Origin: Bugula neritina
Lineage: Eukaryota; Animalia; Bryozoa
Direction of reading: 5' to 3'
Assembly: GCA_964035545.1 (NCBI GenBank)
Contig: OZ037769.1
Coordinates: 12,368,633-12,432,632, forward strand
Length of the DNA: 64,000 bases
The notes under the pieces were generated by a model. The model saw only the letters and a program-made list of their open reading frames with translations, made no database searches and was not told where the DNA came from. Each line of letters starts with the position of its first letter. Position 1 is the first letter of the stretch. Of the stretch, positions 1-64,000 are shown piece by piece. Made by a program: the position numbers and the translations under genes.

Positions 1-576
1 TCAATGAGTACTGTTGATGCTGTTGATGTGTGGCTACAATAAAAACCATGGCGATGACTTACTAGCATTGTGTCCATGCTTTTAGTTAGATGCGAGAAAG
101 GGGTTTTACATTTTGTTAATTGTTCGAGGCCGGTTCATGTGCAGCGAGATGCTGCATAAAAGATTTGGAACATGGCTAACAATTTGACCTGATCAGCATC
201 ATGTAATGCGTGATGCTGGTTTTAACACAAATTTAGTAATGTCTAACTTTTGACTCAGTGAAAGTGTCAAAAACCTGGGCAACAAATACAATATAGATGC
301 TGTTAAATTGATTAGTTAGTCAAGTTAAGCCAAGTCAAACTCAATCATGACTATTTGATTCCACAGAATGCCCGAATCTCGTAATACTTATTATGAAAAA
401 ACAACTCATTGATATATAATGGTTAATGGTTTACGTTACTTGGTAGACTTACCATATATTCGTTTAACACGAAATATTTGCCAAAAGTTTCATAGATCTT
501 GGCATAGGAGCTGTGTTAATATTATTTTTTATTTTTCAATTTCATGTTTTAGAATTTTTCAACAGTAGTGATTGAG

Positions 577-3328
577 ATGGGTGGGCACCGAAATTTGGAA
601 TATGCATTTTGGGCAAACGAACAATCTTTCGGCAGTGCAGTTTGTGAGTATAAATATATTTTGGCTCTTCTAATTGAATGTGTGTTATACAGCTACCTAT
701 TGTAGTTTAAATTTTTTATTTATATTACTTTAACAACATTTGTTTTTAGTGATAACTTTGCCATTGAACCATTCAACCATTCAACCATTCATATTTGTGG
801 CAATTGTCACAGTGATGTAAAGCATAGTCAGTAAAACAGCTGTAGAATCATGTTGTTGAATTGTCTTTGTGTCTCTTTGGATTGTTTTCTTATGCTTGCA
901 TATGCTTGCTTTCATACAATTCACAAGTCTGCAAACCCAATGCAACTAATTTTACCAATTAAACAGGGAGACATATTACTGTCCATGACTTTGTATAATT
1001 ATTCGTTTGTTATATTCAGCATAAAATGAAGGAAAAATACACAATTGAAGCAGAAAAGTGTTGTAATAGCACTGCTGCTAGCCATAGTTGGTTGTCAGAT
1101 GGTAGTAACATCTGTTGTAACAGTGTAGTGTAGTTTCAACAGTTCTAGAGTCGTATTTCATTTCATCAATGTAGATTAGTCATTAAGTTGCTCCTCACCA
1201 GACTCCTCCTTCACAGCAAGACTTGAATTTGGCAGTTGATTCCATATCAACAGACAAATTGTTGAAAAGCAATAAGTTATCACTGGAAAAAATGTGGTTA
1301 TTTAAATTTCATCATAATTCTTGTTTTACTTCCAACTAATATAAAATTGTTGTTAGTGGTTCTTTTGTGATGATGGTAGTATTATATTATGTAATGGCCA
1401 GCATTTATTCATTACAATCATGTAATAAACTAGTGAAAGTTAAGTTGTGAGCTTCGTATTAATTGTTGTGAAAGATAGGAACAAGATAATCTAGGTTAGA
1501 GTGAATAACTACTGAAGTTACAATACAATATTTGACAACTGAATGCCAAATAGTGAATTCATAGTTTAAGGAATCTGCATTGTCATTTATTATATAGCAT
1601 ATCAAATTACAAAACCACCTTATGTGATCTATTTAACATGTTTCAGTTCGCCTCCATTGCTAAGTTAATACACATAACACTGGCCTGTGTGAGTCACTAT
1701 TGATGAACCAGCAGGCCGGTTTCATTACTGTTCTAAGTTTAATCATTCTGTTGACTCATCCCTGCCAGCAGTCGTGGTCTAGGGGTTAGAGCACTGGCTT
1801 AGTAAACACAAGGTCAGGAGTTTGGAACCCAGTAAAAGCCATCAATTGGTGATGTTAGGAAGAGCATCCAATCAAAATTGCTTCTTTTCCACAATAGAAA
1901 ACATGTCCTTTAAAAAGCCCTTTATCAGGGGTTCTCACAAGAGTAGCAACTAGAAAACCCCCATGAATCTTATTTAGTCATTCCCGTCAGGCTGCCTGTC
2001 GTATATTATGGTGATTCAAGATGTTGTACCAAAGCAAGGACTCTACATCACCTGCTGGCACTTGCTAGCAAAATATATAAAATTGCAATAATATTTGAAT
2101 ATATATTATCCATGTTCACACCAATCTCTCTCTTTTTAGTGCTGTTTCTGGGTGGACTAATTGGAACTGTCCCATATCACAATTTCGATGGGAAGGTAAC
2201 ATTCTACAACTACATGTGGGCTGGTATTTACTCGATGGCAGTAGGGTTACTTATCATGATTATTGAGTATCCCAGAGGCAGAAGAATGAAGGGTTCCGTT
2301 ATGGAGCGCAGGTAGGTTTGCTGTGACCTCCATCTTAGTAGTTTTAGAACTTATTTACTTGCTGATTACAATGCTCACTCCATACCTCACAGTACCAGTT
2401 TTCACGGAATTCTATAGGTCATGAGAAAGGCTTGGACCCTCGTTTTGTGGCTTATGTATGTGTGTATAGAGACAAAATGGCTGAATTTATCGAATCCATG
2501 AGTTATACCTGGTATTCTAATACGTCACTAAGGGGGGTTTTCGACCCGTAGCTTAGTGAGACACGGATGGAGCATTGTAATTGAAGTGGAACTTCATAAT
2601 TGAGTTCCATAATTCTGTACCTTTTCTGCTTGCAGGTTTCAGCAACCCCTTGCTAAGTTTGTTAGTGCTCTGGGCCCTCTCACGAGGAATTACTACTCCA
2701 GGTTTATATTCTACTTTATTGCTGGAATACCTAGTTGTACTCTCATCACCACATTTCTTGGGGGTGAGTTGGTTACCTGCCCCACCCTCGCATAGAGCAC
2801 ACCGAGTCCTAGAACTTACACTATTTTATGTTCATTTCACACCAAACTTCTACTCTGTCTAAAATTAACATTATGTTTTGAGGATTTAATTTAACTAGCT
2901 ATTAGTTCTTGCAGCTTTTAATTAGTAAGTTATGATACACTTAAGGTAACTAAGAATAGCCAAAAACACATTTTTTAGATGATTTTGATCTTGAAGCATA
3001 AATCCAGAAAGTTCTGCACAACTATTTGCCATTTTTGTTTATTTATAAATTCTTTGCTGACAAAGTAAGGTTTTATTTTCACTTATGTCACATAATGACT
3101 ACATTTTAATATTTCTGTATTTCTTCCTATGCTGCAGGAATGGGACTAGTTGTGGGGAGTCTCATATATCTTGTGTCAGCCATCAAGGGAGAAGAATGGC
3201 GCTCCCCTACTACAGACGCAAAACCTAAGGCTACACAGGGTGCCAGTAACGTGAAATACCTGAGTGATGCACCAAAAAACCCTCCCCCACGACGTCCAGT
3301 TGATGCAGCCGCTAACAATCAGATATAA
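577..3328 (+). CDS. CYBA: Cytochrome b-245 light chain (p22phox), 4 coding exons, ~185 aa
   Basis: Exons 577-643, 2140-2311, 2636-2763, 3138-3328 join in phase via GT-AG introns. Translation contains EYAFWANEQ, IEYPRGRRMKGSVMER, LGPLTRNYYSR, AIKGEEW and the C-terminal PKNPPPRRP. These match recalled p22phox motifs (WAMWANEQ, LEYPRGKR, GPFTRNYY, VRGEQW, PSNPPPRPP). Confidence 0.95.
1767..1953 (+). mobile_element. tRNA-derived SINE, family A, copy 1 (CYBA intron 1)
   Basis: A-box-like GTGGTCTAGGGGTTAG, degenerate B box, central GGTGATGTTAGGAAGAGCATCCAATC and tail ATCAGGGGTTCTCACA. Aligns by eye with copies at 6922, 22600, 31942 and 49108. Confidence 0.8.
2369..2577 (+). mobile_element. MITE family B, copy 1 (TA-flanked, Tc1/mariner-type non-autonomous)
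   Basis: Terminal inverted repeats CAATGCTCACTCCATACCTCAC / GTGAGACACGGATGGAGCATTG with TA on both sides. Internal sequence shared with five other copies in the window. Confidence 0.85.
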
Positions 3329-3652
3329 CCTTTTTCTACTGTAAACTCAACTTCTTTACTTTTTCAGCAAAATACTCAATTTATTAGCATTCCTAGTTTT
3401 TAACTTCCATAATTTTTCCTTTCAATATATTTTATACCTAGTTTTTTTAGTTGTGAAGTCTATTTGGCATAAATATTTTCTGTTAAATTTTTATGACAAA
3501 TTTTTACCTTTTATTTTTCTTCATTTGCCTAACTCTTTAATACAATATAGTTTGATAATAATTTACCAGGACTAATCTGCAGCAGTTTTATCACGACTGT
3601 TTTCATATATCACAATAATACTGACAAGTGACATCCTAATTTCTAGTGTAGA

Positions 3653-3658
3653 AATAAA
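3653..3658 (+). terminator. Putative CYBA polyadenylation signal
   Basis: AATAAA about 325 nt after the CYBA stop and before the next gene's ATG. Confidence 0.4.
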
Positions 3659-3921
3659 TGAATTCACAGAACCACCTTTAAAAACGAGCTTGAACAATTG
3701 AAAACTAATATCACTGAAGTTGTCTTTTTTAAAACTGACCTACAATGCACTCGCTAGAATAACCAGCAACTATTACAAATGTTCTAACGTTTCAAGTTAC
3801 TACTCTTGACCTATAAATATTTTGTCGGGTTCACAAGCTAAGGTGAAAGCTGCAAGCTCGTGTGTAAAAGAAAAACATTAATTTAATTCTTGTTTTGCAA
3901 AAGTTGCCACAAGACGTAGAA

Positions 3922-6900
3922 ATGGCAAATATTACTGTAGACGATAAGACAAAGGTTGGATTTATTGCGTCTGGAAAAATGGCACAAGCAATGGCTAAAG
4001 GGTTCATCTCGTCAGGTATCTTACTCTTAGTCTGGGCCTCAGGCTCATATTGATATTCATATTCATATTGATTTCATAATATTAATTCATTATGATTATC
4101 ATTATGATTATGAGTTAGTGTTACAGCAATACTCATACTGGTAGTACTGCTAGTACTAGTATCAGTATACTCAACCCCTAGGACTATTTAATTACCACAA
4201 TGCTAGTGATATACTTTTGCCCCCACTGGGATTCGAACCACAGACCTCTGTCTTGCAAGCAGGTGGGCTAATCAATTACACCACAGGCGCCATTGGGTAA
4301 ACTCAACACTACAATTCCACCATTTGGTTTTGTGTTGAACTAAATGCAAAAGTAAATGCTTTATTTTCAATTTCTGTTAGCCATACTTATAATTATTAAT
4401 AATTGCTTTTATTTACTATTTTTAATTTATTTTCTTGACTGTTTTGAAAATACTCAATTGGTATGGTAAATGCTTTAAATTATTTATTTAATCAATTACA
4501 TTTACTGCTGTTGCTATTAGTATTATGTCATATCTGACAGTGACTGTCGTGTTTCTATCAATTTTGTAAAACTTGTTAACGATTTTGTCTGTTTCATTAT
4601 ACATATTTTAAACTAGCTCTTCAAATAGTCCTATAGCTTTTCAGCCACTTACTTGGTTATTAGTCGTTTCTAACACATGAGCTAATGTGAGTAGCAGTGT
4701 AATTTTATTAGTAAAAATTAACTTTAAAAATATCATTATTTGGTTCTTTGTAGATAATTAAATCAACATATATTGAGATTTCTTAGACAAATCTTGAGTT
4801 ATATGTAACTTAAACTATACTTCTACATTTTTTTGGTTTGAATCAATAATTTATGTGTTTAGGAATGTTGAAGCCAAGTCAACTTACTATGAGTGATCCG
4901 CGCAAAAACCAATATCACATATTAGAGGTATGCATTCACTAAGCTGTACAAAGCTTAAATATTTTTGTCTCTACTTATAATTATTTAGTTACGTCTACTA
5001 GAAATTCTTGGCAAGTTTAAGAAAGCGTTACCAACTGCATAAGTGTTGTTTACTTTAAGACACGTTTAACAGTCTATACTCTATGTCATGAGGAGAGCTA
5101 AAAGGAGCAACCAGTTGGTCTATGCTGTAGTGTTTGGTTAGATTTTACTTGCTGCTTTGCTTATACTTTATACATGTGTCAACTGTATAATTTGTGATGC
5201 ATGTGGAGTCATAGTTGCAAGTGTTGTGTGTGTATGTAAGCAAATATATGTTTATAATAAATTTATTTGGGTTGATGCTAGTGTTTTACTCCTTTTACCT
5301 CTCACTATTGTACAGTAAGTCATGTGATTTTATTGGCAGGAAATGGGAGTTGTCAAAACACAGTCTAACGTCACAGTAGTTCAAGAGAGCACTATAGTGT
5401 TTGTGGCAGTGAAGCCTCATTTTGTCCGGATGGTGCTGAAGGAGGTGTGTCAACACATTACTAAGAAGCATTTGATTGTCTCTATAGCAGCAGGAGTCTC
5501 TCTGGAGGGTCTCGAGGAGGTATCTATGACCTCGTAATGTTTTAGTCGGGATCCATGATATTTCTAAGCAAATTAAAAATATCCCTAACACACCCTCGTA
5601 GCAGGGTATGCAACGTGTATATATAACATGTGTTTATTATTAGGACCCATTTGTTTTCCATAATTTACTGTTTAGGTTATAAAACTTGATAAATTGGAAG
5701 ATATTGCTGGAATAACAATTGTTTGAAGTTTTGTTTACATAGAGTTTAGAGTTTAGACCCTAGTATAGAGGTAAATTTAATCATGATGTTAATGTCTGTT
5801 TTGTAGGAATGCCCTCTTGGCACACATGTAATAAAAGTTATGCCCAACACTCCTTGTCTAGTCCAGTGCGGGCTGGCTGTGTATTCGTTAGGTACACATG
5901 CTACCAAAGAAGATGGAGATCTGGTTAAATCTTTACTCTCATCCCTCGGTATGGTAGAAGAGATACCAGATAGACTGATGGCTCCGGCATCAGCCGTCGG
6001 TGGATGTGGCCCCGCCTACGTAAGCTAAGTCTAGCCCCGCCTATGTAAGCTAAGTCTAGCCCCGCCTACGTAAGCTAAGTCTAGCCCCGCCTACGTAAGC
6101 TAAGTCTAGCCCCGCCTACGTAAGCTAAGTCTAGCCCCGCCTATGTAAGCTAAGTCTAGCCCCGCCTATGTAAGCTAACTCTAGCCTCGCCTATGTAAGC
6201 TAACTTTAGCCCCGCCTATGTAAACTAACTCTAGCCCCGCCTACGTAAGCTAAGTCTAGCCCCGCCTACGTAAGCTAAGTTTAGCCCTGTCTATGTAAGA
6301 TAAGTCTAGCCCCGCCTATGTAAGCTAAATCTAGCTAGTTGAATTTTACTAAAATTAACATTCAAAGTTATTGTATGTATGTGTGAGGTGTTACTCTACA
6401 TATAGCAAAAGTGGTCAGAGGGCTGTTACTGTAGAGTGGCTTCATTGTCAACTACTTGGTGATTCCATATTATATGAGTCAGTATTCTTTGGTAGATGTA
6501 TACGGCCATTGATGCCCTTGCTGATGGTGGAGTGAAAATGGGTCTCCCGAGAGAGTTGTCAAAGAAGCTTGCTGCCCAGATGATGATGGTGAGAGCTAGT
6601 TTTAGCGTATTGTAGTAGGCCTGTAGTTGAGCTGCTCTTTGTTTTTAGGTTTTCAGTTTAAAAGTGTTTTGGTATCTGTTATTCTATTCTCTAACAATAA
6701 GTAGTCATTCTGCATTGAGAGTGAAAGCATCTGATTTCCCATCTCTGCTATAAAAAGGCTGTCAGTTGAGATTTTTAAGGGTTGCCTCCACTTGGCACAT
6801 ATCTTATACATGTCTTATATATAAAATATATATTAATATATAGTTATAAATATATTGCTATGCCTTCTACTGTAAACTGCTACCAACTACAGCTTTTCAA

Positions 6901-7485
6901 AGATTTATGATGGAATAATAGAAGCAACCGTAGTCTAGGGGTTAGAGCGTTTGCTTAGTGAACATAAAGTCATGGGTTCGAACCCCGACAAAGGCCATTG
7001 GTGATGTTTAGAAAGAGCATTCAGTCATAATTGCTCCTGTGCCTCATTTAAAAAAGTCTTTAGCCGGTTTTAACAAAAAACCCTTCCATCAGGGTTTCTC
7101 ACAGGGATAGCGACTATCAACTTGCGTGAGTGAGTAAAAGCTCATTCCACAATACTAGGTGATGTAGGAGTTATAAAGGCCAGCTCCTACCTCTAGTAAA
7201 AATTGTATCATAATATAACTTATTCACATTATATCTATTCATTCTGTCAAGTTATGTATGCTGCAGGGTGCTGCCAAGATGGTTTTAGAAACTGGCGAGC
7301 ATCCAGGGCAGCTGAAAGATAACGTTACGTCACCAGGGGGGACGACTATAGCTGCCATAGCTGAACTAGACAGACTGGGTTTCAGGTCTTCCCTTATTCA
7401 TGCTGTTGTTGCTGCAAGTAATAGATATAATGAGCTGGGAGAGATTGATGCTAAGGCAGCAGCTGAAGCCAAAGCTAACAAATAA
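3922..7485 (+). CDS. PYCR: Pyrroline-5-carboxylate reductase (PYCR/ProC family), 6 coding exons, ~287 aa
   Basis: Exons 3922-4015, 4863-4927, 5340-5519, 5807-6019, 6496-6588, 7267-7485 are in phase. Motifs: [71 protein letters not shown]. The paralog (PYCR1/2 or PYCR3) is not resolved. Confidence 0.95.
4218..4313 (-). mobile_element. tRNA-like repeat (Pol III A/B boxes) in PYCR intron 1; SINE-like rather than a functional tRNA
   Basis: Minus strand reads GGCGCCTGTGGTGTAATTGATTAGC...GGTTCGAATCCC. Acceptor and anticodon stems are mismatched. A degenerate second copy sits at ~63602-63690. Confidence 0.6.
6010..6334 (+). repeat. 25-bp minisatellite, 13 copies, containing the PYCR exon 4 splice donor
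   Basis: Unit CCCCGCCTA(C/T)GTAAGCTAAGTCTAG. The first unit straddles the exon 4 / intron 4 junction at 6019/6020. Confidence 0.95.
6922..7117 (+). mobile_element. tRNA-derived SINE family A, copy 2
   Basis: GTAGTCTAGGGGTTAGAGCG (A box), GGTTCGAACCCC (B box), central GGTGATGTTTAGAAAGAGCATTCAGTC, tail CATCAGGGTTTCTCACAGGG. Confidence 0.85.
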
Positions 7486-8449
7486 ATTGAATTTAGTATT
7501 CAACGGAGTTGTCTTTTCAAAAGTTAGTTCAAATTAGGAATAAAAGTAGACCTTGTTATTGAACTGAATTTGTCTGTTTCTGCATAAAAGCTGGTTTTGT
7601 GCAAAGTTGGCATTTATGTGTTTGATATAAGAAACTAGTTATTTTTGGGCAAATAAGTTTGGTGATCAGTTGAAATAGTATGGTCTTAGCGCAGAATACA
7701 CATTCTATTATATTGCAATGTTATCTTTTGTAAAGCTTTTTCATCTTCTTACTAAGAAAAAGCAAATAAATTTTTTATTTTGTAATTTGCTGAATTTCAT
7801 ACTTTTTTTGTTTAACAACTACTAAATTATATGCATTGGTAATAATATTATATGCAGATTATCTAAAGTACAAGCTATAATTCCTGATCACATACAAGTA
7901 AAAATAACAAAACAAAAATAGAGGCTCAACCTATACATTAAAACTGGTACTAAACATTTAAGCTCACCAGTTTTTAGAGGCAATCCTTTTAAGAAAAAGT
8001 TAGTATCAGATTTTATTGCATGACTTCCACTCAATAACTTGAACTTGGTTTTTACATTTAAAATGAAGTGATTATTCTATGTGTTCACATTTAATAGTGA
8101 TGTATCAAAAAGTGCTTTATGCTGAGTGTAAATTGCTTGACGATTTTAGAAATATAAAATATTAAAGCCATGCTTTCACTTTTATCCTGTAGCATATTGT
8201 AAGAAGGTGAGCTCTTTAGCTATACTTGCAGCGTGCACATAGCATTAGCAGGAATTGCCTTCTCTTGTTTTAAATATCCTCGCTAAATTTTTACCTGTTT
8301 TTAATCAATAATTTTATTAATTTGTTCCTAATTTTTGTGTAAATATTCTAAAATATATCAATAATTGCAACTTACAATGTCAGATCCTTTAAAAATAGTT
8401 ATTACTTTGTAAATGAGCATTTATACTATTTTGGAGTTGGCTAATCTAT

Positions 8450-8636
8450 TAAAAATCTCGCGCATTGACGCTAATTTTTACTCAAAACTCAAAGCGGTTT
8501 ATTTTCCCAATCAATTCATCAATGGCGCGCCCAGGGCCAGTCCTGTAAAATGTAATTTTGATGGATCAAATTATTATAACATATTTCGACTGGCTCAATT
8601 TCATAGCACACAATCTTTGAAAAAATTTGGTTATAG
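8450..8636 (+). promoter_or_regulatory. Putative RAD21 promoter and non-coding first exon
   Basis: Local CpG patch (TCTCGCGC, TTTTCCCAAT, ATGGCGCGC) followed by a consensus donor AG/GTAAGT at 8636/8637. The next acceptor TTTGCAG (10167) lies 20 nt before the RAD21 ATG. Confidence 0.55.
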
Positions 8637-10186
8637 GTAAGTATTACTATTGGTAATAAATATCTCAAAACGCTCCTTAAATTATGATATTAATATTAAT
8701 TGTGATATCAAAATGAAATTGAAAATCAAAATGAAAAACATTAACAATTACAATCACAAAGTTAATTAACATCAATTTTAAATAATTCTAATAAAATTAA
8801 AAATAAATGATGATATTAAGATTTAGTTCTTAAATTTAAAATATTGAATTATTATCAACTTCAAGTATCAATATCAGAATATTGAATATGAATATCAGTT
8901 AATGTTAATGTTATCACTATTGACTATTCCGTCTATTCGTATTCGGTTTGAAAATGATTATCACTGTCACTATTGATATTACTTTTACTTTTAGTAACAG
9001 GGTCCAGTATAACTAATATTAATTCATTAAGTATTACACTTTTAGTATTGCTAGTAGTAATAGTATTAGTTAGTGTTACTGTTAGTATTACTATTAGTAT
9101 TACACTTAGTCTTGCAGTATTACTCTATTAGTATTAGTCTCACAATGAATTACTGTAAGTATTACTATTAGACGTATACTGTAGAGTTACTGTTAATACT
9201 GAAATACTCTAATAGTAGAAGTAATACTGGTACTAATAGTAATAGTATTACTCTTTCAGTCTTCGTATTAATTAGCCATTGGACTTGGTAAATGAAAAAA
9301 ATGTTTCTAATAAATATAGCTGCGAGAAAGTAGGAGTTGTCATCAAATTAAGTTACAGCAAATGTAAAAATTACTTCAATATCCAAGTGGGTTACAATTT
9401 TTTAGTAATGGCTTTATTTGTAATCTGTCTGGCTCTTGATACTAAACTGAATTTGTTTCAATTTCTCCGATGTATTGGATTGCCTAACTTTTCTCAAAAC
9501 TTCGTTACCAAAAATAAATTGGAAGTAGGGTATACACATTAACTAATTAGGAAAAAAGCATAAAAGAGTGCATGAACAAAAGATGTATTAAATAAGAAGT
9601 AAAGGAATAAAAGTGCTATACACAAGACATATATTTTGTTTTTTTTCACAAAGCATGTTGGTGGCTAATTAGCCCTCTTCGAGAAAAGCAAATGCAACCC
9701 CATTCAACACAAGGATGTGTTGAGTCTGCGTTGGTCGAATAAGCAGAATTTAGTTTCTGGTTTTTAATGTTAGTAACATGTGGATATAGTAAAATGTTTA
9801 TTCTCTATTAAGTATTTCATGCTGTTAGATTATTAGTACTCAACAAATGCCCTGACTATATGTAATGTTGAATTGCAAACACTGGTGAGTTCGAAGCACT
9901 AGAATAATACTATTCTGCCAGTGACTTGGCAAATGTGTTTCCACCTATATACATGCAGGCTGTTGAAACCAATTATTGGTAGGATAACTCTTAAATTGTT
10001 GTTGGGTCAATGGCCTTCATGAACAAGCCTTCTATACTGCCTAATAAGTAATAAGTTGGAAGCACATCACTGATAATACGTTTTGAGAAGTAGAGAAGTT
10101 TTCTCTACGTGAGAGTTACAGTTTCATATTTGATGAAGTTTTGTAATATTGCCAAATTCATTTGCAGGTGAACAGAATTTGTCATC

Positions 10187-13100
10187 ATGTTTTACGCTCA
10201 CTTTGTGTTGAGTAAGAGAGGGCCATTGGCTAAAATATGGCTGGCTGCCCATTGGGAGAAAAAGTTGACGAAAGCTCAAGTCTATGAGACGGATATCGAT
10301 AGCACAGTTGATGCCATTCTAGAGCCTAAGGTAGCTGTTCACATAGGATTACCTTTAGAGTTAACACTAATGGTTGCCTATGATGGTAATGTAAAAGGTT
10401 TGATGGCGTCGTAAAACTGGTGCTCTGTTAATATAATAATTCCTATTGCTTATCATTGTGCCTACAGAAATGTTTAAATCTGTCTAGGCTTTTCCGTGAG
10501 CATAGATAACTTGCTTGCTGCATGATTTTCAACATTTGGTGCTCTAAGTTTTGTACCATGTGTGCTTGCACAAGGTACACTATGCAGGGCTCTAGTTTTA
10601 CCTTACGCCAATGATTACAAACTTCAACTGAGGCAACTTTAAATTAGTTGTTAAACTTGCATATATATGTTAATTTAGATTTTTGTCAATTTGATTATAT
10701 GTCAAGTGTGCATAACCAGCTAATTGCTAATTAAATTATCTGTATTTTGCTACGGTTTTTAAAGTTGAGTTACATTTATGATCTAGTCTAAAGAGACATG
10801 TTGTGACTAATTGCAGGTAAAGCTTGCATTGAGAACCTCGGGGCACCTGCTCCTTGGTGTCGTGAGAATATACTCACGCAAGACCAAGTACCTGCTAGCT
10901 GACTGCAATGAGGCGTTTGTTAAGATTAAAATGGCCTTCCGACCTGGCGTTGTCGATCTGCCAGACGATCACCGGGAGGCAGCACCCAGCACCATCACTC
11001 TACAGGAGAACTTTGATGACTTCAACGCCAACTTCAATGATTTTGAAATGGAGTAAGCGGCCTTGTTGTTTCAGCTATCACTACCTTCAGCAGCTATTTG
11101 CTGGTTTTATTATTGCTCTCTCACTATTCTATCAACCAGTATTACTGCCAGAAAACTGTGTATTAAATATGCCAATGGTGATCTGTATTTCTAATAGAGT
11201 TGTCTCCCCAGTCTAATGTCTCTGAATGTGTTTAGATGAGCAAGTACAGTCATCCCTCCATATCTCACGGTTTTATTTCTCACGAAATTTCATAAGTCAT
11301 GAGAAGTACTTGCCCCCCGTTTTGTGGCTTAAGTATTTGTGTATAGAGACAAAATGGCCGAATTAAACAGGTCTATGAGTTAAATCTGGTATTCTACTGT
11401 GTCACCAATTGAGATTTCGGGACCGAAACTTAGTGAGATACGGAGGGAGCAATGTAATTAGCTACACCAAGCATTGTAGAATATCACTCATGGTAGGTTG
11501 AATGTTTTACAGCACAATGGATATTGCCCCTACGTTTGCTGTTAACCAGAGTCGTCCTGAAGAGATTACAATCAAAGAAGATGTCGTTCAGATCAACTTC
11601 ATCACTGAGCAAGGCTTTGGTAAGCAAACGTTGATTTTTTAGTTTAATGAACTCTAATATTCTGCTTAGTACTCACTCTCTCCTGGTAATACTAATTAAA
11701 GCACTTGCCATCAAATATATAGTAGATGATTACCATTTTATCACTCAGTCAATGCCCTCTGGAAGAAATAGAACCATCAAATATAGAGGAGCATGGGGCA
11801 GAGACAGCTTTTTACGGCACCTTGTAAATACTTCAAATGATCTTTTATTTTAAGTAATCCAACAGAGATCTGACTTTTTCCCAATTTTGTTCATGCCTAC
11901 TTATCATAGCCAGTGTTTACACTGAATTTTGTCACGTGTTTCATGTCTATAATAATATATAATAAATTAATCAATCAATACAGGTGATTTGGATATTGAT
12001 GAAAGTGGAATAGAAAGAGAGGATTCCAGGATAGAAAACTCTTATTTCCCCAATTCTATACCTATTGGCGATGCTAACTCTTTGCAACTCATAGACGAAA
12101 GTAATAAAGGAGACTTCACTACCGAAGATGCCTTCCCACAAAATGACGGATTTGGGGAAGAAGAAGGAGCTGGTCTGGGTACGTTATCCACTCATTCACG
12201 GAGTTTCCTAAGATATGTGACTGGATGTTCTTTTTAGTTTGAAGTCACAAGACCTAGCTGATACCTCAGCTTTTATATTTCCTTTTCTTTTTATCTCAAG
12301 CTTGCCTAAAGTTCTAATTTTTTTCTTTAAACAAACACGATACATAAACACTATGAAATGTTTAATTAGGTTTTTGCGTCTTTTTTCCTGAACTTTGTAA
12401 GTATGTCAAAAGTTTTCCACCACATGTTTGTATCGTTAGGAGCCCTTAGTCTTATTCTAATCATTCTGCACTGTAATATATATTTTTAAACTAATACATA
12501 TTACATTTCCTATAATGGCAGACACTGCATTGACCAGCATTTCAATGCATTTCCTGCGAAGTGTTGGTTGTAGTAATCAGTAGCCAGGGCCCAATGTAGT
12601 AACTCTGTTCTTATGTAGATGAAGATCCTTTCGGCCCGGGACTCTTTGAGGAAATGCCGATTGATCCACCAGATGTTTCTAACATTGAAGCTCAGCCAAT
12701 GGAGAGCGACTCGGTAGCGGAGATGCCCCCTCCAGGTATGTGATGCTGTGAAATGCAAACTCATATTCACCTCTGATTCGAGTGTCTTTCAAATTGAAAT
12801 TAGCGAAGTAATTATGGATATATTCTGCCTTCAGATTTTACTTTTTAAGGAGTTGTCCTTTCACATCAAACTAACGTGCTTATGAAAGCTCTATTTGACT
12901 GTATATATTATACAAAATCTTATACTGTATATTGTACAATAGTTTATACTATATATATTATGCAAAGGTTGTATTTATTCAGCACTGGATAGTATTGATG
13001 AGGCCAGTACAATAGCCCCCTCAACCTCTGTCCAGCCCACCATGTCAGAAACTACGCTAATTACCAACGAGGAAGAGGCGTTCGCCCTGGAGCCCCTCGA

Positions 13101-15670
13101 CACCAGCAGCGTGATCACAGGTAACTACCTACATTATCCTAAAGCTGCCAGGTCTTTTTGATTGGCTGTGAGCGTTTTTAGATCATGAACTCAAATAGTG
13201 GCTGTAGAATTCTAAACCTCAAAACAGACTCTCTTTGCCAAATTAAATGTGATGCTTCTAATTTATACTTGTGCGATATTGAAGCCCGGTCATGTTTACT
13301 CTATTTTTTTTTCTTTGTCGGGAATATCCGATGCCGTTAGTCTTACCCGATAATAATAAATTTTTCAGCATTTAGAGTTGCATTCTCTTTTATTATAAAT
13401 ATATGCATTGGTTTAGGTGTGAGTGGTGTGACGGTGGAGAGACGGCCCAAGAGACGGAGGAAGCTGATGGTAGACGATCAGAAAGGTATTGACTCTCAGT
13501 CGATGAAGGAACAACTCATACAAACCAACGACATTGTGACGACTTTAGATTTAGCCCCGCCTACTCTAAAACTAATGTCATGGAAAGAAAGTGGATCGGT
13601 TGATAAACTTTTTGCTCTTCCTGGGCGTGTCTTGCCCAACAAATCTCTTCAAAAGGTTAGTATATAGTAATATAATACACGTGTTGACTAGTAATATAAT
13701 ACATGTGTTGACTAGTAATATAATACACATACATAATACACGTGTTGACTAGTAATATAATACACATGTTGACTAGTAATATAATACACGTGTTGACTAG
13801 TAATATAATACATGTGTTGACTAGTAATATAATACACGTGTTGACTAGTAATATAATACACGTGTTGACTAGTAATATAATACACGTGTTGACTAGTAAT
13901 ATAATACACGTGTTGACTAGTAATATAATACACGTGTTGACTAGTAATATAATACACGTGTTGACTAGTAATATAATACACGTGTTGACTAGTAATATAA
14001 TACACGTGTTGACTAGTAATATAATACATGTGTTGACTAGTAATATAATACATGTGTTGACTAGTAATATAATATACGTGTTGACTAGTAATATAATACA
14101 CCTGTTGACTAGTAATATAATACACGTATTGACTAGTAATATAATGCACGTGTTGACTAGTAATATAACACACGTGTTGACTAGTAATATAATACACATA
14201 CTGTATATGCAGATGTTTACTCGTAACTTGGCTGTTGTTGCGGCTCACACTGAAGAGGAAGACAGGAGGTCAAAGAGGGGGAGGAGCCCTGAGGCTGCAG
14301 AACAAGAGAGAGAGCCCAGCGGGGACACGTTCGGTGAGTTGAGAGAAGTCTTTCTTGTATGTTCCCGGCCTCGTGTGGTGTCCATGGGATCTGTATTAGA
14401 GTTGTGTAGCTTGGTTACTTTGCAACATGTGGAATTATCTGCCCCCATTTCATATGATTATATAATTAAGCAGTTTATAATGTTCTATTGCATGTTTTGT
14501 AGTCTTTATTTGTATTCTATGAATGAATGCTCTATGTTTTTCTTTGAAGTCATGAATTTGAAATGTGTTAATTTTCTACTCTTTCACTTTATTATATTTA
14601 TTCATTTGTATTTATAACTGTTATCTTTACTGTTTAAGTCAGTTTTCTTATTTATTTATTTATATAAGTTTTTGTTTCTGTCAATCTTGGTTGTGTAAAC
14701 TGCAAAGACTATGACTATGACCAACTATATTGATCCAAGTTTGAATGTAATTAGTGTGGGTGATGCACTCAATAGGTTTATATAATTTCTCTGTGTATTT
14801 AAATAGTCCTCCTTTTTTATTACGGGTTGTGACATTCCATCATGCTCTGTGTAGCCATGCCGCCAGTGCCAGAAGTAAGTGACATACCAGATGTTGAGAA
14901 CACAACTCTAGTGGCGGAGGAACCCCCTCCACCCGCAGACGACTCCCTCCCTCAGCCGGAACCTGCGGTGGAAGACGAGACTCCCAGAAAGAGACAGAAG
15001 TTGGACAGAAGTGTGAGAGGCCAACCGGAGGAGGTGGACAGTGCTGACGAGGCAGAGGCTCCAACTCTGGAGGAACAGGTTAGCCACACCTCTAATATAC
15101 TATGTATAACATATGTGACAGTTAGCCACGCCTCTAATATACTATGTATAACATATGTGGGAGTTAGCTTGGCATCTATATCCTAGGTTCTCTGTCTTCA
15201 GCAGGTTTGTGTATCGCCTACTGTCCTACGCCCTCCCATCACAGATCATCAGCTCTATCATAGGCTAAACCCGTAACTATCTTGACTACTGCCACCTTCT
15301 TAGATTACCTCATCATACTTGACTGTTCTTACTGCCTCCAGGCTGCCTCTGTGTATATTGTAAGCTCGAGAGCTCTCTGTTGTAGGAGAGTAACATTGTA
15401 GCCGAGGAGAGCACGGGAGATGAGGTTGAAGACAAGCGACTCAATCGTAGAACTCACACGATGCTCACTGTACTCGGCCGCCAGTTTGATAAGGGCCAGA
15501 CGGTCAGTCTACAGGAAATGCTACACAAGAACCACAACCGTAAACAAGCGGCTGCTAAGTTTTATACCTGCCTGGTTCTGCAGAAACACCACATGGTGAG
15601 CTTGGAGCAGTCTGAGCCGTTTGAAGACATCATTATCAGCAGAGGCAGCAGCTTCGCTCGCTCAGGATGA
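10187..15670 (+). CDS. RAD21: Cohesin kleisin subunit RAD21, 10 coding exons, ~601 aa
   Basis: Exons 10187-10330, 10817-11052, 11513-11619, 11984-12178, 12619-12735, 12983-13120, 13417-13655, 14213-14333, 14855-15078, 15386-15670. Motifs: [75 protein letters not shown] and the winged-helix [10 protein letters not shown]. Confidence 0.97.
11247..11454 (+). mobile_element. MITE family B, copy 2
   Basis: TA-CAGTCATCCCTCCATATCTCAC ... GTGAGATACGGAGGGAGCAATG-TA, with the same internal sequence as copy 1. Confidence 0.85.
13666..14198. repeat. 24-bp minisatellite (~22 copies) filling the RAD21 intron between coding exons 7 and 8
   Basis: Unit CTAGTAATATAATACACGTGTTGA. It occupies nearly all of intron 13656-14212. 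Confidence 0.95.
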
Positions 15671-16789
15671 ACTTGTCTCGCATATATTGTATATTTTATT
15701 TTAACTCTGCACACCGGGACTGTTCAATTTGGTATTTAGTTCTTTCTCACTCCCTGTTCTCTACTCAGTAAGCCACTGAGATTTGGTCTACTTCTTGCAC
15801 AGTAACTTATACATTCTCCTCGTAATCATTTATATCCTACTCTTGTCACTTTTATCGGAAAGGTTTTTCTTTTGTAAAGCATGAACAAGTTTCTTACTCG
15901 TATTTTCTTCGCTGTACAGTCATTTTATAAGTTTAAGTTTTAGATAAACTTTATATTAGCATAGCAATGTAAATAACCTTTCATAACATATTCGTACATC
16001 ATACTTTTCCTTTTGTAATTTATGTAGTTTACTGTAGCAATTCTGCAGCTTTTTTAAAATCTAACTCATGGTACAAAATAATATTTCTTGTCATTCTCAT
16101 ATTCTAGTTCTCCTTGCAGTAAGTTTTATGATTCAAAGCCTAGTTTTTTCACATGAAAAAAAACTAAATAATTATCAGCCAACTTACATTAGCAATGTCT
16201 TTTTTGCATGTTAAATTACATGTGATTGCTGCAGTCGTGTAATATAATGTAAATGAAATAAATTTTACAGCGACTTGTGTTTCTTAAATGTTGGTTGGAA
16301 AAGCTTCCTCCAAGTAATAAGGGAAAGGTTTTATTACGGGGAGATAACTCTATTACTTGTACAGTTAGCAACACTGGACTCAAATTTCCAGTTCAATGGT
16401 TCGCAATATCGCACATTCTGTTGCTCTATCACCAATAGTAATTAATATTACAAAGTGTATAATTTGGCAATTTTGTAAACAATAGTCTGTGTTTCGGTGA
16501 CAATAATTTGGGGAGAGGTCGAGACGAGTCCCGAGCCGAATAGTTGTGCAGCAAGTCGGGGGAATGACCTCAACTACGAGTATAATCATAGTCACTAATA
16601 TTACTCAATAGTTCTGAGTATCCATAACACATGATTATTGATGAAAGCGAATTGCGTGCAGAATAACCATAAAGGTGCAGCCTGCACGCAGCAAATGCAA
16701 ATTGCAATCATCCTGGTTTCTCGAAAGTAGTACTAGTAGCACAAAGACGTGATGCTATCATGTTTTTGTTGTAGCTCACCAGTCAGCAT

Positions 16790-17890
16790 GAGTATGATCA
16801 TGATGATTATCATTATGATCAGACTTTAAAATTAATGTTAAATTTAATATTATATTTCTTGGATAAGAAATATAATCACTACAATACTATTATAATATTA
16901 ATACTGATATATGATGATGATGATTACATGTAATTGTAAAGTCTGTCATCATGTAATAATCATAATGTCTAATGATAATGCCTAATACTAATAGTAATGG
17001 TTAACTTATACTTGTAGTTATAGCAATAATTATAAATATAATTTACTCATAAGTCATAATACTACTAGTAATAGTAATACTAATAGTATTACTATTACTA
17101 TTAGTATTAATAGTAAATGTAATACTAAGAGTAAGAGTAAGTCTAACATTATTACTATTAGTAACACTAATACTAATAGTAATACTAATAGTAATAGTAA
17201 TTTATTAACTAATACTAATACTAATAGTAATAGTAATGCGTCTGTAATGGTGATACTCATTCTGATACTATTACTAATACTAATAGTAATGTTAATGTAT
17301 TATTACTAATACAGTAATAGTAATAATAATACTTGTAGTTGTACTAATAGTAATACTAATAGTAATAGTAATTTATTAACTAATACTAATAGTAATAGTA
17401 ATAGTAATGCGTCTGTAATGGTGATACTCATTCTGATACTATTACTAATAGTAATGTTAATATATTATTACTAATACAGTAATAGTAATAATAATAGTAA
17501 TAATAATACTTGTAGTTGTACTAATAGTAATACTCGTAGTCGTAGTCATAGTGATACTGATAGTGGCTATTAGTATTAATATTATCATTATGGTAACTAC
17601 TGTAAGTGTAATACCAAGTTCAATGACAATAGTATTGCTGCAATAGTAATAAATATAATACTATTAGTTCTAGTTGTACTTGTACTTGTAGTGCCAGTAC
17701 TACTAGTACTACTACTAGTGTCTAGTAGTAGTAGTAATACTTATAACTAATTAGTAATAAACCACTTTGACTTTCATAGTAACATAATTTTATACTCAAT
17801 ATTTATACTAAAATAATATTATTAATAGTAATAGGCCTACTAATACTAATAGTAATACAGTAGCAGTAATAGTAATGGTAATACCATTAC
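16790..17890. repeat. Low-complexity 3/6-periodic tract (AGTAAT/ACTAAT-rich) with an internal ~170-bp duplication
   Basis: Runs of TAGTAATAC-type hexamers. The segment containing GCGTCTGTAATGGTGATACTCATTCTGATAC occurs twice (~17238 and ~17409). Confidence 0.85.
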
Positions 17891-20800
17891 TCTATCAGAC
17901 TTCATATTGCTAGGTCTAAGTAACTGTAAGACTAAGTTTAATGGTATGCTGTTGTCACTTGATCATTAGCCCTAGAATTATCTGTATCATTATGAATAGA
18001 TTAGATAGAAAGAAGTGATTAGTTTACCTAGGACCCGAACTGCCCTAATTCAACTTCATGCAAAGTGTAGTGGTGATGTCTCCTAGTCTATACTATTTAG
18101 TATTTTTAGAATTGGTTTTTTGTTGAACTTAATAAAACAAACTCTTAGCGATAAGCTGTCATCATGATATTTTGGATAATCATCATGATATTGGTATTAA
18201 ATTTGATGTGCTTCCAAAATTGCAACTGCATGATAATTATAATAATTTTATTGTGAAAAAATGGGTGGTGATAAATGGTTATCATGTTAATCACTATTGA
18301 TGACAACGGACTCAAAGCATGATGGTACAGCCTAATACCTAATGGTAATGGTGTAGGTGAGACTTAAGGGCCTTGGTCTAAGCTCTAAAGTAATTGTTCT
18401 TGCAAGAATGTAGATTTTTGACCAGCTTAGATTTAATATTTGCAGTTGTGCATATGGGTTTGGAACATGATTACTTTATTTCATAGTCAGGCAACTTTGT
18501 ATAAAACTCTGCACCATTTAAAAACCTACAAGTACGATCTCTGTGCAGTAACGTGTTCACTCTCCATCTCTCGGCACCAGAGATTGTGCTAGATTTAGGA
18601 CGTTTTTTGTCACATGAATATACCATCCTAAAACAAAATCTACATCTCTGCTACCAACAACTAGGCTTTAGCTCAATTTCAAATGCTGGCACTCTGCCAA
18701 AAAATCTTGAAACTATTAATTATGTTTTAATTTTTGCGGGCCTTCTACTTAATTATTGAGAGTAAATTGTTATAATTAAAGTTTGCTTCTAATTCACTCT
18801 TTGATGGCAGTTTTTTCTTTTGATCTCACTAGTTTTACTTGGTAAATTTTAAGCTTTAGCATTTTGCCAGTTTTTATCAGACCAAGTTGAAACAATTATA
18901 TTTTTTTCATTGTCAGTTTTCATTGCATGCTGTTTGTATGAAGCTGTGAAAAGTAGTATATCTCCTTAGGCTAGTTTTATGAACAGGTTTTACTATCGTA
19001 TAATAGACAGTTGAAAAAACCATTAAAATGAACAAAGTTGTTTTAAGTGCCGAGGTAAACAATATACAAAATGCTTTTCTAAGTTATCTTAAGTTGTATG
19101 ATTCGGTGCTTTTCAGACAAATTAACAGCGAACCATGCTGAAATAATTCTTGACTTGAAATAATTATGAACACTGTTAAGTTGCTACAGAAAATTCTTAA
19201 AATTAGTAAAGCAGCATTATAAGTTTTGTCATGCAGATAAAAACAATTTCATTGCTTTATTTTCACGGAAAAATTTCCTTCAGTGAGAGGACTGAATAAA
19301 GTGTTAAATTTTGAATTTAAAATAGTCATTGAAACATTTGCTGAATGAAGCCCTTCAAAGGTGCAAATCTAATTTTAGTCATGTGATCTGAGTTAGATCT
19401 GATTAATACAATTTATTTTTTTAGAGAGATCAAGCTTTTCGAAACTTGTTATGAAAAATAAACTTGTTTACAATCATTTACTAGTTGCTGAGTGATGATA
19501 CAGTGTTTGATTGAAATATCATTGATCCTCCTGCAGTAACACTGGTCAAAGTCAATTTCACATGTGTTGTGACAAAGAGAGTTTAGTGCTGTGATGTACA
19601 ACTTGTAATATTCAATCCAGTAAAACCTACTTAGCTCTCTTAGGTAGAAGCACTTTTGAATTCCAAAGAAGGTTGATATACTTTAATTGACCAAACGTAA
19701 TTTTTTGATTTTTGCTATTCATGGTATGAGTAGGTTTTGAGTTTGTGCTATTCACCAAGATTCCTCTACGCTCTATGGTTGCTTCAATGCAGCACCCTGG
19801 TGCGTTGAAAGTAAATTATAATCATTTGGTAAATGCTGCGGTGTTGATGTCAAGTTTCTATAGCTATCTAAATATTTCAATTTTCAATCATTAGACATAT
19901 TCAATGTTACAATTCGCGAATATTTGTGAAGCTTAATAATTATATGTTGAAAAGCAGTGGAATGGGTGTGAAGTTGGTTGCTAAATCATAATTAGCTGAC
20001 AAATGTGAGTATTATCAGTGGCTGAAGATGGGGGTGCTGTTGGTGATAAATAGTAGTGTTTGGATTTCGGTTGGTTTAGAATTTATTGAGTTTGTTTTGG
20101 TTTTATTCAATCTACTTGTAGCAAGTCTATTGGTGATATATTTCTCTGAATATTTCTTATTTTGAGCTGATACCACATTTATTCGAACTTTTGTTACTAA
20201 AGCATAGTATGTTTTTCTATAGTGCCAATTTTAACTCAAATGTAAAAAAATTAAGGTCAGTTTAACAATTTAGTATAAACTGGAAAAAGGAAGACAAAAC
20301 TGTTTTACTACAATTACTAGAAATTAGCTTCGATTAAGTTTAAGAAGTTTTACTCTCACTTTTCATAATTTACCGCTAAATGCTCACAGTATGTGTTATA
20401 GCAAGTTCTAGTCAATTATAAACTATAGAGAGGGTTATGGCACACCAGCTCTTCATAAACTATGCTCAACTATATTTATGTGGGCAGTTTGTGCTTTTCA
20501 CAGCTATTTTGAGCCAGTATGGCTGCTGGCGTACCCTGTACACTGTGGTGAATTTCATACTGTTCATACTCAGTTGATATTGCGTATATTTCTTTGTTAA
20601 CTGCTATTTTTTTTCTATTGGTCGATTATATCAAATAACTAAAACAATTGCATAAAAGATAAATTCGTGGAATAGTTGTTGTGATAAACATAAACAACGC
20701 GTCATGCTACCCATGTTTTGTCATTTACTGTCAACTTCTCTCACATTCACCACCATGTTATTAGTTGGATGACTTTTTATACTATTAGACAAAACTTTTA

Positions 20801-21575
20801 GGTGTCTCTTGTAGACAACGTAAATTTGCTAATAATTTTGGTCAGTATCTTCCAAACCTTTGCAGTAGGGATTTTGACTGGTTCAAAGTTTGACACACCC
20901 ATATCACCTTTCAAGTCTTCGGGTCACCTGTCACAACCTGTCAAGTTATGCAGTTCATGTCATCACTTATATACTCGTATTATATGTGGAAGGCACTGAT
21001 TCTATATGCATATACATATAAAATGCAGCTTTAGTCAAAATGCAGCATTTATCAAGTCGTATTGTGCTAATAGCTGGTGCACCAGTGCCTTGTGTAGTAC
21101 ATTCCAATACTTTTAGAATGGGAGTTGCAATGCATAGCATCTATGTGGTTGTGGTTGAGACTGGCTTTGATTAGGTGTATTTGTATGGTTATAGTGGCTA
21201 ATAAAGTAGCAAATATAGCTCAGCACACAAGTAGTGGATATAGTTGATGGGGGGGGGGTTAAACATGCTTAGGGACAGCATTTTAAATGAGGCCTAAATT
21301 ATGCCTTTTTCTACTTGAATCTCCCCTCCTTTAGACTCTAACATTATGGTGCTTACCACTTTACTAAAGTTAATAGAGGTAAATGTTTCAAGTTTTTAGC
21401 CAAGGAAACACGAAAGTTTTTCATCACTACCTACCTACCTACCCTATTCCATACTTCAGTTTATTTCATAGGCTTTTAAAGCTTATGATTTCCTCATTTT
21501 GCTGCCCTTTTTCAGTTAGCTGAGTGACCGCTGACCTTCACCAGAGTAGCCGCTGTCATCAGATCTTTCCGAAAC

Positions 21576-24500
21576 ATGTCTCACAGCAGCTCCCGGATAT
21601 TCACCGCTCTTCTACTGTGTGTTGCAATTGAATCTGGTAAGTCGCAAAAATATTCGGCTTTGGAGAATTTGAGTGCAAGTCTAGGAATGTTTACTGTATT
21701 TTTATTCCAACACAATCAATACAGTTAACTGGCAATTGTTTACTTTCACAATAATCACTGCTACACAAGAATAGGATAGTCTGTACTGTTTATATTACAC
21801 AGTTCTCATAGCAGTTGTAGCAGAGTAGATTCGCTCAAGCCAAAACTGTATCCAATTTTCTATGCTTCTATCTCGAAGATACTAGTCTCTAATATTTTAC
21901 CTGCCTATGTAGGTACCTACAGTATTTCAATTTATTTTGAGGAAATTATATAATTATGCTGATATTTATTTATTCAAACTCTAAGATTATTCTAAATTTA
22001 TATTCGTACACCAAGTTGTGAGTCTTTTAACATTTGTTAAACTCAGTTTTTGAACAAGTGTTTTGTGACATTGTAAAAGATCAACAATTGCTCCCTTTGT
22101 ATCCTGAAGTGGCATAGGTCACGAGAAAGGCTTGGACCCCCATTTTATGGCTATGTGTGTGTGTATAGGGACAAATGGCTGAGTTTAACAGATCCTTAGT
22201 TAAATCTGGTATTTTACCATGTCATGAATTGAGGTTTCAGGACCCAGTATCTCATTATAGGAGGGAGCACTGGACCTGTATAATGCATTATTATATAACT
22301 AAGATATTAATAAGTGGGTAAACAACTAACATCATATACTTCTCTACCCACAGTGATCTCTACGAAGGTAACATGTGATGGCCCCAATGAGTACAAATAC
22401 AATAACTGTGAGTGTCTGAAGTTTGTCATGGAACCTCAGACCTTCTGGCAGACGGCAGCAGATAAATGTGATGCCGACGGCGGGCAGCTGGTCATCATAG
22501 AGTGAGTAGTGTTCAGCTGGTCAGCCAAGATATACCGTATAGTACAAGTAGTATGGTATAAGACAAGATATATGGTATAATACAAATATAATATAGTATA
22601 TAGTCACCATCCCTGTGAGAAAATCCCTGATGGAAGGGATTTTTGTTAAACCGCGTCATGGACTTATTCAGATGAGGCACAGGAGCAATTATGACTGGAT
22701 GCTCTTCCTAACATCACCAATAGCTTTTGTCAGGTTCGAACCCATGACTTTGTGCTTAGTAGGCAAAAGCTCTAACCTCTAGGCCATAAGTACTCCCTTA
22801 TAATACAAATGATATGTTATAATACAAGATATATATCGTATAACACGAGTGATATACTGAGAATAGTTGTGTATTATTCTACGTAGTTTCTAGCTTCTTG
22901 GCATCCAAACACTTGTTCCTGTCTTCACTCAGTTACAGTCAGCGAGAATTAATATTTCATCTAGTAGAAGCAGCGCCTATCATCACAGTATTTGTAGCCA
23001 GATTGCGTATTATATATTTAATCTAGTTTTATTCAGTAATGTAATAGAACAGATTAGTCATTGTATATGCTGTGTGGGGTTTAACCAATTTCTCCATTCA
23101 TTCCTAACTATTTCAAAGTAAACATTCCAGTAATACTTTAAGTAATGGTTGTCTAAGTGGACAGGTTGAATATGGCGAGGCTGTCTGCATGCATATCTCT
23201 TCCTCTATAACTGAGCTCTGTAGTCTGTACACCTGACTTACATCTTTATATGGTGATGTGTACATTTAGATATACTTATGTTGTCAGGGAAGGAATATTC
23301 TTACTATATGAATGCAGAATACCATTACAATAATATACACTGAATATTATATTGTATACAAATACCAGCAGTAGTATAATATGTAGTATATGTAGTGTGT
23401 GTACTGTGTAGTATATGTAGTGTGTGTAGTATCTGTAGTGTGTGTAGTATATGTAGTGTGTGTAGTAAATGTAGTGTGTGTAGTATCTGTAGCGTGTATA
23501 GTATATGTAGTGTGTGTAGTATATGTAGTGTGTGTAGTATCTGTAGTGTGTGTAGTATATGTAGTGTGTGTAGTATATGTAGTGTGTGTAGTATCTGTAG
23601 TGTGTGTATATTATACACTGTTACTCAGGTACAACACTCCTCCTAAACACTCCTTGCCTTGTGATGCTGAGTCCATCTGATTGTACTGTTGCCTTGTATG
23701 ACTCAACCTATTTACATGATGCTATGAGAAAGGGTATATCTTTCAACATTATCTCTTCCTCATACTATCACGCTGTTGCCAGAATCTGTTTCTTGCATGT
23801 ATTTTGTTGTAATCATTCTCCAAAGAAACTATAAACAAGTTTGATTATGAAATTTTGAGTTGTTTAGTTGTGAATAATGCGCTTGTGAATAACTCCACTG
23901 TTTCTATGAATATAACCATGTAACGTCATAATATCATGAAAATGCACCAACGTCTCATTTCTAAATTCATTAGTAATATCATGACTCATCTCATGTGGCG
24001 GCAACTCATCTGTTATAATGTACGCTAATTTTTAAAGTTAGACAAATCTTACAACTTGCAAATATAAAAGAATTGATGGTGGTAACTATTGTATTGCTTA
24101 TAAAGTAGTTGTTGGCTTGTAATGTAACATTACAGTAAGTAAAGGACTTATACTTTGTAGGTAGGAAATTCTAATACATGGAAATCTTTTTAGCGTGACT
24201 CACAGCTATTTTAGGAGGTAACAGCTGTTTAGTTGAACATAACACAAGTTACTAATTTACTATGAAATAAAAAGCGTAACTTTACACTGCATCTACATGA
24301 AGACAATGCTTGTAAGGTGTTTGATGGTCACTCATCTATACAGGACCAGCCAATTACACCCGGATATGCAATATTTTGAATGCAATAATTACAGTTTGTC
24401 TTTTGATTTGACACTGCCTCATTATCTCCATCTACTTCTTACTTTCCTACCTTATTCTTACTCACTTTACCTAATTCTCAGTCACTTCACCTTATTCTTA

Positions 24501-27411
24501 GTCACTTCACCTTATTCTCATTCACTTCACAATATTCTCATTCATTTTACCCTATTCTCATTCTTTTCATCTTATTATCATACACTTCACCTTATTATTA
24601 TTCACTTCACCTTATTCTCGCTGACTATAAAACTGATAATTTGTAGAGACAGCAATAAGCAGGAGTTCATAGCTGACATACTAGACAAGATCGCAACCAA
24701 GAATGGAGTGTGGATTGGATTGAGAAGAGTTTCAGAGAATCTCTACAAGTGGGTTGATGGTAAGTTTGTGCAGTCGTATGCAAAACTGTGTCACACGTTG
24801 GTTTAATCAGTCATGTATCGCTGAACGTCCCTTTAAACTTAGCTAACTGATAGAGTGACCGTGGGATATGTTGTATATCTAGTAGGTGGAGTTACACAGC
24901 TAAACGTATGCTATCTTTTAAGGTGAACATTTTACTGAAGCTTGTTTTTAGGGTTAATGGGTCTTTTACTGAATTATCACAAATAATAAAGTTCATCAAA
25001 AATGACATTCAATACTAATATATTGTGCTTTCAACACTCCTTGTCATAATAAGATTAATTGTCTAAACTGAATTTTCAGCAGTCAATGAATAAGTAAAGT
25101 TTAATAACGAAATAAACAGTAAAGTTTGAAGTTTGCATTGCTCTACATGTTGTTTCCACACCTACACACACCACAGATAAAGAAGAGACAACTCCAGTTG
25201 ATCTCATTTTGTATACACAACTATGCACAGAAAATACAAATATTTTGGTAGCATTTGAACTATCTATGTGTGACATTTTTTACGGTTCATCTTTTGAATT
25301 CCTGTGTCAGGCACAGTATTAGACGATGAAAAGAGCTCATGGGATGTGGGGGAACCCAACCCCATTTTACCGAATCAGGATTGTGTCCTCATGCATAGAA
25401 AGAATAAGAAGGCGTGGCATTGGAAAGACTATGTGTGCGACACGATAGTATACAGTCGAATATGTCAATACGGTGAGATAGCGTTTTTATGTTGTGTTAG
25501 TTGCAAGTTTTAGGTGTTATATTTGTATGCTGAAGAAACTGTGCTTGGTTGAGGGCTAAAAACTTTCTCTTTATTTTTAAATCTTCATCTTATATATATA
25601 CAGAATATGACATCATACAGTTGCCAAACGCCATCTGATTCATGCAGTAATAATAAACAACTCTATTGCATGCAGTAAACACTCAAAACATTACAAGAGT
25701 ACGCTAGTGTATGTGTGTATGCAGTTTCGTACTCTTGGCGCTATAATGTTGAATGAGCAGAACTTGTGAAGTAATATGCGTCTTTTTGTCAACTTTTAGA
25801 CTTGTCCTGTCAGCAACAGGGCGTCCAGAGTCAGACCAGCTTGACTACCAACGAAAGTAAGAATATATAGTTATATATACATCATAATTATTAGATATTT
25901 TATGCTTGGAGACGTAAAGTAGTGTTGACAGACATCTCGTAACGCGCTCTGTGTTTTTAGTTATAGGGATTGTGGTTGGTGGAGTGCTCGGACTAATATG
26001 TGCCTGTGCTATAATATTCCTAATGATCAACTGCTGCAGGTAATAATTTTATTAAACTTTGTCGAACAAATTTACCTGCTTTCTACATGTTTAGCTCATC
26101 AAGTGCCCTGACCATGTACTGGGACCACGTGGGGAATTTTTTACAATGAACTAAAGAATTCAACTTGTGCTCAATTTTTTCAAGAAGTTCAACAGTGAAG
26201 TCATGAGAAGATGTTTTTGTTTATTAAAAGAGTATTTTTTGTAAGAAAAAATAATTGAATTTATAAGACCGAAGTTGGCATGACCTTATTCCCACTTGTA
26301 AAGGACCCGGCATACTGTGGACAAGTTTCCTCATCACTTATCTAGCTGTTTTTTTTACTCAATTCTTTTCAAGTGTAAGTTAAAAGAGTTTAGAGTTTTG
26401 TCGTGGTTTGTAGAGACCTGGTCCGTCGCAAACAAGGAGGAAGACATGTTGTGGAGCTAAGAGTGATGGAGACAGGAAGTGGGTATGATGAGCCGCAATC
26501 GTCTGAGCCAATGATCCCTCCTCCTGAACGTTTGAGGCGTCCAGTGGCTGTTGGTAAGACTCGCTGGGCTGACACTAGCTGGGTTCGTGTTAGCTGGGTT
26601 TACATTAGCTGGGTTTGCGTTAGCTGGGTTCGTGTTAGCTGGGCTGACATTGGCTGGGCTTACATTAGCTGGGCTCACATTTGCTGGGCTGACATTGGCT
26701 GGGTTTACATTAGCTGGGCTTACATTAGCTGGGCTCACATTAGCTTGGCTTGCATTTACTAAGTTTGCTATTTAATTTAATTTGCAATTATCCAATATTT
26801 TGACATTGTAACTTTTCTAAGACATTCAATGGTTTTAGCTTCGGTTCTTAATATCTGTGTACTCAAGCTGTCTGAATTTCACGTGACATAATCTGAAACG
26901 CTCTACAATGAAATTACAGCTGCAAATGACCTTGACCGTGCCAGTATAAAAAGAAAGAAAGGCCCTCTGGTGTCTGCTAATGTCCTTGCAGCTTTCTCAG
27001 ACTCGAAGCCAACACGTCAACAGAGTGTAAAGATTTCTAATTTACCTCCAACTGAGCAGGAAGAAAATTCTCTGAATACTGTAAGTTTTATAGATTGCGA
27101 GGTGCCAGCATTTCATGTGAAAAATAATCATTGCATAAAAGCCCATCTATATTATTTACTTTTAGCTCTAGATTTTATTGTTAAATTTTTCCATCAACTT
27201 GGAATGAAAATTAAATGCAGTTATTTGGGCCAAGTACAAATTGCAATTGTATTATTCATTAATAAACTTTTATTATAATATATTTTAGGCTGTAGAACAA
27301 GAACGAACTAGTTTCGGCAGTATAGAAGACAATTATTTTAATGCAAACAAAGATACAGGAAGTGCTAAGGAATTCGCATCTAGTATGGGCGACATAGATA
27401 AGTTAAAATAG
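21576..27411 (+). CDS. Type-I transmembrane C-type lectin receptor (signal peptide, single CTLD, TM, cytoplasmic tail), 9 coding exons, ~347 aa
   Basis: Exons 21576-21636, 22354-22501, 24647-24759, 25311-25472, 25800-25856, 25961-26039, 26414-26553, 26920-27080, 27289-27411 are in phase. CTLD hallmarks: WQTAADKC, GGQLVII, VWIGL, KWVDG, WDVGEPN, DCV, WKDYVC, RICQ. TM segment IIGIVVGGVLGLICACAIIFLMI. The two 3' exons are less certain. Confidence 0.85.
22085..22272 (+). mobile_element. MITE family B, copy 3 (degenerate, internal deletion)
   Basis: TGCTCCCT ... ATAGGTCACGAGAAAGGCTTGGACCC ... GGAGGGAGCACTG. Confidence 0.75.
22600..22797 (-). mobile_element. tRNA-derived SINE family A, copy 3
   Basis: Reverse complement of copy 2: CCCTGTGAGAAAATCCCTGATGG ... 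GGATGCTCTTCCTAACATCACC ... GGTTCGAACCC ... CTCTAACCTCTAG. Confidence 0.85.
23378..23608. repeat. 18-bp minisatellite
   Basis: Unit GTAGTAT(A/C)TGTAGTGTGT, about 12 copies. It produces the spurious repetitive ORFs in the track. Confidence 0.9.
24449..24620. repeat. ~20-bp degenerate pyrimidine-rich minisatellite just upstream of the lectin exon 3 acceptor
   Basis: Unit CCTTATTCTCATTCACTTCA, about 8 copies. Confidence 0.8.
26563..26755. repeat. 15-bp minisatellite directly after the lectin exon 7 donor
   Basis: Unit TAGCTGGGCTTACAT with variants, about 13 copies. Confidence 0.9.
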
Positions 27412-27682
27412 ACTTGTGGTTCTCACGTGTATGAAAACCTTTATTAAAGATATCTGGTGCTTCTCCAACCTTCAGTACTCATAGCTTTACTGCAATAGAA
27501 TTTCCTGGTTTAGTATGATTCTGCCAAACAGATATCTATGCTACCTTGTAACTATGCCACCAAATAATACAAACCTTAACTATGTTGTTACATGTGTTTG
27601 TCTTACATGTTTATAGCTTGTTCAGCTGTCGCAGTGCATATCAGCGTACAAAACTGCACACATTATACATCTTGCCAGTAAC

Positions 27683-27868
27683 TGTTTCAGTCGAATGGTT
27701 CTATAAGCAGCTCCAAGTAAGGGGTGAATGAGTGCAGTAGTTTGCGGTTCTCAAGTTTAGAGTTGGGGGTTTTGTAGAATCCCCAATTCCAAACTCGAAA
27801 ACCCAAACTACTGCACTCATTCACCCACAACTCGGAGCTGCTTATAAAATCATTTGTTTCACTAAACA
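27683..27868. repeat. Long imperfect inverted repeat (foldback/MITE-like) in the lectin 3' region
   Basis: Arm TATAAGCAGCTCC..GGGTGAATGAGTGCAGTAGTTTG..GAGTTGGGG pairs with CCCCAATTC..CAAACTACTGCACTCATTCACCC..GGAGCTGCTTATA around a short loop. Confidence 0.9.
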
Positions 27869-29349
27869 CAACTTTAATAATCATACTCTTTTATTTTAAT
27901 GAATGTATTATTTTGATATTGTAAGTACCTGTAGGTGTATTTATATTTTTAGATTTGAATATTTCTATTGTCCAATAATATTCTGCCTCTTCCCTGCACC
28001 ATGTCTTTTTTTGTTTTGGTACAGATTACTGTGATATTCTATGCTTTCTCCTGTTACTCTTCTGTTTACTGTATAATTTATTCTATGTCCACTTATTTGT
28101 AGATCTTTATATTTGTAGAATTGTAATATGTTATTATGCTAAATGCTTTTTTGCTCATATTTTAACTATAAAATCATTTTTCCATCAAAATTCAATTGTA
28201 GAGTTGCTGTTAGAAGTAGTATTTTTATGAGTTAATTGGTTTGGTGGCAGTTGTATTATTTTTGTAAAGATATTGCGATACAATAAATCACTTTGAGCTG
28301 AAAAATATTTTGTAGATCATAAGTTTGCAGCTGGCCATTAAAAGAAGCACATAGTTCAGAACTGAAATTATTTTTGTTAGGAGGAGAAAACTCAAGTGTT
28401 ACCTAATGAACCAACGAAGAGTTGATCTCATGTATTATCTGATAATCACTGACTCGTCTCAGTATAATGTACTATCAAGAGAACACTAAAATGCTCTACA
28501 AAATAAATGAGTTTAAAGAAGTGCTACTACAGTTCATTTATTGATTAAGAAGAAAATTTTCACATAATATAAAATTTCATGATATTGGCATTAAGGTGTA
28601 TGCTGGCTAGTAATACAAAGAATTCAAAAAAAGCTTATGTTAGAAAAACTTAATAAATTAATCATTTTCTTGTCAAAAGGATGACCTGGAAACTGCCAGC
28701 TTGCTCAAATCGCCTCGTCTATATAGAACAAATATATGTTGGATTTTAAGAATTAATGTCACTCATAGTCACCATAATTGGAAAAAAACTAATATTAACT
28801 ATTGATCATATTTTTGAGCCACTTCCCTCTTTTGAAATACAAAGTCAAAAAATTATTTTAAAGTTAGATAACTGAGCTGGGTTGGTTTGAATGGGGTGTG
28901 ATTTTGCTTGAAAAACTCCACGCTTAAGTTCTTGGTACAGAAAGCTTTCTCAAGAAACTTGAGTGAATTTATTGAGAAATATTCGCAGTTTATATGAAAA
29001 CACTTAGTTGTTAACTAACAGTGGCTTGTGAATTGAGGGAATAATTTTGTCAGTCCAAACACTTCAATTGCTATTTTGATATCAAAAATTTAGAAGTCAT
29101 AACTTCGGAAGAACCTCATAAAATGACTGATACAAAAACATGGCTCAAAATGATCAGGCTCTATCATGCTATGGCATCGGTCTGTTTCACCAGCCATTAG
29201 CGGCAGTAAACGCAAAAAAATTAGAGAAGAGATCATTGTGAGTTACAAAGTGACAACTTCCAAAAGATCTGTAGTACAGTTGACAGAACACAAAACATGG
29301 TAAACTAATGAATAACAAGCAGAATTGCCTAGAGGAGGGTGAGATGCCA

Positions 29350-32300
29350 TCAACCAGAGAGTTTGGCCATTCTTTTGTCTCGGAGTTTTTGTCTTATTTG
29401 AGTTCTTGCTTTAAATACAGCCTGATTATACAGTCTCTAAAACACATAGTCTGATTATGCAGTCTCTAAAACACATAGTCTGATCATACAGTCTTTAAAA
29501 CACATAGTCTGATCATACAGTCTCTAAAACACATAGTCTGATTATGCAGTCTCTAAACCACATAGTCTGATTATGCAGTCTCTAAACCACATAGTCTGAT
29601 TATACAGTCTCTAAAACACATAGCCTGATTATGCAGTCTCTAAAACACATAGTCTGATTATACAGTCTCTAAAACACTTAATTTAATTATGGGTCATTTT
29701 ACTTGATTAGTAAACACTCAAAATCCCCAGTTTTTAGCCATTTTTACAATTCAATGTATATGGGTTTTTGCCCTAAAGTCTAAACTAATGAAATATTAAC
29801 AATTACAACTAAATGATTAGGGTTCTTTTTAATTTTGCATGATTTCCAATGTTTTTTCCTAATTATTTACTTAATTTGGATTTGCGGACCATGTTTATGC
29901 AAATTCTAGTCTAATCAAAAGCAGGTATTTCCCATAGCAGCAGTAATCTAATGTTAGCATAGACAGCTGTAGGGTTAAAGCAAAGTGCAACCTGCAACTT
30001 ACTCTGTCATTTTTGCTGAGTTTATCGCTAACTGCACCTGCTGGTATCGGAGCTCCCAACCCGAAGATATCTCGCAGCAGAACATTCCCCTATTAGAATA
30101 CAATTATGTGAGAAGACAACTCACTATTTGGTCATTTTTTATTATATTTAAATAAGAAATTTGCACACTAACCTCTTCAGTAGACACAATGGAGTTTGTA
30201 TTTGCAACAGCTCATAACAAACAAAATATATCACCATTCAGAACATTTAGGAGCCAATTAAGCTGCACTTCAAGAAATTTTCAAACTAATGACTATTTTC
30301 CAACTGCAAAAGGAAGCTTACCTTTAAATGAGAGTTCATGCCAGAACCAAGACTGGAACACAGGCTATCGTATTGCCTTTTACGGGCCCAAGAATCTATG
30401 TATACACTCTCATTGCCAAACTTACACTCGAAATCTCTAAAACTGGCATCCTAAAACGTGAAACGCAAACATAAGTGTTTCCATTAGTAATATGCCAGTT
30501 CAACAGCGTGACATCACAATAATAAGTAACAAATGTATAATCTAGTTGAAATGCAAACTAAAATAAATCAAACTATATAAGAAGTACTATTTCTTTGTAA
30601 CTATCCGCCCATCTTGTGAGAAACAGTTAGTAGAGTAAATTTAACTGAGTATTGAATCAAATCACAACTACTAGTCATGCAACATCTTGGAGTTGCCACC
30701 TCAATGTAGTGTAATATATCCCTAAAGCTGCTTCTTTGCTGCTTCCTGTCTTTCTTATTCTGGTGTTTACTGTTATCAGTGGACATCTGTCTCAACTTCT
30801 CACACAGCGAGTCCATTGCAGGCCCTTCGAAATCCTACAACAGGAGGGTAGAATAAAAAGTGGACGGCTAATTGGCAACCATCCAAAATAATTTGAAGTC
30901 AATTAGGCTCAAAAAATTGAGCTATTAAAGAAACAAGAAACTAACACGTAAGTCTGTTGAAATACCATGAAGTGAGTATCACTTTGAAAAGAACATGGAG
31001 CGCTATTAATATTTAGATGTTGGAGATTTGTGTAGGAGTAGTAAGTTACCAGCTATTAGTAAATCCTATACCAAACATGGTACAATAAATCTAACAGCAA
31101 ACTTAAAGGACAAATATAGAGTGTATTACATGTGGATAAGTTGCCTAGTTGGGTGTTAAATTTAAAGTAATTTATGCCATTAGTATGTGATGAGCATCTA
31201 TGTTGATACTTGCTATTACATTAGAAATATTCGAGTAGATTGTCTCTTAGATTATCCATAGCAGGCTGCTATAGGATGCATTATATAATTAGCAAACAAA
31301 TCTCAATTCAATAGGGTTTGTGATTCATCAAAAACAAATTATATAAATTTATTATAGGTTAACCAACAGTTTGATAAGACTTGATGGTATTTGTTCAAAT
31401 TTAATATTATTAGATTCAACAAAAGAGGGAGCAGTTGTGGTGTAGTAGTTAAGTTGCCTTTATACCTTCACGATTTTCGGTCAGAAATTCAATTTGGCCG
31501 GGTTGAAATTTCTCCGAGTTGCATTGCATTGTAAAAGCCACTCGTAAAAACTTTTGTACTGTGATAACTTAATTGGCCAATTTCAGAATAGGAGTAATAA
31601 CCCCTTGTAAACATCTTTATTTAGTTATTACTTTGGCGATTAGACAACGTACTTATACGGTTATAATTATATAGCCTACGCCTTCTCAATTAACGCTTTT
31701 ATGCTGCCTGCTTCACTAATTCACGACGTTTACAAAGGGCATCAAATAGCTATTATGCGAGTCAAATTTCAATTTCAGAAAATGAGCAACTGCATCAATA
31801 TGATTTCAACGAGTTTCAGTTTGACTATAAAGGGGTACCCGGACAAGCATTATTAACTTAAACTCGGTACTTTTTTCAGCAGAGGTATAAACGCAACTTT
31901 AGAGTAGTTCCAGTCCAAACACCAGCCGTAATGTTAAGAGTAACCAATCAAAATTGCTCTTGTGCCCCATCTGAATAAGTCCTTAGCTGGCTTTAAAAGA
32001 CCATTTCCATCAGGGGTTCTCACAGGGGTAGTGAATATAAACTGGGAAGAGTTTTTTTACATGATTCAACAAAATATTGATTAATTATCTATTATCTATT
32101 AATAATCTATCACTAAGGAGTTGTCTATGATATGAAATGTGGTATACTTGTACAGTCTACACACCTCATCCTGTTCTCTAGCCAGCTCATACAACAGAGA
32201 TATGGCCTCACCACCAGCTATTCTAACTTCTAGATCTGAATTCTCTAATAACTCGGGAAGTCTGTGCAAATGCCTGCATTACAAACACAAACCAATTGAC

Positions 32301-35300
32301 TGCCAGCTCAAACAGCTTTTGTATCTTAACAATAATATTACTGCGAAAGCTTTGAGAAAAAAGCAATGGGAAGCTTTGAGAGAAAAGCTAATGTTTTCTG
32401 GTTTTGCGGTACTGTTAGGAAAATTATTGGTATTTTCAGTACTATACCACGTAGCCTAAAACCAGACTAAGTTTTTTCTAGTTTTAAAAGAAAGGATTAA
32501 CAGTAACAGTGAAACAGCACCAAAATGCTAAAACACAGGCAGTTGTGCGGCCATTTAATTTCTGTATTTTTAGTATTTACAAACCAGTTTAGCACTAAAA
32601 TAGATTTGATTAATTGAAAACTTTTAAACTAAAAGTATCGATCATACTATCCGAGTTACTGTATAGACCGTATGTACACTAGTTTATTAGACTGAGGAGA
32701 TATGAGAGACAGAGGGACGTACATATCTACTAGAGATTTGACAGAAGACGTGGTGGCTATCGAGAGAAGGAGAGACCAGGAGTCCAGGGCTGCCCTGTGG
32801 AGGGCGCAGGTCTGGGGGGAGAAGACAGGCGAAGTCTTGTCTCCTTTCAGGTACGACTTGACAAAGATAGACTCCAGTGTGGACATGAGCTCTGAGACCA
32901 CCTGCATTGAGACAGTACAGCGTGTTGACAGGTGCTTGCAGGTGTCTGCATGTACTTTCTCTTCACTAGAATACTTTAATAGTTGCCAAGTATATTACAG
33001 AAAGCTACATGTACTTAGACCAAGTACTAACACTGCTTAAACTTACGCATGCTTGCATATATGTTACTAAGTTATTTACATGTATAGTTACTAAAGTACT
33101 TACATGTATATCATTGGCACATATGAAACCACAGAGCCCAACAGCTTCAGCACACTGAAATATAGCAAAATAAATAATTAACAGTGTAGTGATATAGCAT
33201 AGAGCAATTTTATAATAGTATAGAGTAGTGTAGTACATTGGTATAGTGGAGTATAGTGTATATAGTAAGGTATAGTATAGAACAGAGTATAGTATAGTAT
33301 AGAGTAGTGGTATAGTATATTACAGAGTAATAATAAGGTAGAGTATAGTATAGTATAGTATAGTATAGTATAGTATAGTACAGTATCTGAGTATAGTACA
33401 GTATAGTACAGTATAGTACAGTATAGTACAGTATAGTACAGAGTAGTGGTATATAGTATATATTATATTAAAGGTAGTATAACATTGTATAGATTATAGC
33501 TGGGACAGGAAACAGCTGTTACCAAGGAAGTCGATATGGTGAGATGTTATCTACTAGAGAAACTGTCACCACATGTCAGCAAGGTGACAGCTAGGAGCAG
33601 GTGCTTGTGCTGACAAGTAAGAACATGTCTATATATAGCTTACAATACCTGAGTTCTAGCCACTACAGATGCTGACGGGTCTAACAACAGCGACAGCAAG
33701 AGGGGTTTTATACTGTTGAAGAGTGCCTCGCCTTCTTCAGTCAACCCCAACTGTACACTAAGCAACATGAGAGCTGAGGCTGAGATAGCCTGTTCCTCGC
33801 CTTTCCCTAAAATATAACATATTACCCATCATATAATATACCAACCATCATATAATACATTAACCATCATATAATATACCAACCATCATATAATATATTA
33901 ACCATATATTACAGGATTCTGAGTTGAGAACTGCCTGTGTTACTGGAACAGAAAAGCTCATGCTAAGCATGACTACTTACTGAGTGGTAATTACAATACC
34001 CCAACCAAGATTTTCGCTCTAACAGCTCTAATATTGACTGGCAATCAGTTTGCATATATCCCTTTACTCGCATGCAGTAATATTAGATAAGATCAACACG
34101 TTGTATAATATCACATGGAATCAATTACTTAGTAATGCTGGATGGTGCTTTAAATGTAGAGCAATTAGCAACTATGTTAATGAGGTACAGGATACCACAG
34201 GTGGATAATACTTTCACTGTCAGAAGGGGGGGGGGTAAATGTTGAAGTATCCACCCTCCATGATCTTACTGTTATGCTCCTTGCTGACAAAGGAACTGGG
34301 TGAGAGAGATGAAATCAGCCCACCACAAGCTGAGACAAGGTGAGCTAGAGACTCCCACCTGTTGCATGCACCCACCTCTCTTAAGACTTCTCTCCAGGGC
34401 ATCTGTCACAGTGACGTGTCTGTCTATTAGAAATCCGGTCAACACTCTCTTACGCATTGCACTGATCACTGAGAGAATGCTGTTAGTTCTGCCTTTCAAA
34501 CTACAACATCGGCCAATCAGATGTAGTTACACTATCAAATAGCTAATCAGATGTAGGTACACTAGAAAGTAGCCAATCAGATGAAGCTAAACTACAATTT
34601 AGTAGTATGTAGAATGTATGTAGATGACATCACCAAAGGCTATAATAAGTAAACTTTGCTATATCATGCTAAGGTAATAATAAATTAGACTAACAAGCCC
34701 CTCTGTTGCTAAATCCAAGAAGTTCCTTTTCAGCAGATGTGAGAAATTTCAAAAAGTAAGAAAATTCCCAAGAGAATTATGATATGCACCTCCCCTAGTC
34801 TGTCAGAAAATACATGTTTCACTAAAAGGTTACCTCTTTTCCAAAAGTCCTTCGATTGCGTCGTTCAACTTCTCTTCAAACACTTCCTGCGCAGACGACT
34901 CGTCTACAGCGTCGTCGCCAGTTTCTAGGAAACAAGTCGCAGCGTTACAGGAAATGCCAACACATGCAGAAAGATAGGAACAGCAGCTATAAGTCTAGTC
35001 ACACCAGGCTATGACCATTGTCATCTCACATATACAGGTAGAGAGTTATTGTTTAGCTTAACACTTAAATATTTTGTTGTATTATCATGCATTGAAGATT
35101 TAAATTTAGTTGACACAAATTGCTGCTAAAAACATTGGCAGCAACGGCAGCAACAGCACTTGGACCACAACAACAACAGCCAATATACAGTCTTGTAACT
35201 TATTTAGTTGTTGAATTAAAATGTTATACTAGGGTCATCTAACACAATGATGAATTAAATAACTCCCACACTCTACATCTAACAATAAACATAGATTAGC

Positions 35301-36608
35301 ACACTCTACATCTAACAATAAACATAGATTAGCACACTCTACATCTAACAATAAACATAGATTAGCACACTCCATCAGTCTATACTCACCAGCAAATGTG
35401 TCTAGACTCTGTTCACTAGATAAACTGCCCACAGAAGCTGTACTCATTGCATCATCCATATGATCTGAGGCTAAAGGGGGACCGGCCCCTTCTGCTTCCA
35501 CTTTCCCTGTGAGAACAACACCAACATACAACTACTGTAACTAGCATAAGCTGAGTTAGCTACTGAAAGAGAAGCAAACCTAAAGGAGGATTCTTCTATT
35601 TTACCAAGATTGAAGTTGCAAGCTGTTGCAGTAAAACTATTTATTCTATTGAGAATTGAAACAATAACTGATGGCAAATGCTTTCAGATGGAGCTCATGA
35701 AATACGACAAGCTTCAACTACATCTACATTTCCCCCATCAAAATGTTATTGGAAATCTGATTCATAAGCTTTCAACATCTGTATAAAAATCACTTTGTGC
35801 TGAAAACCTCATTTGCTCATTAAAATGTAATAAACTACCCTTGACAACTTTCAGTTTATTAGAAATATACTAATATTGATGGATTGCTTATAGTTTGAGT
35901 CAAAGTTTTTGTAACAGCAACAAAAATGTTTAGACATGACCTGAAAATTTAAGAAATTAAAGCTCCTTAATTCCAATTAGGGAGCTTTTGCATAATATAT
36001 TCTAAAAACCTAAAAGTACAAATTTGAATTCATTGTAAAGAATTTTGAACTCGGTATATCTGATATTCATTTTATTAAAAACAATTTACAACTAAATTAG
36101 ACTTAGGCTAAACATTCTAACAGCATATATATTTAATACACATTTTCAGCTACTTTACTACAAATCTGTGTAGAATGTAGAATATCTGTAGAAATGAATA
36201 TGAATTTATTTTCTATTGTGGCAAAAACTACAATTTTTATAACTCTAATGTTGCTAATACTTCCAGTGGAAAAGAATGACCAGGGAAGGCTTTTCCTTCT
36301 GCAGCATGAGAAATATAGACAAAAGCCACAGTTTGTGCATATGGCAATAAAACTCCCATTGAACCAACTTTTAAATTTTACAATATTAAACTATATGTAC
36401 TTATTGATCGACACTATTACCAGGTCCCATATATAAAAAAACCAAATTTTTTTATTTCAGTGTCTGAGTTGAAAGCAGTATGCTGCAAAATTTAAACTAT
36501 GATAACAATTAGCCAAGTTCTGAAGCCATATGCACACATATTTTTTTTCAGAAACGAAAGCATTTTGACAGATGTACACTCACCTCTTTTTCGAGTCTTC
36601 TTAGGCAT
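29350..36608 (-). CDS. IFRD1: Interferon-related developmental regulator (IFRD1/IFRD2 family), 12 coding exons, ~430 aa
   Basis: Minus-strand exons 36608-36584, 35506-35390, 34924-34834, 34500-34376, 33806-33649, 33154-33104, 32901-32723, 32273-32165, 30834-30700, 30450-30322, 30089-30003, 29436-29350 are in phase. Motifs: MPKKTRK, DALERSLKRGKGEEQ, ALDSWSLLLS, VRIAGGEAISLLYELAR, KKDRKQQRSSFRDIL, NVLLRDIFGLG, LYNQAVFKARTQIRQKLRDKR. Likely a single co-ortholog of vertebrate IFRD1 and IFRD2. Confidence 0.93.
29422..29678 (-). repeat. 29-bp minisatellite, 9 copies, containing the IFRD1 terminal-exon splice acceptor
   Basis: Minus-strand unit ACTATGTGTTTTAG/AGACTGTATAATCAG is the last 14 nt of the intron plus the first 15 nt of the exon. 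Confidence 0.95.
31942..32038 (+). mobile_element. SINE family A, 5'-truncated copy
   Basis: CCAATCAAAATTGCTCTTGTGCCCCATCTGAATAAGTCC ... CCATCAGGGGTTCTCACAGGGGTAG matches the 3' half of the other copies. Confidence 0.75.
33215..33470. repeat. (AGTAT/AGTAC)n pentamer microsatellite
   Basis: Direct reading; lies in an IFRD1 intron. Confidence 0.9.
33820..33906. repeat. 19-bp minisatellite abutting the IFRD1 exon 5 acceptor
   Basis: Unit AACCATCATATAATATACC with variants, 4-5 copies. Confidence 0.8.
35267..35372. repeat. 33-bp tandem repeat, 3 copies, near the IFRD1 exon 2 donor
   Basis: Unit CACACTCTACATCTAACAATAAACATAGATTAG. Confidence 0.9.
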
Positions 36609-38244
36609 TATTATTGCAGACACAGTATTAGGTTAGAAAACTCTAAAAAAGAATGATGAACATTTACCTTTAGCAGTAAAACAACCCTGCCCTGTGTTTT
36701 AGTTTTCAATTCCTAGTTTCAAGTTGTTAAGGTCTTGTCAATTTCAGCTCTTAAGTTTCATAAATCAGTGGTTCAAGTTAGATGGTGCACAGTACTTCCA
36801 CCACAACATCCAATTGCATATGATAGCACGTGTGAAAGGAGTGATTTGAGTGGTTTGACTTTAGGCATGTGAAAAAGCTCCATTAAATGTTAAAAGCCAA
36901 AACAGACATGTTATAGCCATTGTCATTAAACACCCGAATAGCTTTGAAAATGAGCAGTTTTACTTTTAAATGCTTATGTGTGTTAATTATGCGTATTTTA
37001 TTTGTAATAGTATGTAAAGTTTAATAAAAATTATTTTCAACAAATGAGTATCAACATAAGTTATTTTTTTGTAAAAACTTCAACAATAAACTAATTTATG
37101 CTTGTACAGATACAACACACAAGTGATTATTTTTGTGTTTTATTTGTAAAGCCAACAGTTTTTATTTTTTCAAGCTTATTTTGCCTTAAAAGTGATTGAA
37201 ATTACAGCCCAAAAAAATTCAAACAAGCTTCACTTGTGCAAAAGGGTACATCACTGCTTTTTCCCAGCATCCTAATTTAAAGAACTTATAAAAAAACTCG
37301 AGTCTATAGCATCTTAGGCATCAAAATTAGTGGTAACTTTTTAAGGGTATCCCCCCCCTTTTCCAGACTTTGACCACTATTTATAACTAGAACTGCAAGT
37401 AATGAAGTATCAGTACAAGTGATGATCACATGTTACGGAGTCAGTCAATGAAAGTTAGTATGAACAAGTTTAACCACAATGTTTATTTAAGAAGAAGATG
37501 CAATTGCAAGGGTAAAAAACAAGTTAGATGTTGAAAGTTTCTTAGCTTATGCCACAGTTTGAGCTTCAGTTTGAATTAAGATTAAAAATCAGAATGAGGC
37601 TCAGGCTGAGAGTGTTGAAAAGCTAAAGTCGATAGTGAAACTGTAAAACTAGATGACTAAAAGTAAAATTAAGAGCGAGACTAAAACATCATACAAACTT
37701 AAAGACTGAAAGAGAAATCGTGATCATCACTAATAGTAATGACTAAGAGTAAGTTACTGACTGAGTCTGAGCCATGTAATTGTATACTAATAACTATAAG
37801 TATTAAGTATTAACAATAACTTATAGTTATTGACTTATTGTTAAACTTAATCGTTAATCATAATTATAATCATAATCATTCACAGTCACTATCATATCCA
37901 TTATCATAATCATAATGATAATGCTGATGTTATACTTGTAAATGTATAACACTTGTAGTTGTACAAAATTAATAATAAACTGAAAGTTATAAACTTAAAG
38001 TTCAAGTTTAACTTTTAGTTTTAACGTTTTAACTTTAACTTTAAGTAACACTGAAAGATGGAAACAAAAGGTAGTTTTGTGTTGGTTAATGATATACTAT
38101 GCGTACAGTTATACTTATTAATCATAGCAATAGATTCTGTCAAGTTTAATTCTAACAGTAATAGTAAAAACGTAATACTAATAGTAATACTAATAGTAAT
38201 ACAAATTGAAATAATTATGATCATTAATCTCAATCTGAACGTGG

Positions 38245-38330
38245 TAGATACCCATCACTATGCGTGCGCGAACTACCCGTGGTTAACAATGATAAACACG
38301 GGAAAATTCTCTAATATTTCGTATAAATAT
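38245..38330 (-). promoter_or_regulatory. Putative IFRD1 promoter and non-coding first exon
   Basis: CpG patch (ATGCGTGCGCGAACTACCCGTGG, CACGGG). The IFRD1 ATG exon has an upstream acceptor (minus-strand CTTTTTTAG at 36643), so a 5' UTR exon is expected. Candidate minus-strand donors at ~38251 and ~38277. Confidence 0.45.
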
Positions 38331-38979
38331 TTTGAAGAGATCATTGACATGATTGCATTACTTGTGGCAATAATTGCAACATCAGAGCCTAGTGCGTAAG
38401 CTGGAAAAAACTATCGGTGCAAGTTTGGAGTTGTTTTTCTTATTTAGAAAACAACTGTGCTTCAGATATTCATGGCCCTATACACCATACCGAGTGCTAT
38501 CCTTAGAATTTAGACACCAATAATAATATTACAGAGTATAGACTACAGTCCTAACAGATGTTATATGTTATTTCAATGGCTGTAGACATTATTCCTTGCC
38601 TGATGCAATCTACTTTTCTTTTCTTAAAGCTCTCAAAACAGTTTTGGCTATTATAAATTTAAGTTATGGCAATATGTATATTATATCCTTATTTATACAT
38701 ATGAATAACTAGATACACTTGCATTACAATTAATTTTGTATCTTTAAGATCAATTTATAAAAAAAGATTGAAAACTCAAGCCTGCAGACAATGCAATGAC
38801 ACAATGATCACAATGGCACATTTTTGCATTTGTTACAAAATCAATCAATTGTTTGTTACAACATATCATTAAATTTCATAAAACATCAACTTTTTAAAAA
38901 TAACATGAGAGTTGTTTTACTTTTAACATTAATTAATGCTAATATAGTATTTACTAGAATTTACAAGTAAATTACTATA

Positions 38980-40272
38980 GGGGTAATGGGGGGGGAGACA
39001 ACGGTCATAGGGGTACAAAAAGTCGGTCAAATTGTGAAAGAACTTATTGACTTAGAGTTGCATGGGATTTTTTTTAATAAAAGGGTATTGACATAATTAT
39101 TCAGTCATTGTAGTTTCAACACTTGCGAAGCATACATATTGAAGAGACAAGTCATTAACTGTTTTTACCTACTTTTTGTAAATTTTTTAAGATGTCATTA
39201 AAGCTTTATAACTTTTTACACTCAAAGGTAACAAGCCTAGATTTTACTAATACTGTTGTCATTGCTTGTCTCTACATTGCTTAACTAGTATAATAGCAAA
39301 CTCTAAAATAAATTTTTCTTGAGCCACATTTATTTTCAACCTGGCCACACGGGTACAATGGGCCACGCTGATCAGGGCACAATGGGCCACCTGATCATTG
39401 CACCCTGATCACTGTTATTAGTTTGTTTGCCCAAAAAGTTAAATGAAATGTTAATAAAATCTATAGATATAGCCATTTCTGACCTTTTTGTAAAATATCA
39501 AAAACATCATGGTAAGACTACCAAACTACAAGGTGAAGCTCTCCTAATAGGCCTATATACATCTGGTGTGGTTATAGCTTTGCCATTTTATATACATCAC
39601 ACAAAACACTTTGCTGTTGCTACTAGTGGATAGTCATATAATATTCATTACAATACATTATCATCATTGAGGGAATATACATGTATTTGACTAAAATAAA
39701 TTCTGATTTGCTCATTTCCTCCCTACATCCCCTTCCGCATTCCAGTCACAAACCTCAGTCATGCACCTTAGCTTTTCATAGAAAAAAGTCCACCTGGAAT
39801 TTTGTGGTACATGTTACTAAAGTTTTTTCAGATGAAAGCTCCTGTGAAGTGGAAATAGAAAAACATTTTTAGTTCTAAACAGTAATAATAATGGTACAGT
39901 AGAAATGAGTGATGTGCGTTTAATTTTGCCTCTCCCTGCTATCTGTGGTGGTACAAACTGTACAGCTAAAACATGATTTTTGCTGTAGATCTAAAAGAGT
40001 ATTTTTATTTATTTGTGTATATTAAATAAATAAAGATCAGATGCAACCAAATCAGCAAAGTTTCAATATAATAATTGTTGTGTCCCACCCAGTGGCCCAT
40101 TGTACCCCGGTACTGGGGCACAATGGGTAGAAACAACCAACTGATACCTATAATAGACAACTGGTGTAGCATTTAGACTAGAGATTATTGAACCAGTAAC
40201 TTGAAAAACAGACGAATGAGAGCAAAAAATTTAAAAATCGACCCTTTGTGCCCCCCCCCGCCCTGTCACCCC
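38980..40272. mobile_element. ~1.3 kb non-autonomous DNA transposon remnant, TA-flanked
   Basis: Imperfect TIRs TA-GGGGTAATGGGGGGGGAGACAACGGTC and GACCCTTTGTGCCCCCCCCCGCCCTGTCACCCC-TA. The motif GGG(T/C)ACAATGGGCCAC recurs at ~39351-39390 and inverted at ~40092-40108. No transposase ORF. Confidence 0.65.
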
Positions 40273-41097
40273 TACTCTAAAACAAAATACTCATTCCAGC
40301 AAGCTGCAAGCATGCATATAAATTATAACATTAAGTTTTCCAAAAGCAAGAAGAGAGTTATATATAATTTATAGGCAAGCTACAAGAAAACATTTGATTG
40401 ATATATTAGTGTATTACAGATCAGATAATCTTGATGCATAATTATTTTTCTAAATACTATAAAACATTAGATTGAGCTCTGATCTATTGATGATTGGCAC
40501 GCATCCGTCAGAGATGACCATATATGGTGTCTTTAATTGAAGATCTCATCAGGAGCATCTTGAGTGGTCCCAACACTGATCAAGAACTTCTTTTACTGCC
40601 AAAGGAAATACATCTGTGGGTATTTTAAGGGGCACACTTTGCCAAAAGAATAATTGCAGTGCCAAGTAATTTCAAGACAGCTAGAGAGCTCAAGTGATAT
40701 GCTTTTAGCTCATCTTCTTGCTTTTTATAAATGAGGAGACAAATCCTGAAAACTTTGCTCTACTCATGATGCGCACATGTATACAAAGCCTAAACTATAT
40801 ACTGTTACTTTATTGCAAATTAGTATATACAGCTTTATTAATTTTGCTTAAACCTTCTATTAATTTTGTACACTTGGGCATTTTTATGAAAAAAGACAGT
40901 TAATCTTGATACAAACCATACGTGTGCTGTATCATATAATGAATTAATGACTGTTGTTTACTTCCATTAAAAGATGTGAACATAGTACTAAAGCTGACAT
41001 ACTTTTCTGCAACTATTCATTTAATACATTAATTAAAACTCATTAATGCCTCAAACAGCATACCTGCACTTGACTTAATACATTCCCAAGCTGATCG

Positions 41098-41280
41098 CAC
41101 AGTCTATATGTCAGGTACACAGTCTATATCTCAGGTACACAGTCTATATCTCAGGTACACAGTCTATATCTCAGGTACACAGTCTATATCTCAGGTACAC
41201 AGTCTATATCTCAGGTACACAGCCTATATCTCAGGTACACAGTTTATATCTCAGGTACACAGTCTATATCTCAGGTATAC
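41098..41280. repeat. 20-bp minisatellite, ~9 copies
   Basis: Unit CACAGTCTATATCTCAGGTA. Confidence 0.95.
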
Positions 41281-43271
41281 AGGAGCACTGTACAGAGAAT
41301 GTCTCAAGTTGCAGCAACTTGTAGTTTCTAATGTGACTTCTACTAGTATTACGAGAAATCGAGAAAAGCCTGTCTTCAAAGTTAGAAATGTAGCAAAAGA
41401 AGTTATTTTCTCCTGAAAATTTCAAGCCACGCCCCAAACAGAATATTATTAAGAAACTTAAAGGACTTGAGCTATCTTCATTTCTCAACTACTGCACCTA
41501 AATGAGCATTAAACTCTCCGCCATACTAAGATTTTAGATATGGATTCATTGATAACTGTATCTTGGCTCAATTTTCATAGCATTTGATGGAGCTGCAGTG
41601 ACCTATAGCATTGGATTCAGAGCATGAAAAGGTGATTTTCACACTGAGTGGACATGCTGAATGGAGAAAGAGTGTATAAACAGTTTAATCTTTGCACACA
41701 CTTGTAACAGTGTGAAATATGATCCTATACACACAACAAAACACAATGCTCTTTGTATGTTATTATGAGAGTTGACAATGCATAGCCTCTTCAGTGCTAA
41801 TCTCTTGCAGTCTGAGTCGAATGTTATTATGAGCATGCCGCATGTGCAGAGGGGTAAGTAGTCACACTATAACTTACATGTATGTGTACTTGATACTAAT
41901 AAGTAAGTTATTTTAAACTATTCTATAGTAGCCTATACATAGTACATACATGCACTTTTATGTTAATATGGGTACACTTACACATGGACAGAAAACTGTA
42001 GAAAACTTGTAGTACTAAAACTTAAAAATGCATTAATACTCATTCTAAGCCATGTTAGAGTATTCTAGTACATAAATTACATTAATGAGTTATGGCGTAT
42101 AGAAATTATTACCATATGGTAGATATTAAAATGAATATTTATATAAATGTTAGTATATATATTTTACAAGCATAGCATTTAGTATTGTGCAACATGCTAT
42201 GATTTTTTCACATATAGTTATATATTATTAGATATTATTATATGCTGCCTCATAATGCACTCTGTAAAGTTGTATTATATATCAAGTATCCAAAATGTGG
42301 TGGTTGTATAATCTATATTTATATACGTGGTGGTTTTAAGGTATACATTTATATGTGATATAAAGCTATACTTTATAAGATTTATCAGAATCTGCAGTTA
42401 CTTTGAAATTGCTAAAGTCAGCAATAATTTGTAATTTTGAAAATAGGAAAATTCGAGGTAGAAGTGCAGTTTAGAAAAACTGCTACTATATTATAACTTA
42501 TATATATATTAGAAACATTAGTCAACCTTTTGACTTGTGCATATACTGGCTGCCCAGAATATATTCATATCTCAATTACCAGTTTTCCATTTCCTTCTAT
42601 ACATACTATTGTCCCATGAATGAGTTTTATTTGTGAAACAAACTTTCGGAATATTTTGTACCTTTGATATATACCAGTCTACACTGTACCTACTAGCTGT
42701 TATGCATTCGAGTATAAGAGATTCTTGCATGTTTGTTTTACATTCAAATGACTCCCAATCTCTATGCTAACCATTAACTACTGTTACTATATAACATTTA
42801 CAATATAAATTAAGTATTGTCTAATATGAATGATCGCAATGTGAAGGCACAACACAGGTAGATGAAGTAATTCAGAGATCACGAAAGTCAACGATTACAT
42901 TAATTTTAGCCCCAGTTCTTCAATTTATTTCACTCTAAGATCAGAGGGTGTACTCTAATCCTATGATATACTATGGTGTTTGGGATCTTAGCTTTTCACG
43001 GTTCAGCAGGTACTTTATGCACAATAGTTATACACTGACTGTTGTTTTACCATTGACATGCGTGGAGTTGACAAGCAGTTGGTGGTGCCAGGTGGTAGTA
43101 GTAGTACTAGGAGTAGTAGTAGCAGTACTAGGAGTTGTGGTAGTGCAGAGATAGCAAGTGACTCTGCCAGTATCAGTGCTGATTCCATTGTTTCCTTTCT
43201 AGTAGGTAGCAGCTGATTCAAATGGAGTCAATGAAACTAAGAAGAACATAAATATAATCGATATCTGAAAA

Positions 43272-46200
43272 ATGAAGAGAATTACTGGAATGATGACAAA
43301 CGTAAGTCTTAGACTTTTCTGGCTTTTCTACTGTATACTTAAGATTTATGTACCAAAAAAACGGAGAAAAAGATATTTGCAGTTCCTAAAAATTTAAAAG
43401 AGTTTTCGTTGAAATCTAATCAGCCATGTTGAATCAATGTTTTGTTATAATTTTCAAATGTAAAAGTGTTCGGTATTATTTTCAAATCTGAATTAACATT
43501 TTCATTGTCAGTTACAACAAACCTGCTATATGTGCTACAAAATAGCATTGCTGCGTTTCAGGCTATCTATTTATAGAAATGTGGAATTGCTACTAGCTAA
43601 ACCAATATATCCTGCTAGTCATATAATGATATATACTAACAGTAACACAAAATGTTATTTAATAGATTTTGTTGAACAGACTGATTATATACATTTGTGA
43701 GTTAGAAACAAATAAAAACAATTTAATCAATTCAACTGCATAAGCAATACATCACAGGGCCTGATTTATATATTTCACATTCTTCATATTTACATTAGAA
43801 AATTTAAATACCTTCAAATCTGCCCAAAGAATAATCTATTTTGCAGCTTAGCCTATAGCTGTGTGTAATAGCAACATGTAGCTCTGTGTAACAGTAACAA
43901 CATGTAGCTGTGTGTAGTAACAACATGTAGCTGTGTGTAGTCACAACATGTAGCTGTGTGTATAGTAACATGTAGCTGTGTGTATAGTAACAGCAGCAGC
44001 TGATAGTAATAGATAATAATGATAGGCTGATTATCTTTACAACTTGAGCTATAACTATTGCTATTTCAGAACTAAGTGTAAATTGCTTTTATAATTAAAG
44101 TTGAAGATCTTCTCCTATTTGGTTAGACGTACAAGCACATAAAGGTTATGATTATAATACATTAGATATTCTAATGTTAAGATACAGTAGCAACAGTTGC
44201 AATAATCTTGATCATCATTAAACTTTTGCTTAAATGCGTTTTAATCTAAGTTTTAATTATTTTATATGTTCTTATAATGCTTATTTGCTAAGCAACACTT
44301 TGGTTTTTCTTTAAATAGCTTAGTAGCAGTGTTTATCAGATATCAGTTATCAAATGTAGTTAATCTGCAATAACTGATTGCTAAAATCATTAAAATACAG
44401 CATTTACATTTAATTTGTGAAAGTTATAGGAATCAATTTTCGTCCTTACTAATGATAAATGTTGCACTGGTAGTATTAGTAGTAATAATACTCCAAGTAC
44501 TACAAAGCATATCATTGATACTAACATTGAAATATTATCTTCTTTGGGCATGAAGTATTACATGAAACCTTCTTTTCTTACAAATTGAATGAAGACAACA
44601 TTGTAAATTGTATTTTATTGTTTGTAATATATAATCTGTTGACTTTTACGGTAGCATGATAAACTTTTTAACTTTTGTAGATAGCTTTCATACTTGCAAC
44701 ACTTGTACTGTCAGCCAGTGCTATAGAACTGAGAGGGGAGTCGAGTATGGTGTACCCGTGGGTTGTGGTAATACTGGTGCTAATAGTAATAGGACTGCTA
44801 ACAGTACTCCTGGTGGAAATAGTCATAGTATACAAAGTGGTGAGACTAGGAGGTGTACCGTGTAGGAGTATATGGTTGGGACAACTCCTACTCGTAGCCA
44901 TTACCCTCTCCTATCTCTCACTTATCACGTTTGTATTCAAACCCACAAGAGTGACGTGTAACATCATTAGATTCAGTATCGGTTTCTGTTACATCCTCAT
45001 GCAGTCGGTGCTACTTGTTAAGGTGCTACTCATACTCTCCCCTAAGACTCAAGCCGGGTTCCTCAAGCTAGGGCACCAGGTTCTCATTCTAGGCCTCATT
45101 ATATGTGTACAAGTCATTATTAACATAGAATGGCTGTTTCTAGAAGACAGTCAGTCTCCTCCTAGCCTGACAAACGACGCCCGCAGGTGTCAGCCCGTGC
45201 ATCTCAGTAAGTTCTTTTATGACATCATCGCTTCCTTTACTTACATATTCCTGGTTGGCTTGGTCATCGTGTCTATAACAGTCAAGACTTACACCACTAT
45301 GAGAAAAACAGATGAAAAGCCTAATGCTGAAGCTAAATGGATATTGATAACTTCATGCGTGACGTCTGCAGTGTGGTTAGTTTGGATAGCTGTTGGCGCT
45401 CTACTTCCTTTCCCAGAATCGGCTGTGGCTGCACTTGCTGTTGGATTGTGGGTAACGGCCACTATTACCCTCCTCATTATGTTTGTCCCTAAACTACATA
45501 AGCTGGCTACTCTCAAGGATGGAGGTAAGACAACTTCTATAGTTTTATATGAATAACTTCGCTAGACTTTTAGCAGCTGTGATGCTCTACTGATAGTAAA
45601 ATTTATTTATCTTTACTTGATAGTTATGAACAGAGCTGAGGATTTAAATTTTGAGAGTTATACTTACAAGGAAGAAAATGTTTTCTACAAATGGACTAGT
45701 ATTAGTTTAACTTTGCGAGTTAATTTAAGCCTCATAAGTTCCTCATAACAGAAATTATCCTGATGAGTTTTGTGTGACTGATCAAGTTGGGATTGTGCTG
45801 AGGCCTATTAACTTTGAAGTTAATCTTATAATCTTGTCATTGCTAATTAAAACCAACCTCTGTAATGATTTCCTGATTTCTGTTGTTAATTCCTGAGAGT
45901 AATTGAATTCCGGTTATAATCTGTGCAAGTATAACGCTAAGTACTATCTCATTTAGCCATGACTCATGCATGAATATGCAGATCTTGAGAACTGAGTCAT
46001 GATAATGAATGTGTTTGTGTGTAGCTAATTAATTTGTGACTTCATAATCTTCTAGCTGTTGTCAAGATACCTTTCATATATAAGTCACTTGAAATGGTCA
46101 ATTATTACATCTATGTATGTTCCACATGCAGACTCATTGTGATTTTAGTAAAAGCATTTATTCTAATACAGTACTCCCTTCCTATCTCACGGATCCATTT

Positions 46201-49200
46201 CTCACGAAATTCCATAGGTCGAGATATGGGCTTGGACCCCCTCTCCCCTGTTTTGTGGCTTATGTATGTGTGTAGGAACAAAACTGGGTGAATTTAGTGG
46301 ATCCGTGAGTTAAACCTGGTATTCTATTATGTCACGAATTGAGGTTTCTGGATTTGCAGCTTAGTGAGATATGGAAGGAGCACTGTATCTGTGATTTCAA
46401 ATATTATAATATATAGCTAGTATGCCAAAACTTGTTACTGAGAAGTTTTATTTCACATTTTATCTCCTTTCATACAGATAAAGTGTTTGAATCAGAAGGT
46501 AAGCTGTAGCATCTCTTTGTAAGAATCAACTTTGGGCTAGCTAACAGCACTGAGTCATGTTGTATAACTCTTTGATATAACACCATGAATAAGCGTTTTG
46601 CCCTAGAGTTTAGCAGCTATGTACAATATGCAGCAGAAAAGTACATTTCTAGCCGCAAAGACAAATCTTATTCTGCAGACTTTATAATTTCTCTAAACTC
46701 TAAAGTATAACCTAATTGCTGTGTGGTCTTTACACCTAACAGTGTTTTCACTGCCAAATCTGAAACTCTTATTCTAGTGACATATCATTTACATATTATA
46801 TAGCTTTGTTTTAATAGTTCTGCCACTATAAGTTTATAACTGATGGTTGTTTTTGATCATTACTTGTAGCTTTGCTATTTCTGTTTTCATGCCTAAGGCT
46901 CATTAGAAACTTGGCTTATAAAAATTTCTTTGTTACTGCACCTAAATGTTTTGCAGTGAGCTTTTATAGAGAAATATGCTTGTTTGTTCAAATATAAGTG
47001 GTTTTTAGCTAGCTGATGCTTAGCCAATCAGAATGCATTAGTTCACAGGATGTCTGAAAGCAGCCATGCTTAACTTTTTTGCTGGAATTAATATTTGCAG
47101 ATCTCATGTTGACAATTTATATTGTTATTGGCCTACACGGCACAGTTTCTGGTGTCAACTCAGTTGTCTCAGCTTTGACAAGATTGATGGATTTTGTAGA
47201 GTTGTATTACGAAGATGAGCTGCCAGGTCTAGTTGGATTTGCTGGAGGGGTGGTTGATGGTAGAGGTGATCCTATAGTCACAGCAGATGGAAGTTACCAC
47301 CCTGGAGACAGCCTAGTGTACCCACCCAGTGAGATCAACGATGGTGGCACACTTCTGACTACTGTAGAGAGACCACCCAGGTAGTGTATTATATACCACC
47401 AGGTAAAGTATATACCAGCAAGTAGAGTATATGCCACCATAGAAAGTATATACCACCCAGGTAAAGTATATACCAGCAAGTAGAGTATATGCCACCATAG
47501 AAAGTATATACCACCCAGGTAAAGTATATACCAGCAAGTAGAGTATATGCCACCATAGAAAGTATATACCACCCAGGTAGAAAGACTACCCAGGTAGAGC
47601 ATATGCCACCAGGTAGAGTATTATATACCACCAGGTAGAGTATATACCAGTAGTGGGTGTAATTATTATTCCCAGGATGCCAAGTAGGCAGGCAGAAAAA
47701 TAAAAATAATGATTTATGTTGATAATTTATAAGTTTAAATTAAAACCCAATCACAATGTATAAACCAAAAAATAAGCAGCAGGCCTAGCTTTAGATTGCA
47801 AAACAAACAACTGGGACAAGGTTACACTGTTTCCTATCAACACAAAGTGTTACAGCGCTACCATGTATCATCTTCACCAGAGTACTGTAAAAGTACCACA
47901 TACAATAGACCATGTAAAACTCAGCCAATCAGCAAAGTGTACCAGGTCAATGTTCTACCATTGTAACTGATATAAAATTCTGCAAGTTCAATTGCAAAAT
48001 GCATGCTTCTAAAAGCTAATTGTGCAACTTTTGTTTCATGCATTATTTAATTTCATATCTTAACTTGATGACTCTTGAAAGAGTAGTAATAAACAATAAA
48101 GTTTTATGTAAAAACTCAGGATTAAATTACTCTAGTGTATGGATTATTAATCATATTCTTATTGGAAATTTGTAGTGTAATCTTGGAAGAAAAGAGTGAG
48201 CATAATGGCAGTATCTCATCTATAGGACCATCTCCTAGTGTGGTTTATAGAGCGAATGACCCTGAGAGCGTTTATATGACCTCTGACCCTAGTAAGTTCT
48301 TTGCTACATGGGTACCCCCTCCATATCTCACTATAACTTTGGATCCGCAAACCTCAATTTGTTAGATAGTAGAATATTTAGCTCGTGGATCAGTTAAATT
48401 TGGCCATTTTTACTCTATACTCATATACATAAGCCACAAAACGAGGTTCCAAGCCCTTCTTGTGACCTATAGAATGTTGTGATATATGGAGAGAGCACTG
48501 CATGCACTTACGTTCTTTAATACATTCTTCAGTTGTCCTAAAAATGCACCTTGAACAAATTATTGTTTAATTTCTGAAAAGTCTTAGTTTTGTCACAATT
48601 GTTAATTGCAACAATTAGTTTAAATGCTTATTGGCTCGTAAATTAAGCTAAGTTGTATGAGCGAAATTAATTATGCCAATATTATATAATGCTGCAGCCG
48701 TAATATTGCTATAACCTGCACATGGTAATCAATAATTGGAGAACTAAGGTATTAACACTGCCTTGCCTTATCATAACCTAGTGGGGCCTTAATTACACAG
48801 CCTGAACATGTCTATTTCTCAGGTTCTGGCAACTTTCCAACACAGGTTTACCACAAAGTTCCTTTATCAGACTATGGCCCACCACCACATCGGTACTACA
48901 CTATTGGCGGCTATGGCAAACGCCCTACTTCACACAGTACTATAAGTGCCCCCAGGTAATTATACGCTCAAATATGAAAAACACAGCAACCCTCAAATGG
49001 CTCTTGACCCATTAACGCTGGTGGCCTTGCAATATATTGTTAGACTTCTATCTAATACAAATCCATTTGTGTTTTTTGAAAAGTCATCAACAGAATATGC
49101 TCGCATGGGAGAACCATGTGAAAACCCCTGGATGGAGAGGGTGTTTTCAAGCTGGCTAAGGACTCATTCATCTATGTGGAACAGGAGTAATTATGGCTGA

Positions 49201-51413
49201 ATGCCCTTCCTAACATCACCAATGGCCTTTACTGGGGATCGAACCCATGACTTCGTGTTTACTAAGCCAGTGCTTTAACCCCTAGGGCTTAAATCATGGC
49301 TGCTCTCTAAAGTTGTCAGCAATTGATTAGTAAAATAATACTAGTTCATATCACAAGTATCATAGATTCCTCAAGTTTACCCCCTGGCACAGTGTAGTGC
49401 GGACACAACAACCAAAGATTGATCTCTAGCACAGTTTAGTGTGTCTCATTTCACAGATATGAGAAAAGGTTCATACCCGTACACCAAAGACCTGACCCAC
49501 AGTATATGAGAGAGGTGATTGCATCCCCCCACACTCACCAAACACTGGCCAATGGCTACCATAGATATGCTGGCAGTTCATCCGCTGAGTCTCCAAGATA
49601 TACCGGAGGAAGTTCATCGGGTAGTGGAGTGGACTCCCCAGCAGGGTATGCACCTCGGTACGCCACCAACACCCTCCGCTCTGCTAGTGTTATTGGCATC
49701 CCTAAATATGAAGGAAAGGCGGCTAAAAGGCATTTAAATGGCTACACAAATCATGCGTTCAGAAGAAGTGCATCTAACTCATCGCTGAACGACCTATCAA
49801 TGCATCGGACACATTCGGGTCACCAATCAGAGTCTCACAGACTTCAGCCAATGGCTGTGCAATACCAGCCTGAGCATGTCCGATACATAGATGTGTCCAC
49901 TCTGCCGAGGAAAGGTTCTAGTTTGTCTGAAGCTCCAAGGTTAGTCTATCTGATTATCTTGTGTGCCTTATTACAGTAGTAATGACAAAGTATAAAACAT
50001 AATTTGTAAAAAATAAACTCTATCATGCTGTTATAGTAGGTGTATATAGCCAACAGTGTTACAAAAGTATGAATATTATTTCTAATATCACACTCAATGA
50101 CTGACACGAAAAATTATTTACTGCTATTACAATTTAGAGTACTAGTTTAGTAGTCTGTCAAAAAACTTGTAAGTTTACAATACGAAGCTGCTTTGGGCAA
50201 ATGCATCGGCCATACCTTAGGTGTGCAAAGTAGTGCAAAGTAGTGCAAAATAGTGCAAAATAGTGCAAAATAGTGCCAAGTATTCTGTTCACATAGAAGT
50301 TGCATTTTCTTCTATTTGCATATTAAATTGCATAAGCACTTGTTTGAATTTAGTTACAGGCCCAAAGCTCTTCGGCCTCTAGACATTGAAAGTCACAGGG
50401 TGGTGTCAGTCCACCCCCAAATGTCACACCATAATTTCCGAGGATCTGGTCTTACACTCTTGACTCCACAGTCTCAACACGATCACTGTGAGTTGATTTA
50501 CTTCTTTTCAACTGTGACGTTCAGTCACTTAGCTGGACCAATCAATGCTAAATCACTAGAATATATATAATTATTCTAATAGCTATAGTTTTTTATAGAC
50601 AGAGTATGTTGCACTAAAACAAATTAGTTTAATTAGTATGAACTGTACTAAAATTAACAGATCAATGGAATTTTAAGTTATTCTAACATCTATATTGTTT
50701 TATTACATTAATATATCATGATATTCCAACATTTATCTAATGTAATTGTATTGTATGCATGATATTATCTAACATTTATAATACCAACTTTTGGTATCCT
50801 ATTATTCTAAAATATATATTATGTTATATTATAATATTCTATCATTTGTATTGTGCTATATTGTCTTACATCCTATTAGTACATTATTTATATTATATTA
50901 CATCGTACCTTATTTTATTCTAGCATTCAGTTTGTATTATATTATTCCAACATTCTAATACAATAAGATAACACATATTTTATTTAAATAAAGTACGGCT
51001 GTCGAAACTTTTTTGCAAAATAGTTAAAGAATATATCTCAGCGGCTACTAATAAAATAATAATGATATTTACAATATAGCAGTTACCTGTCAATGATTTA
51101 GCTTTTTACTGCCTTTGATTATTTTTATATTATATTATGTAACTTAGGCTAGATGTAATTGCATATATACTTGTAATTCAACTGTCACAAAATACGCAGA
51201 CAAAACTTACTCTGTGTTTATAGGTTGCTTTACTTGTATTTCATTTATTTTTATAGCATATTTTCCTGTCATCTCATTGCAGTGCTGACAGGGACGCTAC
51301 CGAGAAACACCCGACTAGTTTATAAGCCTGTGACAAGTGGCAGGGTGCTGCCGGTTGAGCAGAGACAGCGCGCTTTTAGAGATGACATTCTGGAGCGAAG
51401 TTCTGTCTATTAA
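43272..51413 (+). CDS. Orphan class C (7tm_3-like, GPRC5/BOSS-type) GPCR without a Venus flytrap domain, long C-tail, 9 coding exons, ~690 aa
   Basis: Exons 43272-43301, 44681-45524, 46478-46498, 47200-47380, 48176-48291, 48823-48955, 49457-49939, 50354-50487, 51283-51413 are in phase. Signal-peptide-like IAFILATLVLSASA and seven hydrophobic segments. Class C hallmarks: TM3 TCNIIRF..SVLLVK, TM4 VQVIINIEWL, EAKWI before TM6 and MFVPKL at the end of TM7. Confidence 0.85.
43855..43992. repeat. ~21-25 bp degenerate minisatellite
   Basis: Unit TAGCTGTGTGTAGTAACAACATG with variants, about 6 copies. Confidence 0.85.
46169..46385 (+). mobile_element. MITE family B, copy 4
   Basis: TA-CAGTACTCCCTTCCTATCTCAC ... 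GTGAGATATGGAAGGAGCACTG-TA. Confidence 0.88.
47373..47651 (+). repeat. Higher-order minisatellite (~19-bp subunits, ~58-bp period) copying the GPCR exon 4 donor
   Basis: CCACCCAG/GTA recurs at ~47373, 47453, 47511 and 47569, plus variants. Confidence 0.9.
48311..48500 (-). mobile_element. MITE family B, copy 5 (reverse orientation)
   Basis: CCCTCCATATCTCAC ... CATAAGCCACAAAACGAGGTTCCAAGCC ... GATATATGGAGAGAGCACTG. Confidence 0.8.
49108..49306 (-). mobile_element. tRNA-derived SINE family A, copy 4
   Basis: GAATGCCCTTCCTAACATCACCAATGGCC ... GGATCGAACCC ... TACTAAGCCAGTGCTTTAACCCCTAG is the reverse complement of copies 1 and 2. Confidence 0.85.
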
Positions 51414-53266
51414 GTTTCTACATAATGTCTAAAAACTCCCTACAACATGTCTATTTACTCTCTATAGCATGTCTATAAACTCTCTCTACAACATGTCTAT
51501 TCACTCTCTATAGCATGTCTATAAACTGTCTATAAGCTTCCTATTAGGTCTCAATAATTAACATGTGTAATAAGCCTTTATAACTGTCTATTAAACCTCT
51601 ATTTAACATGCTATTAGCTTTCTATAATTTTTTGAGCTTTAAAATATTTTGAGCTCACAAACAGCAAACATCATGTGAATTATCTATACATGGTTAAGAT
51701 ATGCATTGTATTTTGCTGACAAAAAAACCTTGAATAATATCTTAAATGTCTAATTACTACCTCAGTAACAACTTTGATTACCGTCTAGCAAAATCTTGAG
51801 ACATGGAAATAGCAATACTACACAAACTTTATATCCAGCAAGAATTCTGGCATTCTTTGATTTCTGGGTTAAAATTATTTTTGGTGTATTTTGTACTTGC
51901 AACCAGCTGCAACCCTGTATTACTGCTGCATGAATTTAAAAGATTGTAAAGTATTTTATATTATATCTTATTTATTGCGTTTGCAATTTTTTCAAATATT
52001 CTATAGCAATATATACCAGCCTCCTAGATTATACTAGCTTTTAGTTTTGTAATAATTATTGCAAAAAATATTTTAACAGCTCTATTTCTATATTAGATTT
52101 TTGCATGTGCTGCACTAGCTTTTACATTCCCATCTCTGGCTTTACTGAATCTCGGTGGACTTCACCGTATAGTTTTTTTTATAATTATAGTACAAATAAT
52201 AAATACACGATACAAAATTGCATTTTATATTTGCAGCTTTACTTTAATTAATACAAATTTGTTATAACAGTAACTAGTATATTTCTATGCAACGCTATCT
52301 AGATGTGTTTCGCAAGCTACGGTATTTTACATTCTGCTATATAATTTATGAGAATTTTAATTACTTTGATTATTTTTTGCTAAAAACAAACTGAAGTGTT
52401 GCTATTTAAGTGTGCTGAATGAATATTTTATGGTAATTAGTATTTTGTATCAAAAGTACTGTATATGCCTTGAAATAATCAATTGTCATCTTTACTGTTA
52501 TAATGATCTGAATAAATATTTATTACTTTAAAATTTAAATTAAAATAAAATGTTCATGCTCCTTTTAATATTCTAAAAATAGTTCAAATGTAAATATCTT
52601 ATAGTATTTGAGTTGAAATTTGTGATGTGTTTTTTCGTACTTCAATGGTTTATAATTCCCTAAGTGATTGCAACTTTTGAATTACATCATGCAGTTCTTA
52701 GCTATAAATAGCATATATTGTATGTTTGTAAACAGTAAAGTTGGAGTTGTAATTTTTATACCGGAGAGGCTACCCAAGATCAACCAATTATTACTTGCAC
52801 TTACTACCAACATTTTCTACTTACTATATAACTTACCCTTACCAGTATTATACAATTACACTTACTATTACTTGCTATTACTACTTACCTTGCTCTGAAA
52901 TTGATTGCATCTAGAAGCGTATTGCTTTAATCCCTGTGCAGGAAATATTTTAGCAAAAAAGGAGTTTTTTGTAAACAAAGATAGCAGCTGAAATGTCAAA
53001 TTAAATATTATAGAAAACTAGAAAATTTTGGCTAATACAGTTGATGTATTAAAGGTATTCATCACTGGTTACTATGGTTACGCAATTGCACATGTGGTAG
53101 TGACAGCTAGTGTATCAGGTATGTGTAGTAGTAGTACTATAGAGATCAGTCTCTCAGTACAGCCATGGCCTGGTTTGCTCTATGCTGTGTTCTGCTATAG
53201 TTTCATATTCAGATAATTACTACCTGCTATAGCAACCAAAGAGCTAGAATTGTATTTAACATTGGA

Positions 53267-55431
53267 ATGCCTCATCTTCTGTTATGGCTAATCACCCTCC
53301 TCACAACAACATATTCCTCTCAGTTCACCACTTCACTCAGGAACTTTGATCTGAATAAAGACAGCCACTTTAATGCTGCCTATGGCAGCAGAATAGAGGT
53401 CACACCAGCTGAGTCAGCTTCCTGTGAACAAGGTACCCACTGCGTTACTCCGTGGTGGTTTCATGATGTCCGTGGTTCAAGCAACTCCACAGAGGTTAGT
53501 TATCACTTGCTGATGACACTATTTCAAAATTTACGGTGTCTTTTACTACTATAATAGGTGTGTGATTAACTTCTTTAGAGCCTAAACGCTCAATAGAAGA
53601 GCAGTCAAAAAATAAACTTGTTTTATATTGCTAATATCTTAACTCCCATCTGCTTTTAAATTGTTTTTTTAATGTGTAAGACTTGCAATTTTGCATAATA
53701 TTTTCATTTCTACAAAATTAATCTTCAACATTAAGTTATACCTGTGTTTTGTGCATAACATACGAAAATAATTTCAGCAACATATCGTTTTGGGAACCTT
53801 TAACCTACAACTGGATCCAAGCCTGATCGAGCAAAACATGCAGTGACTATTGCAGTAGTGTTTATACACTGACTGATGGTTGAAGAGTTTATCATTTTAC
53901 ATTGTATGTAGCTACAATCTCAATGCCATGCATTATGCTAAAAGACCATATAATAAATATCACTGCATTTATTAGTAATTTCTTGTAGGTAAATATATGT
54001 TACTACAGAATTGTTTAGCAAACCCACCCTTATGAAGTATATAATAATACACTTGTAGTTTAAATAGCTATATATGCAAATACTTGCATAATTAACCTGT
54101 CTTCAAATATTATAATGTTGATTGATTGCCAGTCTATTACAGTAGTTTTATGAAAAATGAGATATAATTAAAATTCAACTCTGACGTGTAGCATTAACTA
54201 ATTAAGATAACCTAGCATGCTGTTTTTAACTTGAAATAATTTATTGCAAAGTAAGCAGTATTAAGTATACAATTAGTAAATAAATAATACTATCAGTACT
54301 TATTATAAAACTCTAGGAACTTGATAATCTAACAAATGAGTGATGTAAATGTAACCCTGTTCTATAATACAATTATGCTCCACCCTTGTACTATTTTTCG
54401 TCAATGAAAATTATGTGACTTCTTAACTTAATGCATAAATTAAACATTATACAATTGTAAAGATATTTTACCAATAATCAAAATGCTAAACATGCATGTT
54501 TATACAAATATAAACATGTGGGTGTGGGTGTGGGTGTGTGAGAGAAAGCTTTATTAGTATATTATAGGTTAAAATGATACATTGGATATGGAATATAAGT
54601 AAATAGAAGGCAAAAAAGATGTTGAATTGCTTCACGTATTATAAAACAATATTTCCGTATTTCAGTAATAATTTGTATAAATATTGACATAAATACATTC
54701 TAATACATACATTGTAGTATATAATAGTATATTTGTGTGTACTTTTTATAAGGTATTGAAATAGGTATGTAGGTTGTCATAACTGCTTTTGTAGGAGTTT
54801 GAATCTCTTGCAACCAGGAATAGACTCAACTCTAGATGTAGTAGACTGGAAGTCAAGTGCAACCACACTTGCCCCTCGTTACAATACTCAACCCCTAGAC
54901 CACAGTCTATAGCTTTTAATACAGGTAATATGAACAATCAGTGGATATTTGGTTAATCAGCATTTAATCTAAACGAAGTGTTTTGCCTTAAAAAACTGTT
55001 ACAGGAATAGCGCAACATAAAGTCTTGCTTACTTCACTACATTCCTGAAAGGAAAGTATTGGGTATATGATTTCATTATATCACAGCTACAGTGGCCGAC
55101 TAGCACATATTTTCTATGTTGGATGAATTTAATAAACTATTATTTATTTTAGTACAATGTCACAGTGATGGATCCAGATACTTCACCGCTACTAAAGACA
55201 TGAAATACCCCCTCTTAATCTCAACCAATGACTCTTGTAGCTCGTTCACTTTTATCAGTGAATTTTCTAGAGCAGCTGGGTGGAACTTTATATTTGACCT
55301 TGACCTTAACCATATGAGGTAACTGTACTAATATATATATCTATATATATATATATATACATATATATACATACATATATATACATATATATACATATAT
55401 ATATATATACATATATATATACATACACACA

Positions 55432-55510
<79 letters not shown>

Positions 55511-58500
55511 CTTGAGTTATGTAGAAAACTTAGTGCTGGACAACAGCTACTCTTGGAAGGCAAGCTAGTGTCTAAACAAGGTGCTCAGTCTACAGATGAA
55601 ACTTTCCTCTGGACAGTAGACCAGAAGGACGGTCAACTGCATTTGTCTCTAAAGTGGTTGATGTCTAAACAGTTCAACGCGGCACCGCAGACATTATACA
55701 GGTCTGAAGAGGCTTTAGTTGGTGATTCAGTGACAGTCCATTTGTTCTTAAAAGTAAGTTAATTAAGACTCAGATTTTTAAACAAAATTTGCTTTTTAAA
55801 ATGATGCCTAGAAAACAATAAAAGAATGTTTAAAGGAAGTCGCTAGAGGTTAACCTACTTTGAAAATGATTTACTCATGTACATATGATATTAATTATGT
55901 TTATATAGTAAAATATCTACTATAAAGTTTTCACTTCTGCGCTTCAAAAACAATTATTGTAAAATACCTATTTCAAGGATCAAATTTAATAGAAACCCAT
56001 TAAACTTATTTTGCTACAAAGTCATCAATGAATGCTGCTAAACCTAACAAGCTACTGCACAATGTCTCGAAGTATTAAAAAATAATGTATCTTTTCAAAT
56101 GAGAAGCAACTATTTCGATCAAGCTTTATATTTTCTTTGTCCACTGTTATATGAGTAATATAATCAACTTTAGCAGTATCATAATGTTTTACATACTGAT
56201 GAACTAGATGTGATTTAGCAGAGTTGTTCTTTCTTACAATAAAGGCTTACACTTAGCTTGGAACAGAAAAAAAAAGTCTTGAAGCATTTCACAGCTCACT
56301 ATTACACTTTAACTATTGTAATAATTGGCTTCTAAATTAGATCACCCAAGTATTTTAAGTTTGAAAGCCAATAAAAGGCTGAGTTTTAACTGAAGTGACT
56401 CTATCACTCTTCCTGATGTGTTTATAGTAAAATTAAATTGTAAGCAAAATATTTAGGTTTTGAACATAATGCATGTTTGCCTGTGTATGGTGAAGCCTGA
56501 CTAGACCATTGTTCAATTTTACAGCATATAACTAAAGCTCCAGGCTCCACATGTTTCTATGTCAATGGAGTGCATGCAGCCTGTTTGCCTAGCATCAGCC
56601 TCTATGATAAAGCTATAGCTTTTGTCAGTTTGAACGGTAAGAATAACTTTGGTCTGAGAACTGTATCAGGGAGTATCAGAGACATTCAACTCTACAAGAT
56701 GGGACTCAGCTCAGTGATCATATCTGAGAGGTAAGAAACTCTTACAGGTTTAAATTGATTTGAAGTTGCAAAGGAATTTGTAAGAATTTTTAGAAATAGG
56801 CTTTTGTGGAAAAGCAATTGTAGAAAGGTTGGTTAGTAATTTGAAAGCTTGTTGTAGTGGAGGAGAGACGCTGTTGGTTTGAAGGTAAGTTGTGCAGTGA
56901 TGAAACGAAGTGAGTATACAGTTTACAGTTGAGTGGTACTATAGGAGTACCAACTGTTTTAGTTTTCCTACTAAAATGCAACATATAAACTAATTTTTAA
57001 TACAAGGTAAAACTTTTGTTAAAACATTTTTATCAATTCAAGTAAAAGTTCTATATTAGCCAGCAATAATGATGATGATGGGTTTACTGTATGACAACTT
57101 ACTGCTGCAGTGGTGGTAGAAGCAGCTGGCTGTCAAAATCTGTCACAAACTTTAGTGAAACTTTTAACACTATTTTTTCACATTATTTCCTATACTATTG
57201 CCAGTATTTGAGACAATAGTTCGAGCACTAGCTAACACTTGCTAGCACTTGCTGGTAGTTTCTAGCACCTGTGTTTCTTTCAGATAAAACTGCCCGCTGA
57301 CAATATAGCCTTAAATGTCTCCTCTTAGCATAGCATCCTTGAGGTTTCAAATTAATTTATACTATAGAGATTTGAGCTATTAACAATTTTACTAATATGC
57401 ACCTGCGTCCAAGAATTTCTAAGATCTACTCTGGCCAGTTTTAATACTGCAAATATTAATTTGTGCAGGGAAATACAGACAGTATATTTGAGGAGTATTG
57501 GTGCCACACTCAGTGATTCTAATCATGTTGACTGTCTATGCCAGCATGTGGATTATCCTAGAATGGAGAGAGCAGAGTGGCTGGACTTTGGTGCTCACTC
57601 GAATGCCTATACTAACTATTGCTATAGAGGTAAGTATAGTAACAGTAACTATATAAACCATAATCATACTGGTATAGAAGTGAACAGTTGTACACTAACT
57701 AGGCATAATCATTTATATAAAATCAAGTGGTAACACTAACTAACCATAACTATTGCTCTATCGCTATAGAAGTAAGTCACTACTTAAGTTTTCATGATAT
57801 TGCATTTTATTATATTTATCTTCGAGAACTTTGGTGCACATTTCCTTAGTGTTCTACTGAGCAAGAATGTATTATATGTTATATTATGTATTATATGTTA
57901 TATTATGTATTATATGTTATATATTATGTATTATATGTTATATATTATGTATTATATATTATATTATGTATTATATGTTATATTATGTATTATATGTTAT
58001 ATATTATGTATTATATATTACATTATGTATTATATGTTATATATGATGTATTATATATTACATTATGTATTATATGTTATATATTATGTATTATATGTTA
58101 TATATTATGACTAGATTATAGATTTAAAGTTTGGAAAATGAGAAAAATAAAAAAAAAGTTGAGAACCATTTTTTAGGTAAAAATAAACTTGATAAAAATT
58201 GATAGCTATACATTTTTTCACTCTGTTAAAAACTGAACTTGGCTCAATGATTTTACGATAAATGCTGAAGCCTGAACATAAATGTGTGAAAGAAAATTAA
58301 TTTTTTCTAAATTCAGTGTAATTTATAATACTTGTCATATTCTTGTTTTGCTGAGTTCCTATTTTATTGTTCTCCCACATATAAGAAGATGACCCTAAAC
58401 TATCCATGAAAAGTGCAACAGATAATGGAAGGATAACTCTAAATAAGCGATGCACAGTTATAGTATATAATACGAAAGCACTAATCATATTAATACTGTT

Positions 58501-61500
58501 AAATGCATGTTATATAATTTAGATATCTCCAACAGTACAAATAGAATACCTCGAATGAACGAGCATGAACACGGAGTCTACAATGTAATAGACAATGACC
58601 TCTACACAATGTGGATGTCTATGACAGGCTTAGATAACATTAACATTACTCTTACATTCCCTCATCAAGTCATAGTAAGTTGTGAGTTCATAGTTTAACT
58701 TTCCACAGAACTGTGTGCTTTTGTCATCTATAGCAATTAGCTAGCAATTAAAAAATAATTTTCGCCAGTCAAATAAATGTATTTGTGTGATCATTTAATG
58801 GAAAATTACTTTAGAAGATATTGATGGTAATTTTGCTATTTTATTTTGATAGTTGGAGTTATTAGCAATCAGCAAGAAAGTAATACTATTTTATGTCATA
58901 TGCATGTATGTACGACATTATATTGTGAAATTACATTAAACAGCATGGTGGTACTAGTTATGCTATTCAATGTTTGGAGTTATGCGCTCTCAACTAAAAT
59001 GCAGGTGGAATACTTATAGATAAAAGGGTTGATTCTAGCCTTGTCTGCTCTGCCAAGTTCTATAAAAGTGTGGCGAGTGTCTGATGGCAGGTTATTAGGT
59101 CAGATTAGACTGAGTTGTAGAACTGGGGATATGAACTGTGTGACATGGGGGGACATAACTTCTACGGCCCTTCCACCTGGCTTGCTATCCTTGTAGGTTT
59201 ATGTTTTGTTTATATACATAATTAAACCAATAAAAGCTTTGTTGATATTTTTTAAATGTCTTGGTTATTATAGCTAATGTTGCTTAAAAATGAAATCTTT
59301 TTACATAATGTATCTATACATTGTATGACATGATATAATAAGAGAATATTATCTTATAAAATGTTATACTATAATTGAAAATACTGATAGCAATAATATT
59401 TATATTGCTAGTTGTAATTTTCTTTGGCCAAGTGAACGATATTTTGTAATAATGTATTCCAAAGGATGTACGCAATTTCGATATGATTCCAAATGCTATT
59501 TTTCATAGTATTATATTAGAATATTACACTATATATTATAATATTCAAGAGCGTTTTCAAGACAATCTTTCACTCTGGTTGTTTGAAAGTGCGTCTTACA
59601 TTCATGTATATATATGCATGTTGTTACTTGCATATTATATATCTGTATATGATATAGCGTAGGCCTATATGAAAATAGTTGCCACAAAAATAGACTATGA
59701 TTTGTAGACCGAAATTCCCAACATTCGAATGGATGCTGAGCCAACCCACTCAAGCTGACAAAATAGTTTTACAGTTCCAGGGCTATCAAAGCAGCAATGT
59801 GTTCCTTATCAATGAAATCTTTGTTGTTGCTACGTAAGAATTTTATTCTTCACAAGTAACACTTTCTAATTATCAAATAGTTAAAATAAACCTTTAAGCG
59901 CTTCACAGAAAGGGAATAGTTGTGTACATTATTGTTTTTAAAAGTTTTTATAACTAAACTGATAATATTCTAATTATTCTACTCTGATGTGTTGCGAAAT
60001 GCATTAACATAAGTGCTCTCTCTGTATCTCACTCAGCTACGAGTCCCTGCATGAAGGCCTGGCCTCATGCTCGTGAGAATCATACGAAACTCGTGTGACG
60101 ATTTTCGTGAGTTATCCTCTCATTATGACTAGCCACACACTCGTCGGACGAAACAAATAATAAATAGTCCGTGAATGAGTCTTGTATGAGATACAAACAG
60201 CAGAAAATTGCTAATTACTGTTGTGATTTTTCGTCCATCGTTTTCGTTTGAATTCCCTCAAATTTGATCGGATGTTTAAGTTTTCGTGTCAAATAGACGA
60301 TTTTGTGTAATTCTCATGAGTGTGTGGCCAGGCCTTAAACCTTAATTCGTGTTGATAGAGAAACAAATTTAACTCACGAATCCATTAACTTTGGTCATTT
60401 TGTCCCTATACACACATACTTAAGCCACGAAACAGGGTCCAAGCCCTTCTTGTGATTTATGAATTTTGTGAGAAATGAATCCATGTGTTGTGCCATGTAA
60501 TACATATTCAACTTATTCAACTTGCTTTCAGATGTTCATGTTCACCAGAGTCTACCTGTAAAGTAAACCACCAGGCTACAGCGAGTACAGCTTTCTCTAA
60601 CCACAAGTGTATCTGCCCTGACAGACTTTCTGGTACTCACTGTAACGAGTGTGAAGATGGATATTTTACTCCCACAGCTGCTGGAAGTCTCCTTAGATCT
60701 AGTAAGAGTTGTCCTCACTTCAAGGTCACTTTTTAAAATGACCTATATAAAAGTGCTTTTCTAAAATTGGGCTTTGTACACTTGCTTTAAAGATTTTGCA
60801 TGATATATGCTTTATTTTCCCTGTATGCATCATAGAAAATTTCCAGTTGATTGTTCTTCAAAAGTGTTTCGAATTTATGTCAAAAATATGAGCAATATGT
60901 TTTGAGGCTTTGTGAGCTGGAAGGGTATAGCAACGATTTTTTTCTTCTATATCTGAATTAACTGTGATCAATACAAAGCATGAAGGTTGAGGTATTCTGT
61001 TTTTGCAAAGCATAGAAAACCTGTCGATAATAAATTTACTTAAAATTAAAACTATACATGTTTTAACATAGTTCCAGCAAGAAAATGACTTATATACAAG
61101 CAGCCTCGGCTAACTAATTTGTCAGCAGAAGAATGAAACAGACTTTGGGTTGAGTCATCAGGTTTTTCAAAGTATATTCTATTTGCCTGGTGAAATATGT
61201 AGCCAAGTAAAAATAACTTTGTGACTGTCACTGCAGTGTTTCCATTTTTTCATTTTGTGCAAATGGATTTTTCGTTTGATGTTTGTTAACAGTTTCATAG
61301 AATGAAATCACAACCACAGGTTGATACAACCAGCAACTACAAATGCATTCATATGACCACCTGTACGGATTTATTCAAAGCAATGAAAATGCAGCTTATG
61401 ATAATTACTTATAATTTTAGATATGTGTGAACCTTGCACTTGTAACTCTAAAGGAACCTGCCAGATCTCAGCCAATGGTTGTTGGCCAAAAACAGTGAGC

Positions 61501-64000
61501 TTGTGCAATAGTAAAGGCCAGTGTTTGTGTCGATTTGGGAATTCCAGCAAAACAGATAGCTCCAATTACAAATGTGTAAGAAATCTACTATCCTTTCTGA
61601 TTATCCTATGATTAATACATCTTGCCTATGAGTTTACTTAATTGTATATCTTTACCATGGTATAATTTATAGTTTTAACTAGATTATATGTTAACTAAAT
61701 GCTTGCTTAATAATTAGTTAGAACTCTTTTATTCTGAAAAATTCTAAAACATCAGCTTTAAAATATGTGGAGTATCCAAAAACCACAAATAGTTTGTTGT
61801 TTTTAGACTATTTATAGGACAAGTCATATAGTGAGATGTGTAAACTAATTTAATAAAGCAGCTTTTACAGCCTACTTTACTTTTTTAAAAAAATTGAATT
61901 GTTTTTGACAAGTTATAAGTTTGATAAATCTATTCTAGTAAAATTAGAAAAAAGAATCTCCAAGTAACTACCTAGTTAGACCAGTATCACATGTACCTCA
62001 GAGCATGAAAGGAAAAGTAGTATTTCCATATATTCAGTTATATTTATGATTCGAATGGGAGATAACACTCTTAGAAGCTTTACGCCAAAGCTCTTTAACT
62101 AAACATAAAGATTTACACTATATTTTAGCTACTTTAAAAAATAGAATCTTAATTGTAGGCACTTTTTAAGATTTCCTTCAAGTTTTAGAAAATCTCAAAA
62201 GTAACTTAAAATTGTATATACACATTAATTAACTGTAAACAGCTGTAGCATATTACATAACTTACTGAGTTGTTTGCTCGATTTGTTAGAAAGCAGTGCT
62301 TAGATCCATAACACCAGAGTATGGGCCAGCATCAGGGGGTACAGAAGTAACTATTACAGGAAGTTACATCATAGCCCATAGCACAGTAACGATGACCAGC
62401 ACAACACACTCAGCAAAAGTTTATACAAGGAAAGCAACTCCAAAGAAGTGAGCTATTTTTAAATAAATAACTTTATAATCTTCAGCATAATTCACATCAA
62501 AATAATTTTTACCTTTGAGGAAGTTTATAACCAACTTGAGTACACCAATGGGTTTTGTTGTAGCCGAGTGGTGCCTGGCATGCTTAAAAAACCACCAAAA
62601 TGAGTGTTTTGCTTGATCTCAAAGCTCTCAAAATTCTATATTTTGTCACTCTTTTCAGGAGTAATAAAGATGGATTAGAACAAATAGTGTTTGTAACTCC
62701 AGTCTCCCAAGGAACTGAGGACAAGTTTATCATTCGGCTTGCTGGTGGAGTGCTAGAGACTTCAACTCTCCTGACGTTCAGTTACAGACCTGATCCAGTT
62801 GTGACATTTGTGAGATCTAGGAATATAAATGTTGAGTAGGTTATGCAAAGACTGTGCCAACTTTTAGACTATTGGCATATCTTTACATATCTGAATAGGC
62901 CTGAAGCACTATAAATGGTAAAATTATCATAAAATGCAAACAAATAGATTTCAATAACAGCTTGTAGCCTAACTACTGCTACCAACTTTCTAGAGTAGTA
63001 TGTATAATTGGTTGTTATTTCTTTGATAAAGTAGGACAATTATATTATACGTAGGTACCTTTAGTATCCACAAACCAATAGCCTGTTACTTGACAGTGAC
63101 TGCCTTGCATTTTCTAGAGGTGGACTAGAAGTGAAAGTGGTGGGAGACAACTTCAACTCAGTAGCTCATATCCGTCTGCTCACACACCTACATTGCCTGA
63201 CCACTGGAAAATATTACAAGACTGTTTCTTCAGTGAGTAATCTTAATTGAAAATACAGTCTTTACATTATACTTTGCTTACTAATCAGAGAGAGTTAATC
63301 ATTAAACAGCTGCCTAGTTTATGGGATCAGTTTAAATGGTGGGGTGAAATATCGAATCACTTTCTGAGATTACAGTTTGATATTTTATAATTTTTCTAAA
63401 GACTGCTCAGTGACTCAACAGTCAATGCTGAGATATATTTGGCTCATCGCAAACCAAAAAAGACAATGTATAAGTATATCATTATCAAGTAAATAAACAG
63501 TTGCAGCTGTCTAAGTACAGAACTTTTTTTATAGCAAATGAGATTTGTAGTGCAGCACCAACAATGGCACCAACAGCACCACCATAAGACAAAACTGTAA
63601 AACTTTTACCCCGCCCCCACTATAATTCCTATATAAGCAAGTGCGATAACCATTACACCCCAGAAGCTACTGGGGAAACTCAACACTACAGACACCAATT
63701 CTTTAATCTAGTACTGTAAAAAATCAAAGTGTACTAGTTAGTTTGATGTGTTATTAGCTAGATCTCAATGTGTGCAAATATTGTTTTCACCACACTGACA
63801 TTTTTGCACTGAACTTATCTTTTTATTGAACAGAGCTGTCAGGGGAATGAGACATTTCTTATTTGTATTACCCCAAAACTCACTGAGGAGTTGCTGAGAA
63901 TAGAATGTGTCAGGACTCAACGTCTGCGAAGAAGAACCAACACTGTGCTACGAACTGATTACAGTGAGATATACGCTGTCTTGGGTCTACAATTTGATGG
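53267..64000 (+). CDS. Large secreted or cell-surface protein, 3' end outside the window: signal peptide, LamG-like, laminin N-terminal-like, 2 laminin-EGF-like and 2 IPT/TIG domains (usherin-like head, plexin-like stalk), >830 aa
   Basis: Exons 53267-53494, 54795-54924, 55153-55318, 55525-55753, 56525-56730, 57469-57629, 58523-58674, 59020-59192, 59708-59833, 60532-60701, 61421-61575, 62290-62447, 62659-62835, 63118-63232, 63834-64000+ join in phase with no stops. Motifs: [14 protein letters not shown]; [25 protein letters not shown]; [20 protein letters not shown]; [19 protein letters not shown]; FSYRPDPVV; [15 protein letters not shown]; LICITPKL. Confidence 0.85.
55330..55505. repeat. (TA)n microsatellite with CA interruptions filling a short intron
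   Basis: Direct reading; intron 55319-55524. Confidence 0.95.
57866..58110. repeat. AT-rich 19/21-bp minisatellite
   Basis: Unit TATTATGTATTATATGTTA(TA). Confidence 0.9.
60012..60487 (-). mobile_element. MITE family B, copy 6, interrupted by a second element
   Basis: AGTGCTCTCTCTGTATCTCACTCAGCTACGAGTCC precedes the insert and AAACCTTAATTCGTG...TTTAACTCACGAATCC...TAAGCCACGAAACAGGGTCCAAGCC follows it. These segments are contiguous in the other copies. Confidence 0.8.
60055..60335. mobile_element. MITE family C (PIF/Harbinger-like) nested in MITE B
   Basis: 26-bp TIRs AGGCCTGGCCTCATGCTCGTGAGAAT / ATTCTCATGAGTGTGTGGCCAGGCCT. Flanks are TGA and TAA, one mismatch from a TAA-type 3-bp target duplication. 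Confidence 0.75.
63602..63690 (-). mobile_element. Degenerate second copy of the tRNA-like repeat at 4218-4313
   Basis: AGCAAGTGCGATAACCATTACACCCCAGAAGCTACTGGGGAAACTCAACACTACA resembles AGCAGGTGGGCTAATCAATTACACCACAGGCGCCATTGGGTAAACTCAACACTACA. Confidence 0.6.

Follow-up and report, generated by a model that had tools for sequence, protein, structure and literature searches.

A putative kinase-less paralogue of a MET-like receptor, with a laminin/usherin-type head and a tyrosine-repeat tail, in Bugula neritina

The locus and its exon chain

The window (the whole stretch of 64,000 nt that was analyzed) ends inside a single protein-coding gene. Seventeen exons (∼1,270 codons) form a GT-AG chain of consistent phase that starts at the ATG at 53267 and runs past the window end; 15 exons lie inside the window, from E1 (53267 to 53494) to E15, which starts at 63834 and crosses the window edge, and two further exons, one for the transmembrane helix and one for the tail, lie beyond it. 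In order, the gene encodes a signal peptide, a Cys-rich segment, a LamG-like domain, an LN-like domain, two laminin-EGF (LE) modules, three IPT domains, a transmembrane helix, and a tail. All of the junctions are phase compatible, including that between the EGF and IPT exons (61575|62290, phase 0). An earlier note on this DNA had described 15 exons joined in phase, with the EGF exons leading directly into the IPT exons. Both descriptions held: the claimed positions are matched by open coding stretches in a GT-AG chain with compatible phases, and the EGF-to-IPT join is collinear with one Watersipora protein.

All of the features are on the forward strand. E1 encodes the ATG, the signal peptide (mean KD of the h-region, 1.97), and the start of the Cys-rich N terminus, and ends in phase 0; E2 (54795 to 54924), which carries C-x6-C-x3-CP, is required for phase continuity from E1 to E3 and weakly matches the first exon of an usherin-type gene in the same genome (z 2.0). 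The LamG-like (Laminin_G_3 or ConA-like) domain (55153 to 56730) is encoded by E3 (55153 to 55318), E4 (55525 to 55753), and E5 (56525 to 56730). A divergent LN-like domain with a galactose-binding fold (57469 to 59833) follows in E6 (57469 to 57629), E7 (58523 to 58674), E8 (59020 to 59192), and E9 (59708 to 59833), with the usherin-type CxC..YPR..YC block in E6 and NRIPRMN..VIDND..W in E7. The two laminin-type EGF modules (60532 to 61575) are in E10 (60532 to 60701) and E11 (61421 to 61575), the latter ending in phase 0. The first IPT/TIG domain (62290 to 62835) is in E12 (62290 to 62447) and E13 (62659 to 62835); E14 (63118 to 63232) encodes the first half of the second, and E15 (63834 to 64000 and on to window-equivalent 64280, which is L003:780) encodes its end and most of the third. 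The GPxSGGTxVTITG-type motif is in E12, FSYRPDP is in E13, and CITP is in E15, so that the head and stalk motifs listed previously are all present. Beyond the window, E16 (L003:1153 to 1357) encodes the transmembrane helix (TVSITVTIAVTIIITIAVICV, mean KD 2.59), and E17 (L003:2135 to 2946) encodes the tail and its TAA. The next gene, a GPCR, is ∼16 kb downstream.

The Watersipora RefSeq model XP_067930202.1 (hereafter P0002), which is named "plexin-B-like" and is N-truncated, is collinear with E3 to E16: E3 to E5 correspond to its residues 1 to 189, E14 corresponds to residues 609 to 638, and E15 is 45% identical to residues 648 to 786. The E10|E11 junction (60701|61421) restores the 8-Cys spacing found in P0002. 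Upstream of the RefSeq start, the Watersipora locus conserves the long form of E3 and holds counterparts of E1 (L019:851 to 1021; 39% identical, E 9e-15 in a search within that locus), with an ATG and a signal peptide of its own, and of E2 (L019:8022 to 8186; SW 53, z 7.6, 0 of 2,000 shuffles), with good splice sites; the latter is the top scorer against E2 among 67 open stretches in the interval. In a close Bugula relative, whose contigs end just before the tail exon, E7 to E16 have the same length, are open and indel-free, and keep AG/GT at every boundary. Exons are 93.2% identical with no indel, and introns are 87.9% identical with 62 indel events; substitutions by codon position number 34/28/67. 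In three genomes the reading frame is both open and constrained, and the conservation of the exons in Watersipora and the close relative is more than chance would give.

Kinship of the stalk and absence of catalytic domains

The Pfam TIG family matched single exons at 28.5 bits (first IPT) and 25.1 bits (E15) against a cutoff of 20.9, and three TIG stretches were found in P0002. Against PDB, the P0002 stalk matched MET IPT2-3 (E 4.7e-9) and plexin-A1 (E 2.6e-7); among PDB sequences, the stalk IPTs match only MET and plexin-A, in agreement with the plexin/MET likeness proposed earlier.

Within the genome, the nearest relative is on chromosome C2 (∼14109386 to 14124042, forward strand). This gene has an LN-EGF-IPT-transmembrane layout followed by a MET-type kinase: a signal peptide, an LN block of the usherin type (CxCP..FP, RINPNSH..DGDD..YWISS), laminin-EGFs whose end reads ..KC, three IPTs immediately behind them, a basic RRKR cluster, a transmembrane helix, and a kinase exon whose best match is MET. 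Against the corresponding exons of the C2 gene, E12 and E13 gave z values of 14.0 and 5.6, E15 gave 8.4 and 5.5, and E11 gave 6.3 with an LE exon; E14 gave 11.3 with exon I2a versus at most 1.3 with canonical MET exons. Compared exon by exon with the C2 gene, P0002 reached a z of 11.2. By BLAST, this gene and the C2 gene are only marginally similar, with E values of 0.085 and 0.41 at genome size. The exon breaks in the two stalks are similar. The canonical MET of this genome (Sema-PSI-IPT-kinase) is on C4, and only E12, the first half-IPT, matches it. The kinship with MET is real, since the nearest relative has an LN-type head together with a MET-type kinase, and the present gene appears to be a kinase-less paralogue of the LN-headed, MET-like receptor tyrosine kinase on C2. 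The earlier idea of a one-off domain-shuffled chimera has to be given up, as C2 has a gene in which a head of this kind stands on such a stalk, there with a kinase.

The stalk also carries a conserved basic R-x-[KR]-R cluster, RLRRR (63921 to 63935, forward strand), a candidate proprotein-convertase (furin-type) site at which the protein may be cleaved. Of the 10 sequences aligned across the site, 7 have the full motif (this gene, the close relative, P0002, P0003, P0006, P0007, and the C2 kinase gene); the basic forms in P0005 and P0010 are weaker, and P0013 has none.

No Pfam match to Sema or PSI was found in any exon or in P0002, in line with the semaphorin-independent architecture first suggested. 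Scanning the whole genome for Plexin_cytopl (RasGAP/RBD) gave only two loci, both on C1, and PK_Tyr_Ser-Thr had no match near C5:12.43 Mb, where this gene lies; the Watersipora orthologue is likewise without a kinase. Thus, of the plexin- or MET-like receptor proposed in the earlier note, the MET-type stalk stands, but no catalytic signaling domain follows the membrane. Reading on past the window, as that note had advised, gave the expected transmembrane helix but, instead of a RasGAP/RBD or kinase domain, a tyrosine-repeat tail.

The tyrosine-repeat tail and its predicted role

The tail is acidic and 270 residues long, with 25 tyrosines and ∼17 tandem 9-residue units of the form xGDIQYxDT, and its frame ends in TAA. 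The frame has 292 open codons (chance, 1.6e-10), and the GC content of the exon is 0.39 versus 0.30 to 0.33 in the flanks; the exon thus appears to be coding. It matches no Pfam family, and no homologue of the tail was found in any sequence set searched. To our knowledge, the unit fits no known kinase or SH2 consensus. The tyrosine codon is the only invariant codon of the unit, written TAT in 13 cases and TAC in 4. Since ∼17 units have diverged around a single invariant residue, tyrosine, which is written with either of its codons, selection seems to act on the tyrosines. Their surroundings are acidic, as is often so in kinase substrates.

We give a probability of about 0.7 to the reading that the gene encodes a type I single-pass membrane protein of ∼1,270 residues, a kinase-less paralogue of the C2 receptor, that signals without catalysis of its own. 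It would probably be a noncatalytic co-receptor or docking subunit. The head may bind a ligand in the matrix or on cell surfaces. Having no catalytic activity, the protein would depend on an associated kinase to phosphorylate the tail tyrosines; this kinase might be the C2 paralogue, if the two form a mixed complex, or one of Src type in the cytosol. The phosphorylated array would then dock SH2 or PTB proteins. In the signaling of noncatalytic tyrosine-phosphorylated receptors, Src-family kinases phosphorylate the tail tyrosines (PMC11399299).

Alternatively, but with a much smaller chance of being right, the protein may be a passive decoy or adhesion molecule that binds the ligand of the C2 receptor, or matrix, and either sequesters it or anchors cells, with no phosphotyrosine signaling, the tail repeats being a fast-evolving low-complexity expansion. 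Bugula and Watersipora share the kinase-less state, yet their tails differ completely, so that what is conserved is the ectodomain and the tail is lineage specific; moreover, decoy isoforms of receptors, lacking the kinase, are common. An expansion of this kind is at odds with the invariant tyrosine in units whose tyrosine codon varies synonymously, and with the acidic residues around each tyrosine, although the bearing of the latter on kinases is conjectural.

Returning to the docking subunit, we can extend it only tentatively to a history: a Sema-less, laminin/usherin-headed branch of MET might have split in bryozoans into a kinase paralogue and a kinase-less docking paralogue, the latter with ∼17 units in Bugula, although we think this rather unlikely. 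Such a division of labor would resemble ErbB2/ErbB3, or MET and its Gab1 scaffold, with the scaffold here built into a co-receptor.

These functional readings take E17 to be attached to the transmembrane exon, as its splice sites and phase indicate. The E16 donor matches at 8 of 9 positions, the E17 acceptor has a pyrimidine tract of 10 of 14, and the phases are compatible. It is unlikely, in our view, that the receptor instead ends shortly after the membrane and that E17 is either an intronless gene in its own right or an unrelated remnant of coding sequence. There is a possible ATG near the start of the open frame of E17, at which translation could begin; the unspliced E16 frame stops two codons past the donor; and the tail of the Watersipora orthologue is short and has no repeats, the intron after its transmembrane exon being at a different position and in a different phase. 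Because the contigs of the close relative stop before the tail and the tail has no homologue in the sequences searched, its attachment is unsupported by comparison. Besides the splice signals, however, the 777-nt gap between E16 and E17 is typical of the introns of this gene, E17 is on the same strand as E16 with no gene between them, and the alternative would leave a 19-residue cytoplasmic stub, which is unusual, though possible.

The head and comparison with known systems

The usherin-type head proposed in the earlier note survived in its LamG-like, LN-like, and laminin-EGF parts, with only moderate confidence for the LN-like domain and a negative result for Pfam Laminin_N. For the LamG-like domain, P0002:1-192 fell among Laminin_G_3 clusters of the atlas at a feature score of 0.96 (24 of 30 matches; structural TM ∼0.6), although E5 alone gave Laminin_G_3 at only E 0.24. 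The two EGF-like Cys modules claimed there are borne out: Pfam EGF_laminin scored 24.4 bits on a single exon against a gathering cutoff of 21, and the 8-Cys spacing is restored across E10|E11.

For the second domain, E7 matched the LN exon of the usherin-type gene at z 4.3 (5.4 for its P0002 equivalent) and that of the C2 gene at z 4.9 (11.0 for P0002); the two latter LN exons matched each other at z 12.2. Pfam Laminin_N (PF00055; gathering cutoff, 25.9 bits) had no match at E up to 10 on P0002:190-395, its matches in a scan of the genome itself did not include these exons, and it reached 13.3 bits, below the cutoff, on the LN exon of the C2 paralogue. The AlphaFold prediction has a pLDDT of 39.8. 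The domain could instead be another module of galactose-binding fold, of discoidin (F5/8C-like) type, in a LamG-discoidin-EGF head not derived from that of usherin. The atlas look-alikes of P0002:190-395 are F5/8-type-C clusters (0.82; TM 0.56 to 0.61), where scores below 0.9 are leads only and metazoan LN domains are probably scarce in the library; in Pfam, the LN exon of the C2 gene gave F5_F8_type_C at E 0.0028 versus Laminin_N at E 0.059; and against PDB the family profile retrieved an Ig domain and an IFT25-like sandwich (1tvg, E 0.13), to which its H..IDxD..W core aligned, and no LN. We nevertheless consider a discoidin quite unlikely. Using hhalign, the domain matched LN domains of this genome (P 0.0014 and 0.0007) but not its discoidin (P 0.19); the strongest match is the usherin-type LN exon, directly and via the C2 gene; the last strand continues into LE1, the two aligning where LN meets LE1 in laminin beta-1 and netrin-1; as in usherin (PMC7317166), a LamG-like domain comes before it; and three of the four comparable introns share their phase with the usherin-type gene. 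On these grounds we favor a divergent LN-like domain with moderate confidence. For the heads of both this gene and the C2 gene, the closest likeness appears to be the LGL-LN-LE module at the N terminus of usherin, although for the present gene it does not reach significance in BLAST.

A truncated or degenerating plexin, suggested by the NCBI name of P0002, by the plexin-A-like IPTs, and by a basic cluster that recalls the convertase site of plexin-B, the cleavage of which is known, is largely refuted, as the gene has no Sema, PSI, or Plexin_cytopl anywhere, two intact plexins are on C1, the frame is constrained, and the stalk is closest to the C2 kinase gene and not to a plexin. The RefSeq model is neither a plexin nor full length, and its label can be corrected.

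The published survey of plexins and MET started from Sema domains, and laminin-headed forms are not mentioned in it (PMC6374515); Sema-less relatives were therefore outside its view, and the LN-headed branch is undescribed in the literature searched. This gene and its kinase-bearing sister indicate that lophotrochozoans combined a MET-type stalk with a matrix-type LGL-LN-LE head, and that loss of the kinase need not end such a receptor, which has stayed under constraint in two or more families of bryozoans. Should the tyrosines serve as a docking array, the gene would be a natural case of a receptor tyrosine kinase converted into a noncatalytic scaffold receptor, and one in which the tandem motifs are extreme in number.

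Among known proteins, usherin (USH2A) has at its N terminus the order proposed for this head, LGL directly followed by LN and LE (PMC7317166), and the usherin-type gene of this genome, on C3 with LE, FN3, and LG exons, shares the CxC..[YH]P..YC block and the LN core motif. Usherin differs in having ten LE modules rather than two, about 32 FN3 and two LG repeats in place of the IPT stalk, ∼5,200 residues rather than ∼1,270, and a class I PDZ-binding end. MET/RON and the lophotrochozoan Met-LP kinases (PMC6374515) share the membrane-proximal IPT stalk and single transmembrane helix, but MET/RON have the Sema, PSI, and kinase that this gene lacks; plexins are similar in their IPTs and basic stalk cluster but have Sema, PSI, and RasGAP/RBD domains. 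The C2 gene likewise has an LN-type head with laminin-EGFs that lead straight into a MET-type stalk, as well as the basic cluster and the transmembrane helix, but it has a kinase where this gene has the repeat tail, and the LamG-like domain supported here is not demonstrated there. Like noncatalytic tyrosine-phosphorylated receptors (PMC11399299), the predicted protein crosses the membrane once, lacks a catalytic domain, and has numerous tyrosines in its tail, but ∼17 tandem copies are unusually many, and the unit is not an ITAM, ITIM, YxxM, YxxP, or NPxY motif. The resemblance to immunoreceptors, ErbB3, Draper/MEGF10/PEAR1, and the p130Cas substrate domain is a predicted functional one, not homology. 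As for kinase-impaired docking partners, a kinase-bearing paralogue is available as a candidate partner.

The exon chain and its relatives

The B. neritina genome assembly comprises 216,009,554 bases, with large contigs C1 to C9. The window lies on C5 (12368633-12432632, + strand), in a region that is AT-rich (about 31 to 33% GC) and whose coding islands are short and GC-richer. The gene was modeled as a chain of open stretches on the + strand, linked through canonical GT-AG splice sites whose phases agree at each junction; ambiguous splice choices were settled by homology to P0002, a protein of the bryozoan Watersipora subatra. The exons, all on the + strand, are E1 (53267-53494), E2 (54795-54924), E3 (55153-55318), E4 (55525-55753), E5 (56525-56730), E6 (57469-57629), E7 (58523-58674), E8 (59020-59192), E9 (59708-59833), E10 (60532-60701), E11 (61421-61575), E12 (62290-62447), E13 (62659-62835), and E14 (63118-63232), followed by E15 (63834-64280), which crosses the window end and was completed from the same contig, and by E16 (64653-64857) and E17 (65635-66446, then TAA), which lie beyond the window on that contig. 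E8 was placed by eye from its agreement with P0002 in motif and length, tblastn giving no match. The exons sum to 3810 nt, or 1270 codons. The chain exactly reproduced both the 15 in-phase exons that the earlier note had read in the window and its EGF-to-IPT junction, 61575 to 62290.

Several other features of the region were recorded. The intron between E14 and E15 holds an element of ~56 nt (63635-63690), present in >40 copies at 79 to 90% identity on all the large contigs, that has the appearance of a MITE-like or short interspersed repeat. In intron 3 (55330-55510), and downstream on the same contig (L004:2090-2420), there are long microsatellites of (TA/TATG)n and (CA)n, whose translations give open frames of the YIYI.. 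and THTH.. type; these can imitate ORFs in mechanical lists. The next gene downstream encodes a rhodopsin-type GPCR (L004:8701-9897, window-equivalent about 82100-83300, + strand) in two large exons with the motifs ..AISIDRF.. and ..NPIIYGF...

The IPT2/3 exon, used as query in an exhaustive search of proteins, gave 13 matches, the sole long one being P0002 (XP_067930202.1, "plexin-B-like," from a cheilostome), with 45% identity. E3 to E16 are collinear with it, the EGF-to-IPT junction included. A length-filtered word search with P0002 returned no full-length relative besides P0002 itself. Homology searches were run exon by exon, and P0002 served as the contiguous proxy for the spliced protein. 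In the Watersipora locus (L019; OY755159.1, 43744134-43782254, reversed), exons absent from the XP_067930202.1 model extend up to 9 kb upstream of its internal-Met start: a counterpart of E1 (L019:851-1021, E 9e-15) that supplies an ATG and a signal peptide of its own, a Cys-rich counterpart of E2 (about L019:8022-8186; z 7.6, 0/2000 shuffles), and a counterpart of the 5' part of E3. Because these precede its start, the RefSeq model is N-truncated.

Two JGI contigs, L008 and L009, match positions 57941-65560 at 82 to 90% identity; their probable source is host DNA in bryozoan metagenomes (PMC5041132), from a sibling lineage of Bugula. In these contigs E7 to E16 have identical lengths, open frames, and conserved AG/GT sites; the one indel that seemed exonic is a duplication within the intron, immediately past a donor. 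Identity is 93.2% in exons versus 87.9% in introns, where there are 62 indel events, and exon substitutions at codon positions 1/2/3 number 34/28/67. L009 (about 6179-6182) lacks 60 nt of L008 (6252-6311) that contain the E15 acceptor plus 41 nt at the start of E15; either the assembly is at fault here, or the gap is a polymorphism that would require a different E15 acceptor. The gene is single-copy in the genome. At the level of sequence comparison, the locus from E1 to E16 is confirmed as one real gene.

Head and stalk domains

The signal peptide and the TM helix are clear. EGF_laminin and TIG score above the Pfam cut-offs on single exons, and do so again in P0002. Searched against all PDB sequences, the P0002 stalk matches MET (IPT2-3, E 4.7e-9) and plexin-A only, so the label "MET/plexin-type membrane-proximal IPTs" is fair.

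The usherin-type head proposed in the earlier note held up in its LamG-like domain and its laminin-EGFs; its laminin-N (LN) domain went undetected by Pfam Laminin_N and is moderately supported by profile and exon comparisons. The first head domain is LamG-like, as judged through P0002, whose residues 1-192 fall with Laminin_G_3 clusters at 0.96 in the atlas, with a structural TM of about 0.6. Single head exons gave nothing against PDB and Pfam. AlphaFold prediction of the LN-like region from a 10-row alignment gave a mean pLDDT of 39.8 and failed because the alignment was too shallow; a longer head alignment was dropped when MAFFT scattered the exon rows. The atlas look-alikes of the second head domain are generic galactose-binding sandwiches labelled F5/8-C, with lead-level scores. 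A family profile of the LN-like region retrieved no LN from PDB; its match to the JAML Ig V domain (3mj6, E 5.7e-5) over the CxC..YP..W stretch was taken as probably spurious.

The last strand of the second head domain, together with LE1, can be aligned with the place where LN meets LE1 in laminin beta-1 and netrin-1. With hhalign, this domain matched LN domains of its own genome at P 0.0014, and at P 0.0007 when usherin-type exons were added, compared with P 0.19 for the discoidin control. E7 matched the LN exon of the usherin-type gene on contig C3 with z 4.3, and its Watersipora equivalent with z 5.4 (0/300 shuffles each); three of the four comparable introns are in the same phase as in that gene. 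BLAST against the usherin-type gene matched EGFs only, and the CxC..YPR exon alone gave a nonsignificant z of 0.6 to 2.1. With the second domain read as LN, the head order, LamG-like, LN, laminin-EGF (LGL-LN-LE), is that of usherin (PMC7317166).

The usherin-type gene itself (C3, about 5,943,000-5,963,000, minus strand; L010-L012) begins with a signal peptide and Cys-rich exon, LamG-like exons, ACRCPPSHPR..RYC, HPLSFVNDGD..W, and LN, and continues with many laminin-EGF and then FN3 and LamG exons.

In the E15-type segment of the stalk, a basic cluster, R-x-[KR]-R, follows the second of the conserved Cys residues. The full motif occurs in 7 of the 10 sequences spanning the site (alignment A6), among them the kinase gene described below, and is a candidate convertase site at which the protein may be cleaved.

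A sister gene with a kinase

On contig C2, a TIG exon lying 6 kb from a kinase exon led to a gene that encodes, in order, a signal peptide, an LN exon with the motifs CxCP..FP and RINPNSH..DGDD..YWISS, laminin-EGFs with ..NRKC at their end, three IPTs directly after, a TM helix, and a kinase. Its catalytic exon matches MET best (about 117 bits) and then RON. Smith-Waterman scores with shuffle controls, computed for exon pairs, gave z-scores that form a clean diagonal between the two genes: E7 with C2 LN, z 4.9 (11.0 for P0002); E11 with LE, 6.3 (5.5); E12 with IPT1a, 14.0 (11.2); E13 with IPT1b, 5.6 (4.9); E14 with IPT2a, 11.3 (7.4); and E15 with IPT2b/3, 8.4 and 5.5 (11.2 and 7.4). In the comparison with the canonical Sema-PSI-IPT-kinase MET on C4, the match is confined to the generic first half-IPT (z 12.3), and E13 to E15 give z 3.8 or less. 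Because BLAST similarity alone is marginal, we regard this gene and the C2 gene as old paralogues. Besides E7, the LN exon of the C2 gene matches that of the usherin-type gene (z 12.2), and thus the usherin LN is linked through the C2 gene to this family.

The C4 gene (9480429-9492204, minus strand; L020-L024) was considered as a laminin-headed kinase and ruled out as an ordinary Sema-PSI MET: its first exon, of 394 codons, is Sema-like, and PSI (CGWCSNNVC), IPTs, TM, and kinase (VKVADFGMSRD) follow. Reports of MET genes in protostomes are only recent (PMC6374515). Numerous TIG and tyrosine-kinase matches also occur on small unplaced contigs (C133, C141, C261, and many others), interrupted only by TAA/TAG, which suggests that the assembly includes foreign DNA from an organism that uses a different genetic code, e.g., a ciliate.

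The tyrosine-repeat tail and its likely role

The earlier note had proposed looking for a plexin RasGAP/RBD or a kinase domain beyond the window. Neither follows the TM helix: Plexin_cytopl occurs in the genome only at two C1 loci, and there is no PF07714 match near the locus. The Watersipora orthologue also has a short tail, and a HAD-phosphatase gene adjoins it. The phase-compatible last exon, E17, encodes a net acidic stretch of 270 residues with 25 tyrosines, about 17 of them on a 9-residue (27-nt) period, xGDIQYxDT. The tyrosine codon is the sole invariant codon across the units, with synonymous variation (TAT 13, TAC 4). No frame but this one is open, for 292 codons (chance 1.6e-10 at this composition), and the exon's GC is higher than that of its flanks. 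These three features point to a translated exon under selection for tyrosines. Neither a word search nor the JGI contigs yielded tail homologues, the relative's contigs stopping 75 nt before the tail acceptor. Attachment of E17 to the receptor is predicted from splice logic only. C-terminal to its kinase (L027-L028, C2 about 14123806-14125553), the C2 paralogue has acidic tyrosine motifs, ..EDDYLVQT.. and ..DNDYLQPT.., with a loose likeness to the DIQYxDT unit.

From its sequence, we interpret the gene as a kinase-less paralogue in a branch of MET-like receptors that is LN-headed and so far undescribed; the kinase was lost before the Bugula and Watersipora lineages separated. What stands of the earlier note's interpretation is a chimeric, Sema-less, MET-related receptor; plexin- or MET-like catalytic signaling does not, nor does uniqueness, since the C2 gene shares the head-on-stalk layout. 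We found no paper on an LN-headed IPT-stalk architecture, and a Sema-seeded survey of plexin/MET evolution does not mention a laminin-headed form (PMC6374515).

The main rival explanation is that the protein is purely a decoy or an adhesion protein. The likeliest mechanism is, in our view, signaling through a docking tail: the head would bind a ligand, and the protein would signal without catalytic activity of its own, an associated kinase, whether Src-type or the C2 paralogue itself, phosphorylating tail tyrosines that would then dock SH2/PTB proteins. Such a receptor would resemble the non-catalytic tyrosine-phosphorylated receptors, which are phosphorylated by an external Src-type kinase (PMC11399299).
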